Positions 1-64,000 of a stretch of 64,000 bases of DNA are shown here, one piece after another (the first letter of the stretch is position 1; each line of letters opens with the position of its first letter). The stretch lies in the IMG/VR virus record IMGVR_UViG_3300021979_000004, positions 32,001-96,000 of that record; one strand, 5' to 3'. Below the pieces are notes generated by a model. That model did not search any database. It was given only the letters and a program-made list of their open reading frames with translations, and was not told where the DNA came from. A program made the position numbers and the translations under genes. This stretch comes from a virus. Taxonomy: Duplodnaviria; Caudoviricetes.

Positions 1-32
1 TGTAGTTTATACCAAGCGTGTAGCTCCTGACG

Positions 33-57
33 TGCCTGTTCTTTAACAGGCATTTTT
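33..57 (+). terminator. Rho-independent terminator-like hairpin; overlaps a boxA-like TGTTCTTTAACA (38-49)
   Basis: TGCCTGTT/AACAGGCA 8-bp stem followed by TTTTT. Confidence 0.55.
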
Positions 58-70
58 ATAAAGGTGTTTT

Positions 71-397
71 ATGTTCTTTAGAAATAAATCAAAAGAAAGT
101 TCCAAGAAGACTATTGATAAAAGTCTTCCTAGTGCAGAAAGTGCTAGGAATAGAACATTTGCTGTTCGACGTAAAGAGAGTGATGACAAAGATCGTTATC
201 GTCGTGGTGGAATGACAGTAAAAGAAGCTATCCAATATCGAATAGAATTGGGTGAGTTTGACTGCACGGTTGACGTATCCGGTAAAGATTATGATGAACT
301 TAAACATCTTTGTTGGGCAAATGGTTACAAAATTCGTATTGGTGTCATGGCGGGTACTGGTGATGATGCTCAAATAACAGCTAGAATTTCATGGTGA
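71..397 (+). CDS. hypothetical protein
   Basis: 108-aa ORF, AAGGTG RBS, tiles with the next ORF. Confidence 0.75.
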   Translation: MFFRNKSKESSKKTIDKSLPSAESARNRTFAVRRKESDDKDRYRRGGMTVKEAIQYRIELGEFDCTVDVSGKDYDELKHLCWANGYKIRIGVMAGTGDDAQITARISW

Positions 398-401
398 ATT
401 T

Positions 402-893
402 ATGGATAAGTCTTTGATATTTTTTGGGTTTAATGTTTATGGTGAAACTAAACCTATGAATCTAGAAAAAGCGTCTATGTATATCAAAGCAATTATTGAT
501 GATATTGTGAAAGATGCTAAAGCTAAAACCGAACAGCTTTCTTTTTCTGAATATGGTCATATACATCCAATTGAATTTGAAGTACATAAAGCATCAGGGA
601 AGAAAAATCTTATAACTATTGGAACCTTTGCTTTTGTTTGTAATGATATCGAAAGCTTCAGAAAACTCAAGCTTATGCTCCCAGAAAAAAATATTAAAAA
701 GGTGAAGATTGATGCTAACTATTTTGAGGTTGTGCATCATAATAGTTTGAATATGGCTAGGTTGCCAGAAAGGAATAATCATATTGTTCGTATACGGTAT
801 GAAAGCTCTTTGAAGACTAATGATAAAAGATTTAATACATTTTATAACTGTGAGAATAATAAAGTGGGTAATGGATTTGCAACAGTTCTTTAA
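402..893 (+). CDS. hypothetical protein with KLK-motif variant (FAFVCNDIESFRKLKLMLP)
   Basis: 163-aa ORF; motif resembles that of the 32.6-39.5 kb array. Confidence 0.75.
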   Translation: MDKSLIFFGFNVYGETKPMNLEKASMYIKAIIDDIVKDAKAKTEQLSFSEYGHIHPIEFEVHKASGKKNLITIGTFAFVCNDIESFRKLKLMLPEKNIKKVKIDANYFEVVHHNSLNMARLPERNNHIVRIRYESSLKTNDKRFNTFYNCENNKVGNGFATVL

Positions 894-900
894 AAGAGTA

Positions 901-929
901 TTGACATCGCCTTTGTAGTTCTGTAAAAT
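901..929 (+). promoter_or_regulatory. sigma70-type promoter
   Basis: TTGACA-17 bp-TAAAAT. Confidence 0.85.
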
Positions 930-937
930 TGTTAAAA

Positions 938-1051
938 TAGATACTGTGCGCGGACCCATGTTTGGGCAGGCTGGATGAACTTCTGGCCTTGACGGTTTAA
1001 TTCCGAGGCCGTGTATGACATTTGTGAGTGGATTGGGCAAGGCAGTATCTA
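938..1051 (+). ncRNA. structured 5' leader or small RNA, family unknown
   Basis: Closing stem TAGATACTG/CAGTATCTA; internal GGCCT-TGA-CGG..CCG-AGGCC hairpin; begins at the predicted TSS. Confidence 0.6.
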
Positions 1052-1072
1052 CCAAACTATTATGGGGATTCT

Positions 1073-1396
1073 ATGGCTACTAAACAGAAAGTACTCAAAG
1101 AACTTGAAAAGAAAGCTCCCGGTGCAACTTTGGTCATCATTGACGAAGGACTTAGCTTTCAGGCTCAGCTAGACGCTCCTGAAGGGCATCATTGGGAACT
1201 TGAGACTCATACTATGTGTGCACCCGAATGGTACACAGGACCGCGCTCAGAGTATTGGGACATGATTCTAGAAATGATCGATGAACTCCCACGTGCGGTT
1301 CCCTGCTCAGAAGAACATCCATGTGAAGGTATTACTGAATTTGGAGCATGTGAATTCTGGGATGAAGAAGATCGTGAACTGTTTCAACTCCATTGA
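1073..1396 (+). CDS. hypothetical acidic protein
   Basis: ATG 1073 with GGGGA RBS (the track's GTG 1028 start lies inside the RNA structure). Confidence 0.75.
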   Translation: MATKQKVLKELEKKAPGATLVIIDEGLSFQAQLDAPEGHHWELETHTMCAPEWYTGPRSEYWDMILEMIDELPRAVPCSEEHPCEGITEFGACEFWDEEDRELFQLH

Positions 1397-1405
1397 GGAT
1401 TGCTG

Positions 1406-1504
1406 ATGATTAAAAAAGCGTTTTTGTTACTGATATTCGTTCCGATTGGACTTTTCCTTATCGGGTATGTAAAATGGAAAAAATACAAAATTAAGAGGAA
1501 TTGA
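1406..1504 (+). CDS. small membrane peptide (MIKKAFLLLIFVPIGLFLIGYVKWKKYKIKRN)
   Basis: Read manually; GAGG RBS; hydrophobic stretch with basic tail; below the track cutoff. Confidence 0.6.
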   Translation: MIKKAFLLLIFVPIGLFLIGYVKWKKYKIKRN

Positions 1505-1505
1505 T

Positions 1506-1814
1506 ATGCAAGCGTTTCTGTCTTTTATGCTCATTATGAGTCTTTACTGTAGTGTATTTGTAATTGGTGGACCAATGCTTATGCTTGAAGCATGTTCAGA
1601 TGGAGAAATGTTCGGACGTGGTTGTGAAATGGCAGATAACTATGGTGAAGCATATATGGTAGCAGCCTTTGCTTGGATCATGGGTTCTATTCCGCTTGGA
1701 ATCTTTGTGATGTTTATCTATACACTTAGTCGTTCTATTTATGAAGCATATCAAAAACGTAAAGTGGAAAAGGAAATTGAGAAAAATAAACCTAAGTATT
1801 CTTGGGAAGAGTAA
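1506..1814 (+). CDS. predicted two-TM membrane protein
   Basis: 102-aa ORF, GAGG RBS, two hydrophobic segments. Confidence 0.75.
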   Translation: MQAFLSFMLIMSLYCSVFVIGGPMLMLEACSDGEMFGRGCEMADNYGEAYMVAAFAWIMGSIPLGIFVMFIYTLSRSIYEAYQKRKVEKEIEKNKPKYSWEE

Positions 1815-1829
1815 GTTTTGTTTTGGTGT

Positions 1830-1915
1830 GTGATCGCCTAACGTAAACGCGAAAGCGGGGCGCACGTGAGGTTGCTTTAGTTGCCCTATTTAGGTGGCCG
1901 CGTGTAGACTATCAC
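1830..1915 (+). ncRNA. three-stem structured RNA with c-di-GMP-I (GEMM)-like P2 hairpin
   Basis: GTAAAC-GC-GAAA-GC-GGGGCGCA; P1 GTGAT/ATCAC; long P3 hairpin; ligand-pocket positions not conserved. Confidence 0.45.
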
Positions 1916-1919
1916 TTTA

Positions 1920-1994
1920 CTGACAATGGTGGGGGTTCGATTCCCTCAGTTGGGCTTCTAGCTGTATTTGGTTAAGAGCGGTTGTCAGGCACCA
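1920..1994 (+). ncRNA. circularly permuted tRNA-like element (T-arm before D-arm), YrlA/Y-RNA-like topology
   Basis: CTGACAAT/GTTGTCAG 8-bp closing stem; GGGGG-TTCGATT-CCCTC T-arm, then TAGCT..GG..AGAGC D-arm-like segment. Confidence 0.5.
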
Positions 1995-2008
1995 TTTTTA
2001 TTTCAAGG

Positions 2009-2090
2009 TTTTGGGGTATGTGCCAAGAACGCTTAGCGATGGTGGTGCGGATAATTTAATATCTTAATGGGTTCAACTCCCATCCCAAAA
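2009..2090 (+). pseudogene. degenerate tRNA-like element
   Basis: TTTTGGG/CCCAAAA acceptor, ATGGG-TTCAACT-CCCAT T-arm, 6-nt anticodon-like loop, no CCA. Confidence 0.5.
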
Positions 2091-2094
2091 TTAG

Positions 2095-2177
2095 TTTCCA
2101 CTGGTGAGCGTTGATGGAGAGGTCAGGGGATATACCCATAGAGGTGTTAGGGCTGGTGAGAGGCCAGTTAGTGGAAA
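2095..2177 (+). ncRNA. structured RNA, unknown
   Basis: TTTCCACT/AGTGGAAA closing stem; internal GGG-ATATA-CCC and CTGG..CCAG hairpins. Confidence 0.4.
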
Positions 2178-2196
2178 TATAATTTAAAGGTAAATT

Positions 2197-2634
2197 ATGA
2201 TTAACGATGAAGCGTTACAAAAACAATTGTTAGATAAGATTAAAGAACTTGAAATCTTAAATGATTCAGTTGCGCCTACCAACCTTCGTCATCACATTAG
2301 TGAAACGGTTGTTAGGCTTAGACAAGATATCAATAACTTCGATCAAGAACGTGACGAGGGGAATAGAAAACTCTTTGATCCCGAAGTTGTTGTAGCAAAT
2401 AAGTATATTGACCTTTTAGAAAGTTATGATATAACTTATGAAAAAGATGAAAATAATCCTACGTCACATCCACATTTACTATGGATGCTATATGAGATTA
2501 GGCTTGATCGATACATGACTCACACTAAAAAGAATAGATGGTTGGGTTATGTTCAAGGGTGCTTGGTAAAAGATGGGCTGATTGATGTAGAAGATGAAAG
2601 AAACGAAACTAGAAATATTTTTAAAGGAAGATGA
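2197..2634 (+). CDS. hypothetical protein
   Basis: 145-aa ORF with AAGG RBS; C-terminal KKNRWLGYVQGCL segment. Confidence 0.8.
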   Translation: MINDEALQKQLLDKIKELEILNDSVAPTNLRHHISETVVRLRQDINNFDQERDEGNRKLFDPEVVVANKYIDLLESYDITYEKDENNPTSHPHLLWMLYEIRLDRYMTHTKKNRWLGYVQGCLVKDGLIDVEDERNETRNIFKGR

Positions 2635-2640
2635 AAAGTC

Positions 2641-2669
2641 TTTACACACTGCTTAACTGTCTGTATAAT
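2641..2669 (+). promoter_or_regulatory. sigma70-type promoter
   Basis: TTTACA-17-TATAAT. Confidence 0.75.
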
Positions 2670-2703
2670 GGTTTTAAATAAACTCACTATTACGAGGCAC
2701 ATT

Positions 2704-2916
2704 ATGTCTAGGAAAGTACATGCCGAAATTGAATATGTAGATCAACATGGTAACAAAATTCATTCAGACATCTGCCCGAGGAATTGTGATAGCTCCAATC
2801 TCTCAGATAAAGAGTATCGTCAGTTCTTACATGATTGCCTTGATGAGTGGTTAGATAAGTCTGAAGGATCATGTGGATTTTACATCAAAGATGAAAACTA
2901 TGAGTTCGATCATTAA
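2704..2916 (+). CDS. hypothetical protein
   Basis: ATG 2704 with GAGG RBS, in the frame of track ORF 2668..2916. Confidence 0.7.
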   Translation: MSRKVHAEIEYVDQHGNKIHSDICPRNCDSSNLSDKEYRQFLHDCLDEWLDKSEGSCGFYIKDENYEFDH

Positions 2917-2942
2917 GTAATAAAAAAAGTTTGAAAAAGTTA

Positions 2943-3007
2943 TTGACGAACCATAAATAACTCATTATAATGGTTCCATAAATTAAGGAAACGTTCTTTA
3001 AAAACTG
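2943..3007 (+). promoter_or_regulatory. sigma70 promoter plus boxA-like antitermination site for the tRNA operon
   Basis: TTGACG-17-TATAAT; CGTTCTTTAAAAACTG at 2992-3007. Confidence 0.8.
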
Positions 3008-3024
3008 ATAGAATATTTTTATTT

Positions 3025-3110
3025 GGAGAGGTTCCCGAGCGGTCAAAGGGATCAGACTGTAAATCTGACGCGAACATGCTTCGGAGGTTCGAATCCTCCC
3101 CTCTCCACCA
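3025..3110 (+). tRNA. trnY: tRNA-Tyr (GUA)
   Basis: Full cloverleaf, long variable arm, anticodon loop CT-GTA-AA, TTCGAAT T-loop, encoded CCA. Confidence 0.97.
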
Positions 3111-3127
3111 AATTTATTGGAGTTAAT

Positions 3128-3250
3128 ATGAACTGGAAATGTTTTATCCTTGGTCACAAGAAAGTTTTGCAAACCGGTGGCGACCCTAATGGTTCAAAGC
3201 CAGAATGCTTACATAGATGTGAACGCTGTGGTGAAATATTAATCAGTTAA
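3128..3250 (+). CDS. small Cys/His-rich protein (MNWKCFILGH...CERCG)
   Basis: ATG 3128 with GGAG RBS; zinc-ribbon-like residues. Confidence 0.65.
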   Translation: MNWKCFILGHKKVLQTGGDPNGSKPECLHRCERCGEILIS

Positions 3251-3261
3251 TATTAATTCCT

Positions 3262-3368
3262 TGACTTATAGCAATCTAGGGTTCGACGCTCTAGTGGAGG
3301 CTTAAAAACGCCTTGACTGCGGCCTATAGCCCAATACGCTATTCAATTGTTGAAATTGCTATAAGTCA
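3262..3368 (+). ncRNA. structured RNA closed by a 14-bp stem, with a T-loop-like hairpin
   Basis: TGACTTATAGCAAT/ATTGCTATAAGTCA; CTAGGGTTCGACGCTCTAG hairpin. Confidence 0.55.
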
Positions 3369-3377
3369 TTTTATTAT

Positions 3378-3452
3378 CGCGGGGTAGAGCAGTCTGGTAA
3401 GCTCGTCTGGCTCATAACCAGAAGGTCGGGGGTTCAAATCCCTCTCCCGCAA
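3378..3452 (+). tRNA. trnM: tRNA-Met (CAU), initiator-type; CCA not encoded
   Basis: CGCGGGG start with C1:A72 mismatch, anticodon loop CT-CAT-AA, TTCAAAT T-loop. Confidence 0.9.
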
Positions 3453-3465
3453 ATTCAGGGGTAAT

Positions 3466-3951
3466 ATGAAAATAACAACATTAGAAGATATAAAGTCTAG
3501 ATTACTAGGCAAGATTGAAATCAATAATGAGTGTTGGGAGTGGCAAGGTGCTACAAACAATCACGGTTATGGCACTATGAAGATCACAAACCTACAGGGT
3601 AGTGATGAAGGAAGAAAAACATGTTATGTTCACAGAATGTCATACCTGTGTCATAATAATGAATTGCCAAGTGATCAGCTTGTTTGTCATACTTGCGACA
3701 ATCCTATTTGTATTAACCCCGACCACTTATTTTTAGGATCAAATCAGGATAATATGAATGATATGAAATCTAAAAATAGGCAGGGAACTAATAACACCAT
3801 TCATTATGGGAATAACCATGCTGGAAAGAAAGTTATAGCTGATGGAATTGAATATAAATCATTTTCAGAAGCTGGACGTGCATTAGGTGTTTCTTGTACA
3901 ATGATTCGTAAAAGAGTCAAGAATGGTGTAAAAGGCTATAAAAAGCTTTAA
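3466..3951 (+). CDS. HNH homing endonuclease (I-HmuI/Mob-like, C-terminal DNA-binding tail)
   Basis: CWEW..YG..VHRMSY..VCHTCDNPICINPDHL..GSNQDNMND motif. Confidence 0.92.
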   Translation: MKITTLEDIKSRLLGKIEINNECWEWQGATNNHGYGTMKITNLQGSDEGRKTCYVHRMSYLCHNNELPSDQLVCHTCDNPICINPDHLFLGSNQDNMNDMKSKNRQGTNNTIHYGNNHAGKKVIADGIEYKSFSEAGRALGVSCTMIRKRVKNGVKGYKKL

Positions 3952-3980
3952 CGTAGATCGTGTGTCTGCATAAAACAAAA

Positions 3981-4247
3981 TTCCATTCAATTGCTAACGT
4001 GGTGTTCACCTTAGTTAACATTGGAAGTGTTAGTAGGCACCATCTTTTAGCTTAGGTTTCTGGGACGCTTGCATTTTATAGATAAAATAGTAGGCCATCC
4101 CCATACTAAGCTGCGAATCCGAAGTACCGTTGACCAAACGTTTTAAAGAAAAATAGTAGTCATCAAACGTCATATCGGAAACGCTAGGCTATGTCCTGAC
4201 TCGTGCGAACCATACTAGATTTGGCAATCAGAGCGATTAGGATGGAG
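3981..4247 (+). ncRNA. ~270-nt multi-stem structured RNA, unknown
   Basis: No ORF; nested stems 3993-4051 capped by a GGAA tetraloop; TCCATT/GATGGA and TTGCTA/TGGCAA long-range pairs. Confidence 0.45.
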
Positions 4248-4302
4248 GTTAATAAAATTTGACAAGAATATCTCTAGCTAAAAAAAGTTTTTCTCAAAGT
4301 GC

Positions 4303-4368
4303 TTGACACTGAATTCGAATGACCTTATAATGGTTACAGAAGTTGAGGAAAACGCTCTTTAAAAACTG
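4303..4368 (+). promoter_or_regulatory. sigma70 promoter plus boxA-like site driving the ncRNA cassette
   Basis: TTGACA-17-TATAAT; CGCTCTTTAAAAACTG at 4353-4368. Confidence 0.85.
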
Positions 4369-4371
4369 AAT

Positions 4372-5281
4372 AGCTTTGGTACTCGCTTGACCGTCCCGAT
4401 AGTAAGAGCAAAGGTCATAAATCATTGCCACCAAAGCTTTTTGCCCATAGGCTTACTCACCTATGTTACAGGCGCGGTAACCAATCCGAAGAGTAAGAGT
4501 TACGAGAGTATATAGGCATGGTCCTTTTTCATCATGTGAAATTCCTATCAAGTAAGGGTCATGACCTATATACTCTCAACGACCGATGGCACCCTTGGAC
4601 TAGCTCATCCATGTTACAGGTGCGGTATCCAGCCCGAAGAGCTACCGAATTTTCTAACCAAGGTTTGGCGTAATATGGCCTTGGTTCTAAAAACCACAAG
4701 TGTCTGTTTTTTCCTCCTTTGTCGGACACGCTACCAGTGGGTACAGGGGATAGAGGTTCACCCTGAAGTGGGTATACAGGACAAATATTTAGTTTCTGTC
4801 TCCGGTCCTGTATACCTAAACTTATTTGCCGAAAACCTGTAGACGGTTCTTTGCAGTTGTCCGTCAATAACCGCAGGGTAAGGGGTATTGTGGTTCACCC
4901 CAAATGTTTTGCCTAATGGGTTGTAAATAATATAATTACAATACATTAAGAAGTAGAGGTGAGGTTATGTATACAGGTCATTCCTGTGTGTAGGTTGAAC
5001 TCCTGCTAACCAACACCCTCTGCGACAAGTTTATAACCATGGGAATAAGACCTCTGCAAGCAAGTCCATCTGTGAAATCTCGTAGGAGAAGCGACGGTGA
5101 GGAACCTACGGAAGTGAGTAACATACATGGTTAAAGTTTTGTGCATATGGGTTTGAATTGTTTTTAAAACTTTAAATATCTAATCTAATTTCTCCATTAG
5201 GTTTCCATATGCACAATTTATTATGTACCTGACCGATCCTCTTGGTGCCCTCCGTCTCAGCATAACCAATGGTCAGGTACA
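4372..5281 (+). ncRNA. cassette of back-to-back structured RNA modules (one large ncRNA or an sRNA array)
   Basis: Perfect 9-13-bp stems at 4372-4438, 4504-4577, 4771-4816, 5139-5216 and 5224-5281; no credible ORF. Confidence 0.65.
4453..4644 (+). repeat. two copies of a 44-nt structured motif (4453-4496 and 4601-4644)
   Basis: Core AyCyATGTTACAGGyGCGGTAwCCAryCCGAA; closing stems TTACTC/GAGTAA vs TAGCTC/GAGCTA (compensatory changes). Confidence 0.8.
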
Positions 5282-5289
5282 GTTTTTAT

Positions 5290-5431
5290 GCGTCGTAGGA
5301 CTGCCGGAATTGGACTACAGTCATCAATGGTCTTCTTCTGGGGTGTCTGAACGTTTATAGTGATTAGAGATAGATGACTCAATACTCAACTCATTATAAA
5401 CCTCCCTGTTCGACTCGGGGGCGACGAGCCA
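5290..5431 (+). ncRNA. 142-nt tRNA-like RNA with CCA end and oversized central arms
   Basis: CGTCGT/GCGACG acceptor, GACTG/CAGTC D-like stem, CCCTG-TTCGACT-CGGGG T-arm, 11-bp extra arm, 3' GCCA. Confidence 0.6.
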
Positions 5432-5437
5432 ACTTCA

Positions 5438-5507
5438 AGTCGGGTAGCTCAGATGAATAGAGCGCGTCACTGATAAGGACGAGGCCGGTAGTCACTACCC
5501 CCGAATT
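5438..5507 (+). pseudogene. degenerate tRNA-Ile (GAU) with 3-nt T-loop
   Basis: TAGCTCAG..TAGAGC D-arm, anticodon loop CT-GAT-AA, T-stem GGTAG/CTACC with loop TCA, no CCA. Confidence 0.7.
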
Positions 5508-5517
5508 AAAAAATTAT

Positions 5518-5594
5518 GGTGCTGTTGCTTGCTGATCACAAGTAGGGAATATACTGATCTAGACAGGAGTGGGTTCGAATCCCATCCAGTGCCA
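5518..5594 (+). pseudogene. degenerate tRNA-like element
   Basis: GGTGCTG/CAGTGCC acceptor, GTGGG-TTCGAAT-CCCAT T-arm, non-canonical D and anticodon regions. Confidence 0.5.
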
Positions 5595-5598
5595 ACCG

Positions 5599-6312
5599 AA
5601 TTGAGTATGAATATCTATTGGTTTTGATATTTTCTTATTGTATCGATATGTTTATATGCTAGGTTTATAAAATAGTCAGAAGAAATGCCTATGTTAGAAA
5701 CGAATTCTTTTTCTGAAATTTCTTCATCAGTATCATCATAAAGGGTTGATCCTATATCATCGAACCGAATAGCATATTTATTTTTATCACTGAATACATA
5801 AATTAAAACGAATTTGTCTTTTTTAAAATATTCATTCCAATCATCAGGTGAGTATGATGAAGTGCACCATTTTGTTGATCTTCCATAGTACTTGCTAGCT
5901 GAATGATTAAGAGGCACAATTGCGAATAAATTGCCATTATTATATAAAATTATTTTATTAGATTTCTCTTTCTTTTTTTGTTGACGATTAGATTCTTTAT
6001 GTCGGTTCTTATCAACATAATCAACGAATGAATTCCATCCTTCCTTTACCCAATAGGATATATCCTTATGATCTATGAGTTGTTTTTGGGATAATTTTTT
6101 AAATGTTTCTATATAATCTTTAACTAAAGACTCGTCATTATTTTTAGAAAATATCCTATAAGCATCTTTGTAAGACTCAAATAATATTAAATCTGTTATT
6201 TTCATCATATAATCCTTGATTATTATCTAATGTATGATACTATTTATTTAAGAGAGAACCTTTCAAACCTAGATAATAACAGGGCTAGGCTCTCAAAAAA
6301 TTGAGTATGAAT
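5599..6312. repeat. 14-bp direct repeat AATTGAGTATGAAT at 5599-5612 and 6299-6312
   Basis: Exact duplication bracketing the inverted gene. Confidence 0.85.
5615..6208 (-). CDS. late protein with MKITDLILFE N-terminus and ASKYYGRSTKWCTS motif (PcfJ-like WC domain, tentative)
   Basis: 197-aa ORF; upstream TAAATA on the minus strand (6241-6250); flanked by a 14-bp direct repeat. Confidence 0.8.
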   Translation of the reverse strand: MMKITDLILFESYKDAYRIFSKNNDESLVKDYIETFKKLSQKQLIDHKDISYWVKEGWNSFVDYVDKNRHKESNRQQKKKEKSNKIILYNNGNLFAIVPLNHSASKYYGRSTKWCTSSYSPDDWNEYFKKDKFVLIYVFSDKNKYAIRFDDIGSTLYDDTDEEISEKEFVSNIGISSDYFINLAYKHIDTIRKYQNQ

Positions 6313-6408
6313 GTAACCGAAACTGCTATCGGAAGTGCGAGTGTACATAAGCTGCCAATGTATATGTAGTGGGGATCGTTACATCAGCCCTGAGAAGGCC
6401 ATACTCAA
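6301..6408 (+). ncRNA. ~108-nt multi-branch structured RNA, unknown
   Basis: TTGAGTATG/CATACTCAA, ATGTAAC/GTTACAT, CCGA/TCGG and TGTACAT/ATGTATA stems. Confidence 0.6.
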
Positions 6409-6431
6409 ACCAATTACTATGAGTAACCTAT

Positions 6432-6647
6432 ATGTCTGATATTAAAATGGTCGCTAGTGAAATTCTAAAAATTGATTGGCGAAGTGAAAGTAAATGGGAT
6501 GTGTGTGATAAAGTCTCTGAATCGATGCAGGAAAATGACTGCTATACTTTTACTATTGATGATCTTAAGAGTGAAGGATTCAATGGTGATCAGATTTCTG
6601 AGATAATGCAATGTTTGCATATCCATTGTTTGTTGGTGATGATCTAA
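6432..6647 (+). CDS. hypothetical protein
   Basis: 71-aa ORF in a coupled run. Confidence 0.65.
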   Translation: MSDIKMVASEILKIDWRSESKWDVCDKVSESMQENDCYTFTIDDLKSEGFNGDQISEIMQCLHIHCLLVMI

Positions 6648-6826
6648 TGAGTAATGTAATCTATCCTAAAAAGTTCTTTATAGAGGACACCGCAGAGAAT
6701 TGGGAAAATGGTTCTCTGGGTTGTGATGAAAGGTTTGTAAAAGTTGCGGACGATTCGATCAATGATTTGATCGATGAAGCTGCTAAAAATGGTCGAATAC
6801 AATGGGAAGACGAAGATGAACATTAA
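6647..6826 (+). CDS. hypothetical acidic protein
   Basis: ATG 6647 overlaps the upstream TAA. Confidence 0.65.
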   Translation: MSNVIYPKKFFIEDTAENWENGSLGCDERFVKVADDSINDLIDEAAKNGRIQWEDEDEH

Positions 6827-6998
6827 ATCAAAGATTAAGTTTTATATTCATAAAGGCTTTAGTGAACTCGATGCTACCAAGATGGCGATTGAAGATGCAC
6901 AAAAAGTCATTAATGATATGGATGAAAAGCTTTCTAAAACACTTAATTATTTGAGTGTAGATGAAGTTAAAGAAGTCTATGGAGACATGAATGGCTAA
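6816..6998 (+). CDS. hypothetical protein
   Basis: ATG 6816, overlap-coupled. Confidence 0.65.
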   Translation: MNIKSKIKFYIHKGFSELDATKMAIEDAQKVINDMDEKLSKTLNYLSVDEVKEVYGDMNG

Positions 6999-7167
6999 AT
7001 CATGTGGAACTTGCAGACATTGGACTAAGATGAAGTTTGCCTTTCGTGGTCGTGGTCTGTGTGAGAAATATGATATAGGTTGGTGTTCTCCAAATTCCTA
7101 TCGTGATTGTAAAGGATGGGAATCTATAAAATACAAGAGAAAAATAAAGCATAAGCAATTGTTTTAA
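6991..7167 (+). CDS. small Cys-rich protein (MAKSCGTCRHW...C...C...C)
   Basis: Read manually, 58 aa, GGAG RBS; possible metal or Fe-S binding. Confidence 0.65.
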   Translation: MAKSCGTCRHWTKMKFAFRGRGLCEKYDIGWCSPNSYRDCKGWESIKYKRKIKHKQLF

Positions 7168-7174
7168 AATATTA

Positions 7175-7204
7175 GCCGGGGTGGTGGAATTGGTAGACAC
7201 AAGA
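7175..7204 (+). pseudogene. 5' half remnant of a tRNA-Leu gene
   Basis: GCCGGGGTGGTGGAATTGGTAGACAC closely matches the 5' halves of the tRNA-Leu genes at 7696 and 9431; breaks at the anticodon arm. Confidence 0.75.
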
Positions 7205-7252
7205 TAAACGCAATGATTCTTCTGTTTAGTATAAATAAAACAGGAGGTCATT

Positions 7253-7705
7253 ATGATAGATATAAAAGAATATATAAAATTACCAAAGGAAGAAAGACAA
7301 ACACATTTAAAATTGGAAGAACCTTGTTGTGAACGTGGTGGAAAGTCAACACAACACAAGGGCGTACTAGCGCAGTATTTGAATACAACTATACCGTCTG
7401 GTAGAATATTGCTATGTCATGCTTGTAACAATGCAGATTGTAGTAACCCCAATCATTTATATTTTGGAACAGATAGGGAGAATATAATAGAAGACGGTAA
7501 GAAATTTGGTACATTTAGATCGCCGTGGGAAAGTATGGTAGCAAAACATGGTTATGAAAAAGCGTGTCAAATGCAGAGTAGAAAAAGTGATCATTCTAAG
7601 GCTGGAAAAGCAAACACAAAACCTAAGTCAGAAGAACACAAGAGAAAAATTTCAGAAGCTGTTAAAAGAAAACATGCTGAAAGAATTAAGAATAACCCGA
7701 AGTGA
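7253..7705 (+). CDS. HNH homing endonuclease
   Basis: LCHACNNADCSNPNHLYFGTDREN motif; C-terminal KSEEHKRKISEA (NUMOD3-like); stop codon lies inside the tRNA. Confidence 0.88.
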   Translation: MIDIKEYIKLPKEERQTHLKLEEPCCERGGKSTQHKGVLAQYLNTTIPSGRILLCHACNNADCSNPNHLYFGTDRENIIEDGKKFGTFRSPWESMVAKHGYEKACQMQSRKSDHSKAGKANTKPKSEEHKRKISEAVKRKHAERIKNNPK

Positions 7706-7781
7706 TGGAATTAGGTAGACATGGAGAACTTAAAATTCTCTGGCGTATGCCGTGCGAGTTCAAGTCTCGCCTTCGGGACCA
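7696..7781 (+). tRNA. trnL: tRNA-Leu (UAA)
   Basis: CCCGAAG/CTTCGGG acceptor, anticodon loop CT-TAA-AA, long variable arm, CCA. Confidence 0.95.
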
Positions 7782-7795
7782 AATTGGAGAAATAT

Positions 7796-8359
7796 ATGTT
7801 AGATATTTTTAAAACGATTGTTCAATTCATACCAGTTTTTGGTAATTATATTGTAAGAAAAATAGACAATAATGAACTTAGAATAATGTTTAAAAAAAAT
7901 AACGATCCCTTTTATTCTATCATGGAAGGTAATCAACATATTTTAGATATATTTGTAAATGAAATTGAGAATCATAAAAATGATACATGTTGTCTCATAG
8001 AAAGTGAAAATTCTTTACAAAACTTAAATGTTAATGAAACTAGGGATATTTTAATTCAATTGGAAGAATACAGTTATTTGGAACTTCATGGATCAATTGG
8101 AACATCAAACTTTTATGCAATAACTTTATCAAATAAAATTATCTATTGTATATCAGACTTAAAATATAGTAAAAAAGTGAAAAAATTAGAATCTATGGTA
8201 GATGATATGTCTCCGGGGCAAGAACTACAGGGACATGATGTTAAAGAGAAGCTTGGTCTACCATTGCCTATAATAGATTCATACTTTAAAAAATTTAAAA
8301 AAACTAAAAATGGCTTGGTCAGCGATGAAGTGGGTCAATGTATGTTTAGAAAAATGTAA
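7796..8359 (+). CDS. hypothetical protein, possible C-terminal winged helix
   Basis: ATG 7796 with GGAG RBS (the track start overlaps the tRNA). Confidence 0.75.
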   Translation: MLDIFKTIVQFIPVFGNYIVRKIDNNELRIMFKKNNDPFYSIMEGNQHILDIFVNEIENHKNDTCCLIESENSLQNLNVNETRDILIQLEEYSYLELHGSIGTSNFYAITLSNKIIYCISDLKYSKKVKKLESMVDDMSPGQELQGHDVKEKLGLPLPIIDSYFKKFKKTKNGLVSDEVGQCMFRKM

Positions 8360-8373
8360 TCAAAGTAACTCCT

Positions 8374-8766
8374 ATGAATAAACTCCAACGTATAAAAGAT
8401 AAAATCGAAAGCATTCTTGACTATTGGAATGGTGACTATAACGAACTGGCTATGCGTGATGCATTATGTCATTATAGTGACTCGTTTGATGAAGTTATGG
8501 AAGACATAGATGATATAGATCAAAGCAACATTCTGGATGAAACATGGCGCTACTGCGAAGAATATGGTTTACCAGAATGTATCGGTGAGTTTGGTGGCAG
8601 TGGCTTTTCAGAAGACGTTTTAGTAACTGATGGTAAGCGAAAATGGGTAGACTCAGTTATGTATCCTCATGGTGTTTACGGTGGTGATACTACCCCAAGG
8701 TTTTGTAAGAATCATGACTCTGTAATAGCATGGATGAGAATACCAGCATTACAGAACAGAAAATAG
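8374..8766 (+). CDS. hypothetical protein; C-terminus VLVTDG...VIAWMRIP resembles DUF551-like phage domains
   Basis: 130-aa ORF. Confidence 0.75.
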   Translation: MNKLQRIKDKIESILDYWNGDYNELAMRDALCHYSDSFDEVMEDIDDIDQSNILDETWRYCEEYGLPECIGEFGGSGFSEDVLVTDGKRKWVDSVMYPHGVYGGDTTPRFCKNHDSVIAWMRIPALQNRK

Positions 8767-8791
8767 TATTACATTGTTAAAAGGTGAGTTT

Positions 8792-8977
8792 ATGTCTGAA
8801 ATGGAAATGCCTGAAGTCGGCAAAGTTGTGAATGCTGTTCTTGAACATTGGTATACTAAAGGACGTGTTGGTGCAGAGCTTGTTCATGTTGATGAGGATG
8901 ACTGTGACTGGCGAACGGCTGATGATAACTCAGAGCTTGATCTTAACTGGAATGTGGTTGAATGGGAATATAAGTAA
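8792..8977 (+). CDS. hypothetical protein
   Basis: ATG after AGGTGAG RBS. Confidence 0.7.
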   Translation: MSEMEMPEVGKVVNAVLEHWYTKGRVGAELVHVDEDDCDWRTADDNSELDLNWNVVEWEYK

Positions 8978-9394
8978 ATGAATTATGGTTTCGATTATAA
9001 AAAATATTATATTGTTACTGAGATTTCTGTACATTATTCTCATAGAAACAGTTGTATAGGATTTGTTAAATATCCAGATTCTGAAGATAAAGAACTTCTT
9101 AGGCATAAAGATATGGTTATGAAAGAAGTTGAAAAGGTTGAAAGTTCAACAGGTGCTAAGTTTTGTCATCTTTGTTTTTATAGTCACACATTGCCACACA
9201 GGTTTATATTGATATTTGATATGGGCTTACAAGATAAGAATTTTATTAATAAAATGAAAATGAAAATTCCTCATATGGTTGAGGATATTAGGCCAGATGA
9301 TGATAGCTATATTGTTCTGATGAAAAACCGTTATGAAACAATGGATGTTTATGAGCATGATGGATTCACTGCATTTACAGATGCTACTAGTTGA
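8978..9394 (+). CDS. KLK-motif family protein (FINKMKMKIP)
   Basis: 138-aa ORF; motif shared with the array. Confidence 0.75.
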   Translation: MNYGFDYKKYYIVTEISVHYSHRNSCIGFVKYPDSEDKELLRHKDMVMKEVEKVESSTGAKFCHLCFYSHTLPHRFILIFDMGLQDKNFINKMKMKIPHMVEDIRPDDDSYIVLMKNRYETMDVYEHDGFTAFTDATS

Positions 9395-9430
9395 TCTTTA
9401 TATCGATAGTATGTTAAAATAGTTTGAATA

Positions 9431-9515
9431 GCCGAGGTGGAGGAATTGGTAGACTCGGGAGACTCAAAATCTCCTGTCTTCGGGCGTGTGGGTTCAAGTC
9501 CCACCCTCGGCACCA
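9431..9515 (+). tRNA. trnL: tRNA-Leu (CAA)
   Basis: Full cloverleaf, anticodon loop CT-CAA-AA, CCA; upstream TTGATC-N-TAAAAT promoter-like site. Confidence 0.95.
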
Positions 9516-9530
9516 AATTGGAGCATTACT

Positions 9531-9743
9531 ATGTTTAACGTTGATCCTAATAGTGTATTTTACCCAGAAAACAAAGACGGTGAATTCATTCGAGACACCA
9601 CTAAGTTTCTTTGGCTTCCAACTACAGCGTATGTTGATCACTCCCTTGGGTATGTTACCGACGATACCCGCTGGTTGAGAATTTCACGTGTTCGCCAAAA
9701 ACTTGAAAATGGCAAATGGGTAACCTTCGAATTTTTGGATTGA
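9531..9743 (+). CDS. hypothetical protein
   Basis: ATG 9531 with GGAG RBS. Confidence 0.7.
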   Translation: MFNVDPNSVFYPENKDGEFIRDTTKFLWLPTTAYVDHSLGYVTDDTRWLRISRVRQKLENGKWVTFEFLD

Positions 9744-9744
9744 T

Positions 9745-10134
9745 ATGATTACGATTGAAGATATTGCAGCACAAGTTGTTAATGAGTTTGTTAAACCTAA
9801 GTTCAAAACAAATCCTGAATTTGTTGCATTGAATTATCATGCGGAAGAAGAAAATCGATATTACTCATGTTCTATTCATTTATTGATTTCAGACTTTGAC
9901 GCTGATAGTGAAGGCGTTGAGCCTCATCTACTAAATGAAGAGTTGTGTGAGTATCTTATTGATAATAAAATATCACAGTTTGGGTCGTTACATTATTATG
10001 AGTTTGATCAATATGGATTAGAAGTTTTATTTTATATTGATTTCAGTACTGTTCGTGAGTTTATGAACCGACTAAAGTTAAAGAATGAAAAGCCTGAAAA
10101 GTTATATCAAATGTCTAAAATATTGGTGGCTTAA
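9745..10134 (+). CDS. KLK-motif family protein (FMNRLKLKNEKP)
   Basis: 129-aa ORF. Confidence 0.75.
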   Translation: MITIEDIAAQVVNEFVKPKFKTNPEFVALNYHAEEENRYYSCSIHLLISDFDADSEGVEPHLLNEELCEYLIDNKISQFGSLHYYEFDQYGLEVLFYIDFSTVREFMNRLKLKNEKPEKLYQMSKILVA

Positions 10135-10554
10135 ATGAAACTAAACAAGTATCTTTTTAATTTCGCACATTCTATTGGTGAACATAAACCTGATGTTTAT
10201 TTTAAAGAGTTTGTTAAGAACCTAAAAGGTTATCAGGTGGAAGATTTTACTGTCGAAGAGCTTAACAAAATCTGTGAAATTGTCCGTCGAGGGTTTGAGA
10301 GTGACTTTTATTCGTCGTTGGCGAATTATGTGTACGATAAGTATGAAGACACTGATGTTATGACTGAACTCAAGATGATTGCCTATGAAGAAGGTGAGTT
10401 TGAATACAGCGATAACTTTCGTATTAGTGATGGTAGTGCTATTGATGAAGCCATTTATTTTGTTACAAAGGCAACTGGATGTTGTGGGTTCTATGATGAT
10501 GAAGTTATCATTAAAGGTAAAAAGTATAAAATTGGTTTCAACTATGGACATTAA
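10135..10554 (+). CDS. hypothetical protein
   Basis: 139-aa ORF, coupled. Confidence 0.8.
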   Translation: MKLNKYLFNFAHSIGEHKPDVYFKEFVKNLKGYQVEDFTVEELNKICEIVRRGFESDFYSSLANYVYDKYEDTDVMTELKMIAYEEGEFEYSDNFRISDGSAIDEAIYFVTKATGCCGFYDDEVIIKGKKYKIGFNYGH

Positions 10555-10599
10555 TATTTTTTCAATGCTATAATGATTTATCAATAAAGGGGATGTATT

Positions 10600-10875
10600 A
10601 TGCGTATTGGATTCAGTGTTCTGACTTTTAATAGTGATGGAAGTGCGCAGATAACTCACCGTCCTAATGGTGGTGATGAACTTCTTAAAGAAGAGCTTCA
10701 GGAAGCCGTGGATAAAGGTAAGCTGGTATCGGGAACCGTTGTTAAGTATCCTATGTCATATATGCTTGAAGATGTCATTAACATTTGTAAAACTGTAGGA
10801 ATCAATGTTCGATACAATGAAGTTGGTACAGACGAATACAAAAAGTACGGATGTATGAGTGTTTCGTTGACATAA
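10600..10875 (+). CDS. hypothetical protein
   Basis: GGGGA RBS. Confidence 0.75.
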   Translation: MRIGFSVLTFNSDGSAQITHRPNGGDELLKEELQEAVDKGKLVSGTVVKYPMSYMLEDVINICKTVGINVRYNEVGTDEYKKYGCMSVSLT

Positions 10876-10921
10876 AGATAATATTCCTGTATTATTAATA
10901 ATAAATCAAGGGAGAAATCTT

Positions 10922-11131
10922 ATGGCACGTTTCAATGAAGTTAATCAGGCAATCAAAAAAGAATTTCCGAATCTTGATATTGAAGTAGTACGTGGTGAAG
11001 GCTATGTTTACTTCACTGGTGACTCAGCTTATGAACATGATGTTGAATCTATCATGACACATCCAGTAAGCACGTCCACTGAAGACCTTATCAGAATGTG
11101 TAAAGAAGAGTTAAAAGACCTTGCACAATAA
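10922..11131 (+). CDS. hypothetical protein
   Basis: GGGAG RBS; upstream TTGACA promoter-like site. Confidence 0.75.
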   Translation: MARFNEVNQAIKKEFPNLDIEVVRGEGYVYFTGDSAYEHDVESIMTHPVSTSTEDLIRMCKEELKDLAQ

Positions 11132-11149
11132 TCAATAAGCTAGTATAAT
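11121..11149 (+). promoter_or_regulatory. sigma70-type early promoter
   Basis: TTGCAC-17-TATAAT followed by GGTT. Confidence 0.75.
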
Positions 11150-11180
11150 GGTTATATAAAGTTGATCAGAGGCAGAACTT

Positions 11181-11465
11181 ATGAACGTATCATCTTTCTA
11201 CTACAACGAAGATCAAGAAATGGCAGTGGTGGTTTTGAAAAACGGTGATCAGTATTCTTTTGACTCTTACAATAATACTGAAGAGCTTGATGGAATTGTC
11301 GATGAGTTCATTTATAAATATGATGAGGCTATTTCAAAGTTCTCGCCCAACGAAGACGATGAAGTTATCCATAGCTTCGAAGACAGTGAGTGGGAAGATA
11401 TCACTCATGTTTATGTAGACCTCAAGTTCGTATCTGGTAATTATATTCCAGAACGACTTAAGTAA
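11181..11465 (+). CDS. hypothetical acidic protein
   Basis: GAGG RBS. Confidence 0.75.
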   Translation: MNVSSFYYNEDQEMAVVVLKNGDQYSFDSYNNTEELDGIVDEFIYKYDEAISKFSPNEDDEVIHSFEDSEWEDITHVYVDLKFVSGNYIPERLK

Positions 11466-11478
11466 AAGTAAGGGACTA

Positions 11479-11506
11479 TTGACAGTATACTAATAAATGC
11501 TAAACT
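11479..11506 (+). promoter_or_regulatory. promoter for the tRNA-CAU gene
   Basis: TTGACA-16-TAAACT with extended -10 TG. Confidence 0.65.
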
Positions 11507-11525
11507 GTTTATAGTTAATGATTAA

Positions 11526-11603
11526 GCGTCTGTAGCTCAGTTGGTTAGTAGCAACCGTCTCATAAACGGTAGGTCGGTGGTTCAAGTCCACCCAGACGCA
11601 CCA
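11526..11603 (+). tRNA. tRNA with CAU anticodon (elongator Met or lysidine-modified Ile2)
   Basis: GCGTCTG/CAGACGC acceptor, anticodon loop CT-CAT-AA, CCA; non-initiator features. Confidence 0.93.
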
Positions 11604-11626
11604 AATTCAAAATAATAGAATATTGT

Positions 11627-12016
11627 ATGGCATGTGAAAAATTAGAATACCCATGGGATGGGTGTAAAGGATATAAAGTCTACCATAAAAAAGAAGGTAG
11701 ATATATGTTGTGTATAATTCATCCAGATGGATCGAGAACAACTACTTCTTATGCAAGATACTTAATGTCTGTTTATTTAAAAAGATTCTTATTAGAATCT
11801 GAACATGTTGACCATAAAGATGAAGATAAAACAAACGACTCTATATCTAACCTTCAAATACTTTCCCAAGTAGAAAACAATATAAAGCATGTTGTGTCTG
11901 CAAACAAATCATCTAAGTTAATAGAACTGAAATGTCCAGTATGTGGGACAGATTTTCACCAATTCTGCCTCACGTTACAACGTGAGGCTTTTTTGTTTAT
12001 ATTATATTTACTTTAA
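11627..12016 (+). CDS. HNH endonuclease, probably 3'-truncated
   Basis: EHVDHKDEDKTNDSISNLQIL motif and CPVCG; the tail of the ORF runs through a terminator. Confidence 0.8.
   Translation: MACEKLEYPWDGCKGYKVYHKKEGRYMLCIIHPDGSRTTTSYARYLMSVYLKRFLLESEHVDHKDEDKTNDSISNLQILSQVENNIKHVVSANKSSKLIELKCPVCGTDFHQFCLTLQREAFLFILYLL
11967..11994 (+). terminator. Rho-independent terminator
   Basis: GCCTCACGT/ACGTGAGGC stem plus T6. Confidence 0.85.
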
Positions 12017-12030
12017 GAGTAAATAAAGAT

Positions 12031-14592
12031 ATGACTAGAAAGCAAAGATTGGTTGATAACTTATCTTATTTGGAAAATGATATATCTAATAAGAGCGAAG
12101 TTACAAGCCGTGATTATAAACCCTACTATCAATATAAAATTGGATTCCTTGACGAACAATTTGTTCCGGTCTATGGATATCTGAATTTTGGTTATTTGCC
12201 ACATTCAACAAAGTATTTTTTATTCAAGGACAATAAAGGTAGGGAAGTTATTCTCTACAAAGGGTCACAGGGCAAACCCGAAACTGATAGTTTCTTTAGA
12301 GCCTACCGGTATGATAAGAACGATGATTTCATTTATGATAACTCACCACTTAGCACACCTTTTATGTCATCCAATCAGCGCATCAACTACATTGATTGTT
12401 GTAGTACAAATTACATAGTTGCTCAAATTAAAACGTTGGGTGATCCCAACACATACAACTATTATCTTATTCGAACTAACTCAAGTTACGACACGTCTGA
12501 GTGGCAGAATGTTTTGGACATATCAAGTTCTATGGGGTTTAGTGCATCGGTTGCTAATAATATGACTATCGATGAAAAAGAACAAAAGCTTTATGTTATA
12601 GCATCAGAAAATGCGAGTGGTGGGTTAACAAGTTTTGGTACTATTAAATTAAAAATATATGACCTTACTAATGGGAACTTCATCAACGAATATTCTATAT
12701 TTGATATGCCAACTGACTTAAATTACAGCGCCTATCCTACATCAACTAAAGCGTTAAACTATGGTGGTCTTCGTGCAGTCTTTAATTACAATACGGGCGA
12801 TCTTTTAGTGAGCCTTAAAACCATTATCTATTATGATATAAACGGTGGACGAACTTATATTACCAAAGACATTAACCTTTCTTTAAATCTTAGCAATACC
12901 TTAAGACAAACTGGCACAGGAACCTATAGTTATTACATACCTATTAATTCAACTAACTATGACTTCTTTAACAATGGTATTGGTATTGGTTCTTGGAATA
13001 CTGGCGGTAGACATGATGCTTACTCTTTTAATGAGTATGACGACTCGATCTATTATATCGATAGATCAACTTGGATCGATACCGGTTTCAACTTGAGACA
13101 TCGTGATTTCAGTAGTCCACTAACAAGCTCTGGATACTTCTTAGATTCGTTGCCAGAAATTTACCCTACACAACGACATAACGTACCGGATTCCTCGCCT
13201 TGGTCAAAAACCTGTTATAGAAAATGTATAATGACCGATGATTACTATATTGGATATGGAAACAGTACGAAATATGGTGTTACTTATTTTATTTCAAAAT
13301 ATAATATAAACGGACAGGATATAGAATTTATAGCTGGTCAATGGAGAATACTGGATGATATAAATCCGAATGGTAATATTAATATAAAATCCTTGGATAG
13401 ATGGTTTATAACAAAAAATGGATCAACTGTAGAATACTACATATATGATAATTCACTTAATGTATTTAAAATAGATATAGATAGTAACTTTAATATAACA
13501 TATACTGATATGGGATTGCAGTTGCCCACTCCTAGCTCTTCATCCTATGGTAGGCAGAATCAATGGGCAATAGACTTTTCTAATAACAAAATATATTGGG
13601 TTGTATTAGACTATGCGGACTCTCATAAAGCTAAAATCATATGGACCGATAATAATGGATCAACATGGAACTTAGGACCAGTACTTAACAGTACACAAGC
13701 CAGTGGATCGGCTTCGCAATTTAGTGATGGGAATGCTAGGGTATATAACTCTGGTGGCTCTAACATGTTTATGGAAAACAATTTGGTTTATGTCAACATT
13801 ACATATCGAAGTGTTGGTGGCGCATACGGAACTCCATACGAACAATACGATAGTACTACCAATACACTGACTACATTCTCAAATTCAAATAATCCATATA
13901 ACGGTGGCAACTCAATAGGACATAATAGTCGAATAAATTATTATGTTAGTGACACAAATATTGGTTATTATTCTATGCGCTTCTATAGTCAATCGGTGCT
14001 TTCTAATTTATTAAATGGAAATTCATTGAGTACACTTTATACCAATGTATCTACGTCATCTGGACTAGGTGCAACTCTTTTAAACTTTCCAGTATTTCTA
14101 GATGGTTATTATTATCAAACACCTACTACTGATGTTGCATTGGAAGCGAACGCAGATAACTTTGTTTATCTTGAGACAGTAGATAATACTACATTGAATG
14201 CTTATGCTAGTGTAACGGATTTGAACAATACTACTGATCGTATTAAGATTGCAAAAATAACAACGGATGCAGCAAACCCAATATCACAAGAACTGTATGA
14301 TTTAAGTTTCAATGATACGACAGCACCGAAGTATATATTTAAAAAAATAAAACTAGAAAATGTTTCTCTTTCTCAAGGACAATCAATCACCGTACTATCA
14401 AGTGAATATGGGTTAAATGATTTTGATAGGTATCGAGTTATGGACTTCAGAAGTGATGGAACTGGTGACTATTTGTTAAATAGCAATGTAGAGTACAGTT
14501 TGAGTTTTGATAAAAGTCAGATAGTCATTACATCACAAGAGAGTGGAACACAAACATATACATTTTTAATACACGTATATTTGGGGATATAA
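12031..14592 (+). CDS. large Asn/Ser/Tyr-rich virion fibre or receptor-binding-like protein with probable beta-propeller
   Basis: 853 aa; TAAATA upstream; Asp-box-like WTDNNGSTW; shares N-terminal and late modules with 14597-15286. Confidence 0.7.
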   Translation: MTRKQRLVDNLSYLENDISNKSEVTSRDYKPYYQYKIGFLDEQFVPVYGYLNFGYLPHSTKYFLFKDNKGREVILYKGSQGKPETDSFFRAYRYDKNDDFIYDNSPLSTPFMSSNQRINYIDCCSTNYIVAQIKTLGDPNTYNYYLIRTNSSYDTSEWQNVLDISSSMGFSASVANNMTIDEKEQKLYVIASENASGGLTSFGTIKLKIYDLTNGNFINEYSIFDMPTDLNYSAYPTSTKALNYGGLRAVFNYNTGDLLVSLKTIIYYDINGGRTYITKDINLSLNLSNTLRQTGTGTYSYYIPINSTNYDFFNNGIGIGSWNTGGRHDAYSFNEYDDSIYYIDRSTWIDTGFNLRHRDFSSPLTSSGYFLDSLPEIYPTQRHNVPDSSPWSKTCYRKCIMTDDYYIGYGNSTKYGVTYFISKYNINGQDIEFIAGQWRILDDINPNGNINIKSLDRWFITKNGSTVEYYIYDNSLNVFKIDIDSNFNITYTDMGLQLPTPSSSSYGRQNQWAIDFSNNKIYWVVLDYADSHKAKIIWTDNNGSTWNLGPVLNSTQASGSASQFSDGNARVYNSGGSNMFMENNLVYVNITYRSVGGAYGTPYEQYDSTTNTLTTFSNSNNPYNGGNSIGHNSRINYYVSDTNIGYYSMRFYSQSVLSNLLNGNSLSTLYTNVSTSSGLGATLLNFPVFLDGYYYQTPTTDVALEANADNFVYLETVDNTTLNAYASVTDLNNTTDRIKIAKITTDAANPISQELYDLSFNDTTAPKYIFKKIKLENVSLSQGQSITVLSSEYGLNDFDRYRVMDFRSDGTGDYLLNSNVEYSLSFDKSQIVITSQESGTQTYTFLIHVYLGI

Positions 14593-14596
14593 TAAA

Positions 14597-15286
14597 ATGC
14601 CAAGCATGTATAAACGATTAACCGATTACTTAGAATACCTAGAAAATAGTGTATATAACCGTGATGAGGTTGATTCTCGTGACTTCCTAAACTTTGAGCC
14701 TAAAGTGGGAGTTGGAAACAATAACATCGTAAGCTACACAACATCAGGTCTAACATTTACCGTAACAGAAACGCGAATATTTTTAGGTGGGTACTCACAC
14801 ATTGTTAGTAGTCTTCCATATACGTTACCTTCTAATACATTGTCTTATGTTTATTTGGAAAAAGGATCGGGTCGTGATGATATAACTATTTCTCACACAA
14901 CCACCGAGCTTCAAAACTCTTTTAATAAAATTTATATAGCTAAAGTTGAAACGAATGCATCCAGTATTACTAATGTTGATGCATATTCAGTGACACCATT
15001 TGGTTCCTTTGCGGACTATGAGAAAATGTCTTCGTTCACTACAACGGTTACGGTAGCATCCGGTTCGTCTTATGCTATAACCCTAAGTCAGTTGAGTAAT
15101 ATTAATACATTAAATAAAACGTTCTTAGACTTTACGATTCAATACAGTGTGTTTGATTCTCAATCTAGTACATATCGATATCCGGTTGTAGGAATAGAAC
15201 AGCGAATAAATTCTACTGCGGATACCTTGACAATAACAAACAATACCGGCTCTTCTGTAGATATTACAATAAATATTCATGGATAA
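14597..15286 (+). CDS. short paralog of the preceding virion protein
   Basis: Shared RL.D.L.YLEN...EV.SRD and F(L)xGY...YVYLE...IAK modules. Confidence 0.75.
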   Translation: MPSMYKRLTDYLEYLENSVYNRDEVDSRDFLNFEPKVGVGNNNIVSYTTSGLTFTVTETRIFLGGYSHIVSSLPYTLPSNTLSYVYLEKGSGRDDITISHTTTELQNSFNKIYIAKVETNASSITNVDAYSVTPFGSFADYEKMSSFTTTVTVASGSSYAITLSQLSNINTLNKTFLDFTIQYSVFDSQSSTYRYPVVGIEQRINSTADTLTITNNTGSSVDITINIHG

Positions 15287-15306
15287 AAATTTTGTGGAGA
15301 TAACCA

Positions 15307-15699
15307 ATGAAGATATATGATTTATTAGAAGCTCCGGTTCCCAAACCCCTTGATAATGACATTGAAGATGCTATCGAACATGCTGATACCGAAGGCAATG
15401 GATGGGATAGAACAGACTTCCATCTTGAGTATGAAGGATACATGTCTGTTGATGAGATTGGTCAATATGACGATATAGATGGTTGGTTGGAAGTACATAC
15501 AGTAGAAGACCTAGAAGATTTTCGTGACGGTAAGTTTATGAATTTAGAAAAAGAACCGGCTCCTATTATTGTTATTGTATATCCTGATGAAGGTGGTTGT
15601 CATGAAGAAATTGGCGATGGTCGTGGACGCGTAAACTATGCTAACGCTACTGGCTCCAAGCTTCATGTTTATAAACTAACTCACAAATCTTGTATGTAA
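15307..15699 (+). CDS. ParB/Srx-like domain protein with MKIYDLLE N-terminus
   Basis: PIIVI...IGDGRGRV resembles the ParB-N IxDGxHR motif. Confidence 0.6.
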   Translation: MKIYDLLEAPVPKPLDNDIEDAIEHADTEGNGWDRTDFHLEYEGYMSVDEIGQYDDIDGWLEVHTVEDLEDFRDGKFMNLEKEPAPIIVIVYPDEGGCHEEIGDGRGRVNYANATGSKLHVYKLTHKSCM

Positions 15700-15756
15700 A
15701 TTTGACTTTGAATTTTAATTCCTGTATCTTACTATAATATGTAAGCGGAGGAAATT

Positions 15757-15969
15757 ATGAAATTCAAACGGGAAATATTTGTTGAAACACGTGGTGAAGG
15801 CTTCATGGCGTTTATTATGACCTTGTTGTTTGGTTGGGTTCCTGCGGATGCGTTCTTGATGGCCCTAATCCCTATCCCCAAGGTTGCGCTTATTTTGAGC
15901 TTTGTCCTTACCTTTATTTTTTTATTTTTCTTGGTGACACTTCCTTATCGTTTTGAATCAGAAGGTTGA
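15757..15969 (+). CDS. small two-TM membrane protein
   Basis: GGAGG RBS, hydrophobic. Confidence 0.7.
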   Translation: MKFKREIFVETRGEGFMAFIMTLLFGWVPADAFLMALIPIPKVALILSFVLTFIFLFFLVTLPYRFESEG

Positions 15970-15972
15970 TAG

Positions 15973-16614
15973 ATGATTCAACTAGCTACAAAAATTCCAA
16001 AAGGTAAAACGGTCTACGTTGCATTTTCTGGTGGGGTAGACAGCCTTTGTGCTGCACTCTATTATAAGAACAAAGGATTTAACGTAGAACTTCTACACTT
16101 CAATCATGGGTGTGAGTATTCCAATGGTATTGAAGAAGGTTGTAGGAAGCTCTCAGAAGCCTTAGAATTAGATATTGTGGTTGGCTATAATGACACACCT
16201 CCTAAACCTAAACAGTCCATTGAGGATGCGTGGAGACGAGCTAGGTATCGTTTTCTATACTCATCTGTACCAGATGGTGGATATCTTGTAACCGCACATC
16301 ATCTTAACGATGCAGTAGAAACGTGGATTTGGTCATCGATGCACGGTGAAGGGAAAGTTATTGAACCTCACCAAGAAATTGTGTATGATGATAAGTTGTG
16401 TAATCTTGTAAGACCTTTTCTTATTTCTACGAAAAGTGAACTAGAAAAGTATGTAGAGAATAGTGGTATGCATCCTGTTCCTGATGCGTACAATAAAGAT
16501 AATTCTCTAACGCGTAATTATATTCGTAATGTCATGATGCCCCATGTATTGAAGATCAATCCGGGCATTGAGAAAGTTATCAAAAAGAAATATCTAAAGC
16601 GAGGAAAGATATGA
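15973..16614 (+). CDS. tilS: tRNA(Ile)-lysidine synthase-like PP-loop ATPase (N-terminal domain only)
   Basis: VAFSGGVDS PP-loop, TAHHLND, RPFL and D.YN.D...RNYIR motifs typical of TilS. Confidence 0.88.
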   Translation: MIQLATKIPKGKTVYVAFSGGVDSLCAALYYKNKGFNVELLHFNHGCEYSNGIEEGCRKLSEALELDIVVGYNDTPPKPKQSIEDAWRRARYRFLYSSVPDGGYLVTAHHLNDAVETWIWSSMHGEGKVIEPHQEIVYDDKLCNLVRPFLISTKSELEKYVENSGMHPVPDAYNKDNSLTRNYIRNVMMPHVLKINPGIEKVIKKKYLKRGKI

Positions 16615-16823
16615 AGCTTAAAGGTAAACGGGTAGAAAAACCTAAAATCTATACTGGTAAGAAGAATGCTAAACGTCCGATGGAGGAACGTTTAGATGAT
16701 TATATTGAATTCACTCACAATACTAAAAATTATTCTGATGCTGGATTCTTTGAAGAAGTTAAAGATTATATTGCTGACCTCAAAGAGCGTATTAAAGAGC
16801 TAGAGGATAAAAATGATATCTAA
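16611..16823 (+). CDS. hypothetical protein
   Basis: ATGA overlap. Confidence 0.7.
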   Translation: MKLKGKRVEKPKIYTGKKNAKRPMEERLDDYIEFTHNTKNYSDAGFFEEVKDYIADLKERIKELEDKNDI

Positions 16824-17097
16824 TAAAACTAAAATCAAATTGATGAAAAAGTTGTATTTTTATTCCAGACAAAAACTTAGAAAACTTATCCTCAGTGAGC
16901 GTAAGGTAGATACCAAATGTCATAACTGCAACCAATGGGATTCACTGGTCGAGCTAGAATATGGACCATCTGATTTATTTTCAACATCTTATGGCTATGG
17001 CGTGACCTGTTCTAATTGTAAGAACACTACATACTTTAACTGTGAGCTTGCTCCTATACCATTACGTTGTGACCCAAATGGAACTCCAATACAATAA
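16813..17097 (+). CDS. hypothetical zinc-ribbon protein
   Basis: CHNC...CSNC. Confidence 0.7.
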   Translation: MISNKTKIKLMKKLYFYSRQKLRKLILSERKVDTKCHNCNQWDSLVELEYGPSDLFSTSYGYGVTCSNCKNTTYFNCELAPIPLRCDPNGTPIQ

Positions 17098-17099
17098 TA

Positions 17100-17375
17100 A
17101 TGAGCGACGTAATTTATTCAGTTGTAATATCTTATCTTCGATCTAGTGTAGAGATTTCTGAATTGAAGTTAACATATGACGAAGATTACAAACAGAATAT
17201 GTACATTGGTATAGATAGCGAAGGTTTGTGTGGTTATTTTACGTCAGATATAGAATGCCATGCTATAACACAGGATTATCATGATCCAAAATTACATTAT
17301 TTCACAGACGATGTACAAAGTGCAGTTGCCAACCTTAGTGATGAAATGTCATTCACCTATTATAAACTTCTTTAG
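17100..17375 (+). CDS. hypothetical protein
   Basis: 91-aa coupled ORF. Confidence 0.7.
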   Translation: MSDVIYSVVISYLRSSVEISELKLTYDEDYKQNMYIGIDSEGLCGYFTSDIECHAITQDYHDPKLHYFTDDVQSAVANLSDEMSFTYYKLL

Positions 17376-17378
17376 CGC

Positions 17379-17407
17379 TTTACTTTTCATTTTTATTCCT
17401 CTATAAT
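17379..17407 (+). promoter_or_regulatory. sigma70-type promoter
   Basis: TTTACT-17-TATAAT. Confidence 0.7.
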
Positions 17408-17434
17408 GGTATAAAACATTGTAGGAGAATTGCT

Positions 17435-17764
17435 ATGCGAGTTAAAGCTATCGATATCACATCCCAACGGTCTGACGGTCGTTCCAAAGTAACTTCTATC
17501 ACCCTCGGAAAAGAGTATGAAGTTGCTGCTATCGAAGGTGATCGTTACGTCCTTCTTAGTGACCAGCACAAACTCACACGCCACTCACAATATCGATTTG
17601 AAGTGGTTGACAACTCACCTGTACCTACCGTGCGTGAAGCATACAACAAACTGTCTCACCCAATTCGTATGAAAGCAAAAGCACTTCAGTCACAAGTGGA
17701 TGATCTTGAAGTTGAAGTTGCTATGCTGAAAAAAGAATTGGAAAAGATTAAGTCTGGTAATTGA
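17435..17764 (+). CDS. hypothetical protein, SH3-like N-terminus and coiled-coil tail
   Basis: AGGAG RBS; ITLGKEYEV...YVLLSD pattern. Confidence 0.75.
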   Translation: MRVKAIDITSQRSDGRSKVTSITLGKEYEVAAIEGDRYVLLSDQHKLTRHSQYRFEVVDNSPVPTVREAYNKLSHPIRMKAKALQSQVDDLEVEVAMLKKELEKIKSGN

Positions 17765-17812
17765 TTGTAGCGTTTAACTAGTTTATAATTAAATTATCAG
17801 GAGGGAATTGTT

Positions 17813-18298
17813 ATGATGAATAGTAAGCCAATCATTGGTATTTGTATCGCTCGTACAGAAACATCAACAGACCTTGTGGATGTTATCTTTGATGTCATGG
17901 AATATCTGGATTATTCTGAAGACTTTGGTATCGATCCTGATGACTTGGATAACCTAGACGAAAGTCTTTTTCAAAATCGTGACGGTGTGTCGTGTTTCAA
18001 CCTCGTCAAACTGTTCTTTCAATGGTCTGAAAGTGTAGGTGATCAAACTACCATTCAGGTTCATGAAACAGCATGTGGTGATGTAGCATTTGCTTTCACA
18101 CACAATGAGTTTAATTACAATACTGATCTTATTCCATGGCGACAAGATGATTGTTATACACTCACGGTTTCAGATATGAATATGATTATCGAAATGACCA
18201 AGGTGTATGATGATTTCTGCCGGTCTACCATGAACGAAACACTGTATGAACATTTTTCAAATCTTGGAAATATTGGTCTTCATTACGTTGCAAAATAA
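17813..18298 (+). CDS. hypothetical acidic protein
   Basis: GGAGGG RBS. Confidence 0.8.
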   Translation: MMNSKPIIGICIARTETSTDLVDVIFDVMEYLDYSEDFGIDPDDLDNLDESLFQNRDGVSCFNLVKLFFQWSESVGDQTTIQVHETACGDVAFAFTHNEFNYNTDLIPWRQDDCYTLTVSDMNMIIEMTKVYDDFCRSTMNETLYEHFSNLGNIGLHYVAK

Positions 18299-18341
18299 AA
18301 TTTTATTCTGTATACTGTAGTTAACTATTTGGGAGAATTAT

Positions 18342-18854
18342 ATGGGCATTAAAAAACTTATTCTGAGTCTACCGTTTGTGAAAGATGAGATTCGTCGCAA
18401 TTCACTGTATTCGGTTGAACAAACTCGTAGATACTTGCGCGAAGATGAAGAGCGTCGTCACGAGCAAATGATGAACCTGCGTCTGGGTATGCCCATTATT
18501 ATCCTGACTCCCGAAACTACACCAGAACTTGGTGTCATCACTGGTTGGTTCAACAAAGATGTGCCTATCGTTAAGGTATACAGTAATCGAATCGTGAAAG
18601 AAGTCACTCTTTTTTCAACGTACATTCCTTACAACGCACAGAACTTTCAACTTCTCTATAATATGAAAAAGAGCGAAGCGTTGGGGTTGATTAATCCTGT
18701 ACATCAAGAGAAGGGGAAGGGATTCACTATCAAGAATGAAGATAATCGTGATGGTCGTGTATACATGGACACGGTTAACGATGCTGCACAGAATGGTTTC
18801 TTTGAGTTGGCAAAAGAATACTGGAAAAAGAAGCGAGGCATGGCATATGAGTAA
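18342..18854 (+). CDS. hypothetical protein
   Basis: GGGAG RBS. Confidence 0.8.
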   Translation: MGIKKLILSLPFVKDEIRRNSLYSVEQTRRYLREDEERRHEQMMNLRLGMPIIILTPETTPELGVITGWFNKDVPIVKVYSNRIVKEVTLFSTYIPYNAQNFQLLYNMKKSEALGLINPVHQEKGKGFTIKNEDNRDGRVYMDTVNDAAQNGFFELAKEYWKKKRGMAYE

Positions 18855-19026
18855 AATTCTGATAAACGCATTAGTAATTTTCTTTACTATTGTGTCCGTG
18901 TCAATGTTTGGATTTTATCTGGATGTTAATAGCTTCGTGGCACTTACTGGTGACCATCTTATGAAGTCGTGTGTCTACGGTTTTATTGGTCTTTTATTTT
19001 CATACCTAGTTGCAACGGTGATTTAA
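18847..19026 (+). CDS. small two-TM membrane protein
   Basis: ATG 18847 overlapping the upstream stop. Confidence 0.65.
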   Translation: MSKILINALVIFFTIVSVSMFGFYLDVNSFVALTGDHLMKSCVYGFIGLLFSYLVATVI

Positions 19027-19572
19027 ATGGATGAAAGAATCGAGTATGTAGATAACAAAATAATCTTTCTAGTTGAACGTGGGTTTACTTCAAGTTGTGG
19101 AAAGAATATTACTAAAGGTCAACGTCTCAAGTGTATTGCGTATTACTTTAAAGGTAATGATCTTTTCTTGATTATCATTGATGAGGTTGGTAAAGAGACT
19201 ACTTGTATCATAGACAAAATTATGAATTACACCCACGAGTGTTCGGAACCACTTCGAAACGATATTGAAGTTGGTGATGTTGTAGCTATTCTCATGGAAG
19301 GAAAGAAATTCATTGGAAAGGTACTAGCGGAAAAAGAAAACGAATATGTAGTTTCTATCAATGGGATTTCAAGCTTTACTAAAATTGATGAGGCTGTTGT
19401 AGATAAATCAATGGTTGCACATTTTGAAGATTGTTGTACTATTGTTTGTGATTATAAAAAAGACCCTAAAAATCCTGAAATGCGTTTCGATTACTCTATT
19501 GAGTATCTACGTACCCATAAGAGAATGCAATTCTGGGATCATCAGGGGGATGTCTTTGTAAAAGAACAATAA
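19027..19572 (+). CDS. hypothetical protein
   Basis: 181-aa coupled ORF. Confidence 0.75.
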   Translation: MDERIEYVDNKIIFLVERGFTSSCGKNITKGQRLKCIAYYFKGNDLFLIIIDEVGKETTCIIDKIMNYTHECSEPLRNDIEVGDVVAILMEGKKFIGKVLAEKENEYVVSINGISSFTKIDEAVVDKSMVAHFEDCCTIVCDYKKDPKNPEMRFDYSIEYLRTHKRMQFWDHQGDVFVKEQ

Positions 19573-19580
19573 GGTATGCT

Positions 19581-19847
19581 ATGTTAAAAAAAGAACAAAA
19601 TATTACATTGGATGCTAAACTTGCGATTGTAAAGAAAATGCTTAACCGCTTGGACTACCCTGAATCGGCTAAAGCAATAGAAGAAGCTGAACAGCTTATA
19701 GAAGAACTTAAAACTGATGCCCAACGTTATCGTTGGTTGAGGGATAACAAACATCTTGATATTTGGTGGAGTGTAGAAGGCCCTGCTAATAGATGTGAAA
19801 ATATTGATGTTGATATTGATGAAGCCATGAGTGAATCAAAGGAATAA
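19581..19847 (+). CDS. hypothetical protein with DAQRYRWLR motif (Ead/Ea22-like tail)
   Basis: DAxRYRWLR is a recurrent phage motif. Confidence 0.75.
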   Translation: MLKKEQNITLDAKLAIVKKMLNRLDYPESAKAIEEAEQLIEELKTDAQRYRWLRDNKHLDIWWSVEGPANRCENIDVDIDEAMSESKE

Positions 19848-19850
19848 TGT

Positions 19851-20156
19851 ATGAAGACTGTGCCTGAGTATGAAGTTGATTTGGATAATACCGTAAATCA
19901 AACGATCCGGTCAGGGCAATTGGGTGTTATTGTAAATGATGCACAGCGTTATGAAGTTGTATATTTTACACATTGTCATTATCTCGGTAGCAACGGAGGT
20001 ATTTCAAACACATTTTCCTATCGTAGCTTTTCTAAAAATGGTGTACTACGTAATAAAGTAAAATCTTATATGTATAAGCCAATTTACCCATTAAAAAATA
20101 ATAAAAATTATCGCACCGAAATTGTACTTATAACAGGAGAAAATGATGCAGATTGA
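19851..20156 (+). CDS. hypothetical protein
   Basis: 101-aa ORF. Confidence 0.7.
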   Translation: MKTVPEYEVDLDNTVNQTIRSGQLGVIVNDAQRYEVVYFTHCHYLGSNGGISNTFSYRSFSKNGVLRNKVKSYMYKPIYPLKNNKNYRTEIVLITGENDAD

Positions 20157-20559
20157 TTCGAAAGATATTGCAAATGGTTCTTATAACGGTCAGAAAGTTT
20201 TTATTTGTGATTACCGTGTTCCCGATCTTGATAAAAAGCCCATCCGGTCAGTAGAGCCAACGGAAGTTATGGTTATGGATAACGATACTACAAAGAAACG
20301 TATCTACTATTCCAACTCACACTTTGTTGCTCTCAAGAAAAATGGTGAACCATCCAGTAAAGTCATTCCTCTTTATGACAACACGGGTTTCCGTTCTTAT
20401 ACTGGTGAACCGGTGAAAGTATTTGACAACCTTGCTGAATGTGAGGCACAATGGAACGACGATCTTAAGAAAGTTCAAGAGCGTTGGGCCGAACGTCGTA
20501 AAACTGCATTGCAGGATATCGATAATCAAATTAACAAAATCGATGGTATGTTCCGATGA
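20143..20559 (+). CDS. hypothetical protein
   Basis: AGGAG RBS. Confidence 0.8.
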   Translation: MMQIDSKDIANGSYNGQKVFICDYRVPDLDKKPIRSVEPTEVMVMDNDTTKKRIYYSNSHFVALKKNGEPSSKVIPLYDNTGFRSYTGEPVKVFDNLAECEAQWNDDLKKVQERWAERRKTALQDIDNQINKIDGMFR

Positions 20560-20804
20560 CCGAAAGTAACAAAAGCACATTTAAAACCGTACTTCATATA
20601 GGAGGTATTTGTATAGCAGCTTCTATTTTGGGTATGTTTTTACTATTCTATTCACAAAGCGTTGTTGAATATCAACAGGAAAGTGATTCAGAAAAGTTAT
20701 GTGGTTTGCTTGAACGTTCATCTATTGAATTGAAATTGCGACTTGTTGAAGACACTAACACTAACGAACTACTGGTGATTGATTGTGACGAATACACTGA
20801 TTAA
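20556..20804 (+). CDS. single-TM membrane protein
   Basis: ATGA overlap, hydrophobic N-terminus. Confidence 0.7.
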   Translation: MTESNKSTFKTVLHIGGICIAASILGMFLLFYSQSVVEYQQESDSEKLCGLLERSSIELKLRLVEDTNTNELLVIDCDEYTD

Positions 20805-21069
20805 AGAATACACACTTCTTCAATCTCTCTATGAGAAGCGGGAAGAAGAATATAAAAACGGTGACTATCAAGATGTGGATTTTGATATTAGCTGTGGTAT
20901 TACTGAAGATGAAATAAAAGAATTTATCGATTTCTTAAATAGTAAGAAAGATTTCACTCTCCAAGATATTCGTTTTCGAGTTCTATACCTTGCTAACAAA
21001 TATCATTTTAGTGTCAATAGTTTTTGGCACTATATCATGTACCGTACAGGTAAATGGATTAAAAAATAG
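20779..21069 (+). CDS. hypothetical protein
   Basis: 96-aa ORF. Confidence 0.65.
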   Translation: MIVTNTLIKEYTLLQSLYEKREEEYKNGDYQDVDFDISCGITEDEIKEFIDFLNSKKDFTLQDIRFRVLYLANKYHFSVNSFWHYIMYRTGKWIKK

Positions 21070-21078
21070 GAGATTGTT

Positions 21079-21597
21079 ATGCGTTCATTAAAAGTTATTT
21101 TTTTGGTAGGATTTCTATGGAGTATGTCAATGCACTCTCACTCAGAGGTCTTGAGTTATTCCCAATTGGAAGATTGTATTGAAATGAGCTATGATATAAC
21201 TCGTGATAAAAAGAAAGTAGATCAGAGAAAGCAAGCACTTGTTCGTCAGAGCAATGAGCTTAATCATTTGGAATCAACACTTAAGGGTCTTGATTGGGAT
21301 TACGATAGAGCAAACGATTCTCTAAGGAATTGTCAAATTATGAATAGCTCGAACTGTTATGCTGAAGCAAACAGAGTAAATTCTTTAGCCAATCAATACA
21401 ACTCCATTCTCAGAAAATATGAACATATTCGAGTTAGATATAATGATCTTATTGATATTCATAATGAAGAACTTGAAGAGCTTAGAACGTTGCTAAGTCG
21501 TTCACAAAATCAATGTTACGGGAAGCAATTTGCATCTAGCGATGTTCGCCGTGCATGTGATGGCGAAACTGCACATTTCTGTAAAGTATTAAAGTAA
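21079..21597 (+). CDS. exported coiled-coil protein with Cys pairs
   Basis: Signal-peptide-like N-terminus, heptad repeats, 6 Cys. Confidence 0.75.
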   Translation: MRSLKVIFLVGFLWSMSMHSHSEVLSYSQLEDCIEMSYDITRDKKKVDQRKQALVRQSNELNHLESTLKGLDWDYDRANDSLRNCQIMNSSNCYAEANRVNSLANQYNSILRKYEHIRVRYNDLIDIHNEELEELRTLLSRSQNQCYGKQFASSDVRRACDGETAHFCKVLK

Positions 21598-21607
21598 GGA
21601 TAAAAAG

Positions 21608-22438
21608 ATGAAACCATATTGGGTTGTTGACGAATATATGTTGGAAGTGTCTGAGAGAAAAAATGAAATACTATCTTTCTTAAATGATAACTGTGAGTGT
21701 TCTATCAGACCACTTCAAAGGTTTTCTTCTATGAACTTCCCAGAACAAATTGATATTAATAGTTCAAAGTCTACCTGTGGTATCGTTTATGGAAGTATCC
21801 AATTTGTCACGAAAGCTGTTAAAGAAACTAATCTGTATCCTAGTTCTTATTACGATCCAACCCGTTATGAACTGATGAATTATATGAGCGAGTATCAACC
21901 AAGCCTGTTTCTCAATAGTGATGGTTTCTTTGTTTCTTTCATGTGGTTGTATAAAAGGTTGAGTTACTATCAATCTATTTTAGGTAAAAAGATTTTTGTT
22001 CGACCGAACAGTCCGAAGAAATTATTCACTGGTTTAATTGTGGAATCAACTGATGATCTAGACTTAATGTTTAAAACATCATCAGTTACATACAACACGC
22101 CGGTTTTTATATCATGCGCAAAACACCTTGAAAGAGAAATTCGTTATTTTATTGTGGATGGTCAAGTTGTGTCACATAGTCAATATCATAAAAACCATGA
22201 AATATGTATTACTGAGGATGATGATATTGAGTGTAGAAAGCTAGCCCAGAAAGTGGCGGATCAGACTGAAGAGTTTCATAATACGTTTGTGTGTGATGTT
22301 GGACTTTGGAATGGAATACCGAGAGTTGTTGAATTAAATTGTATTAACACATCAGGCTGGTATCTCGGAGATATTAATGCTATAATGGGTTCATTAAATG
22401 ATAAGTTAATTAAGGATTATAAAGACTATGAGCTATAA
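21608..22438 (+). CDS. ATP-grasp domain protein (R2K/DUF4343-like)
   Basis: IFVRP....K.FTG, E.RYFIVDGQVV...Y and DVG......VVELN....SG.Y motifs. Confidence 0.8.
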   Translation: MKPYWVVDEYMLEVSERKNEILSFLNDNCECSIRPLQRFSSMNFPEQIDINSSKSTCGIVYGSIQFVTKAVKETNLYPSSYYDPTRYELMNYMSEYQPSLFLNSDGFFVSFMWLYKRLSYYQSILGKKIFVRPNSPKKLFTGLIVESTDDLDLMFKTSSVTYNTPVFISCAKHLEREIRYFIVDGQVVSHSQYHKNHEICITEDDDIECRKLAQKVADQTEEFHNTFVCDVGLWNGIPRVVELNCINTSGWYLGDINAIMGSLNDKLIKDYKDYEL

Positions 22439-22673
22439 TCCGATGCGGACACACTGTAAAGAACACAATTACGTCAAGATCGAAAAGTTTATTACGTCGC
22501 CGGAGATAGGTGGAAAAATAAACTTGGAATATTCTATAACAACACGATTACAAAATGATGAGTGGGTAAAGAGAGAACCCTTGACGGTGTTTACCTTTTC
22601 ATGTGGTGATGATTCAGAGAAATTATCAAAGATAGTAAACTTTATGAAACTGTTGGGAGAGGATCATGTCTAG
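22428..22673 (+). CDS. hypothetical protein (IVNFMKL motif variant)
   Basis: Overlap-coupled. Confidence 0.7.
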   Translation: MSYNPMRTHCKEHNYVKIEKFITSPEIGGKINLEYSITTRLQNDEWVKREPLTVFTFSCGDDSEKLSKIVNFMKLLGEDHV

Positions 22674-22908
22674 GTATGTTATCACATCAGTAGACTTTCA
22701 AAAGAATATAGATTCTCTTGCGAAGTTCAATCGCGAGAATGTAAAGTCATATCAAAAGAAACATCAGAAAACAAGGTTTCTTGATAAAGCTACTGGTCAG
22801 CATATGTATACCCTATGGCTTGTTGTAGACATGGATCAAATGACTAAGATCAAAAACTACTGTAAAGTCAAAAACATCAAAATGCCTTTGTGTAAAGAGG
22901 AAATATAA
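22666..22908 (+). CDS. hypothetical protein
   Basis: GGAGGA RBS. Confidence 0.7.
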   Translation: MSRYVITSVDFQKNIDSLAKFNRENVKSYQKKHQKTRFLDKATGQHMYTLWLVVDMDQMTKIKNYCKVKNIKMPLCKEEI

Positions 22909-22910
22909 TC

Positions 22911-23783
22911 ATGGCTTCATCTTATGGTGTCGTTAAAAATAATATTCAAAACTTTCTGAAAAATACGAAAGCATATAACTATTCTCCTATTGACGATAAG
23001 ATTGCTTTTATGGAGAAGAATTTTCATTCAGTACCGGGGCAATTCTATGAGCTTATGGCTTTTGGAAATGTGAAACACATGGTACACAACGGTGAAGTTA
23101 TCTTTGGTGTTTTTGTAGACTCTAAGTATAAAGATGAAAGTTCGCTTGGTGTATTTTCCTTTGTCATTTATGATGAAAAACTCTATGTTTCTGATCGACT
23201 TAATGCGAAAGTTTTCAATCCAGCTATGCGAAAGTTCAACGGTTTGTTTAAGGTATACTGTGGCTTTAGTTCGGAAAAAGCATTTGAATATTTTGTTGAA
23301 TGTTTTGCATGTGTCAATGATAAAGATCGGGATATAAAAGAAATCATCGTGGATAATATCTGTGAAGAAGTAACTGATCTTTTAAATGAATATCATGATA
23401 ATCATGTTGAATATCTCAATGCTAAACGAACCTATGTAGATACAAACACTGAAGTTCATCGTAGGGTTCGTGAGTCTGAAGAGCAACAGATTGTAAATGA
23501 TTTACAGGCAAGGTTGGCAGCGGCTAAAGAAAACCTGAACAGAAAGCGTAATGAAATTATTGAAGAGGAAAACCTAGAACTTTTGAAAGCAAGATCACAG
23601 ACACTAAAGTCTCACAGTGAAAGTCTTCTCTTGTACTATCGTGAGACTATTAAGTATCATATTACATCAAAGCCTATCCCGAATGGCCTTTCTAATAATA
23701 TAGAAGGAACCTTTTTGAGAATGTTTGATAAGGTTAAGATAAAAGCCGTTGATGCATCAAAAGAAAATAAAAGTGGGGATTAA
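22911..23783 (+). CDS. hypothetical protein with coiled coil
   Basis: 290-aa ORF, GAGG RBS. Confidence 0.8.
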   Translation: MASSYGVVKNNIQNFLKNTKAYNYSPIDDKIAFMEKNFHSVPGQFYELMAFGNVKHMVHNGEVIFGVFVDSKYKDESSLGVFSFVIYDEKLYVSDRLNAKVFNPAMRKFNGLFKVYCGFSSEKAFEYFVECFACVNDKDRDIKEIIVDNICEEVTDLLNEYHDNHVEYLNAKRTYVDTNTEVHRRVRESEEQQIVNDLQARLAAAKENLNRKRNEIIEEENLELLKARSQTLKSHSESLLLYYRETIKYHITSKPIPNGLSNNIEGTFLRMFDKVKIKAVDASKENKSGD

Positions 23784-24808
23784 CCCCACTTCTCATTACC
23801 ACTCATACCTGTTACTTCTATTATATAAAAATCGGAATCTGGTGCGGTTAGGGACGTATTGGACCATAACAAATTACCATCTGCATCAAACTTATGTATA
23901 TTTGCATTTGTTGTTGAAAGATAAATGTTTCCATCCATATCACACTCTATGTCTTGTGGTATATCGCCACTCAATGATAATGATATTTCCCATAATTTAT
24001 TACCACTAGCATCTACCTTACCTATGAAATTTCCCACTGATGAAGCAACTAGTGAATTACCATCGTAGTCTACTGCGATAAAAGAAAGGTTTGTGCTGAA
24101 AGCCGGTGACTCCCAAGAAACGTCACCACTTTCATTTAATTTAATAACGGTATCACTTACTGCATTATTGTTTATAAACACCACCCCATTATCTGGGGTC
24201 GCACCTAACCTATAAGTACCATTTACATCACCAGCTTCATAATCCCATACTAAATTAGCAGAAGAGTCATAGCGATGTATATAGTGATCATCTGCTACAC
24301 CACCAATAAATACATCACCATTTGTTGCAGTATCCATAGATTGGTAAGTTTTAGATGAAGTAGTGGCATCACCGGCTTGTATGTTCATTTGAGAAAAAAG
24401 AATTGTAGATAAATCATTTACATCATAGACATCAAGTCTATTGCTAGAACCTAACATGGTATACAAAACACCATCTTTTGTTACCGATGTAGTTCTATAT
24501 ACATTATTAACTGCGGTACTATCTAGAGTATTTCCAGTAAGACCATCATATGCTGTTATTTCTCTATAACCGGCTGGATATATAACATTGTCTTTCGATA
24601 CTGCAAACTCAGGATGATACTGTGTTAATGCTTGTTCTACGATCAATGTTTCTGAACCATCGCTCAAATCTATTCTATATATTTTTTCTGGTGTGCTAGT
24701 ATTATAGTACTCTAGTGCGTATAGGTATTGATCATACTGAGGCTTTGTAAAAATTTGACGCATACGAACGCCACCAAACTTCCTCATACCTCTTATAATT
24801 ATTGACAT
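23780..24808 (-). CDS. beta-propeller (PQQ/WD-like repeat) late protein
   Basis: Repeated D..GN..W units; short basic N-terminal leader; upstream TAAATA; GGAG RBS. Confidence 0.8.
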   Translation of the reverse strand: MSIIIRGMRKFGGVRMRQIFTKPQYDQYLYALEYYNTSTPEKIYRIDLSDGSETLIVEQALTQYHPEFAVSKDNVIYPAGYREITAYDGLTGNTLDSTAVNNVYRTTSVTKDGVLYTMLGSSNRLDVYDVNDLSTILFSQMNIQAGDATTSSKTYQSMDTATNGDVFIGGVADDHYIHRYDSSANLVWDYEAGDVNGTYRLGATPDNGVVFINNNAVSDTVIKLNESGDVSWESPAFSTNLSFIAVDYDGNSLVASSVGNFIGKVDASGNKLWEISLSLSGDIPQDIECDMDGNIYLSTTNANIHKFDADGNLLWSNTSLTAPDSDFYIIEVTGMSGNEKWG

Positions 24809-24886
24809 AAACTTATTCTCCTAATTTATATCTATTATTTATTAGAAAATATTTTTTTAAATATGCTATCTTTTTCACTAAAAGGG

Positions 24887-24915
24887 TTGCACTTTAAAAT
24901 TAGATCATCTATAAT
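24887..24915 (+). promoter_or_regulatory. sigma70-type early promoter
   Basis: TTGCAC-17-TATAAT followed by GGTT. Confidence 0.8.
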
Positions 24916-24972
24916 GGTTACATAAGGTTGAGGAACAGACCTCACCGACTAAGCCAAAAGAGGAATTACATT

Positions 24973-25263
24973 ATGACTAACGCATCTACTACTCAAGCAC
25001 AAACCACTCGTCCTGTAGGTCGTCCGCTGTCCAAGCGCGGTCGTAGCGCAAAACGTGCAGTCGAGAAGTTTCTGGAACAGCACGAAGGTCAGTTCACTGC
25101 CGCTGATGTACGTCGAGTAGCCAAGCAGTCCAAGGTTACTGTACGTAACCGCCTGAACGCTCTGGTTGCCGCTGGTGCCATCAAGCAAGTTGCCAGTGTA
25201 CCGGTTCAGAAGGCAGGTAAAGCTACTCGTGGTCGTCCTCTGGCGGTTTACGAAAAAGCATAA
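24973..25263 (+). CDS. basic winged-helix DNA-binding protein flanked by GRP (AT-hook-like) motifs
   Basis: RPVGRP...FTAADV...SKVTVRNRLNALVAAGAI...RGRP; GAGG RBS; higher GC and biased codon use. Confidence 0.75.
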   Translation: MTNASTTQAQTTRPVGRPLSKRGRSAKRAVEKFLEQHEGQFTAADVRRVAKQSKVTVRNRLNALVAAGAIKQVASVPVQKAGKATRGRPLAVYEKA

Positions 25264-25271
25264 GGAAAGTG

Positions 25272-25301
25272 TTGACAGGGATGTCCTTTTAGGATTATAA
25301 T
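25272..25301 (+). promoter_or_regulatory. sigma70-type promoter with no long downstream ORF
   Basis: TTGACA-18-TATAAT. Confidence 0.7.
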
Positions 25302-25528
25302 GAAGTCCTAAGATCGAAAAAGTAAAGAGACAACTAGATAACTAGGAATAAGGGGGGTAGGTTATGTAATACTTTAAACTTAATAATATTTTAAATATAT
25401 AGATAGAGTAAACTTAGACAAATGAAAAAGTGTAAAAGAGAATCTAACTAATATAGGAGAAATTATTATGCGTTAATACATAACTTATAATACTTTTTAA
25501 TTTTCAAAATATCTAAGACGAAGAAAAG

Positions 25529-25557
25529 AAAAAGGGGTCAATTAAGACCCCTTTTTT
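25529..25557. terminator. bidirectional terminator
   Basis: AAAAAGGGGTC/GACCCCTTTTT. Confidence 0.85.
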
Positions 25558-26414
25558 ATTTTTAGTACTTCAGAAAGAAAGTCGTTGAAATTCTCAGCAT
25601 ATACTGCCGCTATCTCATCTGCTTGAATCATAATCTCTTCGTTATTAATATCATGCATTGATTGAGTAACTTCAATACTATTAACATAGTTATTGAACTG
25701 CTTGAATATTTTCTTTCCATATTCATAAAAACGCTTCTCTAGAATCTTCACATCACTCTGCTTATAGTTACTAATCCCTTCTGGATCGTTGTAATATTCA
25801 GATGCCATCTTACGTGCTAACTTTTTAAGAGACTTATCAAATGTCTTTAGATTCTTAAAATCGAATTCATATCTTTCGAAGGTATCAGTTAGACTTTCCA
25901 TGATCATTTCATCGTAAGTATCTTGGAATTGTAATAGAACTTCATTGACAATAAAGAATATCATATCACTGTCGGTATTGTAATGTGCAGTAAAATCTTT
26001 AACATTTTCACTATAAAACAAACGATAATCGCCTAATGGAAACAGTACATATGGGTTGCCATATTCTGACGCTGTTTTTATATTCTTATCAGCAAAGATA
26101 AGATTTCTAATTGGGACACCAAACTTTTCGCTTGATAGCATGTTTACATATTTGTGAATTTCTATATTAGTATCAGTGGGAATACGATTCTCACTGTATG
26201 GCGTAATAACAAGATATGGAGTTGTATATTTGTGTGATCCACGAAAAATATTGGCAAACTCATTCACTAAGTTATCGTTTTCCAAGTCTTCAGGTTCGAG
26301 TGTTTTTAATTGCATACTGTACATTTCGTTGAAGTACTTTGAGTTAGCAACACGTTCTATGATCTGCCTATAGTTTCCTTGGTTGTCGTCTTCTAATAAA
26401 TGTTTTATTAGCAT
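25542..26414 (-). CDS. late protein, ADP-ribosyltransferase-like fold (tentative); paralog of the next gene
   Basis: MLIKHLLE start; IFRG...LIFA...YGNPYVLFPLGDY. Confidence 0.7.
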   Translation of the reverse strand: MLIKHLLEDDNQGNYRQIIERVANSKYFNEMYSMQLKTLEPEDLENDNLVNEFANIFRGSHKYTTPYLVITPYSENRIPTDTNIEIHKYVNMLSSEKFGVPIRNLIFADKNIKTASEYGNPYVLFPLGDYRLFYSENVKDFTAHYNTDSDMIFFIVNEVLLQFQDTYDEMIMESLTDTFERYEFDFKNLKTFDKSLKKLARKMASEYYNDPEGISNYKQSDVKILEKRFYEYGKKIFKQFNNYVNSIEVTQSMHDINNEEIMIQADEIAAVYAENFNDFLSEVLKIKKGS

Positions 26415-27259
26415 TATTTCCTATACCTTTTAGTCATTTCTATAAAAAATTCATATTCTAGTTTAATATCGATTGCTATTATTTCAGGAGATTGTATCAT
26501 TGCTTCAGCATTACCAACATCACCAACCATCTTTGTCACCTTCATATCAGTAACGTATTTCTCTATGGCATCAAGTTGTCCATTTATATATTCGGATATT
26601 GTTTCATGTAACAACTCTTCTGAAACGACAACTTTTTCATAGGTATCCTGCACACTTTTATATATAATTTCCGAAACTTTTTTGAGATTTCGGTTTATTG
26701 TTTCTCGAAAACTTTTATGATCTTCAACTGGTATACCATCAATTAATACTTCCACATCCATTTTAACAGGAACGTAAGCCTTATAGTTACCAAACAACTT
26801 CCTCATAGCTCTCATAACCATTGTTGAGAGCTTTATATCTGCGTCATAAGAAGTAGTAAAGTCTCTGACTTTATCATTGTAGTATATATTGTAATCACCA
26901 ATTGGAAACAAAAGATAAGGGTTCCCATAATCTTTTAATGGACCCGCATGAAGTCTGGAAAAGATTAAGTCACGAACACTTACCCCAAGAACTTCATTAC
27001 TTTTACTATTAGCAAATGCATGATACTGTAAGATCGTATCAAGTGGCTTTCTTTTTTTGTAAGGTTTGATTATAGTAACAGGCTTAACTGACTCCATACC
27101 ACGATACAGCTTACGGATTGGATCATCATCGATATCACGGTTTTTATCATTAAGCCATGATTCATAGTTATTTTTGAAGAATTCCGAGTTTCTAATTTGA
27201 TCAAAGACCTCATCTGGTATAAAAGAAACCTCATTCTCAAATAATTGTTTTATTAGCAT
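26414..27259 (-). CDS. late protein, ADP-ribosyltransferase-like fold (tentative)
   Basis: MLIKQLFE start; LYRG...LIFS...YGNPYLLFPIGDY; upstream TAAATA. Confidence 0.7.
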   Translation of the reverse strand: MLIKQLFENEVSFIPDEVFDQIRNSEFFKNNYESWLNDKNRDIDDDPIRKLYRGMESVKPVTIIKPYKKRKPLDTILQYHAFANSKSNEVLGVSVRDLIFSRLHAGPLKDYGNPYLLFPIGDYNIYYNDKVRDFTTSYDADIKLSTMVMRAMRKLFGNYKAYVPVKMDVEVLIDGIPVEDHKSFRETINRNLKKVSEIIYKSVQDTYEKVVVSEELLHETISEYINGQLDAIEKYVTDMKVTKMVGDVGNAEAMIQSPEIIAIDIKLEYEFFIEMTKRYRK

Positions 27260-27356
27260 TTATCTATTTCCTAGTTTATTAATATTTATTCTTTACACAA
27301 AACAATCTTTTGTTACTATAAATAGTATAAACAATGAACACATAGGAAGGTAAATT

Positions 27357-27920
27357 ATGGCTAATTTTGAAATAACAGATTTAAGTAAGTTCCTTGAAGA
27401 ACAATCTGAAGAAATTAAAGTTGTAGAAGAAAAGAAAGACAAAGTTGAAGATAAAGAGGAAACCATGGAAGATGAGCATGGTGAAGTTGATGAAGAAGAT
27501 GTATTAATGCCACCTGAAGACTCTGAGGGAGAAGATAGCTCATATGATGGCGATATGCCAGAACACTGCGAAAACTTCTGCCTACAGTCCATGAGAATGT
27601 ATGTGAACGTGCACCTATGGCATTTCCAAACAGATAGCTATGCAGAACACGAAGCATTGGAAGATTATTACGAAGACTTATTTGAGTTGACCGATACCTT
27701 TGTTGAAACAACTATTGCAAACCAAGGTTCTTTATCGTGTGACCATTCCTATAACTTAGAAATTCTACCTTATAGTGAAATGCTCGATGAGATTGAATCG
27801 TATAAGGAATTGGTGGAGCAACATAAAGAAGGTATTGAAGACGAAGGTATGGTTAATACACTTGATGATATTTTGACTATTACCGACGAAGTACTATATA
27901 AGTTGAAGAATTTGAAATGA
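27357..27920 (+). CDS. ferritin/Dps-like four-helix protein (DUF5856-like) with acidic N-terminal extension
   Basis: HLWHFQTDSYAEHEALEDYY...D.FVE...LYKL; TATAAATA upstream. Confidence 0.8.
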   Translation: MANFEITDLSKFLEEQSEEIKVVEEKKDKVEDKEETMEDEHGEVDEEDVLMPPEDSEGEDSSYDGDMPEHCENFCLQSMRMYVNVHLWHFQTDSYAEHEALEDYYEDLFELTDTFVETTIANQGSLSCDHSYNLEILPYSEMLDEIESYKELVEQHKEGIEDEGMVNTLDDILTITDEVLYKLKNLK

Positions 27921-27930
27921 GGTGTGAATC

Positions 27931-28323
27931 ATGTGGGAAAAAATCAAACGACATTGGGTTAGATACTTGACTATTTTTGTGACTGTTCTAATACCCTTAT
28001 TTGCATGGGTTGGTGGATTTTTTCCCACATTTGTAAGTGCTGAAGACTTACAGGTATATGAAAGACGTTTTCAGGATTTAGATATCAAGCAAACTGATTT
28101 GGCTATTGAATTTAAAAGATCAGAAAGGGAAGACACTGAAGAAGATAGGTTACGTATAGAAAGGGAAATATTTAATATTCAAAGAGAAAATGATGATGTG
28201 CCACCTTTTTATATTGAACAGCAATTAAGATATGAACAAAAAATAGACAGGTTAAACCAAGATATTGAAGACCTTAGACAATACCGCTTGGATAGTCAAC
28301 AAAGCGGGGGGAGTATACAGTAA
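27931..28323 (+). CDS. single-TM coiled-coil membrane protein (lysis accessory possible)
   Basis: N-terminal TM segment followed by heptads. Confidence 0.7.
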   Translation: MWEKIKRHWVRYLTIFVTVLIPLFAWVGGFFPTFVSAEDLQVYERRFQDLDIKQTDLAIEFKRSEREDTEEDRLRIEREIFNIQRENDDVPPFYIEQQLRYEQKIDRLNQDIEDLRQYRLDSQQSGGSIQ

Positions 28324-28808
28324 TGGATTTGTTAGTTACATTTGATAATGGTATGATAGTGATTGAAGATATGAGCCGTAAAGCACGTGCCGGTCTTCGT
28401 CGTGATAATGACGTAATGTCTATGTTTTATTTCTTCAATGGTGATTATGAAATCACAGAAAAAGAAGATAGTTATCTAATTGTGGGCGACCGTAAAGGGT
28501 TATTTGCTATCCCTGAAAAGAAAATTATTCCACGTGATATTCTTGACGCACACCACATTCCAACAAAGCGTTTAAGAAAAGCTATACGCAATCCTCTTGA
28601 TATTTTCAGAACACGCCCTAGCTGCTACATGGCGGATGACAGAATGGTTATTCCGTTGACTGAAATACATAAGCATGTTACCATTGAAGTTCCTAAAAAC
28701 ATTGCAGTTAGATTAAAGCAAGGTGAGTGGTTCTTCGATGAAGATGAGAATGAATCTAAACCTGTGGAAAAGGGTTTGATAGACCCTGAGAAAAAATCTG
28801 ACTCTTAA
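28323..28808 (+). CDS. hypothetical protein
   Basis: TAATG coupling. Confidence 0.8.
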   Translation: MDLLVTFDNGMIVIEDMSRKARAGLRRDNDVMSMFYFFNGDYEITEKEDSYLIVGDRKGLFAIPEKKIIPRDILDAHHIPTKRLRKAIRNPLDIFRTRPSCYMADDRMVIPLTEIHKHVTIEVPKNIAVRLKQGEWFFDEDENESKPVEKGLIDPEKKSDS

Positions 28809-28828
28809 CTTTTAACTAGAGATATTGT

Positions 28829-29908
28829 ATGAAAGTTGTTAATCTCTCAGAGTTTGTTTCTGACAATTCCTGTCGTTACGACTCGGAAATGACCCCTAAG
28901 CTTTCAAAAAAGTTTTTCCGTAAAGAAGATTTAATTGATGAAGTTGTAAATGATACAGAACTGTTTGATTTGTATGGATTGCTTTACATCTATCGATCAT
29001 ACTTTTTAATTTTAAATGGATCAATCGTTCAGAAGATTCTAGAGCGTTGTCTTGACTTTATGGCAACTAATCCCCATGCCGTTCCCGAATATATGTTTAA
29101 ATCGGTAATGCGTCCATTAAACAACGATAAGGTTTTAACCAATAACTATCGCAATGATAATGTTCGTAGTGTTAATATTAATACAATCCTAAGCTTCGTT
29201 AATGACTTAGTAGAATCACGAATTGTGGAACAGCATTACGCGGAATATGAAGTATTACTAAAAAAAGTTGACGAAGTAACTGATAAATATTTCCCCGGCT
29301 ATAAAATCCAGATGGTCTTACTGGACGATGTAATAGCTGGTTCCGAATCACATACAAGAATACTCTCTGGGGAAAGTGTTAAAAATCCCAATAGCAGACA
29401 TTTAGAAAATGTTTCAAATAATTATTACTTAGAAAAACCTATCAACAAAACGATAGGTAAAGAATTACTAATATATAACATGATAGTTACACAATATACC
29501 AGAGATTGTGTTGAGTCACTATCAAGTAATATGATGATTGTTTTCAATACAGATGAAGTTGAAAACTATAGAGAAAAAATTACTAAAAATATAGTTTTCT
29601 TTAACGGCGTAAAAAGGTATACTTGTTTCTGTTCTTGGAATGATATGCGCCAATGGGTAGCCAACAATTCTAAAAGGATTGAAGATGTTATTGGTATGAT
29701 CAAAAGCGTAAGACAGGGTGATGCTGTAATACCCAAGGACAATACTGTATTGTATGATTACTTTACTGTATTGAAAGCGCCACTATTTAATCACGTGGAT
29801 TCTCTTAAAGTAGGATGCACTCGTGAAGATATAGAGAGGAATAAAAATAGGCAAAAGCTTTTTGCAGGAATGGAAACCATTCTTGAAAGACAATTAGGCA
29901 ACAAGTGA
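28829..29908 (+). CDS. hypothetical protein
   Basis: 359-aa ORF. Confidence 0.8.
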   Translation: MKVVNLSEFVSDNSCRYDSEMTPKLSKKFFRKEDLIDEVVNDTELFDLYGLLYIYRSYFLILNGSIVQKILERCLDFMATNPHAVPEYMFKSVMRPLNNDKVLTNNYRNDNVRSVNINTILSFVNDLVESRIVEQHYAEYEVLLKKVDEVTDKYFPGYKIQMVLLDDVIAGSESHTRILSGESVKNPNSRHLENVSNNYYLEKPINKTIGKELLIYNMIVTQYTRDCVESLSSNMMIVFNTDEVENYREKITKNIVFFNGVKRYTCFCSWNDMRQWVANNSKRIEDVIGMIKSVRQGDAVIPKDNTVLYDYFTVLKAPLFNHVDSLKVGCTREDIERNKNRQKLFAGMETILERQLGNK

Positions 29909-29914
29909 GGAAAT

Positions 29915-30418
29915 ATGATTAAAGATATTGTTTTATATAAACCGCGTTCAGATAATAGCATACTGACTACTGCTATTCCTGAGAAAGATTATAGTGATGA
30001 AGAAATTCGTCAGACACTACACCAAGTTCTTGAAGAAAATAGAGTTCATCATAAAGGATTGGGTATTGCCGCCAATCAGCTTGGAATGCATGAACGTGCA
30101 TTTAACATCGAAGGAAAGACTTATTTCAATCCGAAAGTTCTCGGCAAGGCAGAAGATTCTTATGAACCATTCAGCGAAGGTTGTCTTTCATTCCTGAGTG
30201 TACGTGCTTCTATTAAACGTGCAAATGAAATTCAAGTCAGTTACATAGATATAGAAGGTAATGTTATTGAAGAGGAACTTGATGGTATTGATGCCATTGC
30301 GTTTCAGCATGAACTTGATCATCTAGAAGGGATTACGATGGTTGATAATATCGACTCTAATATTCAGAAAAAGAAGTTTATGGAGAAGTACAAAAAAGCC
30401 CTTAAGAAACACAAGTAA
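29915..30418 (+). CDS. def: peptide deformylase
   Basis: All three PDF motifs: GLGIAANQLG, EGCLSF, QHELDHLEG. Confidence 0.95.
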   Translation: MIKDIVLYKPRSDNSILTTAIPEKDYSDEEIRQTLHQVLEENRVHHKGLGIAANQLGMHERAFNIEGKTYFNPKVLGKAEDSYEPFSEGCLSFLSVRASIKRANEIQVSYIDIEGNVIEEELDGIDAIAFQHELDHLEGITMVDNIDSNIQKKKFMEKYKKALKKHK

Positions 30419-30429
30419 GAGAACCATAT

Positions 30430-30921
30430 ATGAACCTAGCACAAATCCGTGATGTTATTAGTAATAATTTTAAACGGGTACAGGAAGACCCTTGTGAACT
30501 CAGTCATCTATTGACTCTTAAGGTACAGAAACCAGAAATAGACTTTATTATTTGTGACGATTCCGTCAACCCATACCAAATGTTTGACCAATATTTTTTC
30601 AGAAACAATTTTAGAATCAATAAACATAATATCATCATTCCAAAATACATTCTTGAAAAAATTTACAATACTGGATTTCATGCTGGTGAGTCTGCAATTG
30701 AATACCGAGACTATAGGGGCATTAGTCCACTAAAGATGAAGAAGAGTGAATTTGTGACAGCTATTGCTGTTCACGAACTTTCTCATGTTTTTCAACTGTA
30801 CATTCAAGATTACATTTCTGATGATGATCATACTGAAGAATTTTACGATGTACTGGAATCGTTTTATGACTCGCCATTTGTCAATAAACTAAATCAAGAC
30901 CTAAGTTTTCTTAATATATAA
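30430..30921 (+). CDS. HExxH zincin (SprT-like) metalloprotease domain protein
   Basis: AVHELSHVFQ...DDHTEEF. Confidence 0.75.
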   Translation: MNLAQIRDVISNNFKRVQEDPCELSHLLTLKVQKPEIDFIICDDSVNPYQMFDQYFFRNNFRINKHNIIIPKYILEKIYNTGFHAGESAIEYRDYRGISPLKMKKSEFVTAIAVHELSHVFQLYIQDYISDDDHTEEFYDVLESFYDSPFVNKLNQDLSFLNI

Positions 30922-30990
30922 GTACCGTCACATTTTGATAAATAATATGTATAGATAACAAGTATAATAATATTAAAAGGATGGCGCAAT

Positions 30991-32317
30991 ATGCCAAAAA
31001 TAACAATATCTTCAAATTTATTAATGAGAAAACTCCGTATTGATGATGGTCAAGATAACAATGGGGGTGGAAATGAAAACACAGGCCCATATCCATACAG
31101 TGTTCTAAACTTAGAATATGTTAATAGTTTATCTGTTAGTATTTTCGAAAATGCTAGCGAGGGTTTGTCTGCAAAACCCGATGGTACTAGAATGTATGTG
31201 TATGGTTTAAGTGGGAATGATGTGACTCAGTTTAATTTATCAGAGCCATGGAACTACTGCTATAGCAAGAGAAAACTCTCCTGTATTTGACAGTGAAACA
31301 CAATATGGTAATGAAATATTTTTTAAGCCTGATGGTACAAAGTTCTATTTAACAACACAAAATAGTACAATTCACCAGTATTCACTTTCTACGCCATGGG
31401 AAGTAGATACAATGACTTATGATAATGTTATGTTAGATTATAGTCAAACGCCTATCGCAGATTATACTAGCTCTTTATCTATTACTAATGATGGTGTTAA
31501 TGTGTATATGGCGAAGGATGGAACCATCCATAGGTTCGAAATGTCAGTTCCATGGGATATTTCTACTGCTACGTGGCAAGAATCTGCCAATACAACCGCC
31601 AGAAATGGTTCTGTTATAAATGACTTAACTATGGATAGTACTGGTACAAAACTTATTGTATTAGATACACTATTTGAAATGGACACGTTCTTTGATCTTT
31701 ATGATTTGTCTACACCAAATGATCTTAGCACTATGACGTACAATTCAACATATACAGTAGATACTAATATAGTACAACAGGCCGAATCAATCTATATAGA
31801 TACTACCAACGAAACTGAAATGTATGTACTCGCAAATAATAAAGTTCACCGTTATGTATTCTATGAGCTACCAGAAGTAATTCCACTATGGCATGAGTCT
31901 AACTGGAATCTTACTGATTGGGGTCTAAATGATGCAGGCGGTGAGTGGATAACTCCTACTGAGCTTGCCTTTACTGGTTATTCTGGTAATGCTAATACTA
32001 CATTATTTGAGTATAAAGGTGAAAATGGTATTCCAGAATCTGTAGGATTACAACTATCGCTTACTATCGAATTCCAAGATACAAGTGGAGAAGTTGTGTA
32101 TAGAGTATTTAACTTAGATGGTAACAGTCCAAGTGTAGATTCATATTTCTATCCGCCTGCTAATGGGGAACCCGTTACAGTAGTATCTGATCCTGTTCCA
32201 TCATCAGATATAAAATCGGTGGCGTTATTTAATAACTATGGCGCATCCCAACCCTTTAAAATAATTAATGCCGAACTGGTAAATCCTTTTGGTGAAGGTG
32301 CCGAAGGCGGACCATAA
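30991..32317 (+). pseudogene. frameshifted beta-propeller/fibre gene (track ORFs 30991..31290 and 31412..32317 are one gene)
   Basis: Repeats of KPDGT.....Q..LS.PW continue in the second frame from 31253; frame break near 31252; late TAAATA upstream. Confidence 0.75.
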
Positions 32318-32332
32318 TTAAGGAGATTAAAA

Positions 32333-32650
32333 ATGATTAATAGTTGCCAATTAGAATCTGTCGTAGAACGTTTAAATACTGCGTTTGAAAAAACAGAAAA
32401 AGACTACGATAAAATTCTTAAAGATATTAGCTTAAATGAGTCTACGTTAATGAACAAGATTGAATCTGATCTGGATGACCTTTCTAGGAAGTTTGAGGCC
32501 GCTAAGAGAGGACTTCAGCTTGTAAACAAGCTTTCCATGGGGATGACAAAACTAAAGCATACACAGCGTGTGATGAGCAATCTAAGCACTCTTAGAAGCA
32601 GTATCTTAAACCTAGAGAAGAAGGTAAAAGAAATGCTTTCTAAAGCTTAA
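32333..32650 (+). CDS. coiled-coil protein
   Basis: AAGGAG RBS. Confidence 0.75.
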   Translation: MINSCQLESVVERLNTAFEKTEKDYDKILKDISLNESTLMNKIESDLDDLSRKFEAAKRGLQLVNKLSMGMTKLKHTQRVMSNLSTLRSSILNLEKKVKEMLSKA

Positions 32651-33021
32651 ACAATGTGAACAAACTTCTTTAGAAATTGACTTTCATTATCCCTCATGTA
32701 TTCATACTTCGAGGGATTTGTTATTTTAATGCGGTTATTATCGTGAACACTTATCAATAGTTTACAACGTATAACAAACTCTTTATAAACTGTGTCGTCG
32801 GTAGGAATATAACTGGTAACCGTAGTACTATCTTTACTGCTTTCAAAACAATCAACCTGTACTTTGAAGCCACATGGTATTTGCATTACATCCTTAAAGT
32901 ATTCTCGAATGTATTCCTGTATCAAGTGTTTGTAATCAGAAATGTCAGACGAAGCAGATTCATGGATAGAAACAATAACCATACCAAAATTGTAATAGTA
33001 ATGACGAAATTCTTCACTCAC
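32647..33021 (-). CDS. KLK-motif array protein 17
   Basis: NNRIKITNPSKY. Confidence 0.75.
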   Translation of the reverse strand: MSEEFRHYYYNFGMVIVSIHESASSDISDYKHLIQEYIREYFKDVMQIPCGFKVQVDCFESSKDSTTVTSYIPTDDTVYKEFVIRCKLLISVHDNNRIKITNPSKYEYMRDNESQFLKKFVHIV

Positions 33022-33347
33022 AAAAAGTCTTCCTTACATACTAATTGAGGGTGTTCTTTTCTCAAGTTTACATAAAGGTTCATATGTTTTAATTTAAAAT
33101 ATTGTAGAGAACGTTTATTTAAAAACTGTACTCTTATAACATATGCATCATAATGTCTACTGTAAAAAACATTCCCATAACTACTTTTAATTGTTGGATA
33201 GGTTATTTTAGTGAAAGCGTACCCGTAAAGTATTTGGTTGATACTTTTCACTTTCTGATTCATGTCATCTTCAGAAACATGATCAGGCTTCTTTATCTTG
33301 TAGTAATACGTCAGTTCTTTCTTCATTACTCGACAAATACCTTCCAA
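33018..33347 (-). CDS. KLK-motif array protein 16
   Basis: LQYFKLKHMNLY. Confidence 0.75.
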   Translation of the reverse strand: MEGICRVMKKELTYYYKIKKPDHVSEDDMNQKVKSINQILYGYAFTKITYPTIKSSYGNVFYSRHYDAYVIRVQFLNKRSLQYFKLKHMNLYVNLRKEHPQLVCKEDFL

Positions 33348-33822
33348 GATATTTATCGTTTTGAGTAATGATCATCTTGTTGATTCTATTGGAATTGTCA
33401 AAGTTAAGCTCAAACACAACGTAAGATTCTATGGCTAACAAGGTATACCGTTTATGTTCACTATCTGCAATCACACAGTCTATAGACCTTGAGTTATCCA
33501 TATAATGCTGAACCTTAGAATCTGGGTCTGTTTGGCATCTTCGGAAAGATACAAACCCTTCGAAATCAGACATATCTCTTTTTGAAAAATGCTCCCTAAC
33601 TTCTCTGTAAATTTCTTCAGACACATTTTTACGATTAGAGTTATCCGAGACTTCAGGAATAAGTAAAGTAATCATCATAGAAAATAATACTTCAATTGAC
33701 GTGTCGCCTGTACGTATAAAAGAAACTGGCTTAAACTTTATATACTTGTCATGTATAGACATTTCACTGCATAATCCACCAGACCGGAGCAAACATTTAT
33801 GGTATAAGTTAAAATGTTTCAT
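33283..33822 (-). CDS. KLK-motif array protein 15 (weak motif)
   Basis: FELNFDNSNRINKMIITQNDKY. Confidence 0.7.
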   Translation of the reverse strand: MKHFNLYHKCLLRSGGLCSEMSIHDKYIKFKPVSFIRTGDTSIEVLFSMMITLLIPEVSDNSNRKNVSEEIYREVREHFSKRDMSDFEGFVSFRRCQTDPDSKVQHYMDNSRSIDCVIADSEHKRYTLLAIESYVVFELNFDNSNRINKMIITQNDKYLGRYLSSNEERTDVLLQDKEA

Positions 33823-33823
33823 A

Positions 33824-34153
33824 TCAGATAACTCCCAAAAATACTATAATGTAGTCCTGCTCACCGTCGTTTTTTATATCACGTTTGTATAGTTCTAACA
33901 ATTCTATCTTGTTGAGAAGCTTAAGCTTATTGAATATTGAAGATTTCTTGTCATTGAATGTTACGGTAGCTTCCATACTACTAAGAATATCTTTTCGATC
34001 AAACATATCAGTCGCGTCTTCGTTTACTTCAACCGTTTCGACTGAAGAATTGCTAGGTAAAAAAGATGTTATCAAGTAATCTTGTATAAATCCTGCGGTA
34101 GGAGGTGCATCACTCCTAGCCACAAAATACATTTTAAACTTAAGCGTATACAC
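33824..34153 (-). CDS. KLK-motif array protein 14
   Basis: IFNKLKLLN. Confidence 0.75.
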   Translation of the reverse strand: MYTLKFKMYFVARSDAPPTAGFIQDYLITSFLPSNSSVETVEVNEDATDMFDRKDILSSMEATVTFNDKKSSIFNKLKLLNKIELLELYKRDIKNDGEQDYIIVFLGVI

Positions 34154-34545
34154 TAATCGATCACCTTCATTTTTGAAAACATTTGATACTCATCTGGGTT
34201 GGACAATTTAAACTTATTTAACTCTTTCTGTGACTCGAATGCTAACGTGACTACTGCGTCAATCTGCATATAACAGTCAAATGTACTGATGTAGTAATCA
34301 TCAATGTAGTAGTCTTCTATTGACATCATGCGGTATATATCATGTTTAAAATTGTCTGACAAAAATCGATCAATATGACACTCTGCTACTTCGTATATAA
34401 GGTCAACAAAAATTTCTGACCTAGCGAACTCTTCCGTAATAACTTCGTGGAAGGGTTCTGTAGCATCTAACATTATCTTTGCAGAAAGCGTTACCTTTTT
34501 AGATTCGGATGTCATAGCACTTCTTAATCTTATCGGCCAAGTCAT
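34153..34545 (-). CDS. KLK-motif array protein 13
   Basis: LAFESQKELNKFKLSNPDEY. Confidence 0.8.
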   Translation of the reverse strand: MTWPIRLRSAMTSESKKVTLSAKIMLDATEPFHEVITEEFARSEIFVDLIYEVAECHIDRFLSDNFKHDIYRMMSIEDYYIDDYYISTFDCYMQIDAVVTLAFESQKELNKFKLSNPDEYQMFSKMKVID

Positions 34546-34876
34546 AGTTAATGAGTTTAATACGATTCAAATCAGATGCGTTGGAAATTTCGAATCCAAT
34601 CTTAACTTCACACTTACTTATAACGTTTCGCAAAACTTGTGGATAGCGACTAATTACAATTTTATCAAACCGCACTTCCTTACGGATATGATTTTCCAAT
34701 AACTCGTAAGCTTCGTCCATACTTTCCGATGACATTAGGTTGACTAACGACTTCAAGAACGTATGATCTGTGATACTGACAGGTAGGATAGGAGCCTTCA
34801 TCACACTAAACTTCATTCGAATAATATCATCTTTTTCAAGCTTCATAACTATTCCTCTTTTACAACATTGTAACAT
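34499..34876 (-). CDS. KLK-motif array protein 12
   Basis: FEISNASDLNRIKLINY. Confidence 0.75.
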   Translation of the reverse strand: MLQCCKRGIVMKLEKDDIIRMKFSVMKAPILPVSITDHTFLKSLVNLMSSESMDEAYELLENHIRKEVRFDKIVISRYPQVLRNVISKCEVKIGFEISNASDLNRIKLINYDLADKIKKCYDIRI

Positions 34877-34896
34877 ATCGACTTAAGTAATGCACC

Positions 34897-35379
34897 TCAA
34901 TTAGGAAGAACCATATCAATATCTATTGAGTACATAGTGGGTCCAGTTCCTTTTAAAATCTCTTGGTATATTTTTGCGTTTTTTAATTTAGCATAATTAT
35001 GATTAGAAAAGTCAGCGATATTGAATTTCACAGTGCTATATATAATATAATCATCTACCCATTCGTTAGGTCGTACCAGTGTATGTTCCAAAGGCTTACC
35101 TTTAAGACCGTTATCATCGATCCATTTCTGAGACTCTTTAGTAATCTCTTTCATGAAGTTTTTAATAGCAGTATCTTCGTCTACACCTTTCTCGCCTTTG
35201 AGATAATTATGCAATGCAAGACTGATATCAAATAAATCATCCTCACCATTAGAAGGATCAACAGTCTCGTCACCAATGGTGATTTTTTTTATAGAAAAGT
35301 TTAAGGTGATAAGAATACTTTCTTTTTGTTCAACTACATATACAATATTACCATTGTCTAGCTTTACAACTTCAGGCAT
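34897..35379 (-). CDS. KLK-motif array protein 11
   Basis: FNIADFSNHNYAKLKNAKIY. Confidence 0.75.
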   Translation of the reverse strand: MPEVVKLDNGNIVYVVEQKESILITLNFSIKKITIGDETVDPSNGEDDLFDISLALHNYLKGEKGVDEDTAIKNFMKEITKESQKWIDDNGLKGKPLEHTLVRPNEWVDDYIIYSTVKFNIADFSNHNYAKLKNAKIYQEILKGTGPTMYSIDIDMVLPN

Positions 35380-35900
35380 TAGTACTTCCCCATTATATAC
35401 CTTATTATGGATTCATTAGATAAGTCTTCTGATAAAACAGTATGAAGTGTTTTATCTTTTATCTTCATTAGATGTGCTTGCTTTTTAGGAATTTTAATAC
35501 AAATACGGTCGTATATTAGAAAACCAACTTCGTAAGCAAATGTCTGATGTATCTTTACTACACCTTGTCTGACAACATTTGAAAATGACGCAGAATGTTT
35601 CTGTCTGAATACATATGGTGATAGAAAGTCAGACATAGCAGAATACTCTTCATCCATACCCGAAACGACTTTTCTCTTTACTGTCATTTTGTAATCGTAT
35701 CCTTTTAGGAAATCCCTGATCATATTGTTTATCTTTCTATCTCGGTCTAGGTCTTTTACGAAGCTTTCTTTTAAGGTATTAACATATTTTTCAACTTTTT
35801 CTTCATTTTCAAAGTTATGATAATCGACATTTATCATTTCGTGGTCTACCATTTTTAGTAGATACATATAGTAATCTTCATTTTTCGATTTTATAGACAT
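35379..35900 (-). CDS. KLK-motif array protein 10
   Basis: IKIPKKQAHLMKIKDKTL. Confidence 0.75.
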   Translation of the reverse strand: MSIKSKNEDYYMYLLKMVDHEMINVDYHNFENEEKVEKYVNTLKESFVKDLDRDRKINNMIRDFLKGYDYKMTVKRKVVSGMDEEYSAMSDFLSPYVFRQKHSASFSNVVRQGVVKIHQTFAYEVGFLIYDRICIKIPKKQAHLMKIKDKTLHTVLSEDLSNESIIRYIMGKY

Positions 35901-36190
35901 TATGATTTTATTTCCACTATGTTATCTAATTGTGACATGAACTTGATTTTAAACTTATTAACATTATAAGTATCAGGGAATTGTAAAATTACCGTGCATG
36001 ATATTCGATAATCATGGCATTCAGTTGCTGTTTTATCAAAAAGCATTGGGTGGACTGTACACAATCCATCAAATTCATCCCCAACCCTATCTGAAATCAT
36101 TTGACGAATTTTAAAATCACTAAGGTCGTCTGGGTCGGGGATATGGTAAGTTCCTTTATGTTCCATAAGGAACAATCGTTCATCACTCAA
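35900..36190 (-). CDS. KLK-motif array protein 9
   Basis: LQFPDTYNVNKFKIKF. Confidence 0.75.
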   Translation of the reverse strand: MSDERLFLMEHKGTYHIPDPDDLSDFKIRQMISDRVGDEFDGLCTVHPMLFDKTATECHDYRISCTVILQFPDTYNVNKFKIKFMSQLDNIVEIKS

Positions 36191-36482
36191 CTTCTCTCTC
36201 CCTTATTTCATCTTCAAGTAAATTATATAAGTCAGGCTCTTTCATTTTAAGTAAGTTGAGCTTATTCTTTTCGAAATACAAGGTGAACCAAATATCAAAA
36301 ATAGATTGCTTTCTATCTCTCATATCCATATACATTTTCTTTTCTATAATGCAGTATTTTGAGAACTGTTCATTGATGGTATCAGAAGCATTACTCATTT
36401 CTGTACCTAAATCTACCTGCTTTATTTTTGCAATGCGATAATAGTTTATCACTGTTACGCATGTATATTTTGTAATAGTCAT
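36183..36482 (-). CDS. KLK-motif array protein 8
   Basis: LYFEKNKLNLLKMKEPDLY. Confidence 0.8.
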   Translation of the reverse strand: MTITKYTCVTVINYYRIAKIKQVDLGTEMSNASDTINEQFSKYCIIEKKMYMDMRDRKQSIFDIWFTLYFEKNKLNLLKMKEPDLYNLLEDEIREREVE

Positions 36483-36895
36483 AACTTTAACTTGTTTAAT
36501 AAATGTAACCTTTCGGAAAATAATTCATTATATGTTTTGGGGTTTTTCAACTTATATAAGTTCATTTCACGGTCAGATTCAAACGTAAAACGAAACTCTA
36601 TATACATTGCTTTATTAGGGAAAGAATACGCGCTGGTTAATGATTCAAGATATTCACTATTATATCCCATAGAAACAACTTCAAAGCTATCTGTGTCAGT
36701 CAATGACTTAATTAATGACTGACACACCCAATCCATACCTATATCTTCAGGTTTCATATCGTGCACATCGACACCATATAATTCCATGATACGGGCAGCA
36801 ATTACTTTTTCAGGAACTAGTGTGCCAAGTATTTTCGAGTTTATGTTCTCAAACATTTCACTTTCATTCAAGACCGGCTTTTTTACGCAACGCAT
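36479..36895 (-). CDS. KLK-motif array protein 7
   Basis: FTFESDREMNLYKLKNPKTY. Confidence 0.8.
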   Translation of the reverse strand: MRCVKKPVLNESEMFENINSKILGTLVPEKVIAARIMELYGVDVHDMKPEDIGMDWVCQSLIKSLTDTDSFEVVSMGYNSEYLESLTSAYSFPNKAMYIEFRFTFESDREMNLYKLKNPKTYNELFSERLHLLNKLKL

Positions 36896-37460
36896 TTACT
36901 GTTCCTCTGTCGTCAATACTATCTTTTGATTCTTGTATTATAACTTTATTAAACCATTCTTTGATTTTTTCTTCATTCTCATTATATTCGCCATTGAACA
37001 AACCGATATTTGTTAGTTCTGGATGCTTGAGCTTAAATTGGTTTTTATGTTTTCCTTCCTTGAGTCTTAGCTTATACGTATGTACTACCATCACATAGAC
37101 TGTGGTGGACTCTGCATAAAACTCATCGTCGTCATCGTCATCCCACGAATGAGATTCGACTTCACTGTGAACCGCTATGTTACGATCAACATCAATGTAT
37201 GATCCATATCTTTCTTCAATGATATCTGCAACTTTTTTTGAATAGTGGTTTACAAAACCACCATAAGCTTTTTCACAACGTTCACAAAAATCATCAATAA
37301 AGAATGCACGACATTCCTTTGTTCCATAGTGTATACGAAATCGCCTAAAACGCTTCAGTATCAGTTGTTCATTTTCATCATAACCACTTTCTTCGTCACG
37401 TTGATTAAGATACTCTATATACGGCGTTGGAGTTAACAACTCTACATTGATTGAATCCAC
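36864..37460 (-). CDS. KLK-motif array protein 6
   Basis: LRLKEGKHKNQFKLKHPEL. Confidence 0.8.
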   Translation of the reverse strand: MDSINVELLTPTPYIEYLNQRDEESGYDENEQLILKRFRRFRIHYGTKECRAFFIDDFCERCEKAYGGFVNHYSKKVADIIEERYGSYIDVDRNIAVHSEVESHSWDDDDDDEFYAESTTVYVMVVHTYKLRLKEGKHKNQFKLKHPELTNIGLFNGEYNENEEKIKEWFNKVIIQESKDSIDDRGTVNALRKKAGLE

Positions 37461-37930
37461 TCTTTATACTCCCAATAAGCCATTCTTTTATCAATACATT
37501 CTTGGTGAACAAACGCAGTAACAACTTCGAATGATTCGTCATACAAGTCATCACGGTAATGTTTTCCGTGTTTCAATTTTATACGATTGAGGGATTCCTT
37601 GTCAACGGTATTGGCCGTTATGATAGTGTTATAAACATAGGAATCATATATTCTTGTGGCAATCATATGCTCATCACCGTCGTCATCAACCTCTTGTTTT
37701 TTATCAAAATACTCTAAGAAGTCAGGATCATTAAAGAAAAGCTTAGACATAGCATGATTATTAGCTTTCATATAATCAGCAAACTGTCCATAACTAAGAT
37801 TTACCGACGACTTATAATCATCGACGTAATCTATATCAATACGTTTCAATGTGGTTTCAGTATTATCCTCATTAACTTCTTCAATGTAGTAGAGAAAGCA
37901 CATGTAATGCTCGTCGTCTACTTTAATCAT
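37442..37930 (-). CDS. KLK-motif array protein 5
   Basis: DKESLNRIKLKHGKHY. Confidence 0.8.
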   Translation of the reverse strand: MIKVDDEHYMCFLYYIEEVNEDNTETTLKRIDIDYVDDYKSSVNLSYGQFADYMKANNHAMSKLFFNDPDFLEYFDKKQEVDDDGDEHMIATRIYDSYVYNTIITANTVDKESLNRIKLKHGKHYRDDLYDESFEVVTAFVHQECIDKRMAYWEYKEWIQSM

Positions 37931-38268
37931 AAGTATTCTCCTACTAAATCGTGAACCCCGTATCTTTCACTGTTGTACGGAATTTCATATGGTTTTTCAT
38001 TAGGCGCTGATCTAAACTTTTGATATAGGTCAGGATATTTTAATTTGATTTTTCTAAACAATACTTCATTAAAAATTTCAACATCCATACTAACGTAACA
38101 TAGAGGATACGCTTTTGTTCCTCGAACTTCAATATCTGTAATTAAAATAAAAGAACAGTTTAATAGTTCTTCTAAAAACCCATGGTACTCAATCAATAGT
38201 TGTGACTTAAGCCACTCTGGGTTTTTGTAACCCAACAATATAATTCTATGCTTTGTTTCAAATATCAT
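37927..38268 (-). CDS. KLK-motif array protein 4
   Basis: VEIFNEVLFRKIKLKYPDLY. Confidence 0.8.
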   Translation of the reverse strand: MIFETKHRIILLGYKNPEWLKSQLLIEYHGFLEELLNCSFILITDIEVRGTKAYPLCYVSMDVEIFNEVLFRKIKLKYPDLYQKFRSAPNEKPYEIPYNSERYGVHDLVGEYL

Positions 38269-38677
38269 CAGTATCTTCGACTCTATAATCCTTGTAATAA
38301 TTTGGGTCTTTCAGTTTTATCAAGTTAATATTTTTACTACCCTTTGCTACAACCGCTTTTATAAAATATGTTACTGTGATGGTGTTGGGAGAGTCAAGCC
38401 TTCTCATGCCAGTATGACCCCAATTAGCTTCTACGTTTATAAAATCCATTTGTGATTCTCTAGAATACGAAACCGGATCGCAAATAATTTCTATTGGTTT
38501 TAGTTCATATCTAGCCCACAATTCTATAGCAGCTTGCTTTTTAACTTTTTTAATAATAGACTCTGCCATTAGGCATTCTTTTTCACTACTATTAAGCAAC
38601 AGTTCTACATCACTACCAGTGAACATGTCAGGAGTAATGCAAAAAACTATTGTATGTGGTCTGTATAATATTTTCAT
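38258..38677 (-). CDS. KLK-motif array protein 3
   Basis: KGSKNINLIKLKDPNYY. Confidence 0.8.
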   Translation of the reverse strand: MKILYRPHTIVFCITPDMFTGSDVELLLNSSEKECLMAESIIKKVKKQAAIELWARYELKPIEIICDPVSYSRESQMDFINVEANWGHTGMRRLDSPNTITVTYFIKAVVAKGSKNINLIKLKDPNYYKDYRVEDTDDI

Positions 38678-39108
38678 GTTTTATGTGAGCAATCTATCCC
38701 ATAGAAATACGAACCGTCACTGGTTGAAAAGTTTGCATATTTATGATTAATTAGCTTAGTCATAAAGTTATTTTGAATCTTTAATCTGTTAAAAGATTTG
38801 TTAGAAATCCACACTTTATAACACAACGTAAATGTACAGCATATCCCATCTGCTATAAAAAAGTATTCTGATCTAAAGTTTTCGGATAATTCAAAATCAT
38901 CGAAATCATCTACGAGCCAATCAGGTAAGCCACTATTATCAAAAACATAATTACGATTTTTGAATTCCCATTCTCTAATTATCTGGCTCATGTTTTTTAT
39001 AATTGAAACTTTCTTGAATTCCATAGGTATGAGAACATTCATTACTCGGAATTTTAGATACAAAAAGTTTTCATTGCTTGAAACTAAAGAAGGTTTGGTA
39101 GTAGTCAT
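38674..39108 (-). CDS. KLK-motif array protein 2
   Basis: VWISNKSFNRLKIQN. Confidence 0.75.
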   Translation of the reverse strand: MTTTKPSLVSSNENFLYLKFRVMNVLIPMEFKKVSIIKNMSQIIREWEFKNRNYVFDNSGLPDWLVDDFDDFELSENFRSEYFFIADGICCTFTLCYKVWISNKSFNRLKIQNNFMTKLINHKYANFSTSDGSYFYGIDCSHKT

Positions 39109-39475
39109 AATCCTTGATCTTTAACAAACGTAATTCGTTTTCACTTAGAGAAAGCTTGATTATTCCAGTTACATTAAAGTATAGCATAGCCCTTTGATTC
39201 TGTCCGGTGTTTACTTCACTTGACGCTATACTAAAGCTATTTGTCGTCAACGGGCTTACACATTCTAGAATTGCGCCATACTCTATATCATTCTGATATG
39301 CATGACCGTGTTCAATTAAAAACTTTAAATCAACACGATGTTTATATGCTTCCTCATAGTAATGGTTTGGATCGCCACACTTAGCTTTGTAATGTTGTTC
39401 TTGTATCTCATTACGTATAAAATTCGTGCTAGCTTTATACATAAATGTTCGATAAAGATTTATTGTTTTATCCAT
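39071..39475 (-). CDS. KLK-motif array protein 1
   Basis: LSLSENELRLLKIKDYDYY; probable ATG start (MDKTINL), since the track's TTG start is the promoter -35 box. Confidence 0.75.
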   Translation of the reverse strand: MDKTINLYRTFMYKASTNFIRNEIQEQHYKAKCGDPNHYYEEAYKHRVDLKFLIEHGHAYQNDIEYGAILECVSPLTTNSFSIASSEVNTGQNQRAMLYFNVTGIIKLSLSENELRLLKIKDYDYYQTFFSFKQ

Positions 39476-39512
39476 ATTTTTATAATGTGAGTAATGGAAT
39501 TCCCAACCTAAG

Positions 39513-39541
39513 AATATACTCCTAGAGCCTTGTACTGTCAA
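39513..39541 (-). promoter_or_regulatory. sigma70-type early promoter for the 17-gene array
   Basis: Minus strand TTGACA-17-TATATT. Confidence 0.8.
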
Positions 39542-39545
39542 GGTC

Positions 39546-39553
39546 TATAAATA
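39546..39553 (+). promoter_or_regulatory. T4-type late promoter
   Basis: TATAAATA ending 25 nt before the terminase-C ATG; AGGAG RBS at 39569-39573. Confidence 0.75.
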
Positions 39554-39578
39554 ATGTTATAGATTTATAGGAGTGATC

Positions 39579-39908
39579 ATGAAATCTAATGAGAAGTATG
39601 AAATCTTAACGCCCACAGGATGGAAAGATTTTACAGGCGTTGAATATACTGGAATGAAACAAACATTGAAGATTACCTTAGATTCGGGTAAAGATATTGT
39701 ATGCACCCCAGAGCATAAACTGAAAGTTAATGACAAATATCTTACCGCAGAAAAGATTAAAGTTGGAGACACGATATCATCTGTGTCTTCGGATGTCCAT
39801 AAAGTAACTTCAATAACTGAACATGGAACATCTGCCTGCTATGATTTGGTAAATGTAGAAAATGATGATCACTCTTTTGTAATTCAAAATGATTTAATAT
39901 CTAGTAAC
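39579..39908 (+). mobile_element. C-fragment (110 aa) of an atypically split intein
   Basis: Starts at Met without block A; has block B (IVCTPEHKL), block F (CYDLVNV) and block G ..SSN|C. Confidence 0.82.
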
Positions 39909-41663
39909 TGCGATGAGCTTGCATTCGTTAACAAACGTATTGCTCTCGAATTCTGGACCTCTGTATTCCCCACTCTTTCCTGTGTAACTTACGATACTAT
40001 TATCCTGACTAAAGATGGTTTCATGAGAATTGGAGACGTTTTCAAAGATGTTGATTATAAACCGGGAGACTATTTCACCTTAGATAATTTCGAAGTATGG
40101 GGTAAGTATGGATTTGAAAAAGTATCACATGGTTATATCTCACCAAGTTCCGAAACTGTCATTGTTAGTCTGAAGAATGGACAGTCAGTTGAAGTAACAA
40201 AAGACCATCCATTGTTTGCTAACCGTAATGGTGGTGAAATGGTTCGTGCTGAAGATTTAAAAGTTGGTGATAAACTACGCGTAGATAAAGGCATGATGGT
40301 CGATTTCGGTGGGTTTACAGATTTCAAATGTTTAATTGAAACGGCACACGAAAATCCTGAAATAATACTTAATATGAGCTTCGAATGTTTCAAAAACCTT
40401 ATAGATTTCTTAGACTATAAAATTTATTGCGACAATCAACAAATGATGAATTGCTTTACGCAGGTTCTTAATAACTATGGGTATAATTATGAGTGTAAAG
40501 TTACTACGTTACACGTAAAAGAATGTGTTAGACAATATCGAACTGAATGGGTTGATATCGAATATATTTCCCAAGGCTGTACTAAAGTAACTTATGACTT
40601 TACGGTTCCTGCAACAAAAAGCTTTTTACAAAATGGTATTCTGGGTAGTAACACTGGCGGTTCATGTATTATCACTTCCACACCTACGGACGATGAAACT
40701 CTATTCGCTGACATATGGAAGAAAGCCAATGAAACTATGGATGAGTTCGGTAACACCACTGAGGTAGGTAGTAATGGTTTCAAAGCACTAAAAGTAAAGT
40801 GGGATGAACACCCTGATCGCGGTGAAGAATTCAAAGATTTAATGATTAAGCAGTTTGGTGAAGAGAAATTCAGACGTGAACATGAACTTGATTTCGTTGC
40901 AGAAGATGAAACCCTAATATCACCATTGTACTTGAGTGAAATGAAACACCAAGAACCTATAAAGAAAACAGGTCAGGTAAGATGGTATAAAAAGCTTGAT
41001 CGCAATAAAGTTTATTTTATAGGCTATGATCCAAGTCTAGGTACTGGTGGCGATAACTCTGCTATTCAAATATTTGAATTTCCAAGTATGGAACAAGTAG
41101 GTGAGTGGATGCATAATAAATCTGACGTTCCTACACAATTAAAAGTGTTGAAAAATATACTTAAAATGTTCGAGGATGCCGGTTTCGAAGAAGACAATGT
41201 ACGTTGGACTCTCGAAAATAATTCCATTGGTGAAGCACCATTGGTTCTTATTGAAGAATATGGTGAAGACGAATTCTTTGGATACTTCATGAGCGAACCA
41301 TACAATCCACGTCAACCTAGAGCGCGTTCTAGATTCAGAAAAGGGTTCAATACCAGCAACAGTAGTAAGCTTACTGCGTGTACTCGTTTCAAGCGTTGGG
41401 TTGAGAATGATAAGATGTTAATACATAGTAAGCCTATGATTAAAGAACTAAAAGGTTTCGTATCTCGTGGTAGAACATATAAAGCACGTGCTGGTGATAA
41501 CGATGACTTGGTTATGGCTACACTTCTATGTGTGAGGATGGCTATGATTACTATGCAGGAAGAAGATGAGTATATGGATGCGCTTGGTGTAGGCAATGAG
41601 ATAGATGACACTGAAAGTGATGACGATAGTGATTGGGATCAGCCATTGCCGGTTGTATTTTAA
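39579..41663 (+). CDS. terL: terminase large subunit, C-terminal part (Walker B to nuclease domain), with split-intein C-fragment and a cis intein
   Basis: CDELAFV Walker B, IITSTP motif III, IGYDPSLG / LENNSIG / NDDLVMA RNase H-like nuclease motifs; no Walker A in the ORF. Confidence 0.9.
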   Translation: MKSNEKYEILTPTGWKDFTGVEYTGMKQTLKITLDSGKDIVCTPEHKLKVNDKYLTAEKIKVGDTISSVSSDVHKVTSITEHGTSACYDLVNVENDDHSFVIQNDLISSNCDELAFVNKRIALEFWTSVFPTLSCVTYDTIILTKDGFMRIGDVFKDVDYKPGDYFTLDNFEVWGKYGFEKVSHGYISPSSETVIVSLKNGQSVEVTKDHPLFANRNGGEMVRAEDLKVGDKLRVDKGMMVDFGGFTDFKCLIETAHENPEIILNMSFECFKNLIDFLDYKIYCDNQQMMNCFTQVLNNYGYNYECKVTTLHVKECVRQYRTEWVDIEYISQGCTKVTYDFTVPATKSFLQNGILGSNTGGSCIITSTPTDDETLFADIWKKANETMDEFGNTTEVGSNGFKALKVKWDEHPDRGEEFKDLMIKQFGEEKFRREHELDFVAEDETLISPLYLSEMKHQEPIKKTGQVRWYKKLDRNKVYFIGYDPSLGTGGDNSAIQIFEFPSMEQVGEWMHNKSDVPTQLKVLKNILKMFEDAGFEEDNVRWTLENNSIGEAPLVLIEEYGEDEFFGYFMSEPYNPRQPRARSRFRKGFNTSNSSKLTACTRFKRWVENDKMLIHSKPMIKELKGFVSRGRTYKARAGDNDDLVMATLLCVRMAMITMQEEDEYMDALGVGNEIDDTESDDDSDWDQPLPVVF
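39981..40652 (+). mobile_element. cis intein (224 aa) with degenerate endonuclease region
   Basis: CVTYDTIILTKDG block A, VTKDHPLF block B, TYDFTV..NGILGSN|T. Confidence 0.9.
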
Positions 41664-41734
41664 AAGTATTAATATAACTTAGACTCATTAATAATAAATA
41701 TTAAATATTAATACAAAATATAGGAATACTTATA

Positions 41735-42379
41735 ATGGCTGTAAAAATTTTCAATGTTAGTTTAAAAGATGTTAAGCTTTCCAAAGGAAACCCACCTTTT
41801 TTATACAACATCCAAGAGTACAATGGTAGTCCATTAAACTACCAGTTTGAAGAGGTTGATTCTTCATTTAACGACCCTATAAATACCACAACTTATGCGG
41901 AAATGAGTAGCTTGGCAAACCAAAACTATACCTATCGTCTTTCTAATACAGGCGATGAAAGTGGTGGGTTTTATGATATAAGCAATGCTTCTGAAATTGA
42001 TCTATCATATGACTGGAAAAGGTTTGACTATGCATCAAACTATCAAACAACACTTATTCTCGGAAACGTTTTTAGTATGGATTGGCTTCGTGCTGGATCA
42101 TACGGGACAGAGCCGGGGAATCTGGATATTTACACATTGGCAGGAACTGACGCAAACTATCCAATATTAAGTAACGTAACTCTATACACTTGGAGTACTT
42201 ACAGATTTGTTATCAACTCAGAAGGCTTAAAGTTCTATATAAATGATACACTGTATCGTGATCTACCTTCCTACACGTTAGATGAGGTGCGCAATAGAGG
42301 GATTAACGTAACGTCATTAACTGTTTATACAAGCTCTAATAAAGTTAATATTAGAAACTTGAGTCTAGTTATAAAATAA
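41735..42379 (+). CDS. late beta-rich (lectin/glucanase-like) protein
   Basis: TAAATA upstream; W.TYRFVI...LKFYIND pattern. Confidence 0.7.
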   Translation: MAVKIFNVSLKDVKLSKGNPPFLYNIQEYNGSPLNYQFEEVDSSFNDPINTTTYAEMSSLANQNYTYRLSNTGDESGGFYDISNASEIDLSYDWKRFDYASNYQTTLILGNVFSMDWLRAGSYGTEPGNLDIYTLAGTDANYPILSNVTLYTWSTYRFVINSEGLKFYINDTLYRDLPSYTLDEVRNRGINVTSLTVYTSSNKVNIRNLSLVIK

Positions 42380-42437
42380 AATTTGATTTATATTCGTCGG
42401 ATGTGTTAAAATAGTATTATCAAAAGAGGGTGATACT

Positions 42438-42824
42438 ATGACAGTTTACACAGAAACCACACGACGTAAAGAAATCATTTATAAAACCACCTTTCGCAAT
42501 GGTGGTTTTATTATGTATTGGAAGTTGTATTTCCAATTTATTCCTACCTACAATCAGGCAGTAAAGTCATTCCCGTTTCTCAAAAAGACTTGGGCATGGA
42601 TTACATTCTTCTTTAAAACATTTTGGTGGCTTTTGATCAAACCTTTTGGTGTGATTTACAAACGTAAACGTATTATGAAAGGTGATATTTTGATTAAAAA
42701 TGGTCAGGTTGTTGCCAAAAATACTAAGGTCAAGAAAACCAATATCCATTATCTTTTTTGGATTCCTGTATTTGCTAATCCTTGGTATCTTACTGAAGAA
42801 GATTGGAACGATATTTTAAAGTGA
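42438..42824 (+). CDS. aromatic/basic hypothetical protein, possibly membrane-associated
   Basis: GAGGG RBS; TTGATT-N-TAAAAT promoter-like site upstream. Confidence 0.75.
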   Translation: MTVYTETTRRKEIIYKTTFRNGGFIMYWKLYFQFIPTYNQAVKSFPFLKKTWAWITFFFKTFWWLLIKPFGVIYKRKRIMKGDILIKNGQVVAKNTKVKKTNIHYLFWIPVFANPWYLTEEDWNDILK

Positions 42825-42839
42825 GGGATATACCCTCAC
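42821..42839. terminator. hairpin between convergent genes
   Basis: GTGAGGG/CCCTCAC. Confidence 0.55.
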
Positions 42840-42849
42840 TTATACATCC

Positions 42850-43482
42850 TTATAGTTTTTGTTCCTTTACTTTCTTATATTTATCATCCTCAAAACTTCC
42901 TTCATATGTTAATTTAATGGGCTTGCGGTAGTAGTAATAGTTTGGATGTTTCAACTTATGCAGTCGTTCTAATCTATCTGCTTCTACTTCCATTGAAATA
43001 AAATGTGCGTCAACTGCACTATTCAAGAAATCAAAATCATCTATGAAAATCTTAACATCAAATGCATAGTTCATTGCCAAATAAAGTTCGCCATCTTTCA
43101 TATATTTTACAGAGCTTCCACCACCCGAGCCAAGATTCACACCAGCAACTGAGTGTGCGCCTCGGTTTCCAAACATACCACTACATGACGATATACGATG
43201 GTTATTGATAATAGTGAACTCTATTCTTCCCTGAAGACCCTTGTAATATAATGGCTTTGAATTATCTCTCATGAAGTTCTCAACACCATCGATAGGGCAG
43301 GAATGGGAGTTGCTAACTTCTTTCTTATATTCGACACTGTACTGTAAGCTGATAATATCTGCGTCAAAGTTTTCTTTTATAGCCTCTGGGAGATACTTGA
43401 AAATATCACCCACTTCTTTTGCATCCTCACACAACTTTATTAGAACAAACCTATCAGGCTTCTTACTTACTTTTGGAAACAT
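42850..43482 (-). CDS. hypothetical protein (RLHKLKHPNYY motif variant)
   Basis: ATG 43482 with AGGAGG RBS. Confidence 0.8.
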   Translation of the reverse strand: MFPKVSKKPDRFVLIKLCEDAKEVGDIFKYLPEAIKENFDADIISLQYSVEYKKEVSNSHSCPIDGVENFMRDNSKPLYYKGLQGRIEFTIINNHRISSCSGMFGNRGAHSVAGVNLGSGGGSSVKYMKDGELYLAMNYAFDVKIFIDDFDFLNSAVDAHFISMEVEADRLERLHKLKHPNYYYYRKPIKLTYEGSFEDDKYKKVKEQKL

Positions 43483-43565
43483 GAAATACCTCCTGAAATA
43501 AGAAAGTATAACATCGGCGTTGGTACGAATCAATAAATACTGTAAACAATAATGGAGTTGAAAGT

Positions 43566-44159
43566 ATGAGTTTAAAAAAATATGTAGAACTTTTAGAATC
43601 TGCATCCCAAAGTGGTAAAAATCAGGAAGACACGATACAGGAAGAATTGTTTCTGGTTTTTCAACAAGAAGTTAAAAAACACTTTGGTGATAAAATAGAA
43701 TCATCTGGTTATGAATTTACGTATAATGGCACTGATAAGAATGGTGGTCTTGTTGATGTTTATTATCTTAATGACGAAAAGAATGATAAAATTTCTATTA
43801 GTTTGAATACCGAAGTTTTATCTATTGAAGATAAAGACTACGATGATGAAGAAGCAACTAACATGGAGAAGAAGAGTAATGTTGTTATTAGTCTTCGATT
43901 TGAAGGAACTCTATCTGTATTCTTTGAAACTGAAGTGGGCGATGTAGAAATAACATCTGTACCGGTCAACGAAGAATATGGATTGGTAGTCAAGAAATAC
44001 AATGATCATCTTGGAGCGTATTGGGATAGTCTACTGGATACAAAGAGTGAACAGGACATTGTAGACGATATGAACGCCTACCATGTTGCCTTAGACACCT
44101 TCTTTAAAGAAGCACAGTATGACATACCAAATTATATAAAGATGTACTACGGCTCTTAA
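43566..44159 (+). CDS. acidic late protein with MSLKKYVELLE N-terminus
   Basis: TAAATA upstream; GGAG RBS. Confidence 0.8.
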   Translation: MSLKKYVELLESASQSGKNQEDTIQEELFLVFQQEVKKHFGDKIESSGYEFTYNGTDKNGGLVDVYYLNDEKNDKISISLNTEVLSIEDKDYDDEEATNMEKKSNVVISLRFEGTLSVFFETEVGDVEITSVPVNEEYGLVVKKYNDHLGAYWDSLLDTKSEQDIVDDMNAYHVALDTFFKEAQYDIPNYIKMYYGS

Positions 44160-44566
44160 AAGAAGTCTGAGATATATTCTATTTTGTGTTTAGTGGCATC
44201 ATAAACACATGCACTATGTACTAATCCACTGAATTCACAAAGTTTATGCTGTACGTGGAGAACAAACTTAATGATGGGATTTATATTGTAGTTACGAATC
44301 CATACATCCGCGTATAGAGACATTATGTTACGGTCACAGAATAAAACCTCGTGGCCGTTTTCTTCAATCTTTTTAGAAAAGTTTTTTATAAAATGTATAT
44401 CTTCTTCTAGCAAACGTATTTTATAAAGAAAGGACAACTTTTTATTTTCATCAAAAAGATATCCATAACAAAGTTCAAACTTTTCAGGATACGCACCCAC
44501 TTTATTGAGGATGCGCCTGACTAGATATCCATGTAAAAGAAAATTACGGTCTTCAATGCTTTTCAT
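44156..44566 (-). CDS. hypothetical protein
   Basis: Probable ATG 44566 coupled to the upstream gene. Confidence 0.65.
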   Translation of the reverse strand: MKSIEDRNFLLHGYLVRRILNKVGAYPEKFELCYGYLFDENKKLSFLYKIRLLEEDIHFIKNFSKKIEENGHEVLFCDRNIMSLYADVWIRNYNINPIIKFVLHVQHKLCEFSGLVHSACVYDATKHKIEYISDFF

Positions 44567-44963
44567 CAACGCGACCTTTAACACCTTCTTTAAAACACTT
44601 ATCAGCACTACCTTTGATCTTATGGAGATTAAGAGTACGACGAATGTTAGGGTAGTGTTCAAGGTTTAAAACGATTTCAACGTTTTCGATGTAGATACGT
44701 TTACCTTTCAGTTCACCAATACCGAATGCACCTTTGGAACGTGACTTGCATTTAGCTGATGCAATTTCCAGATCAGCATCTTTCCAAAGAGGATACTTTT
44801 CAACATCTTCACAGTAAATTTTCCCAACAATAACAACACTTTTCTTTTCATCTGAATAGATGGATTTGAGGTTTACCTTGACTACATCAACTCCGATAGA
44901 GTCTTTGAAGGCTGTAGGAAGGTCTTCGTTGATAACCGTTTCAATGTTCTTTGCCTCAGACAT
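44553..44963 (-). CDS. hypothetical protein (TLNLHKIKG motif variant)
   Basis: ATG 44963 with AGGGG RBS. Confidence 0.75.
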   Translation of the reverse strand: MSEAKNIETVINEDLPTAFKDSIGVDVVKVNLKSIYSDEKKSVVIVGKIYCEDVEKYPLWKDADLEIASAKCKSRSKGAFGIGELKGKRIYIENVEIVLNLEHYPNIRRTLNLHKIKGSADKCFKEGVKGRVDEKH

Positions 44964-45033
44964 GAAAAATCCCCTTACGACTATTTCCATCTATTATAGA
45001 GGATACGTAAGGGGATTGCAAGCTATTTTACAA

Positions 45034-46203
45034 TTATGTTGTTAGAGTGAAAAACTCATAAGCGTTTGTATAAGTTTGTATATAGAATCGCTGATCGTCT
45101 ACACGATTTATCACTGTCCCGTTATAGAAATTAGACATTGTTGTATAATATCCAGCATAGTTGGAAGTAACAATAACACCGTCAGTACCGTTGCTATTAT
45201 CAGAAACGTATGCATAGTTTTCATCAACTATTTTCACAACCCTAGCATATATGTTGCTATCTTGTGCAGAGCTTTGATAACCCGGCTTATCAAATATGAT
45301 CATGTGTTGGTCATCTAGCTTAAATGTTTCAAGTATACGGCCTGCATCTTGAAATATTGGCGCAATTGAGCTTACTGTTGGTATAAACTGGCTGTATGGC
45401 CCTGAGTTTATACTGGAACGAGTCGGTAAAGATGATTGTAAAGAATACTGTAAAGTTGCAGTATTATTTTCATAACGTACAATAGCATACTTGTTTTCTA
45501 AAAGCTTACAAACATAAGGAAAATATGACATTGGGTTCGTGTCAAAATTATCCGTTGTAATATCGTATTCAAAAGTTTGTCCATACGAGTAACATGAATT
45601 TCGTAGATATAATTTATCATCAACTATATTTAAAGAATGATTAGAAGAATGATAGTATGGGCTATCAAAAATACTAGTACTATTCATGGTATAGATAGTT
45701 GTTGTTGTTGCTGTACCAGAGCCAAACACTATTTTAATCAAAGAGGCAGAAGTATTTGGGTCTGCCGCTACAATGAATACTGTGTCTTGACCGTATGGCT
45801 GGATACACAAATAATTGTAGTTTGAATTATTCATTTGAGTATTTGATAAATATATTTCATCACTTTTAATAAAGGTATTGTTTACGTCGTCATATTCAAT
45901 AATAAATGCATGGTAAAAGTTTGTGCTATATTGCTTAGCAAAAACAACAATTCTACCATCACCTAATTGCGTTATTTTTATTCCCGTATAGGATCGTCCT
46001 GCATAAAGAACTTCAGAGCATATTTGTGTGGTTGTTGCATTATTATCAAATACATCTGATGTCTCGTACATAACTCCAATTGTTGAATCGTTATCTCTTT
46101 GAGAGACAAGACGGAAAAATCTATTATTTCCTACGTAAGCGCTTGCGTCACCTACCGAGACTCCTCCATAGAAAGGAAAGTCACCTAAATTAATTTCTGC
46201 CAT
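45034..46203 (-). CDS. beta-propeller-like virion accessory protein
   Basis: 389 aa, N/S/T/Y-rich; paralog of 46216-47370. Confidence 0.75.
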   Translation of the reverse strand: MAEINLGDFPFYGGVSVGDASAYVGNNRFFRLVSQRDNDSTIGVMYETSDVFDNNATTTQICSEVLYAGRSYTGIKITQLGDGRIVVFAKQYSTNFYHAFIIEYDDVNNTFIKSDEIYLSNTQMNNSNYNYLCIQPYGQDTVFIVAADPNTSASLIKIVFGSGTATTTTIYTMNSTSIFDSPYYHSSNHSLNIVDDKLYLRNSCYSYGQTFEYDITTDNFDTNPMSYFPYVCKLLENKYAIVRYENNTATLQYSLQSSLPTRSSINSGPYSQFIPTVSSIAPIFQDAGRILETFKLDDQHMIIFDKPGYQSSAQDSNIYARVVKIVDENYAYVSDNSNGTDGVIVTSNYAGYYTTMSNFYNGTVINRVDDQRFYIQTYTNAYEFFTLTT

Positions 46204-46215
46204 ATTAAATACCCC

Positions 46216-47370
46216 TTATGATGTACTCATTGTTAAAAATGTAAATTCGTTTGTGTTAGTCTGTAGCCAGAATTGAGTTGGTGAAATCTGGTTGATCATT
46301 CTTCCAGTATGATAATCATTAATATTATTGCCATTCTGAGTTATATTACATACAAAAATTCCGTTTCCTGCTGCTGGTGATCCAGCTTGGCTATTGTCGG
46401 AAACAAAACCATAGTTTTCGTCTATTACTTTTAAGAACAATGCATAGACTGAATCACCATTTTCTGGTCTGTAAAAGTAAATAATATGCTGCCTATCAAG
46501 ACCAATAATGTCACACATTCTGTCATCATCGGTCGAAACACCTAAGTCAACCAATGGAGCGAACAAAACAGAACCCGAAAGACTAGAAGTCTCAAGTCCA
46601 CTAGTTTTTATTTTAAACCGCAAGTATGCACTATTATCGACCATTATACTTAAATACCTGTCAGTATCTAATTTTATAGCGGAATTGTAGTAAGTAAACC
46701 TATTCATAATCGAGGTTTTGTTGACCATATCAACCGCAAATCCTTGATATGAGGCTTGAGAACTTAATGATAAGAAAATATTATCATCAATAACTCTTGT
46801 ATAAACTGAACGTTCTGTAAAATAAGCATCTGCTGAGCTATCGTTTATAACTAAATTTTTTGTTATTGTTCCTGTGGTCAGCCCTTCAAAAATATATGCC
46901 ATGAAAGTACTTCCGCTATTACCAAACACAAGAATAGAATCATCATTATATATCTCAAAACAATATTCATAAAAGTTATATACGTTAGCATCACCTAATG
47001 TTATGTCATAATCTCCAACAATCTCGAATAGTCCATTAACATCATTATACGTGAGAATTATTGCACTATTTAAATAAGTACCTAATCCACTTTGTTTACT
47101 ACCAAGGATTAACAAGTTTCCATTTGATAATTGTTTCATTTTAAAATATCGTATGTAATCGTTATTGATAATTACTTGTTCGTGGACGTTAGTAAGTGTT
47201 TGTGTTCCACTAAAAACATCTGAAGATTCAGAAAGTACTGCAATAGTTCTATCAGGATTGCTTTGTGTCAGTAGCCTAACAAATCTATTGTTTCCTATAT
47301 AAATGCTTTTTTCTTCGGTTGTGGTGCCTTCTCCTGTTGGGTAAGCACCTAAGTTAATTGTATTTGCCAT
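46216..47370 (-). CDS. beta-propeller-like virion accessory protein
   Basis: Shares I.LG..P, Y.GNNRF.RL and K..DENY..VSDNS segments with the neighbouring gene. Confidence 0.75.
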   Translation of the reverse strand: MANTINLGAYPTGEGTTTEEKSIYIGNNRFVRLLTQSNPDRTIAVLSESSDVFSGTQTLTNVHEQVIINNDYIRYFKMKQLSNGNLLILGSKQSGLGTYLNSAIILTYNDVNGLFEIVGDYDITLGDANVYNFYEYCFEIYNDDSILVFGNSGSTFMAYIFEGLTTGTITKNLVINDSSADAYFTERSVYTRVIDDNIFLSLSSQASYQGFAVDMVNKTSIMNRFTYYNSAIKLDTDRYLSIMVDNSAYLRFKIKTSGLETSSLSGSVLFAPLVDLGVSTDDDRMCDIIGLDRQHIIYFYRPENGDSVYALFLKVIDENYGFVSDNSQAGSPAAGNGIFVCNITQNGNNINDYHTGRMINQISPTQFWLQTNTNEFTFLTMSTS

Positions 47371-47383
47371 TATTCAAATCCTA

Positions 47384-48016
47384 TTAGAATGTTACTGTTG
47401 TTGCGTCGTAATATGTGTTTGTTAATATTGTTTCGTCCGTATAGCCTTCAACGTTATCTACTGAATTGGTATTAGATATAACATTTGCAGTGAATGTAGT
47501 CGTACCATCATAGTAAGTGTTATTTAGTAGCGTCTCGTCTGTATAGCCTTCAACGTTATCTATTGAGTTAGTATTAGCTATAACATTTGCAGTGAATGTA
47601 GTCGTACCATCATAGTAAGTGTTACTTTGTACTGGCTCTGTTGTTTCACCAGTAATATTAGTTACAGTAGCTGATGTGTCTTTGCTAGATACATTAAATG
47701 TTAATGTAGCAGCATCGTAGGTGCTGTTGGCTCGGATAGTATCTTCGGTAAATCCAGTAACGTTAGTTACAGTAGCTGACGTGTCTTTGCTAGATACATT
47801 GAATGTTAATGTAGCAGCATCGTAGGTGCTATTAGCTCTGATAGTATCTTCAGTAAATCCGGTGATATCAGTTACAGTAGCTGATGTGTCTTTCGAAGAA
47901 ACAACTATTTTCGACATTAAGTTTTCAGCTTCGAAAATAGTTCTTCCGAGTTGAGGATATCGCGGCCCAAACTTTAGTGTTGGAAGGTGTACACCACCAT
48001 AAAATTTTATACCCAT
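47384..48016 (-). CDS. Thr/Asn-rich repetitive fibre-like protein
   Basis: MGIKFYGGVHLPT leader; ~35-aa tandem repeats; TAAATA upstream. Confidence 0.8.
   Translation of the reverse strand: MGIKFYGGVHLPTLKFGPRYPQLGRTIFEAENLMSKIVVSSKDTSATVTDITGFTEDTIRANSTYDAATLTFNVSSKDTSATVTNVTGFTEDTIRANSTYDAATLTFNVSSKDTSATVTNITGETTEPVQSNTYYDGTTTFTANVIANTNSIDNVEGYTDETLLNNTYYDGTTTFTANVISNTNSVDNVEGYTDETILTNTYYDATTVTF
47390..47900. repeat. intragenic tandem repeats (~102-105 bp units, two subtypes)
   Basis: SSKDTSATVT.(I/V)TG.TEDTIRANSTYDAATLTFNV x2-3 and EGYTDET.L.NTYYD x2, near-identical in DNA. Confidence 0.85.
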
Positions 48017-48060
48017 ATTTAAAACCCTTTTAGTTTTATTTATAGGTATATAATTTGAGT

Positions 48061-48378
48061 TTACATATAATATTTCTCAACGATTTTCATTAAATCGTCA
48101 AATGTATCTGCATATTTCTCAAATGGTGGCATATCATTATGGCGTTTTTGATTTATGATATAAGTCATTTCTTCTTCGGATCGGTGCCAGCACTTTTCAC
48201 AAGGTATGAAGCCGGTTCCCATAAATGGATTGTCGTCACCTCGTGTGTCCTTAACAATAAGTCCATGAGGGCCATCGCACTCGACATGTTCTTTAATACA
48301 GCACTCTGGATAACCGTATAAAGTACCAAACAACCACCCACGTTCTTTATAGTCCATTTCCTTGAATGTTTTACTCAT
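48061..48378 (-). CDS. DUF483-like hypothetical protein (G.LYGYPECCI)
   Basis: Conserved GYPxCCI motif. Confidence 0.7.
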   Translation of the reverse strand: MSKTFKEMDYKERGWLFGTLYGYPECCIKEHVECDGPHGLIVKDTRGDDNPFMGTGFIPCEKCWHRSEEEMTYIINQKRHNDMPPFEKYADTFDDLMKIVEKYYM

Positions 48379-48923
48379 TAGTATTTACCACCGTTTTTAT
48401 TACTGTATTTCCGGTAAGCTTCCCAAATGTCGTCTGATGGTAAATGTTCATCTTCGTCTTTTACATAATCATCATAGTTATACATCGACTTTATAATTTC
48501 TTCTTTCTGCTTAAGAGCTTCCGTATACTTGTCTTTCATTGCAGTTATCATTTTTACTTTTTCTAAATACTGCCTTTCTTCTTCACGTTGCCTTGCTCGA
48601 CTATCGTCAAAGAACTTTGGATTAGACATCTTCATGAAATTTCTGGCTTTTACAAATGAATCTGAGTCACCACATACTTTCTCAATGGTTGAAACATCTT
48701 CAATATGCTCCACTGACTTCATGATATCTATCATTGTTGAACGATTTATTGCATTTCCTACGTTTGGTCGTACATCGTCTTCAAGGTAACCAAATGCCCC
48801 ATCTACTGATACCTTACTCATTTCAAGACAGGATTTTACTAAATCATTAACTTCATCAATACTGTTTGTTCTTACTAAGGAATTGATAGCCATTCCTAAA
48901 ATCTTTTCACTATCTTTAGCCAC
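48378..48923 (-). CDS. hypothetical protein
   Basis: GTG start with AGGAGG RBS. Confidence 0.8.
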   Translation of the reverse strand: MAKDSEKILGMAINSLVRTNSIDEVNDLVKSCLEMSKVSVDGAFGYLEDDVRPNVGNAINRSTMIDIMKSVEHIEDVSTIEKVCGDSDSFVKARNFMKMSNPKFFDDSRARQREEERQYLEKVKMITAMKDKYTEALKQKEEIIKSMYNYDDYVKDEDEHLPSDDIWEAYRKYSNKNGGKY

Positions 48924-49527
48924 GGAATCCTCCTAGCGATTTCATAGTTGGTATATCACATGCTGATAATACCTCAATTCTACACTGATCCGACCTGACT
49001 TTTTCAGGTACGCTTGAAAACAAAATTTCTATTCTCAATAGTTCAACATTAATTTTCCCCGGTGTATCCATACCACCAAGTAATGTACAATTAGGTTTTT
49101 TCAATTTTAAATAATTTAACGTCCTTTTAATATCTTCAGAGTCTTTATTTATAACAAATACAGACTCCAAATCTATAAGATAAAAACCATCGTAAACATC
49201 TTCCAACATAATAAACTTTGCAATAATCTTGTTGCTGATTAATGGACCATAGTTACCTAACCCAAAGCAATAGTGGTTATTCAGAACATAACTTATGTAA
49301 TGCTTTATTAGGTCTTCTTTAATAACCCTTTCAGTGCAATATGCCATTGCATTTTCGAATGTATCTCCCTTATCAATCATATCCTTGCAGATTGCTAGAA
49401 TTGTGTAAATTCTAGTAGATTGTAAAGCTTTACGATATTTCTCAAGTGGTGCAAAATTTATGCCATATTTCAAGTTATTTCTAACATTCTTAGCTATAAC
49501 TTTTTTGAATGTATAAATGTCCATCAC
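48916..49527 (-). CDS. KLK-motif family protein, helical subtype
   Basis: IKRTLNYLKLKKP. Confidence 0.8.
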   Translation of the reverse strand: MMDIYTFKKVIAKNVRNNLKYGINFAPLEKYRKALQSTRIYTILAICKDMIDKGDTFENAMAYCTERVIKEDLIKHYISYVLNNHYCFGLGNYGPLISNKIIAKFIMLEDVYDGFYLIDLESVFVINKDSEDIKRTLNYLKLKKPNCTLLGGMDTPGKINVELLRIEILFSSVPEKVRSDQCRIEVLSACDIPTMKSLGGFRG

Positions 49528-49955
49528 ACGAATACCTTAGTCTTGGGACTTTTGATTTTCATATAGTTTAGTGCTTTCTTCACACAATTGGTATTTCTTA
49601 GTATTTCCCAAATAAGAACACCTTGACTATCTTTGCCCAACGCTGAACTTAGATATATCCCATTAGGGAAGTTCGTGGTTATATCACATGAAATAGCCTT
49701 TTTAATAAGAGCTTCAGCGAAAGTTGGTGTGAATATTAAATGAATATTTTCCTTAACAATCTTTGGTATGTAGCAACCTGTCAAACGATATAGAACCATG
49801 TCAATTACCATATCATTTTCAATGATACGCTTTCGGACTATGTTAAAAACATTGTCTCTAGACTTTCCTTGTGTTTTCCGTACCAAGGAATCCTCTATAA
49901 GGCGCATAGATTGATAGATGTAAAGCATACGATGTTTTGAATTAGATATTTCCAA
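49524..49955 (-). CDS. KLK-motif family protein, helical subtype
   Basis: VKKALNYMKIKSP. Confidence 0.8.
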   Translation of the reverse strand: MEISNSKHRMLYIYQSMRLIEDSLVRKTQGKSRDNVFNIVRKRIIENDMVIDMVLYRLTGCYIPKIVKENIHLIFTPTFAEALIKKAISCDITTNFPNGIYLSSALGKDSQGVLIWEILRNTNCVKKALNYMKIKSPKTKVFV

Positions 49956-49957
49956 TG

Positions 49958-50422
49958 TTATTCTCCCAAATCTAAGTCTTCACGAGGAAACTTTATCTTG
50001 ACGTAGTTTATTGACTTCTTCATAGAATCATGGTCTTTATTGTTTGGATACCAAGTATACCAAGATAGCCCTTGTTGGTTTCTAAACATGGTTCCCAACA
50101 TACACGCAAGATTACATGGGCCTTCTAGATAAGTGCCAGTTTGTTTAAGTAGGCATGTAGGTACTCTCTTTATGAACCTAGAAACAATCTCAGAAGTTAC
50201 AAAGTATGGCATGTTTATTCCAACTTTTCTTGGAATGAACTTGTTTTGGTTAATGTCCGTAAAATAGCAGAAAAATCGTATAAGGTTGAGGTCATCCCCG
50301 ACAAATTCATCGAATGTTTTCTTAGCCACATCAAACCCATAAAGTGACAGATCACTTTCAACAGTTTGTAGAAAGTAATACACTCTTAAGGCGTCAACTT
50401 TTTTCTTTGCTATTTCTTCCAT
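49958..50422 (-). CDS. KLK-motif family protein, helical subtype
   Basis: MKKSINYVKIKFP. Confidence 0.8.
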   Translation of the reverse strand: MEEIAKKKVDALRVYYFLQTVESDLSLYGFDVAKKTFDEFVGDDLNLIRFFCYFTDINQNKFIPRKVGINMPYFVTSEIVSRFIKRVPTCLLKQTGTYLEGPCNLACMLGTMFRNQQGLSWYTWYPNNKDHDSMKKSINYVKIKFPREDLDLGE

Positions 50423-50428
50423 AGGAAG

Positions 50429-50457
50429 ATGTTATCAGGAAATTTTAGGAAGGTCAA
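50429..50457 (-). promoter_or_regulatory. sigma70-type promoter
   Basis: Minus strand TTGACC-17-TAACAT. Confidence 0.6.
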
Positions 50458-50479
50458 TAAAAAAGGATGAGCTTTTGAC

Positions 50480-50638
50480 TCATCCTCTACGTACATGGTA
50501 GAAATTGCTTGGGCGAACAGTTCTTTTTGAATCGAAGATAGTATCTTTGGTAGCCCAATAGCTGATCCCGACAGATGCAAATCCTAAAGCAACTATAAGC
50601 CCAACAACTCCAACGTATAGAAGTGCTGCGCTAAACAT
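50480..50638 (-). CDS. small single-TM protein (52 aa)
   Basis: Read manually; AGGAG RBS; followed by AGGATGAG/CTCATCCT hairpin. Confidence 0.7.
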   Translation of the reverse strand: MFSAALLYVGVVGLIVALGFASVGISYWATKDTIFDSKRTVRPSNFYHVRRG

Positions 50639-50686
50639 AAATAATCTCCTAAATAGCCTAATTATTTATGTTCAAAATACGCTATT

Positions 50687-51250
50687 TTAAGCAGCTTGTG
50701 AATCAGTATTTGCACTTACAGGCATCAGTGAAAGATAGTCCACTATTTCATAGATAAAGCATAGGAAGCTCACCTTATCGATATAGACTCTTTCCATATC
50801 ATCCTCTCTCTCAACACCACTGCGAATGATTATTGGAAGGTCTAGTATATCTTGAATACCATAGTCGAGAATATTTTCCTCAACGTCGTTACCAATTCCA
50901 GAGTATACACTGATATTGGTATACGTTTCAGTACGGCACACACTCTCTTCATTGTAATAAAGCTCATGAATATATTCAAACGATAGGTAATTCAAACGAT
51001 GATTTCTGCCTAGTATATTTGAAGATTCCGTCATATTGATAAGCTCTTCTATAAAGCTATGAACCTTTTGTAGTTCAGGATACGCCTTAAGAGTCATTAT
51101 CAAGTCACGTACTGAATAAGTACGTTCCAGTTCAATACTCTCCTGAAGATACTGAATAATTGACGCATCCATGATTGGTGTGTTGATTATTTCTGGTTCT
51201 TCATAAGTGAATGCAATATTACCTTTCTTGTATAGAGATATATGTTCCAT
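50687..51250 (-). CDS. hypothetical acidic protein
   Basis: 187-aa ORF. Confidence 0.75.
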   Translation of the reverse strand: MEHISLYKKGNIAFTYEEPEIINTPIMDASIIQYLQESIELERTYSVRDLIMTLKAYPELQKVHSFIEELINMTESSNILGRNHRLNYLSFEYIHELYYNEESVCRTETYTNISVYSGIGNDVEENILDYGIQDILDLPIIIRSGVEREDDMERVYIDKVSFLCFIYEIVDYLSLMPVSANTDSQAA

Positions 51251-51277
51251 ACCATGTTCCTTCTATTATAATAGTAA

Positions 51278-51421
51278 TTATTTAAAGATTTTGAACCACC
51301 AACGATTAGAATACTTTTCGTAGAATGAATCGCTTACTGTGATGATTCTATAACAAAATAGGAGCTTGGTCGTGCAAAGACCAGCGAAGAGAATGAGTAG
51401 TGATAGGATGAGAATTGCCAT
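51278..51421 (-). CDS. small membrane protein (47 aa)
   Basis: Read manually; GGGAGG RBS. Confidence 0.6.
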   Translation of the reverse strand: MAILILSLLILFAGLCTTKLLFCYRIITVSDSFYEKYSNRWWFKIFK

Positions 51422-51487
51422 AGGAACCTCCCAATATATAACGTAAGTAAAAACACTAATATACTAAGATAATATATCAGTAACTAG

Positions 51488-51516
51488 AAAAAAGCAAGGG
51501 AGCGTCAAGCTCCCTT
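51488..51516 (-). terminator. terminator downstream of nadV
   Basis: AAGGGAGC/GCTCCCTT stem with U-tract on the minus strand. Confidence 0.75.
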
Positions 51517-51518
51517 TA

Positions 51519-52883
51519 TTACGCGGCTAGTTCTCTTATTTCATCGAAGGTTTGACGACGCTTAATCACACCATCTTCATACACTACTTCAAGTAGGTTG
51601 GAATCACCAGCAAAACTCTCTGGGACTGTCTTGTAGCCTTCATCCACATCTGGGACTAGTGCTAACCTACCTTTCTTAGAAGTCTTACCAGCGTCGGTCA
51701 CAGGGTCTTTAAAGACGTTTCGACCCTCGCCATTGACTTCGATGTAAGAGCATTTCATAGCGAACTTCTGAGTGTCACGGTTGTGGTCTTGTAGAAGTTT
51801 ACCACCCATACCGAATACAACATTCTCAACAGACCATCCGTTAGTTTTTAGGTTCTCGCAGATTCTACGGATCATTTCGATATCGATACCGTCACCCTGT
51901 AGAACACGAACCTTATCATTTAGAACTTTGTATCCTTTGGTATTCTTATAAGAACCAAACTTCTCATCTAGAGCGGTGATAACATCATAAACAACTTCAA
52001 TCGGATTGCCACTATCAGGACGAACTACTAACACACCGTCACGCTTTAGAATTTTATCTTTAAGCTTCTCACCAAAGATGTTGCTAACTGCATTGTAAAT
52101 GTCATAGCTATCTGCAACGATAGATAGAATACCAGTTGGGTTTTCATCAATTAGTTTCTCGTATGCAGCCGCTTCACCATCTTTACCGTGGGAGGTGATT
52201 GTGCTGTGTTCTGCCGCAACAACACTGTAAGCGCACACGTTAGAATCGTAGTAGCGCATAGCTGTTAGAATACCTTCCATAGTATCTGTACCGCTGAAGT
52301 TGATAAGGTGCGCTGCACCACCAATACCAGCAGTGGTATCAGAAGAAGCACCACGATAGCCGAAATCATGTAGTTTGAATGGTAGGCTATCGGTATTATC
52401 AGATGTTAGTTCTAGATATTTTTTAATAATTTTCTTGCATTCTTTACTGTAAGTTGCTACAGTAGATGCATACCATACGGCAGAAAGTAGACGTGGCTCT
52501 AAGAAAGATGGTAGCCAGTAAAATTCTGGTAGGGTATTTTCAATAACAGCAAGTACGTTTTTGACAGGTAGTACCATACCTTCTTTTACAGCACTGATCT
52601 TAATAGGTAGGTAGCCTAACTCAACGAGTGCTTTAGCACCTTCGTAGTTAAATGGTACGCCGTGTAGCTCAGTGAATGTTTTAGCTTCTTCAACATCCGC
52701 CATGGTTGGAAAATTGTCATTGATATCTTGAATAGCTTTCTGTAGGCCGAAGAATAATACTTCGTCAAACTTGCCGCCACGGCTTTCAATGTAAGAATAT
52801 ACTTTAGTAGTACCAGTTGGGTACTGGCTGAAGTGGGATAGTTTGTAGGAATCTGTTTTTAGAAAAAAGTTATTATAGTTCAT
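51519..52883 (-). CDS. nadV: nicotinamide phosphoribosyltransferase (NAMPT)
   Basis: TDSYKLSH, LHDFGYRG, AAEHS, VVRPDSG, QGDG, FGMGGKLLQ, KDPVTD.GK.SKKG motifs. Confidence 0.95.
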   Translation of the reverse strand: MNYNNFFLKTDSYKLSHFSQYPTGTTKVYSYIESRGGKFDEVLFFGLQKAIQDINDNFPTMADVEEAKTFTELHGVPFNYEGAKALVELGYLPIKISAVKEGMVLPVKNVLAVIENTLPEFYWLPSFLEPRLLSAVWYASTVATYSKECKKIIKKYLELTSDNTDSLPFKLHDFGYRGASSDTTAGIGGAAHLINFSGTDTMEGILTAMRYYDSNVCAYSVVAAEHSTITSHGKDGEAAAYEKLIDENPTGILSIVADSYDIYNAVSNIFGEKLKDKILKRDGVLVVRPDSGNPIEVVYDVITALDEKFGSYKNTKGYKVLNDKVRVLQGDGIDIEMIRRICENLKTNGWSVENVVFGMGGKLLQDHNRDTQKFAMKCSYIEVNGEGRNVFKDPVTDAGKTSKKGRLALVPDVDEGYKTVPESFAGDSNLLEVVYEDGVIKRRQTFDEIRELAA

Positions 52884-52971
52884 GATATTATCTCCTAATT
52901 TTGGTTTGGCTCTTTCGCCGTAATATAAGACCTTTGGTCTTTTTGGATGGGTCTTTCTGACCTCTGATAAT

Positions 52972-53000
52972 ATTTATACCACGAACAACAATTCTGTCAA
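52972..53000 (-). promoter_or_regulatory. sigma70-type promoter for nadV
   Basis: Minus strand TTGACA-16/17-TATAAA(T). Confidence 0.7.
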
Positions 53001-53065
53001 CCCCCTTTCTGAATTTTTTCATCATCATAAATACTATAAAATAATGTAAAATAAAAAGGACGGTT

Positions 53066-54448
53066 ATGGGTGTGCGATTTTATGGTAACGTACAGTTACC
53101 AACCATTATAATTGGTAAGGGTAGAGGAAGGTTTGCTACCATCTATCTTTTATCAGCCAATGAAGACGGTACATTTTTCAGACAGAGTATAAGTAATGGT
53201 TCGATAACTTGGAGTGACACGTTAACTGAAGCTTCAATACCAGTCGCTATTGATGGTAATGCTTATACGAATTATTCTTATATAGCTTATCAAAATAAGT
53301 TTGTAAAAAAGTTTGATATTAGAGGAACAGAGCTTTGGAGTAATACACTTACATATATTCCAACAGACTTGGCATTGGGTTCCAATAATAAAGTATACGT
53401 AGTTCAAAACAGTAATACGATTTCAGTGTTTGATACTGACACTGGTGAAAAAGAAACTGACATTACTATTGAAAATGTTTCGAAGGTAGCAGCCAAGTAC
53501 GGCTTACATGTTGGTACAACTAATGGATATGTACATTATGTGGATCAAGATGGTGTAATACAATCATCATATAATACTGGTAGTTCTGTTATTGATCTAC
53601 AAAATAATAAAGATGGGAGTGTTATATCATTATCATCAAATAAGATATCAAGGATATCTAACACAAGTAATCTCGTATGGTCGTATAACGATACGTCTTA
53701 CGGAACTTTCAAATCATTTACATATGATCCCTTTGATAAATTTACCTACGTGGGAACAACGTCTGGGAATATCATTAAGATAAACGACTCTGGACAATAT
53801 ATAAACCATTTTAATGTATCATCCAATCCAATGAATGCTATATCATTCTGGTATGATACGTTATATGTAGCCGACTCAAACGGAAATGTGTCAGCCTATG
53901 ATGAATCATTTGTTGAGAAATGGTATAGGGAAGGTAGCTCTATTGCTAAGGTGGATTTGCATGTGACTCAATCACAAGAATCCATTCACCCACCGATTAA
54001 AACTATCAATAAAGGATCACTTAGTAATGTGGTTGTATCGCCACAAGTTAATGAGTCTTATTCTGTTTTAGTAAGCGATTATACAGAAACCGACTATGCT
54101 AATACGTTACTACCAACCGAGTTTGATGTATCTAAAGGTATAGCGGTAACAACCAAGCCACTGTCTAATGAAGCCTACGAAGTGGTATCTAATTATAGCG
54201 ATCAAACCAGTGTTTATAATGATACTTTGCTACGAACTGAATTTGATATATCTAAGGACATTGTGGTTGTTACTAAGCCGTTGTCTAACGAATCTTATGA
54301 AGTAGTAGCTAATTACACAGACAACACACAAACTTATAATGACACTTTAATATCACCTATGGTGGATATTAATACTTCTTCGTCATTCAATACGAAACCA
54401 GTCATTAACCGATCATACGAATTAAATATTAATTACACAGGGGAATAA
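53066..54448 (+). CDS. beta-propeller (PQQ-like) virion accessory protein with C-terminal repeats
   Basis: MGVRFYGNVQLPT leader; G...W repeats; TKPLSNE.YEVV repeats; TAAATA upstream. Confidence 0.8.
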   Translation: MGVRFYGNVQLPTIIIGKGRGRFATIYLLSANEDGTFFRQSISNGSITWSDTLTEASIPVAIDGNAYTNYSYIAYQNKFVKKFDIRGTELWSNTLTYIPTDLALGSNNKVYVVQNSNTISVFDTDTGEKETDITIENVSKVAAKYGLHVGTTNGYVHYVDQDGVIQSSYNTGSSVIDLQNNKDGSVISLSSNKISRISNTSNLVWSYNDTSYGTFKSFTYDPFDKFTYVGTTSGNIIKINDSGQYINHFNVSSNPMNAISFWYDTLYVADSNGNVSAYDESFVEKWYREGSSIAKVDLHVTQSQESIHPPIKTINKGSLSNVVVSPQVNESYSVLVSDYTETDYANTLLPTEFDVSKGIAVTTKPLSNEAYEVVSNYSDQTSVYNDTLLRTEFDISKDIVVVTKPLSNESYEVVANYTDNTQTYNDTLISPMVDINTSSSFNTKPVINRSYELNINYTGE

Positions 54449-54451
54449 GAA

Positions 54452-55684
54452 ATGCCTTCTATAATAATAAATTTAAGTTGGGTTGATACCAACCGTGTAG
54501 AGGATGGATACCGAGTATATAAAAGTACTAGTCCCATGGACCCAGAAGTATCTATGCCTGCACCAATTGCTACACTAGACCCAAATAGCGAGTCTTATGT
54601 AGACACTGATGTAGTCTATGGTCAAACCTATTACTACATTGTAAGCTCATTTAATAACTTACAAGCCAATGAAGTTTTTTCTGAAAACAAAGAAGTTGTT
54701 TGTGAAGAAAATATTTACGCAATATCTGTTGATGGTGAGACGCATAAGTTAGACACTAACGGAAATAGAATATTTGTTGATAAAACGACTAACTTGTTTG
54801 GTTCCATAAGAGCAGAGTTCACAATGGATATGGATTACAAAGGAAACTTTTATTACGTTTCTGGAAATACTATTAAAAAGGTAGACAAAAATTTCCAAGA
54901 GGTTTGGACGTATGACTTTGCACCATATACTCTGTATAATAATAATTTTGCATTTTATGTTGGCGTTGATGAGTGTGTTTATGTAATTAACACCTACTAT
55001 CAAAATTATAGCGCAGGAACACAAATCTTTAAAATTAATAAAAATGGTACTGAGGGTGATATTATCGATAGTTTTTCTGGGACTTCGTTTTCTAATCCGT
55101 CAATTACATTATCCCCAGATATGTCAATGTTGGCTACAGAGATAACTTCTGGTAGTACTACATATACACATTTATATGATACGCTTACTGGATATAAATA
55201 TACATATATCAAGGGCGGCAACCAAAACAATACGTATGCACCTCAAAGGGGTATAGCTATTGATAAAGAAAATAATGTGTATAGTAGTGGTTTAGACTAT
55301 TACTCTTCTTGTGATAAGTATGGCGATGAAAGGTGGTCGGTTAACTCTTCTAATTATAATCAATCTTATGGTTCAGTTCTCTCGATGGACGACGCATTTG
55401 TATACTCAATTAACGATAATAAAAGAAGACTATACCGCTTCAATACATCTAATGGGTCTGCGGTGAGTAATGCTTTTCAATATGAAATGACTGATATCTG
55501 TATTGATAGTAATAATAACATTTATGTGTGTACGCATTACAATAATGATGGAGTTATTAGAAAGTATGATAATACCCTATCACCAGTGTGGTCTTATAAT
55601 ACACTATCGACAGGGTTCGATTTCATATTAATCGAACCGGGGATGCATTATCAATCGATACATAAAAGCTTAGGAGACGAATAA
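54452..55684 (+). CDS. fibronectin-III-like domain plus beta-propeller protein
   Basis: LSW......GYRVYKS...YVDTDV..GQTYYY.VSS followed by propeller repeats. Confidence 0.8.
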   Translation: MPSIIINLSWVDTNRVEDGYRVYKSTSPMDPEVSMPAPIATLDPNSESYVDTDVVYGQTYYYIVSSFNNLQANEVFSENKEVVCEENIYAISVDGETHKLDTNGNRIFVDKTTNLFGSIRAEFTMDMDYKGNFYYVSGNTIKKVDKNFQEVWTYDFAPYTLYNNNFAFYVGVDECVYVINTYYQNYSAGTQIFKINKNGTEGDIIDSFSGTSFSNPSITLSPDMSMLATEITSGSTTYTHLYDTLTGYKYTYIKGGNQNNTYAPQRGIAIDKENNVYSSGLDYYSSCDKYGDERWSVNSSNYNQSYGSVLSMDDAFVYSINDNKRRLYRFNTSNGSAVSNAFQYEMTDICIDSNNNIYVCTHYNNDGVIRKYDNTLSPVWSYNTLSTGFDFILIEPGMHYQSIHKSLGDE

Positions 55685-55685
55685 A

Positions 55686-56831
55686 ATGAGTGTAAATATA
55701 AAAATAAACTTTTTTTCAAGTGAAGATGCTGACAGCATCAATATTTATCGTGCAACACCAAGTATAAATGTAAACAGCTTACCGGCTCCTATCGCAAACA
55801 TTCCATCAACATCTAAAGAATATCAGGACAGCGGTTTAACAAAGAATACAACATATCAATATGTCGTGGGGTCTGTATACGGTTCTGAAGAAAAAATATC
55901 TGATGTAATTAATGTCAATACGTCCGAACCTATTATTGGAACATACTCGAATCTCGTTTATAAACTTGATCAAGACTTTAATTTATTTTACTATAACAAT
56001 ATTAACACCCTTTCAGGAACAGCATATGCAGTTGACATGGATTCTGATGGAAACTATTATGCAGTTGGAGCTACTAATATTGTTAAAACTGACAAGGATA
56101 ATAATTTAGTCTGGGAATACATATACGATACTGAAACCGTGTGGGGAGATACTATAGTAAAGGGACAAGATGGTTATGTATATGTTGGTCTTAGGGACGG
56201 TAGAGTCTTAAAAATAAACGATGCCGATGGTACAATAGTTTGGACTAATACTGATCATACGCTACAAGTCAACCAATTGGTCGTATCTTTTAGCGGCAAT
56301 GTATACACCGCTTCTGACGATGATTCTATTAAAAAAATACTCCCTGATGGAACAGTGTCTTGGACTTTTGATTTATTTACAAACAATGTTAGAGGTATAT
56401 GTATGGATGAGAATGAAAACATATACGCACATGGTAGTGACAACACATTCAGAAAAATAAGCCCAAGCGGCACCGAACTATGGAGTAAATCTGGTGCATA
56501 CCTTACGTATTACCGAAGAATGTTTTATAGAGCAGACAGCGGGATTTTATACTTAATTAGTTCTAACAATTTGTATAATGTAAATAAGCAAGATGGATCT
56601 TTAACACTTTTGTTCAGCTTAAACTTATATAACAATGCTGCGTCTTTAATCGATATGTTTGTTTATGACAACGGTAATATATTATTAACAACATCATATA
56701 CTAATGATGGATTCTATATTTTTTATGATCCTACGGGCAATATTCTCCATTCTGGAACTGAATTCGGGAGGATTGATAGAATTGCTTCAAGTCCCGGTAC
56801 ACAATCCATACAATTAGGATTACATACTTAA
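55686..56831 (+). CDS. fibronectin-III-like domain plus beta-propeller protein (paralog)
   Basis: NIYRA...YQDSGL...TYQY.V.S; DG..W repeats. Confidence 0.8.
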   Translation: MSVNIKINFFSSEDADSINIYRATPSINVNSLPAPIANIPSTSKEYQDSGLTKNTTYQYVVGSVYGSEEKISDVINVNTSEPIIGTYSNLVYKLDQDFNLFYYNNINTLSGTAYAVDMDSDGNYYAVGATNIVKTDKDNNLVWEYIYDTETVWGDTIVKGQDGYVYVGLRDGRVLKINDADGTIVWTNTDHTLQVNQLVVSFSGNVYTASDDDSIKKILPDGTVSWTFDLFTNNVRGICMDENENIYAHGSDNTFRKISPSGTELWSKSGAYLTYYRRMFYRADSGILYLISSNNLYNVNKQDGSLTLLFSLNLYNNAASLIDMFVYDNGNILLTTSYTNDGFYIFYDPTGNILHSGTEFGRIDRIASSPGTQSIQLGLHT

Positions 56832-56832
56832 C

Positions 56833-56856
56833 AAAAGGCTCCATATGGAGCCTTTT
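56833..56856. terminator. bidirectional terminator
   Basis: AAAAGGCTCCA-TA-TGGAGCCTTTT. Confidence 0.8.
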
Positions 56857-57260
56857 TAATTATTTACAATTTTGACCATATTCAAGGTTGGTTCAAGTCC
56901 ATGGTACAAAGCGTATTCAAATTGAGACTTGTCGTATTTTGGTATACATGGAAGCAACCCCTGAAGATCAATCTTATAATAATTAGGGTTCTTTTCATAA
57001 TGGTATTCAAGTTCTAAAAGAACCTCGTAAAAGTCTAAACCAATTTTAGCTGTACCATAACTATAACTTATATCAATTCCATCGTGGTAACAAAACTTGA
57101 TTTTTTGAATCATCATATCAATTTTGTCTTGAACCCTATCATAATATGGAGCATCACTATCTAAAGAGCCTTTCATATCAAAACCAATAGTAAGGGATTT
57201 GAGAAGACTGGTATTTCCATATTCTTCATAACGGACAATGGTTACTAATGTATTATTCAT
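56856..57260 (-). CDS. hypothetical protein (TLNMVKI motif variant)
   Basis: Probable ATG 57260 coupled to the upstream stop. Confidence 0.7.
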   Translation of the reverse strand: MNNTLVTIVRYEEYGNTSLLKSLTIGFDMKGSLDSDAPYYDRVQDKIDMMIQKIKFCYHDGIDISYSYGTAKIGLDFYEVLLELEYHYEKNPNYYKIDLQGLLPCIPKYDKSQFEYALYHGLEPTLNMVKIVNN

Positions 57261-57727
57261 TTCATAATCCTTACAATATCCAATGCTGAATTGAAGTTTG
57301 TTTTGTCGATCAAACTCACGTTTACGTCCATTGTCATCAAAGGTTTTACTGATGCACATATAATTTTATAATATCTCATTATCTCATTCAAGTTTTCTTT
57401 ACATCCTTCAAGATCAAATATATAAATTTCAAGCTCACTTATTTTATATACCTTGCGTGTAACCAATCCTTGTTCTTCATAAGAAAATTTCAGACTAACA
57501 TATTCATTAGAAAGATGTTTAACTGCTTCATAAAACTTTGGCATCTTATATGCTGTCTTGTCGTCAATTGAAGAGACATTAATCTGGAACATCAAATACG
57601 ATCCCGGTTTGTACATTTCCTTGTCAGTACAGATATCATGTTCCCACAAGGTGTACTTGTAAGAGTCTTCTATCATGTCGGACAACAAAGTATAGTCGGG
57701 TAACTCTTTCTTTTTCAGTTTGGTCAT
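57257..57727 (-). CDS. hypothetical protein (ALDIVRI motif variant)
   Basis: 156-aa ORF. Confidence 0.75.
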   Translation of the reverse strand: MTKLKKKELPDYTLLSDMIEDSYKYTLWEHDICTDKEMYKPGSYLMFQINVSSIDDKTAYKMPKFYEAVKHLSNEYVSLKFSYEEQGLVTRKVYKISELEIYIFDLEGCKENLNEIMRYYKIICASVKPLMTMDVNVSLIDKTNFNSALDIVRIMK

Positions 57728-57770
57728 AATAAAAAGGGGAGCTTACGCCCCCCAAACCTCAATATTGGTG

Positions 57771-58343
57771 TTAGTTAATATTGATTGCACTGTCTGTACC
57801 AGATTCAAATTCTTGGCGGGTAGATTCAGCAACAATAGTGTTGTACTCATCAAGGTTAATCTTTGGAAAGTCGTTAACACTTGTCATGAAGAAGCCACTA
57901 AAGAAGCTGTTCAGTTCACGGTTATAGATACGCTTAGTATCAAGGAAGCGAGTCTGTGCGTTCTGAAATTCTGCACGACCAGCTTTAATAGTCACTTGAA
58001 TCTCTTTATACATACCCGGATCAAGGTTGATATTCTGTTCCTGAATCCACTGGAACATAGCTTGTGAACCGTCTTCACCATAACGGCCTTCGAAGGTTGC
58101 ATCAACAATTTCACTCAGGTCTTCTTTGTACTTGTCAGTGACTTGTACAATCTCCTGAACCTTAAGAGTGTAATTAGACTTGATGTTCTGAAGATCATCA
58201 TATTGTGCAACAATCTGTGACTCAAGATCAACGGCACGGTCGTTATACGAAACGTACATACCGCCGAAGGTTGCACCCACTGCGATTAGAACACCCAGAA
58301 GGGACAATACTGCAATGATTGCGATTTTAGCACCTGTACTCAT
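57771..58343 (-). CDS. LemA-like membrane-anchored coiled-coil protein
   Basis: N-terminal TM, YN..V.LE, ..R..YN..L.SF pattern. Confidence 0.65.
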   Translation of the reverse strand: MSTGAKIAIIAVLSLLGVLIAVGATFGGMYVSYNDRAVDLESQIVAQYDDLQNIKSNYTLKVQEIVQVTDKYKEDLSEIVDATFEGRYGEDGSQAMFQWIQEQNINLDPGMYKEIQVTIKAGRAEFQNAQTRFLDTKRIYNRELNSFFSGFFMTSVNDFPKINLDEYNTIVAESTRQEFESGTDSAININ

Positions 58344-58345
58344 AA

Positions 58346-58600
58346 TTACTTTTTCCTATAGTGTTTGTGTAAGTTTTTAAGTTTGAATCTACCCATTGCA
58401 TGGGTGTCATCTTCTAGTATTATAACATGCACCTCTAAAAGTGCAACATCATTTCCAATTCCAATCATGTGTCTTGTGTAGAAACCGATGCCTTCAATCT
58501 CTCGGTCTACATACCTAAGAGAGTTTTCAATACCATTCTCAACACATCGACACTCGATACCTCGGATGTTGGTTATTTGTTTAGTTAGGAACCAATTCAT
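58346..58600 (-). CDS. KLK-motif family protein (AMGRFKLKN)
   Basis: 84-aa ORF. Confidence 0.7.
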   Translation of the reverse strand: MNWFLTKQITNIRGIECRCVENGIENSLRYVDREIEGIGFYTRHMIGIGNDVALLEVHVIILEDDTHAMGRFKLKNLHKHYRKK

Positions 58601-58685
58601 TTTCCGTTTTTGGAAACACGATGAACATATGTCTATTTTACATTCTTTAACATATGTCCATTCGTTGTAAGGTATATCTAACTTT

Positions 58686-59744
58686 TCACACTTCGTTTTT
58701 GTAGAAATAAACAGCCGCTCCTACGTTGACAGCAATTTGTAGAATAATAACAAGCAGGAATGTCCACCAACTAATTTTGTTTTCCCAAAGATAGCTTTTG
58801 AATTCTTCCATTGGACGACGCTTAAAATCACGCACTACGTTGTTTTTAACAATAAGCGCAAGCTTACCAGCAGTTAGGGTATCAACTTCACTAAGATCAT
58901 AGTCGATAGCCGGATTAACCTCTTGGTTTTTAGACCAGCCGAACGAGTAAGACCATGACACTTCAGGGAAATTCGGCGCACCGATAACAACTACCTGATC
59001 ATTCTTACGGCCATTACGCCATTCGTTACGCAGGTATTCACCGAACTCAGAGCGATCACTATTAACAATGACAACCACAACATTGACTTGTTTTTGACCA
59101 CCGATTTCTTTTAGAACATTACGCATAGCCAAATTATATTCTTCTTGCGTAGCTTTATTAGCACTTACACCACGGAAGATTACAGGCTTGGCACGGTAAT
59201 AGTCGTACACACTCGGATAGTTCGGAACCAGCTTTTGAAGGTCTGGATCGACACGATGATTCTTACGATATAGAAGTGAAGAATCTACGCCCTTAAGGTA
59301 ATCAACATAAGAGTTTTCCATCGCTACGTGTTCACCAACAATAACTTTAGAAAATCGTGGTGGTTCTTCAGTACCCTGACGATCTACACGATTAATACGA
59401 ATATCACCAACTGTAGTACGAACCATCCAGTCATAATCCCAATTGTGGTCATAATACGTAGTACAAACTCGGTTGTTACCAGTACCGCTACAGATTTCAT
59501 AGCTATGTTCACAACTTACTTGTACCTGCTCTTTCCCAACTACTTTTCCGTTTAGAATTTCGGTGTTGAACTTTCCACCAAATAGAACAACCAGAGTACA
59601 AACAACACTGAAAAGAACTGAGATAATTACGCTGATTCCAACTTCACGCCACGAGACTTTGTGAGGGAATGCAAAACGCATTACAAATGGTGCGACAATA
59701 GCAACCACTGTAATTCCAACAATAAGCCAAATAAATCCAATCAT
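58686..59744 (-). CDS. membrane protein with periplasmic TPM-like domain
   Basis: Two N-terminal TMs, W.NGRKND.VVVIG, C-terminal TM. Confidence 0.7.
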   Translation of the reverse strand: MIGFIWLIVGITVVAIVAPFVMRFAFPHKVSWREVGISVIISVLFSVVCTLVVLFGGKFNTEILNGKVVGKEQVQVSCEHSYEICSGTGNNRVCTTYYDHNWDYDWMVRTTVGDIRINRVDRQGTEEPPRFSKVIVGEHVAMENSYVDYLKGVDSSLLYRKNHRVDPDLQKLVPNYPSVYDYYRAKPVIFRGVSANKATQEEYNLAMRNVLKEIGGQKQVNVVVVIVNSDRSEFGEYLRNEWRNGRKNDQVVVIGAPNFPEVSWSYSFGWSKNQEVNPAIDYDLSEVDTLTAGKLALIVKNNVVRDFKRRPMEEFKSYLWENKISWWTFLLVIILQIAVNVGAAVYFYKNEV

Positions 59745-59805
59745 ACTTTCACCCTTTTAGTTTATTACCAGATAAGTATACCAAAGGGTGAAAGTTATGT
59801 AAAGG

Positions 59806-60243
59806 TTAACCATTCAAAACATTAAGAACAACGGTCTTTGCTACCTTACCATCGAACCGACCTTTGTAATTTTTAGACAGATGACCCATTACTTGACCCA
59901 TTGCCTTATTACCTTCGGGTAGTTCATTGTTGTTAACAAACTCGTTAACGATGTTCTTGATATCGTCTTCAGAAAGTTGCTTAGGTAGGAACTCTTCTAA
60001 GATTTCCATTTCTTTATCAACTTCCGACACATCTTGATTTCGCTCAACATAGATAGCACGGTTGTCTCTTAAATTTTTGTAAAACTTTCCAACCTTTTCC
60101 TCTACGTCGGCATCCGTTACGGTTTGATTTCCTGATGGGGAAGCTTCACCGATAACTGTAGTAAGCAGTGACGCACGTAATGTATCTTTAGCTTTTCTAG
60201 CTAGTAATTGTTCTTTTTTGATTTTATTTAATAGATCAGACAT
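59806..60243 (-). CDS. yqeY: GatB/YqeY domain protein
   Basis: LL..IK.....ARKA.D...E..ILEEFLPKQLSE...MG.VM..L.....GR.DG. Confidence 0.88.
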   Translation of the reverse strand: MSDLLNKIKKEQLLARKAKDTLRASLLTTVIGEASPSGNQTVTDADVEEKVGKFYKNLRDNRAIYVERNQDVSEVDKEMEILEEFLPKQLSEDDIKNIVNEFVNNNELPEGNKAMGQVMGHLSKNYKGRFDGKVAKTVVLNVLNG

Positions 60244-60276
60244 ATAATACCTCCATGAGGTATAGATTATAAGACT

Positions 60277-60768
60277 TTATTGTTTCTTGTCAATATCTAT
60301 ATTTGAATGAATTTTGACAACACCAGAAAGGGCGTAAACGTATCCGAATGCATTATTACATTTAATTGCGTTAGCTAAAATAGTACAATCTTTGATATAA
60401 TGGGTGTAGTTTTTATTAGGAACAAAATCACTAAGATTCTCTATAGTATATGTTGGACAATCACCACATGTTTCATAGATTTTTTGTATTGAATCCATTG
60501 CTGAAATAGGATTTTCTGTATAAACTATCATACCATCAAGTTGTTCATTGAGTTTTCGAGAGACAAAGGAAGTTGTAAGGCCATATTCTATACAGTCTTT
60601 ATAGGTGGGCTTGCAGCCAGTACTTATTCCATCATGTTCCCAATAGTCAGAGGGTTTTATGACATAATAGGCACCTTTTTTTGTGTTGGTGTCATACCAC
60701 GCAACACATACTGGAATTGTTCGTATTCCAGTGTTACTTGTACCAAAATGTATAATTATCATTTTCAA
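60277..60768 (-). CDS. RNase H-like/exonuclease-like hypothetical protein, probably inactive
   Basis: MIIIHFGTS...PVCVAW...YYVIKP resembles DEDD-family phage proteins but lacks the acidic catalytic residues. Confidence 0.55.
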   Translation of the reverse strand: MKMIIIHFGTSNTGIRTIPVCVAWYDTNTKKGAYYVIKPSDYWEHDGISTGCKPTYKDCIEYGLTTSFVSRKLNEQLDGMIVYTENPISAMDSIQKIYETCGDCPTYTIENLSDFVPNKNYTHYIKDCTILANAIKCNNAFGYVYALSGVVKIHSNIDIDKKQ

Positions 60769-60823
60769 CTCACAACTATGTTGTAATTTACAATCTTACA
60801 ACATTATTTATAAACAAAAACAA

Positions 60824-60846
60824 AAAAGAGGGCATAGCCCTCTTTT
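60824..60846. terminator. terminator after the duplicated clpP 3' end
   Basis: AAAAGAGGGC-ATA-GCCCTCTTTT. Confidence 0.8.
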
Positions 60847-60849
60847 AAT

Positions 60850-61017
60850 TTAACCATTCAGTTTGTTCTTATCCATGATTTCATCAACAAGGCCAAACGC
60901 TAGAGCTTCTTCTGCAACCATGTAATTGTCACGGTCACATGCAGCGTGAACTTCCTCTAGTGTCTTTCCAGTACAATCAGCATAGATTTCTTCTAGCCTT
61001 TGACGTGTACGTAGAAT
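60850..61017 (-). pseudogene. duplicated 3' end of clpP (~55 codons)
   Basis: [41 protein letters not shown] vs clp[42 protein letters not shown]. Confidence 0.9.
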
Positions 61018-61512
61018 TATTACAGGAATACTAAGTACACCCTTGATGAAATTATTGAAAAGTTTAAAAAAGTTCACGGTGAAAAATATAGTTACAGATA
61101 TGTTAAATATTCTGGAATATTTAATTTAGTGAAAATAGAATGCCCTTTTCATGGTATGTATGAGCAATCGCCTAAAAACCACATATCAGGAAACGGTTGC
61201 CCTAATTGTACTGGTCGTGTTTCGAAGTCTTCAAACAAATGGTTAGATTCGTTTGAGAATAAAAACATTATCTATGAATATTCGATACCTGAAAATAAAA
61301 ACCTTATAGTAGATGGATATGACCCCACTACCAACACTGTTTATCAATATCATGGAGACTATTGGCACGGCAACCCCCGAAAATATAATCCAAATGATAT
61401 AAACTCGCATAATGGAGAACGTTTTGGGGAGTTATACAAAAAGACTTTAGAAAACGATAATTTTCTAAAGTCTTGTGGTTACCAACTCATTGTGAAGTGG
61501 GAAAGTGAATAA
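61015..61512 (+). CDS. zinc-finger plus Vsr/DUF559-like (PD-(D/E)xK) putative homing endonuclease, 5'-truncated
   Basis: Frame open from 61015 (KVHGEKYSY...IECPFHG..Q.P..H..G.GCP.C); VDGY...YQYHGDYWHG...W(E); first start codon is GTG 61129. Confidence 0.75.
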   Translation, partial: NYYRNTKYTLDEIIEKFKKVHGEKYSYRYVKYSGIFNLVKIECPFHGMYEQSPKNHISGNGCPNCTGRVSKSSNKWLDSFENKNIIYEYSIPENKNLIVDGYDPTTNTVYQYHGDYWHGNPRKYNPNDINSHNGERFGELYKKTLENDNFLKSCGYQLIVKWESE

Positions 61513-61538
61513 TATACCATATCACAATTTCTATAACT

Positions 61539-62135
61539 TTATGGCTTTTTCATTTGGTCTGGGTACATAACCGCGTCTGCTAAACCAAAGTCAACAGCTT
61601 CTTCGGCGGTCATAAAGTTATCGCGATCACAAGCCGCATGAATTTCTTCTAGTGTCTTACCAGTGCATTCTGCATATATAGTCTCCAAACGCTTTCTGGT
61701 TCGTTGAATATGCTTTGCATGAATTTCAATATCACTAGACTGACCTTGAAAACCGCCCAAAGGCTGATGGATCATGTTCTCTGCCATTGGAAGCATGTAA
61801 CGCTTGCCTTGTGTACCACCACATGCTGCAAGGAAGCTACCCATAGACGCTGCCATACCGGTTACAACAGTAGTAATGTCTGGCGTGACATACTTCATAG
61901 TGTCGTAAATCGCCATACCTGCGGTTACAGAGCCACCGGGGCTGTTAATGTACACATGAATGTCTTTATTAGCGTCTTGGTTTTCAAGATACAGAAGCTG
62001 TGCACAAATTAGCGATGCCATTTCATCATTGACACCACCGGTCATCATAATCACACGTTCCTCTAGAAGACGTGAATAGATGTCCATTGAGCGTTCACCG
62101 TTAGAGGTGCGTTGGATTACCATAGGTACTAGCAT
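61539..62135 (-). CDS. clpP: ATP-dependent Clp protease proteolytic subunit
   Basis: [23 protein letters not shown] (Ser), MIHQP (His), DRDNFM (Asp). Confidence 0.96.
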
Positions 62136-62208
62136 ATTATATTTCTCCTGATTTATGTTTGTGATTACATCTTAACGTATTCATAAGGTTTTGTAAACCC
62201 TACAAATT

Positions 62209-62649
62209 TTATTCAAAATACTTATCAACGAATAGTTTCGATCTTTTAATATTGAAAAGATCATCGCGATCAAGTTCAATGATAGAATTGAAAAAGTCGG
62301 CGTTTTCAATATCACCAAATGTAACCGATTCGCCTTTTATAGCGGTATACTTAAGACCACTATAATCGATTAAATATTTCATGGTTTTACAAAAGTCTTC
62401 TGCGCCATCAAGGTCACAGAGAAATTCAATCTGGTCTGCTCCAAGCTGAACTTTATCATTTACTAAATCCGCATAGAAATCCCTGTCGGATTTAGGAACC
62501 TTACGGAATATTTCTTTACGCTCGGATGGATAAATTTTCTTTGCTCTGTCTACAAATATCTGTGCATAATTATCAACGTAATACTTTACCCTTTCATAAA
62601 GAACAATATTATCTTTAATAAAATTACCAACGGTGTATTTTACAATCAT
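62209..62649 (-). CDS. hypothetical protein
   Basis: 146-aa ORF. Confidence 0.75.
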   Translation of the reverse strand: MIVKYTVGNFIKDNIVLYERVKYYVDNYAQIFVDRAKKIYPSERKEIFRKVPKSDRDFYADLVNDKVQLGADQIEFLCDLDGAEDFCKTMKYLIDYSGLKYTAIKGESVTFGDIENADFFNSIIELDRDDLFNIKRSKLFVDKYFE

Positions 62650-62650
62650 A

Positions 62651-63685
62651 TCAATTCTCTTCTGTTATTGAATCAATTCCCTTCTTAATCTTCATGTAAT
62701 TAAGGACTTTAGAAGGACTATACCGTACATGCCCACTATTATCAAGCTTTGCATCTTTTAAGTGCCGCACAATTTTATCTGTGTTACGTCTCTTTAACAC
62801 TAACTGATTGATAATTCGTGTTTTATCATCATTAGACACTTTTGAAATTCCAGTAAACTTGCAACCTTTATGCTCAAGGAATGTGTTACTGACCATAGCC
62901 AAGTCTTGCATACGTGATATCAATGCCTCCATGTGATATTCAATCACTGATTCATAATTACTTTCCTTGAGATTATTAATCACACGACTGGAATCACCTT
63001 TCAAAAATGAAAACTTCAAATACAAAGACAGAAGTGCATTGGGCATCTTACCATTTCTGATATTCTTTTCGTAATATTCAGAACCTTTAACAATAGAATT
63101 CTTAAAGAATTCCAGTGACAGCTTAGTCAGAATTTGATCTTTCATCATTCCATTAATAATTTCCCGATACTCTTCTGTACTGGTTTCATTATAAAGCATT
63201 TCTTTTGCTTTAGTAAACTCTTCGCGTGTCTTATCGTTCTCCACTTGATTTAGATACTTATCAAATTTGAGAAGATGACGTGCACATTCTTTGCCATACT
63301 TTTTATAAATTTTTACTAACTTCTTCTTGTAACATTTTAAAAAGTAATTTAACTCATCTACGTTTGAGATATGTAGCAAGTCCGCATCAATATAGTAATC
63401 CATGATGTGACTATCAATCCAAAGGTATAAGGAATACGATACAAATACCGTGAGCATATCAAGAGTTTGAAAGCACTCTGGGATTTCTCCGTTTTTGACA
63501 CACTCAGATACAGTTTCGTAATCAATATATTTTGAGATAACACCTATACACTCTTTGTTTCTACTAAGGCTTATATCAGTCATAGGCTGACTATCCATGG
63601 GATTATTCTTTCTAAGCTTCTTCAAAGAATCGATTTTGAAGTTCTCAGCAGTAAGCATATAGTTATATCTAATAAAAAGATTCAT
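62651..63685 (-). CDS. KLK-motif family protein, large helical subtype (VLNYMKIKK)
   Basis: 344-aa ORF. Confidence 0.8.
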   Translation of the reverse strand: MNLFIRYNYMLTAENFKIDSLKKLRKNNPMDSQPMTDISLSRNKECIGVISKYIDYETVSECVKNGEIPECFQTLDMLTVFVSYSLYLWIDSHIMDYYIDADLLHISNVDELNYFLKCYKKKLVKIYKKYGKECARHLLKFDKYLNQVENDKTREEFTKAKEMLYNETSTEEYREIINGMMKDQILTKLSLEFFKNSIVKGSEYYEKNIRNGKMPNALLSLYLKFSFLKGDSSRVINNLKESNYESVIEYHMEALISRMQDLAMVSNTFLEHKGCKFTGISKVSNDDKTRIINQLVLKRRNTDKIVRHLKDAKLDNSGHVRYSPSKVLNYMKIKKGIDSITEEN

Positions 63686-63978
63686 TACACTTCCTTATAC
63701 TTAATAATTGACATTATCTTTAGTAAGAATGATACCATGTAATACACAATACAAGCAATGATAATATGACCAACAGATGACATCATTACAGCCGGATTAT
63801 AAAATATTGCAGCATTTACGAATATTGAAATAATAAGCATAAACGAGAGAAACATTACGGTCCTAAAGATCATAGTAACATTATAAATCAATCTCAGTTT
63901 CTTATTATGGGTCTTATCTTGTGTGTCTGATAGAGAGACTTTCGATGTATCCATTACTAGACTAACATTATTAATCAC
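63685..63978 (-). CDS. two-TM membrane protein
   Basis: Hydrophobic C-terminal half. Confidence 0.65.
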   Translation of the reverse strand: MINNVSLVMDTSKVSLSDTQDKTHNKKLRLIYNVTMIFRTVMFLSFMLIISIFVNAAIFYNPAVMMSSVGHIIIACIVYYMVSFLLKIMSIIKYKEV

Positions 63979-64000
63979 AAAGTTTGACTCAGTGTCAATA

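Follow-up and report, generated by a model that had tools for sequence, protein, structure and literature searches.

A T4-type large terminase subunit most likely stitched together after translation from separately encoded pieces in a jumbo phage related to Salicola phage SCTP-2

Organization of the terminase gene in the window

The stretch of DNA analysed here (the window, 64 kb) is part of a 218-kb IMG/VR record of a tailed phage. It contains the gene coding for a carboxyl-terminal piece (C piece) of a large terminase subunit (TerL), whose signals and parts are listed in Table 1. The promoter motif and the ribosome-binding site reported in the initial annotation were both located in front of the ORF and the upstream DNA is, as described there, unrelated and divergent, being an array of small minus-strand ORFs. 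The motif TATAAATA is not significantly enriched across the whole window (10 copies found versus 11.7 expected). Six of the ten copies are positioned 15–90 nt before an ORF start on the correct strand, and the motif is also present 24 nt 5' of the ATG of the TerL middle piece described below. The placement of TATAAATA relative to ORF starts, not its abundance, is suggestive of a promoter role.

Table 1. Signals and coding segments of the TerL C piece gene (window coordinates)
Feature	Position	Strand	Description
TATAAATA, T4-type late-promoter-like motif	39546..39553	+	25 nt before the start codon
AGGAG ribosome-binding site	39569..39573	+	5 nt before the ATG
TerL C piece, 694 aa + stop	39579..41663	+	frame opened by the ATG at 39579, stop at 41663; IntC2, 24-aa extein, cis intein, remaining ATPase, nuclease domain
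IntC2, aa 1–110	39579..39908	+	blocks B (TPEH), F (YD) and G (SSN); +1 residue is Cys111
24-aa extein stub CDELAFV...FPTLS	39909..39980	+	Walker B Asp-Glu and next strand
Complete cis intein, aa 135–358 (224 aa)	39981..40652	+	Pfam Intein_splicing, AF2 model, Foldseek
C-extein, aa 359–694 (336 aa)	40653..41660	+	end of ATPase domain and RNase H-like nuclease domain

The TerL signal of the C piece in Pfam and PHROG searches is found only from about residue 359 on, with matches to phrog_36964 (E 1e-67) and to Terminase_6C (PF17289; 25.2 bits for a cut-off of 22.6). An RNase H-like nuclease and an ATPase subdomain are both present, as in TerLs of the T4 type (gp17 family), and the exteins are 46–51% identical to intact TerLs. 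The same architecture is shared by 19 homologues of the C piece. The closest isolate is Salicola phage SCTP-2 (MF360958), which has a complete genome of 440 kb; its gene 224 product is 65.8% identical to the C-extein, and the 24-aa extein stub has a separate match in the same phage.

The abrupt start of the gene had been considered a possible sign of a chimeric join at about 39545. Beyond the unusual anatomy of the gene, nothing speaks for such an assembly artefact, whose probability is negligible: identical promoter, ribosome-binding site and start recur in a 458-kb ENA scaffold (87% relative) and in a separate 3-kb contig, and the amino-terminal IntC is shared by the genome of the isolate SCTP-2 and by another 18 protein clusters. 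The 50 nt that precede the ATG, including the motif and the ribosome-binding site, show one mismatch to two other assemblies, and the sequences are divergent farther upstream.

The split and the cis intein of the C piece

The ORF opens, as initially proposed, with a 110-aa intein C-fragment, IntC2. It runs from MKSNEKYEILTPTGW through TPEH (block B) and YD (block F) to SSN, which is followed by CDELAFV with the Walker B Asp-Glu. These motifs were all located and aligned to the 19 homologues. IntC2 covers positions 47–104 of the Pfam Intein_splicing profile, plus the F and G motifs, and block A is absent. The best sequence match of residues 1–125 in the PDB is CatC, the consensus atypical TerL intein (6DSL_B, E 1e-7), which bears out the likeness to the IntC of AceL-TerL and GOS-TerL noted earlier. 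By its length and its blocks B, F and G, IntC2 is the C-fragment of an intein split atypically, between blocks A and B.

IntC2 identity among the 19 C pieces ranges from 36 to 90%. Conserved are the Thr and His of block B (TxxH, TPEH at residues 43–46, with H46 invariant and T43 present in at least 90% of the homologues), the Asp of block F (D89, invariant), the terminal Asn or Gln and the +1 residue, which is always Cys (SSN↓C in IntC2; ↓ marks the splice junction). The penultimate His of block G, common among inteins although not universal, is missing: IntC2 has a Ser at this position, and only 2 of the 19 homologues carry the His. Comparison of IntC2 with the 87% relative gave a pN/pS of 0.097/0.778 (ratio 0.12).

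The initial description of the ORF was right about its IntC start and did not include a second intein within the same frame. This cis intein starts 24 residues past IntC2, has Cys1, a TKDH block B, the end GSN and Thr at +1, and carries a helical insert of ~70 aa at the usual position of the homing endonuclease. It scores above the Pfam Intein_splicing cut-off (40.6 bits), its AF2 model has a pLDDT of 94 and a pTM of 0.90, and Foldseek matches it to the Mxe GyrA, PhoVMA and CDC21 inteins (E ~1e-8). Its versions in relatives are 224–427 aa long, one of them with a LAGLIDADG Pfam domain, and its pN/pS is 0.09. The Ser-Asn ends of IntC2 and of the cis intein, together with the Gln found in some homologues, could slow down or alter the last step of splicing.

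The middle piece and its long IntN

The initial annotation had proposed that TerL is assembled by trans-splicing from genes that are not adjacent, the partner being an amino-terminal half that ends in an IntN of 15–40 aa. A TerL profile search identified an IntN-bearing TerL gene at 138653–139546 of the same genome, ~65 kb downstream of the C piece and beyond the window. The non-adjacent partner was thereby found, but it is a middle piece that begins after the Walker A lysine, so that the pieces number at least three, not two. The middle piece codes, in this order, for IntC1 (115 aa), an 87-aa TerL extein that starts at the P-loop Thr and reaches the Walker B strand, and IntN2 (95 aa). IntC1 resembles the VidaL and Cat inteins in sequence and fold. 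The extein matches residues 142–283 of T4 gp17 (Z 7.6, 31% identity) and its end, ..SISLLY, put together with the CDELAFV of the window gives a normal Walker B. The block A nucleophile Cys1 is encoded by the middle piece (..SISLLY↓CLDAGT), with C1, L2 and D3 invariant in 40 homologues. Walker A and Walker B are not found in one polypeptide, Walker B itself being shared between the middle and C pieces, and both motifs would be restored only by splicing.

The 95 aa of IntN2 exceed the ~15–40 aa of the AceL/GOS-TerL type of IntN, and the short length expected at first does not hold. The same length of 95 aa is found in ~40 related clusters, and 30–45 aa in more than 60 other middle-piece clusters. 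The excess duplicates residues 25–79 of IntC2 (hhalign probability 92%, E 6e-7) and its fold is similar to part of a HINT domain (5BKH, Z 8.8, rmsd 1.4 Å). pN/pS is 0.05 in both parts of IntN2 and 0.16 in IntC1. The last ~55 aa of IntN2 are a selected, catalytically degenerate copy of the block-B region of IntC2.

The amino-terminal piece and the TerL genes of related phages

In agreement with the initial annotation, no Walker A or other amino-terminal part of TerL was found in the window, nor in the whole 218-kb record, by regex, tblastn and profile searches. The queries run on the record were Walker A and GK↓C regexes, the SCTP-2 and PA5oct amino termini (tblastn), a 5-sequence profile, PF03237, phrog_36964 and phrog_2; only the middle and C pieces were matched. 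The search of the genome for an IntN-bearing Walker A half that had been suggested thus delivered the IntN-bearing middle piece, while the piece with Walker A is not in the available record. The record is 73% complete according to CheckV; since close relatives are found on contigs of ~460 kb, it represents perhaps less than half a genome. No close relative of the SCTP-2 N piece was found in IMG/VR by a word-based scan. The best proxy is an N piece carried by a 64-kb contig; the metagenome from which this contig comes also yielded an 87%-identical middle piece, on a separate contig whose linkage to the first is unproven. N pieces ending in RQxGK↓C followed by 31–73 aa are found in 82 of the best 148 representative clusters.

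SCTP-2 codes for exactly three TerL pieces, at 216, 256 and 429 kb (spacing of 38 and 172 kb), which correspond to TerL residues 5–82, 53–171 and 170–518; its N piece ends in RQxGK↓C and no further TerL is found in its complete genome. It shares with the phage studied here the three-piece architecture, the three insertion sites, the long IntN2 and the cis intein, with 66–69% identity between exteins, and differs in that its IntC2 terminates in Gln rather than Asn. No description of this arrangement in SCTP-2 was found in the literature searched. The three SCTP-2 ORFs each carry only the annotation 'terminase large subunit'. The organization varies in other relatives: one has the N and middle pieces on opposite strands, and in IMG/VR genome G003 all three lie side by side, a free-standing ORF separating the middle piece from the C piece; both layouts speak for separate genes. 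Relatives also show another TerL insertion site, REHx↓C(E/Q)FL.

When the middle extein and both C exteins are aligned with the intein-free TerLs of IMG/VR genome G001 and of PA5oct, none of the three junctions shows a gap. The pN/pS of the exteins is 0.02–0.05 with synonymous sites saturated; their dN/dS is 0.008 for the C-extein and 0.008–0.05 overall, again with saturated dS. The intein residues are conserved and under purifying selection as well. These values bear on the possibility that the pieces are decaying remnants and that an intact TerL is encoded in the unsequenced part of the genome, a reading to which the incomplete record and the missing N piece lend some room. Such decay is very improbable in view of the low dN/dS against saturated dS, of reading frames free of stops and frameshifts, of the complete SCTP-2 genome with its three pieces only, and of an architecture that is repeated in dozens of diverged lineages.

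Proposed assembly of the terminase

The window holds, with a probability of roughly 0.85, the carboxyl-terminal member of at least three separately transcribed genes that jointly encode the TerL of an SCTP-2-related jumbo phage and whose products are joined by splicing. This reading builds on the gene anatomy, the partner piece, the colinearity of the exteins, the conservation and the purifying selection, from which we infer the association of the fragments and the splicing chemistry. The N piece would consist of TerL up to the Walker A lysine (RQxGK) followed by a short IntN1. The three pieces would be expressed late in infection from promoters of the TATAAATA type, and the pairing of IntN1 with IntC1 and of IntN2 with IntC2 would make the HINT folds complete. 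Trans-splicing would then take place twice, once between Cys1 and +1 Thr and once between Cys1 and +1 Cys, and cis-splicing once (Cys1 and +1 Thr), the product being a canonical TerL of roughly 535 aa. The working part of IntN2 would be its first ~35 aa, which carry block A, the other ~55 aa acting as a conserved non-catalytic duplicate.

Alternatively, the intein halves might only dimerise, holding together a non-covalent three-chain terminase that works without ligation. The lack of a penultimate His, with SSN ending IntC2 and GSN the cis intein, the Gln end of some homologues, and the extra half-HINT that is kept on IntN2 though non-catalytic are compatible with this idea. Active inteins with Ser-Asn or Gln ends exist, however, and homologues at 36–90% identity all keep Cys1, Thr and His in block B, Asp in block F, an Asn or Gln as last residue and Cys or Thr at +1. 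Such conservation disfavours mere dimerisation, since it would not be expected unless the chemistry were in use. The insertions are, moreover, inside the P-loop and the Walker B strand, where a retained domain of ~145 aa would disrupt the ATPase core. A terminase held together by dimerisation is accordingly improbable, and assembly by splicing is preferred.

IntN1 and IntN2 are alike in pattern, so that mis-pairing or cyclisation of the middle piece, whose topology, IntC-extein-IntN, is the one employed for cyclisation by inteins, is conceivable. The dead half-HINT that ends IntN2 might act as a natural 'cage' or specificity module, holding the block-A strands until IntC2 displaces it, a function we regard as unlikely. 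An AF2 model of the whole middle piece, of low weight with a pTM of only 0.37, gave no sign, in the aligned ranges of the fold search, of IntN2 block-A strands docked on IntC1 or on the extension. If true, the cage would prevent cyclisation of the middle piece and mis-pairing of IntN2 with the paralogous IntC1, making assembly ordered and orthogonal. It would also give engineered caged split inteins their first natural parallel, and would be a snapshot of a split site migrating between the canonical and atypical positions.

Comparison with known split inteins

AceL-TerL, GOS-TerL and Cat have in common with the system described here a split intein in a T4-type TerL, an IntC longer than 100 aa with blocks B, F and G, Cys1 and Cys+1, and a functional IntN that is essentially block A. 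Here, in contrast, IntN2 is 95 aa long with a redundant half-HINT, and the host gene has a further break, with its pieces dispersed. Cat and IntC2 are only about 25% identical. The Cat C-extein starts with CE, whereas here it starts with CDE (LLY↓CDE, Walker B), and a CEFL/CQFL context is found at another TerL site in relatives. The insertion site therefore likely differs from that of AceL-TerL/Cat, Cat fitting REHx↓C(E/Q)FL rather than LLY↓CDE. A site-d IntN used as query retrieved no Cat match in a PDB search, and a site-d IntC does not match CatC more closely than IntC2 does, so that similarity cannot assign the AceL/GOS site. The cyanobacterial DnaE split intein joins, by trans-splicing, the two halves of an essential enzyme whose genes are distant from each other; it is cellular and split at the canonical site, with an IntN of ~100–120 aa and an IntC of ~36 aa. 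The distant genes are a feature common to DnaE and the TerL described here, which differs in being viral, in having more than two pieces and in its non-canonical split site.

Naturally split inteins in T4-type TerL, such as AceL-TerL and GOS-TerL, were described previously (PMC2677866, PMC11766414). In the fractured-gene loci reported by Dassa et al. 2009 (PMC2677866), one strand carries, side by side, the N part plus IntN, a gene for a free-standing endonuclease, and IntC plus the C part. Those loci are similar to the present one in that a phage enzyme gene is broken by a split intein, but the pieces are here ~65 kb apart and three rather than two. No endonuclease-like neighbour of the TerL pieces was seen here, while the classic adjacent layout is seen in relative G003 and in L104. 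Tandem trans-splicing, where a pair of orthogonal split inteins is required to join three segments (Shi & Muir 2005), and caged split inteins, in which part of the partner fragment is present as a copy (Gramespacher et al. 2019), are cited in PMC11766414. IntN2 shares the partner-fragment copy with the latter; these are laboratory designs, whereas the arrangement here is natural.

No account was found, in the literature searched, of an enzyme that is naturally put together from three gene products through a cis intein and two paralogous, atypically split ones. It is most likely, from the gene sequences, that a jumbo-phage packaging motor is here stitched together after translation. A three-piece TerL would imply built-in orthogonality of two split inteins, and three post-translational steps ahead of an active packaging ATPase-nuclease might serve as a timing or safety device. 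Split inteins of the atypical kind are few and are valued for semisynthesis and three-segment ligation; the families found at the TerL P-loop and Walker B sites are large, diverse and natural, and include matched pairs from single genomes. The overlapping IntN2 and IntC2 halves offer a concrete intermediate for split-site movement. Fractured TerL genes can, in addition, mislead marker-gene phylogenies and estimates of jumbo-phage completeness. The clamp-loader gene of this genome is likewise broken by a split intein.

Organization of the TerL pieces

The window covers positions 32001–96000 of a linear IMG/VR virus record of 217,982 bp (35.5% G+C) whose completeness is estimated at 73% by CheckV. 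Close relatives of its carboxyl-terminal TerL piece (C piece) sit on contigs of 458–462 kb, so this record probably covers roughly half of a genome. All elements that the initial annotation had described at this gene are present: the TATAAATA motif, the AGGAG, the ORF, blocks B, F and G of a carboxyl-terminal intein half (IntC2), and SSN followed by CDELAFV. The C piece features the Pfam domains Intein_splicing, PT-HINT and Terminase_6C (nuclease domain), and its residues 359–679 match phrog_36964 (terminase large subunit; E 1e-67). TATAAATA is not enriched overall in the window (10 copies, 11.7 expected); 6 of the 10 precede an ORF start by 15–90 nt in the matching orientation. The 50 nt preceding the C-piece ATG show one mismatch across two other assemblies, divergence beginning further upstream. 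A chimeric join at the gene start, considered earlier as an alternative, is excluded because the C piece starts identically in independent assemblies.

Coordinates and composition of the TerL pieces (↓, predicted splice junction)
Feature	Location	Strand	Description
TATAAATA motif	window 39546	+	upstream of C-piece ATG
AGGAG	window 39569	+	upstream of C-piece ATG
C-piece ORF	window 39579 (ATG)–41663	+	694 aa
IntC2	C-piece aa 1–110		block B TPEH, block F YD, block G SSN; CDELAFV directly after
Cis intein	C-piece aa 135–358		complete, 224 aa; Cys1, block B TKDH, GSN end, +1 Thr
Middle-piece ORF	own genome 138653–139546	+	297 aa: IntC1 115 aa (SHN↓T end), TerL 87 aa, IntN2 95 aa (starts CLDAGT)
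SCTP-2 C piece	gene 224		694 aa, both inteins as in this phage
SCTP-2 middle piece	gene 267		297 aa, long IntN2 as in this phage
SCTP-2 N piece			130 aa, ends ARQLGK↓C plus 43-aa IntN1

A TerL profile search found only one further TerL place in the whole record, at 138.9 kb. The non-adjacent partner that had been proposed was recovered there as a middle piece bearing an amino-terminal intein half (IntN2), but the N piece with Walker A was not found in the 217,982-bp record by any search. The middle piece is likewise preceded by a TATAAATA, 24 nt from its ATG. Its TerL part (extein) spans the P-loop Thr to ..SISLLY and matches residues 142–283 of T4 gp17, while its IntC1 is closest, by sequence and fold, to the atypically split inteins VidaL and Cat. 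By this anatomy TerL is cut at the P-loop (RQxGK↓T), in the Walker B strand (SLLY↓CDE) and, by the cis intein, at PTLS↓TGG.

The cis intein begins at FPTLS↓C, 24 residues past the first junction, and scores over the Pfam cut-off. Its predicted fold (pLDDT 94, pTM 0.90) matches solved inteins (Foldseek E ~1e-8), with ~70 helical residues at the usual place of homing endonuclease insertion. In relatives it measures 224–427 aa, one version carrying a LAGLIDADG domain.

Relation to known TerL split inteins

Atypically split TerL inteins already known include AceL-TerL, GOS-TerL and Cat (PMC11766414); the one from GOS has a 122-aa IntC and misses only motif N1 (Dassa 2009, PMC2677866). The best solved relative of IntC2 is CatC. 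The Cat C-extein starts with CE and the C-piece extein with CDE (SLLY↓CDE). Relatives have an additional split site, REHx↓C(E/Q)FL. Because of this site and the CE start of the Cat extein, the AceL-TerL, GOS-TerL and Cat inteins are probably inserted there rather than at Walker B. In lineages with this site (L104:5001–8128; P0112, P0120, P0136 and similar proteins) TerL is also cut at the P-loop, giving another three-piece layout in which a 28–40-aa IntN and a ~115-aa IntC flank a DUF7487 gene. A literature search found no paper on a three-piece TerL or on the SCTP-2 arrangement.

Conservation in SCTP-2 and metagenomes

Salicola phage SCTP-2 (440 kb) is the nearest isolate, with 66–69% extein identity. 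Its three pieces, all named merely 'terminase large subunit' in GenBank, lie at about 216, 256 and 429 kb of the complete genome on different strands. An uninterrupted TerL query matched exactly these three and no further TerL in that genome, so an isolated, propagated phage depends on the three-piece arrangement. The TerLs of PA5oct and of IMG/VR genome G001 are intein-free. In IMG/VR genome G003 the N, middle and C pieces are adjacent, IntN2 has 38 aa, and a free-standing 429-aa ORF separates the middle and C pieces as in the classic fractured-gene layout; on another contig the N and middle pieces are convergent on opposite strands. Metagenome clusters of this kind number 19 for the C piece, about 100 for the middle piece and at least 82 for the N piece. 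Directly preceding the true middle piece of G003 is a near-duplicate ORF (L096:1305–2207) whose IntC1 continues into TerL sequence (..SLVYFDELALV..) that is diverged, lacks an interruption and breaks off early; the ORF resembles a leftover of the gene-fracturing rearrangement.

In silico joining of the middle-piece extein to both C-piece exteins yields a sequence that aligns, gap-free at every junction, with the uninterrupted TerLs of G001 and PA5oct. Catalytic positions are kept among homologues with only 36–57% intein identity. In comparisons of this phage with relatives that are 87% identical in IntC2 (C piece) or across the middle piece as a whole, substitutions at synonymous sites have reached saturation (pS 0.64–0.88), and pN/pS amounts to 0.12 in IntC2, 0.09 in the cis intein, 0.16 in IntC1, 0.05 in IntN2 and 0.02–0.05 in the exteins. 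Conservation, in silico joining and selection are evidence, at the sequence level, that the split TerL system works. Three rival readings (non-covalent assembly without ligation; decaying remnants with an intact TerL located elsewhere; a misassembly) together receive roughly one chance in eight. Conservation, selection, the independent assemblies and the set of TerL pieces in SCTP-2 speak against them.

The long IntN2

IntC2 measures 107–116 aa irrespective of whether its cognate IntN2 is short or long, so the ~55 extra residues of the long form are redundant. They align to IntC2 residues 25–79, from block B to the N4 region (profile-profile probability 92%, E 6e-7), and their AF2 model (pLDDT 80–89) corresponds to a piece of HINT domain (5BKH; Z 8.8, rmsd 1.4 Å over 54 residues). 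The TxxH is decayed to VPES in this phage and variable among relatives, and the pN/pS of 0.053 reveals constraint equal to that of the extein. By these features the segment is a retained, non-catalytic duplicate.

N pieces and neighbouring genes

A 64-kb contig carries an N piece that ends in RQMGK↓C followed by 47 aa; the metagenome it comes from also contains a middle piece with 87% identity to that of this phage. In some relatives the N piece (P0148, P0149, P0151, P0152 and P0166; L105:10897–11946) harbours a complete intein with Ala1 and class-3-like traits (block B Trp, block F Cys, THN end). Its position between the Walker A Lys and IntN1 Cys1 makes two tandem inteins at one site, of which this first one would have to use IntN1 Cys1 as its +1 nucleophile. 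In relatives, the amino-terminal TerL ORFs P0026, P0027 and P0189, each of 82 aa, terminate immediately ahead of Walker A and have no intein motif; the first two end in ..SISMCGR, the third in ..NINMMPR. A different kind of interruption, e.g. an intron, may occupy the same hot spot. On related contig L011 the N-piece end is overlapped by an ORF of 436 aa (2862–4172) that matches the T5orf172 domain (E 1e-4) and may encode a free-standing endonuclease next to the split site. A ~92-aa gene (..GRPLSKRGRSAKRAVEKFLEQH..) lies ~850 nt before the N piece on the same contig (83% DNA identity) and occurs at least twice in the record (window 24867–25263, own genome 56867–57263; own genome 217356–217641).

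About ten small paralogous ORFs (100–250 aa) form a tandem array on the minus strand at window 33018–39541, upstream of the C piece, and at 42850–43605; they share a carboxyl-terminal motif of the type (F/L)K(L/I)K(H/N/D/Y)P..Y. A second fractured gene, coding an RFC/gp44-like clamp loader, lies outside the window (own genome 209975–211153 and 212694–212978, minus strand). Its N part ends in GPPGTGK↓CLDGSEY.. with a 31-aa IntN, and its C part, ~1.5 kb away, begins with a ~130-aa IntC with an HHN↓TT end.
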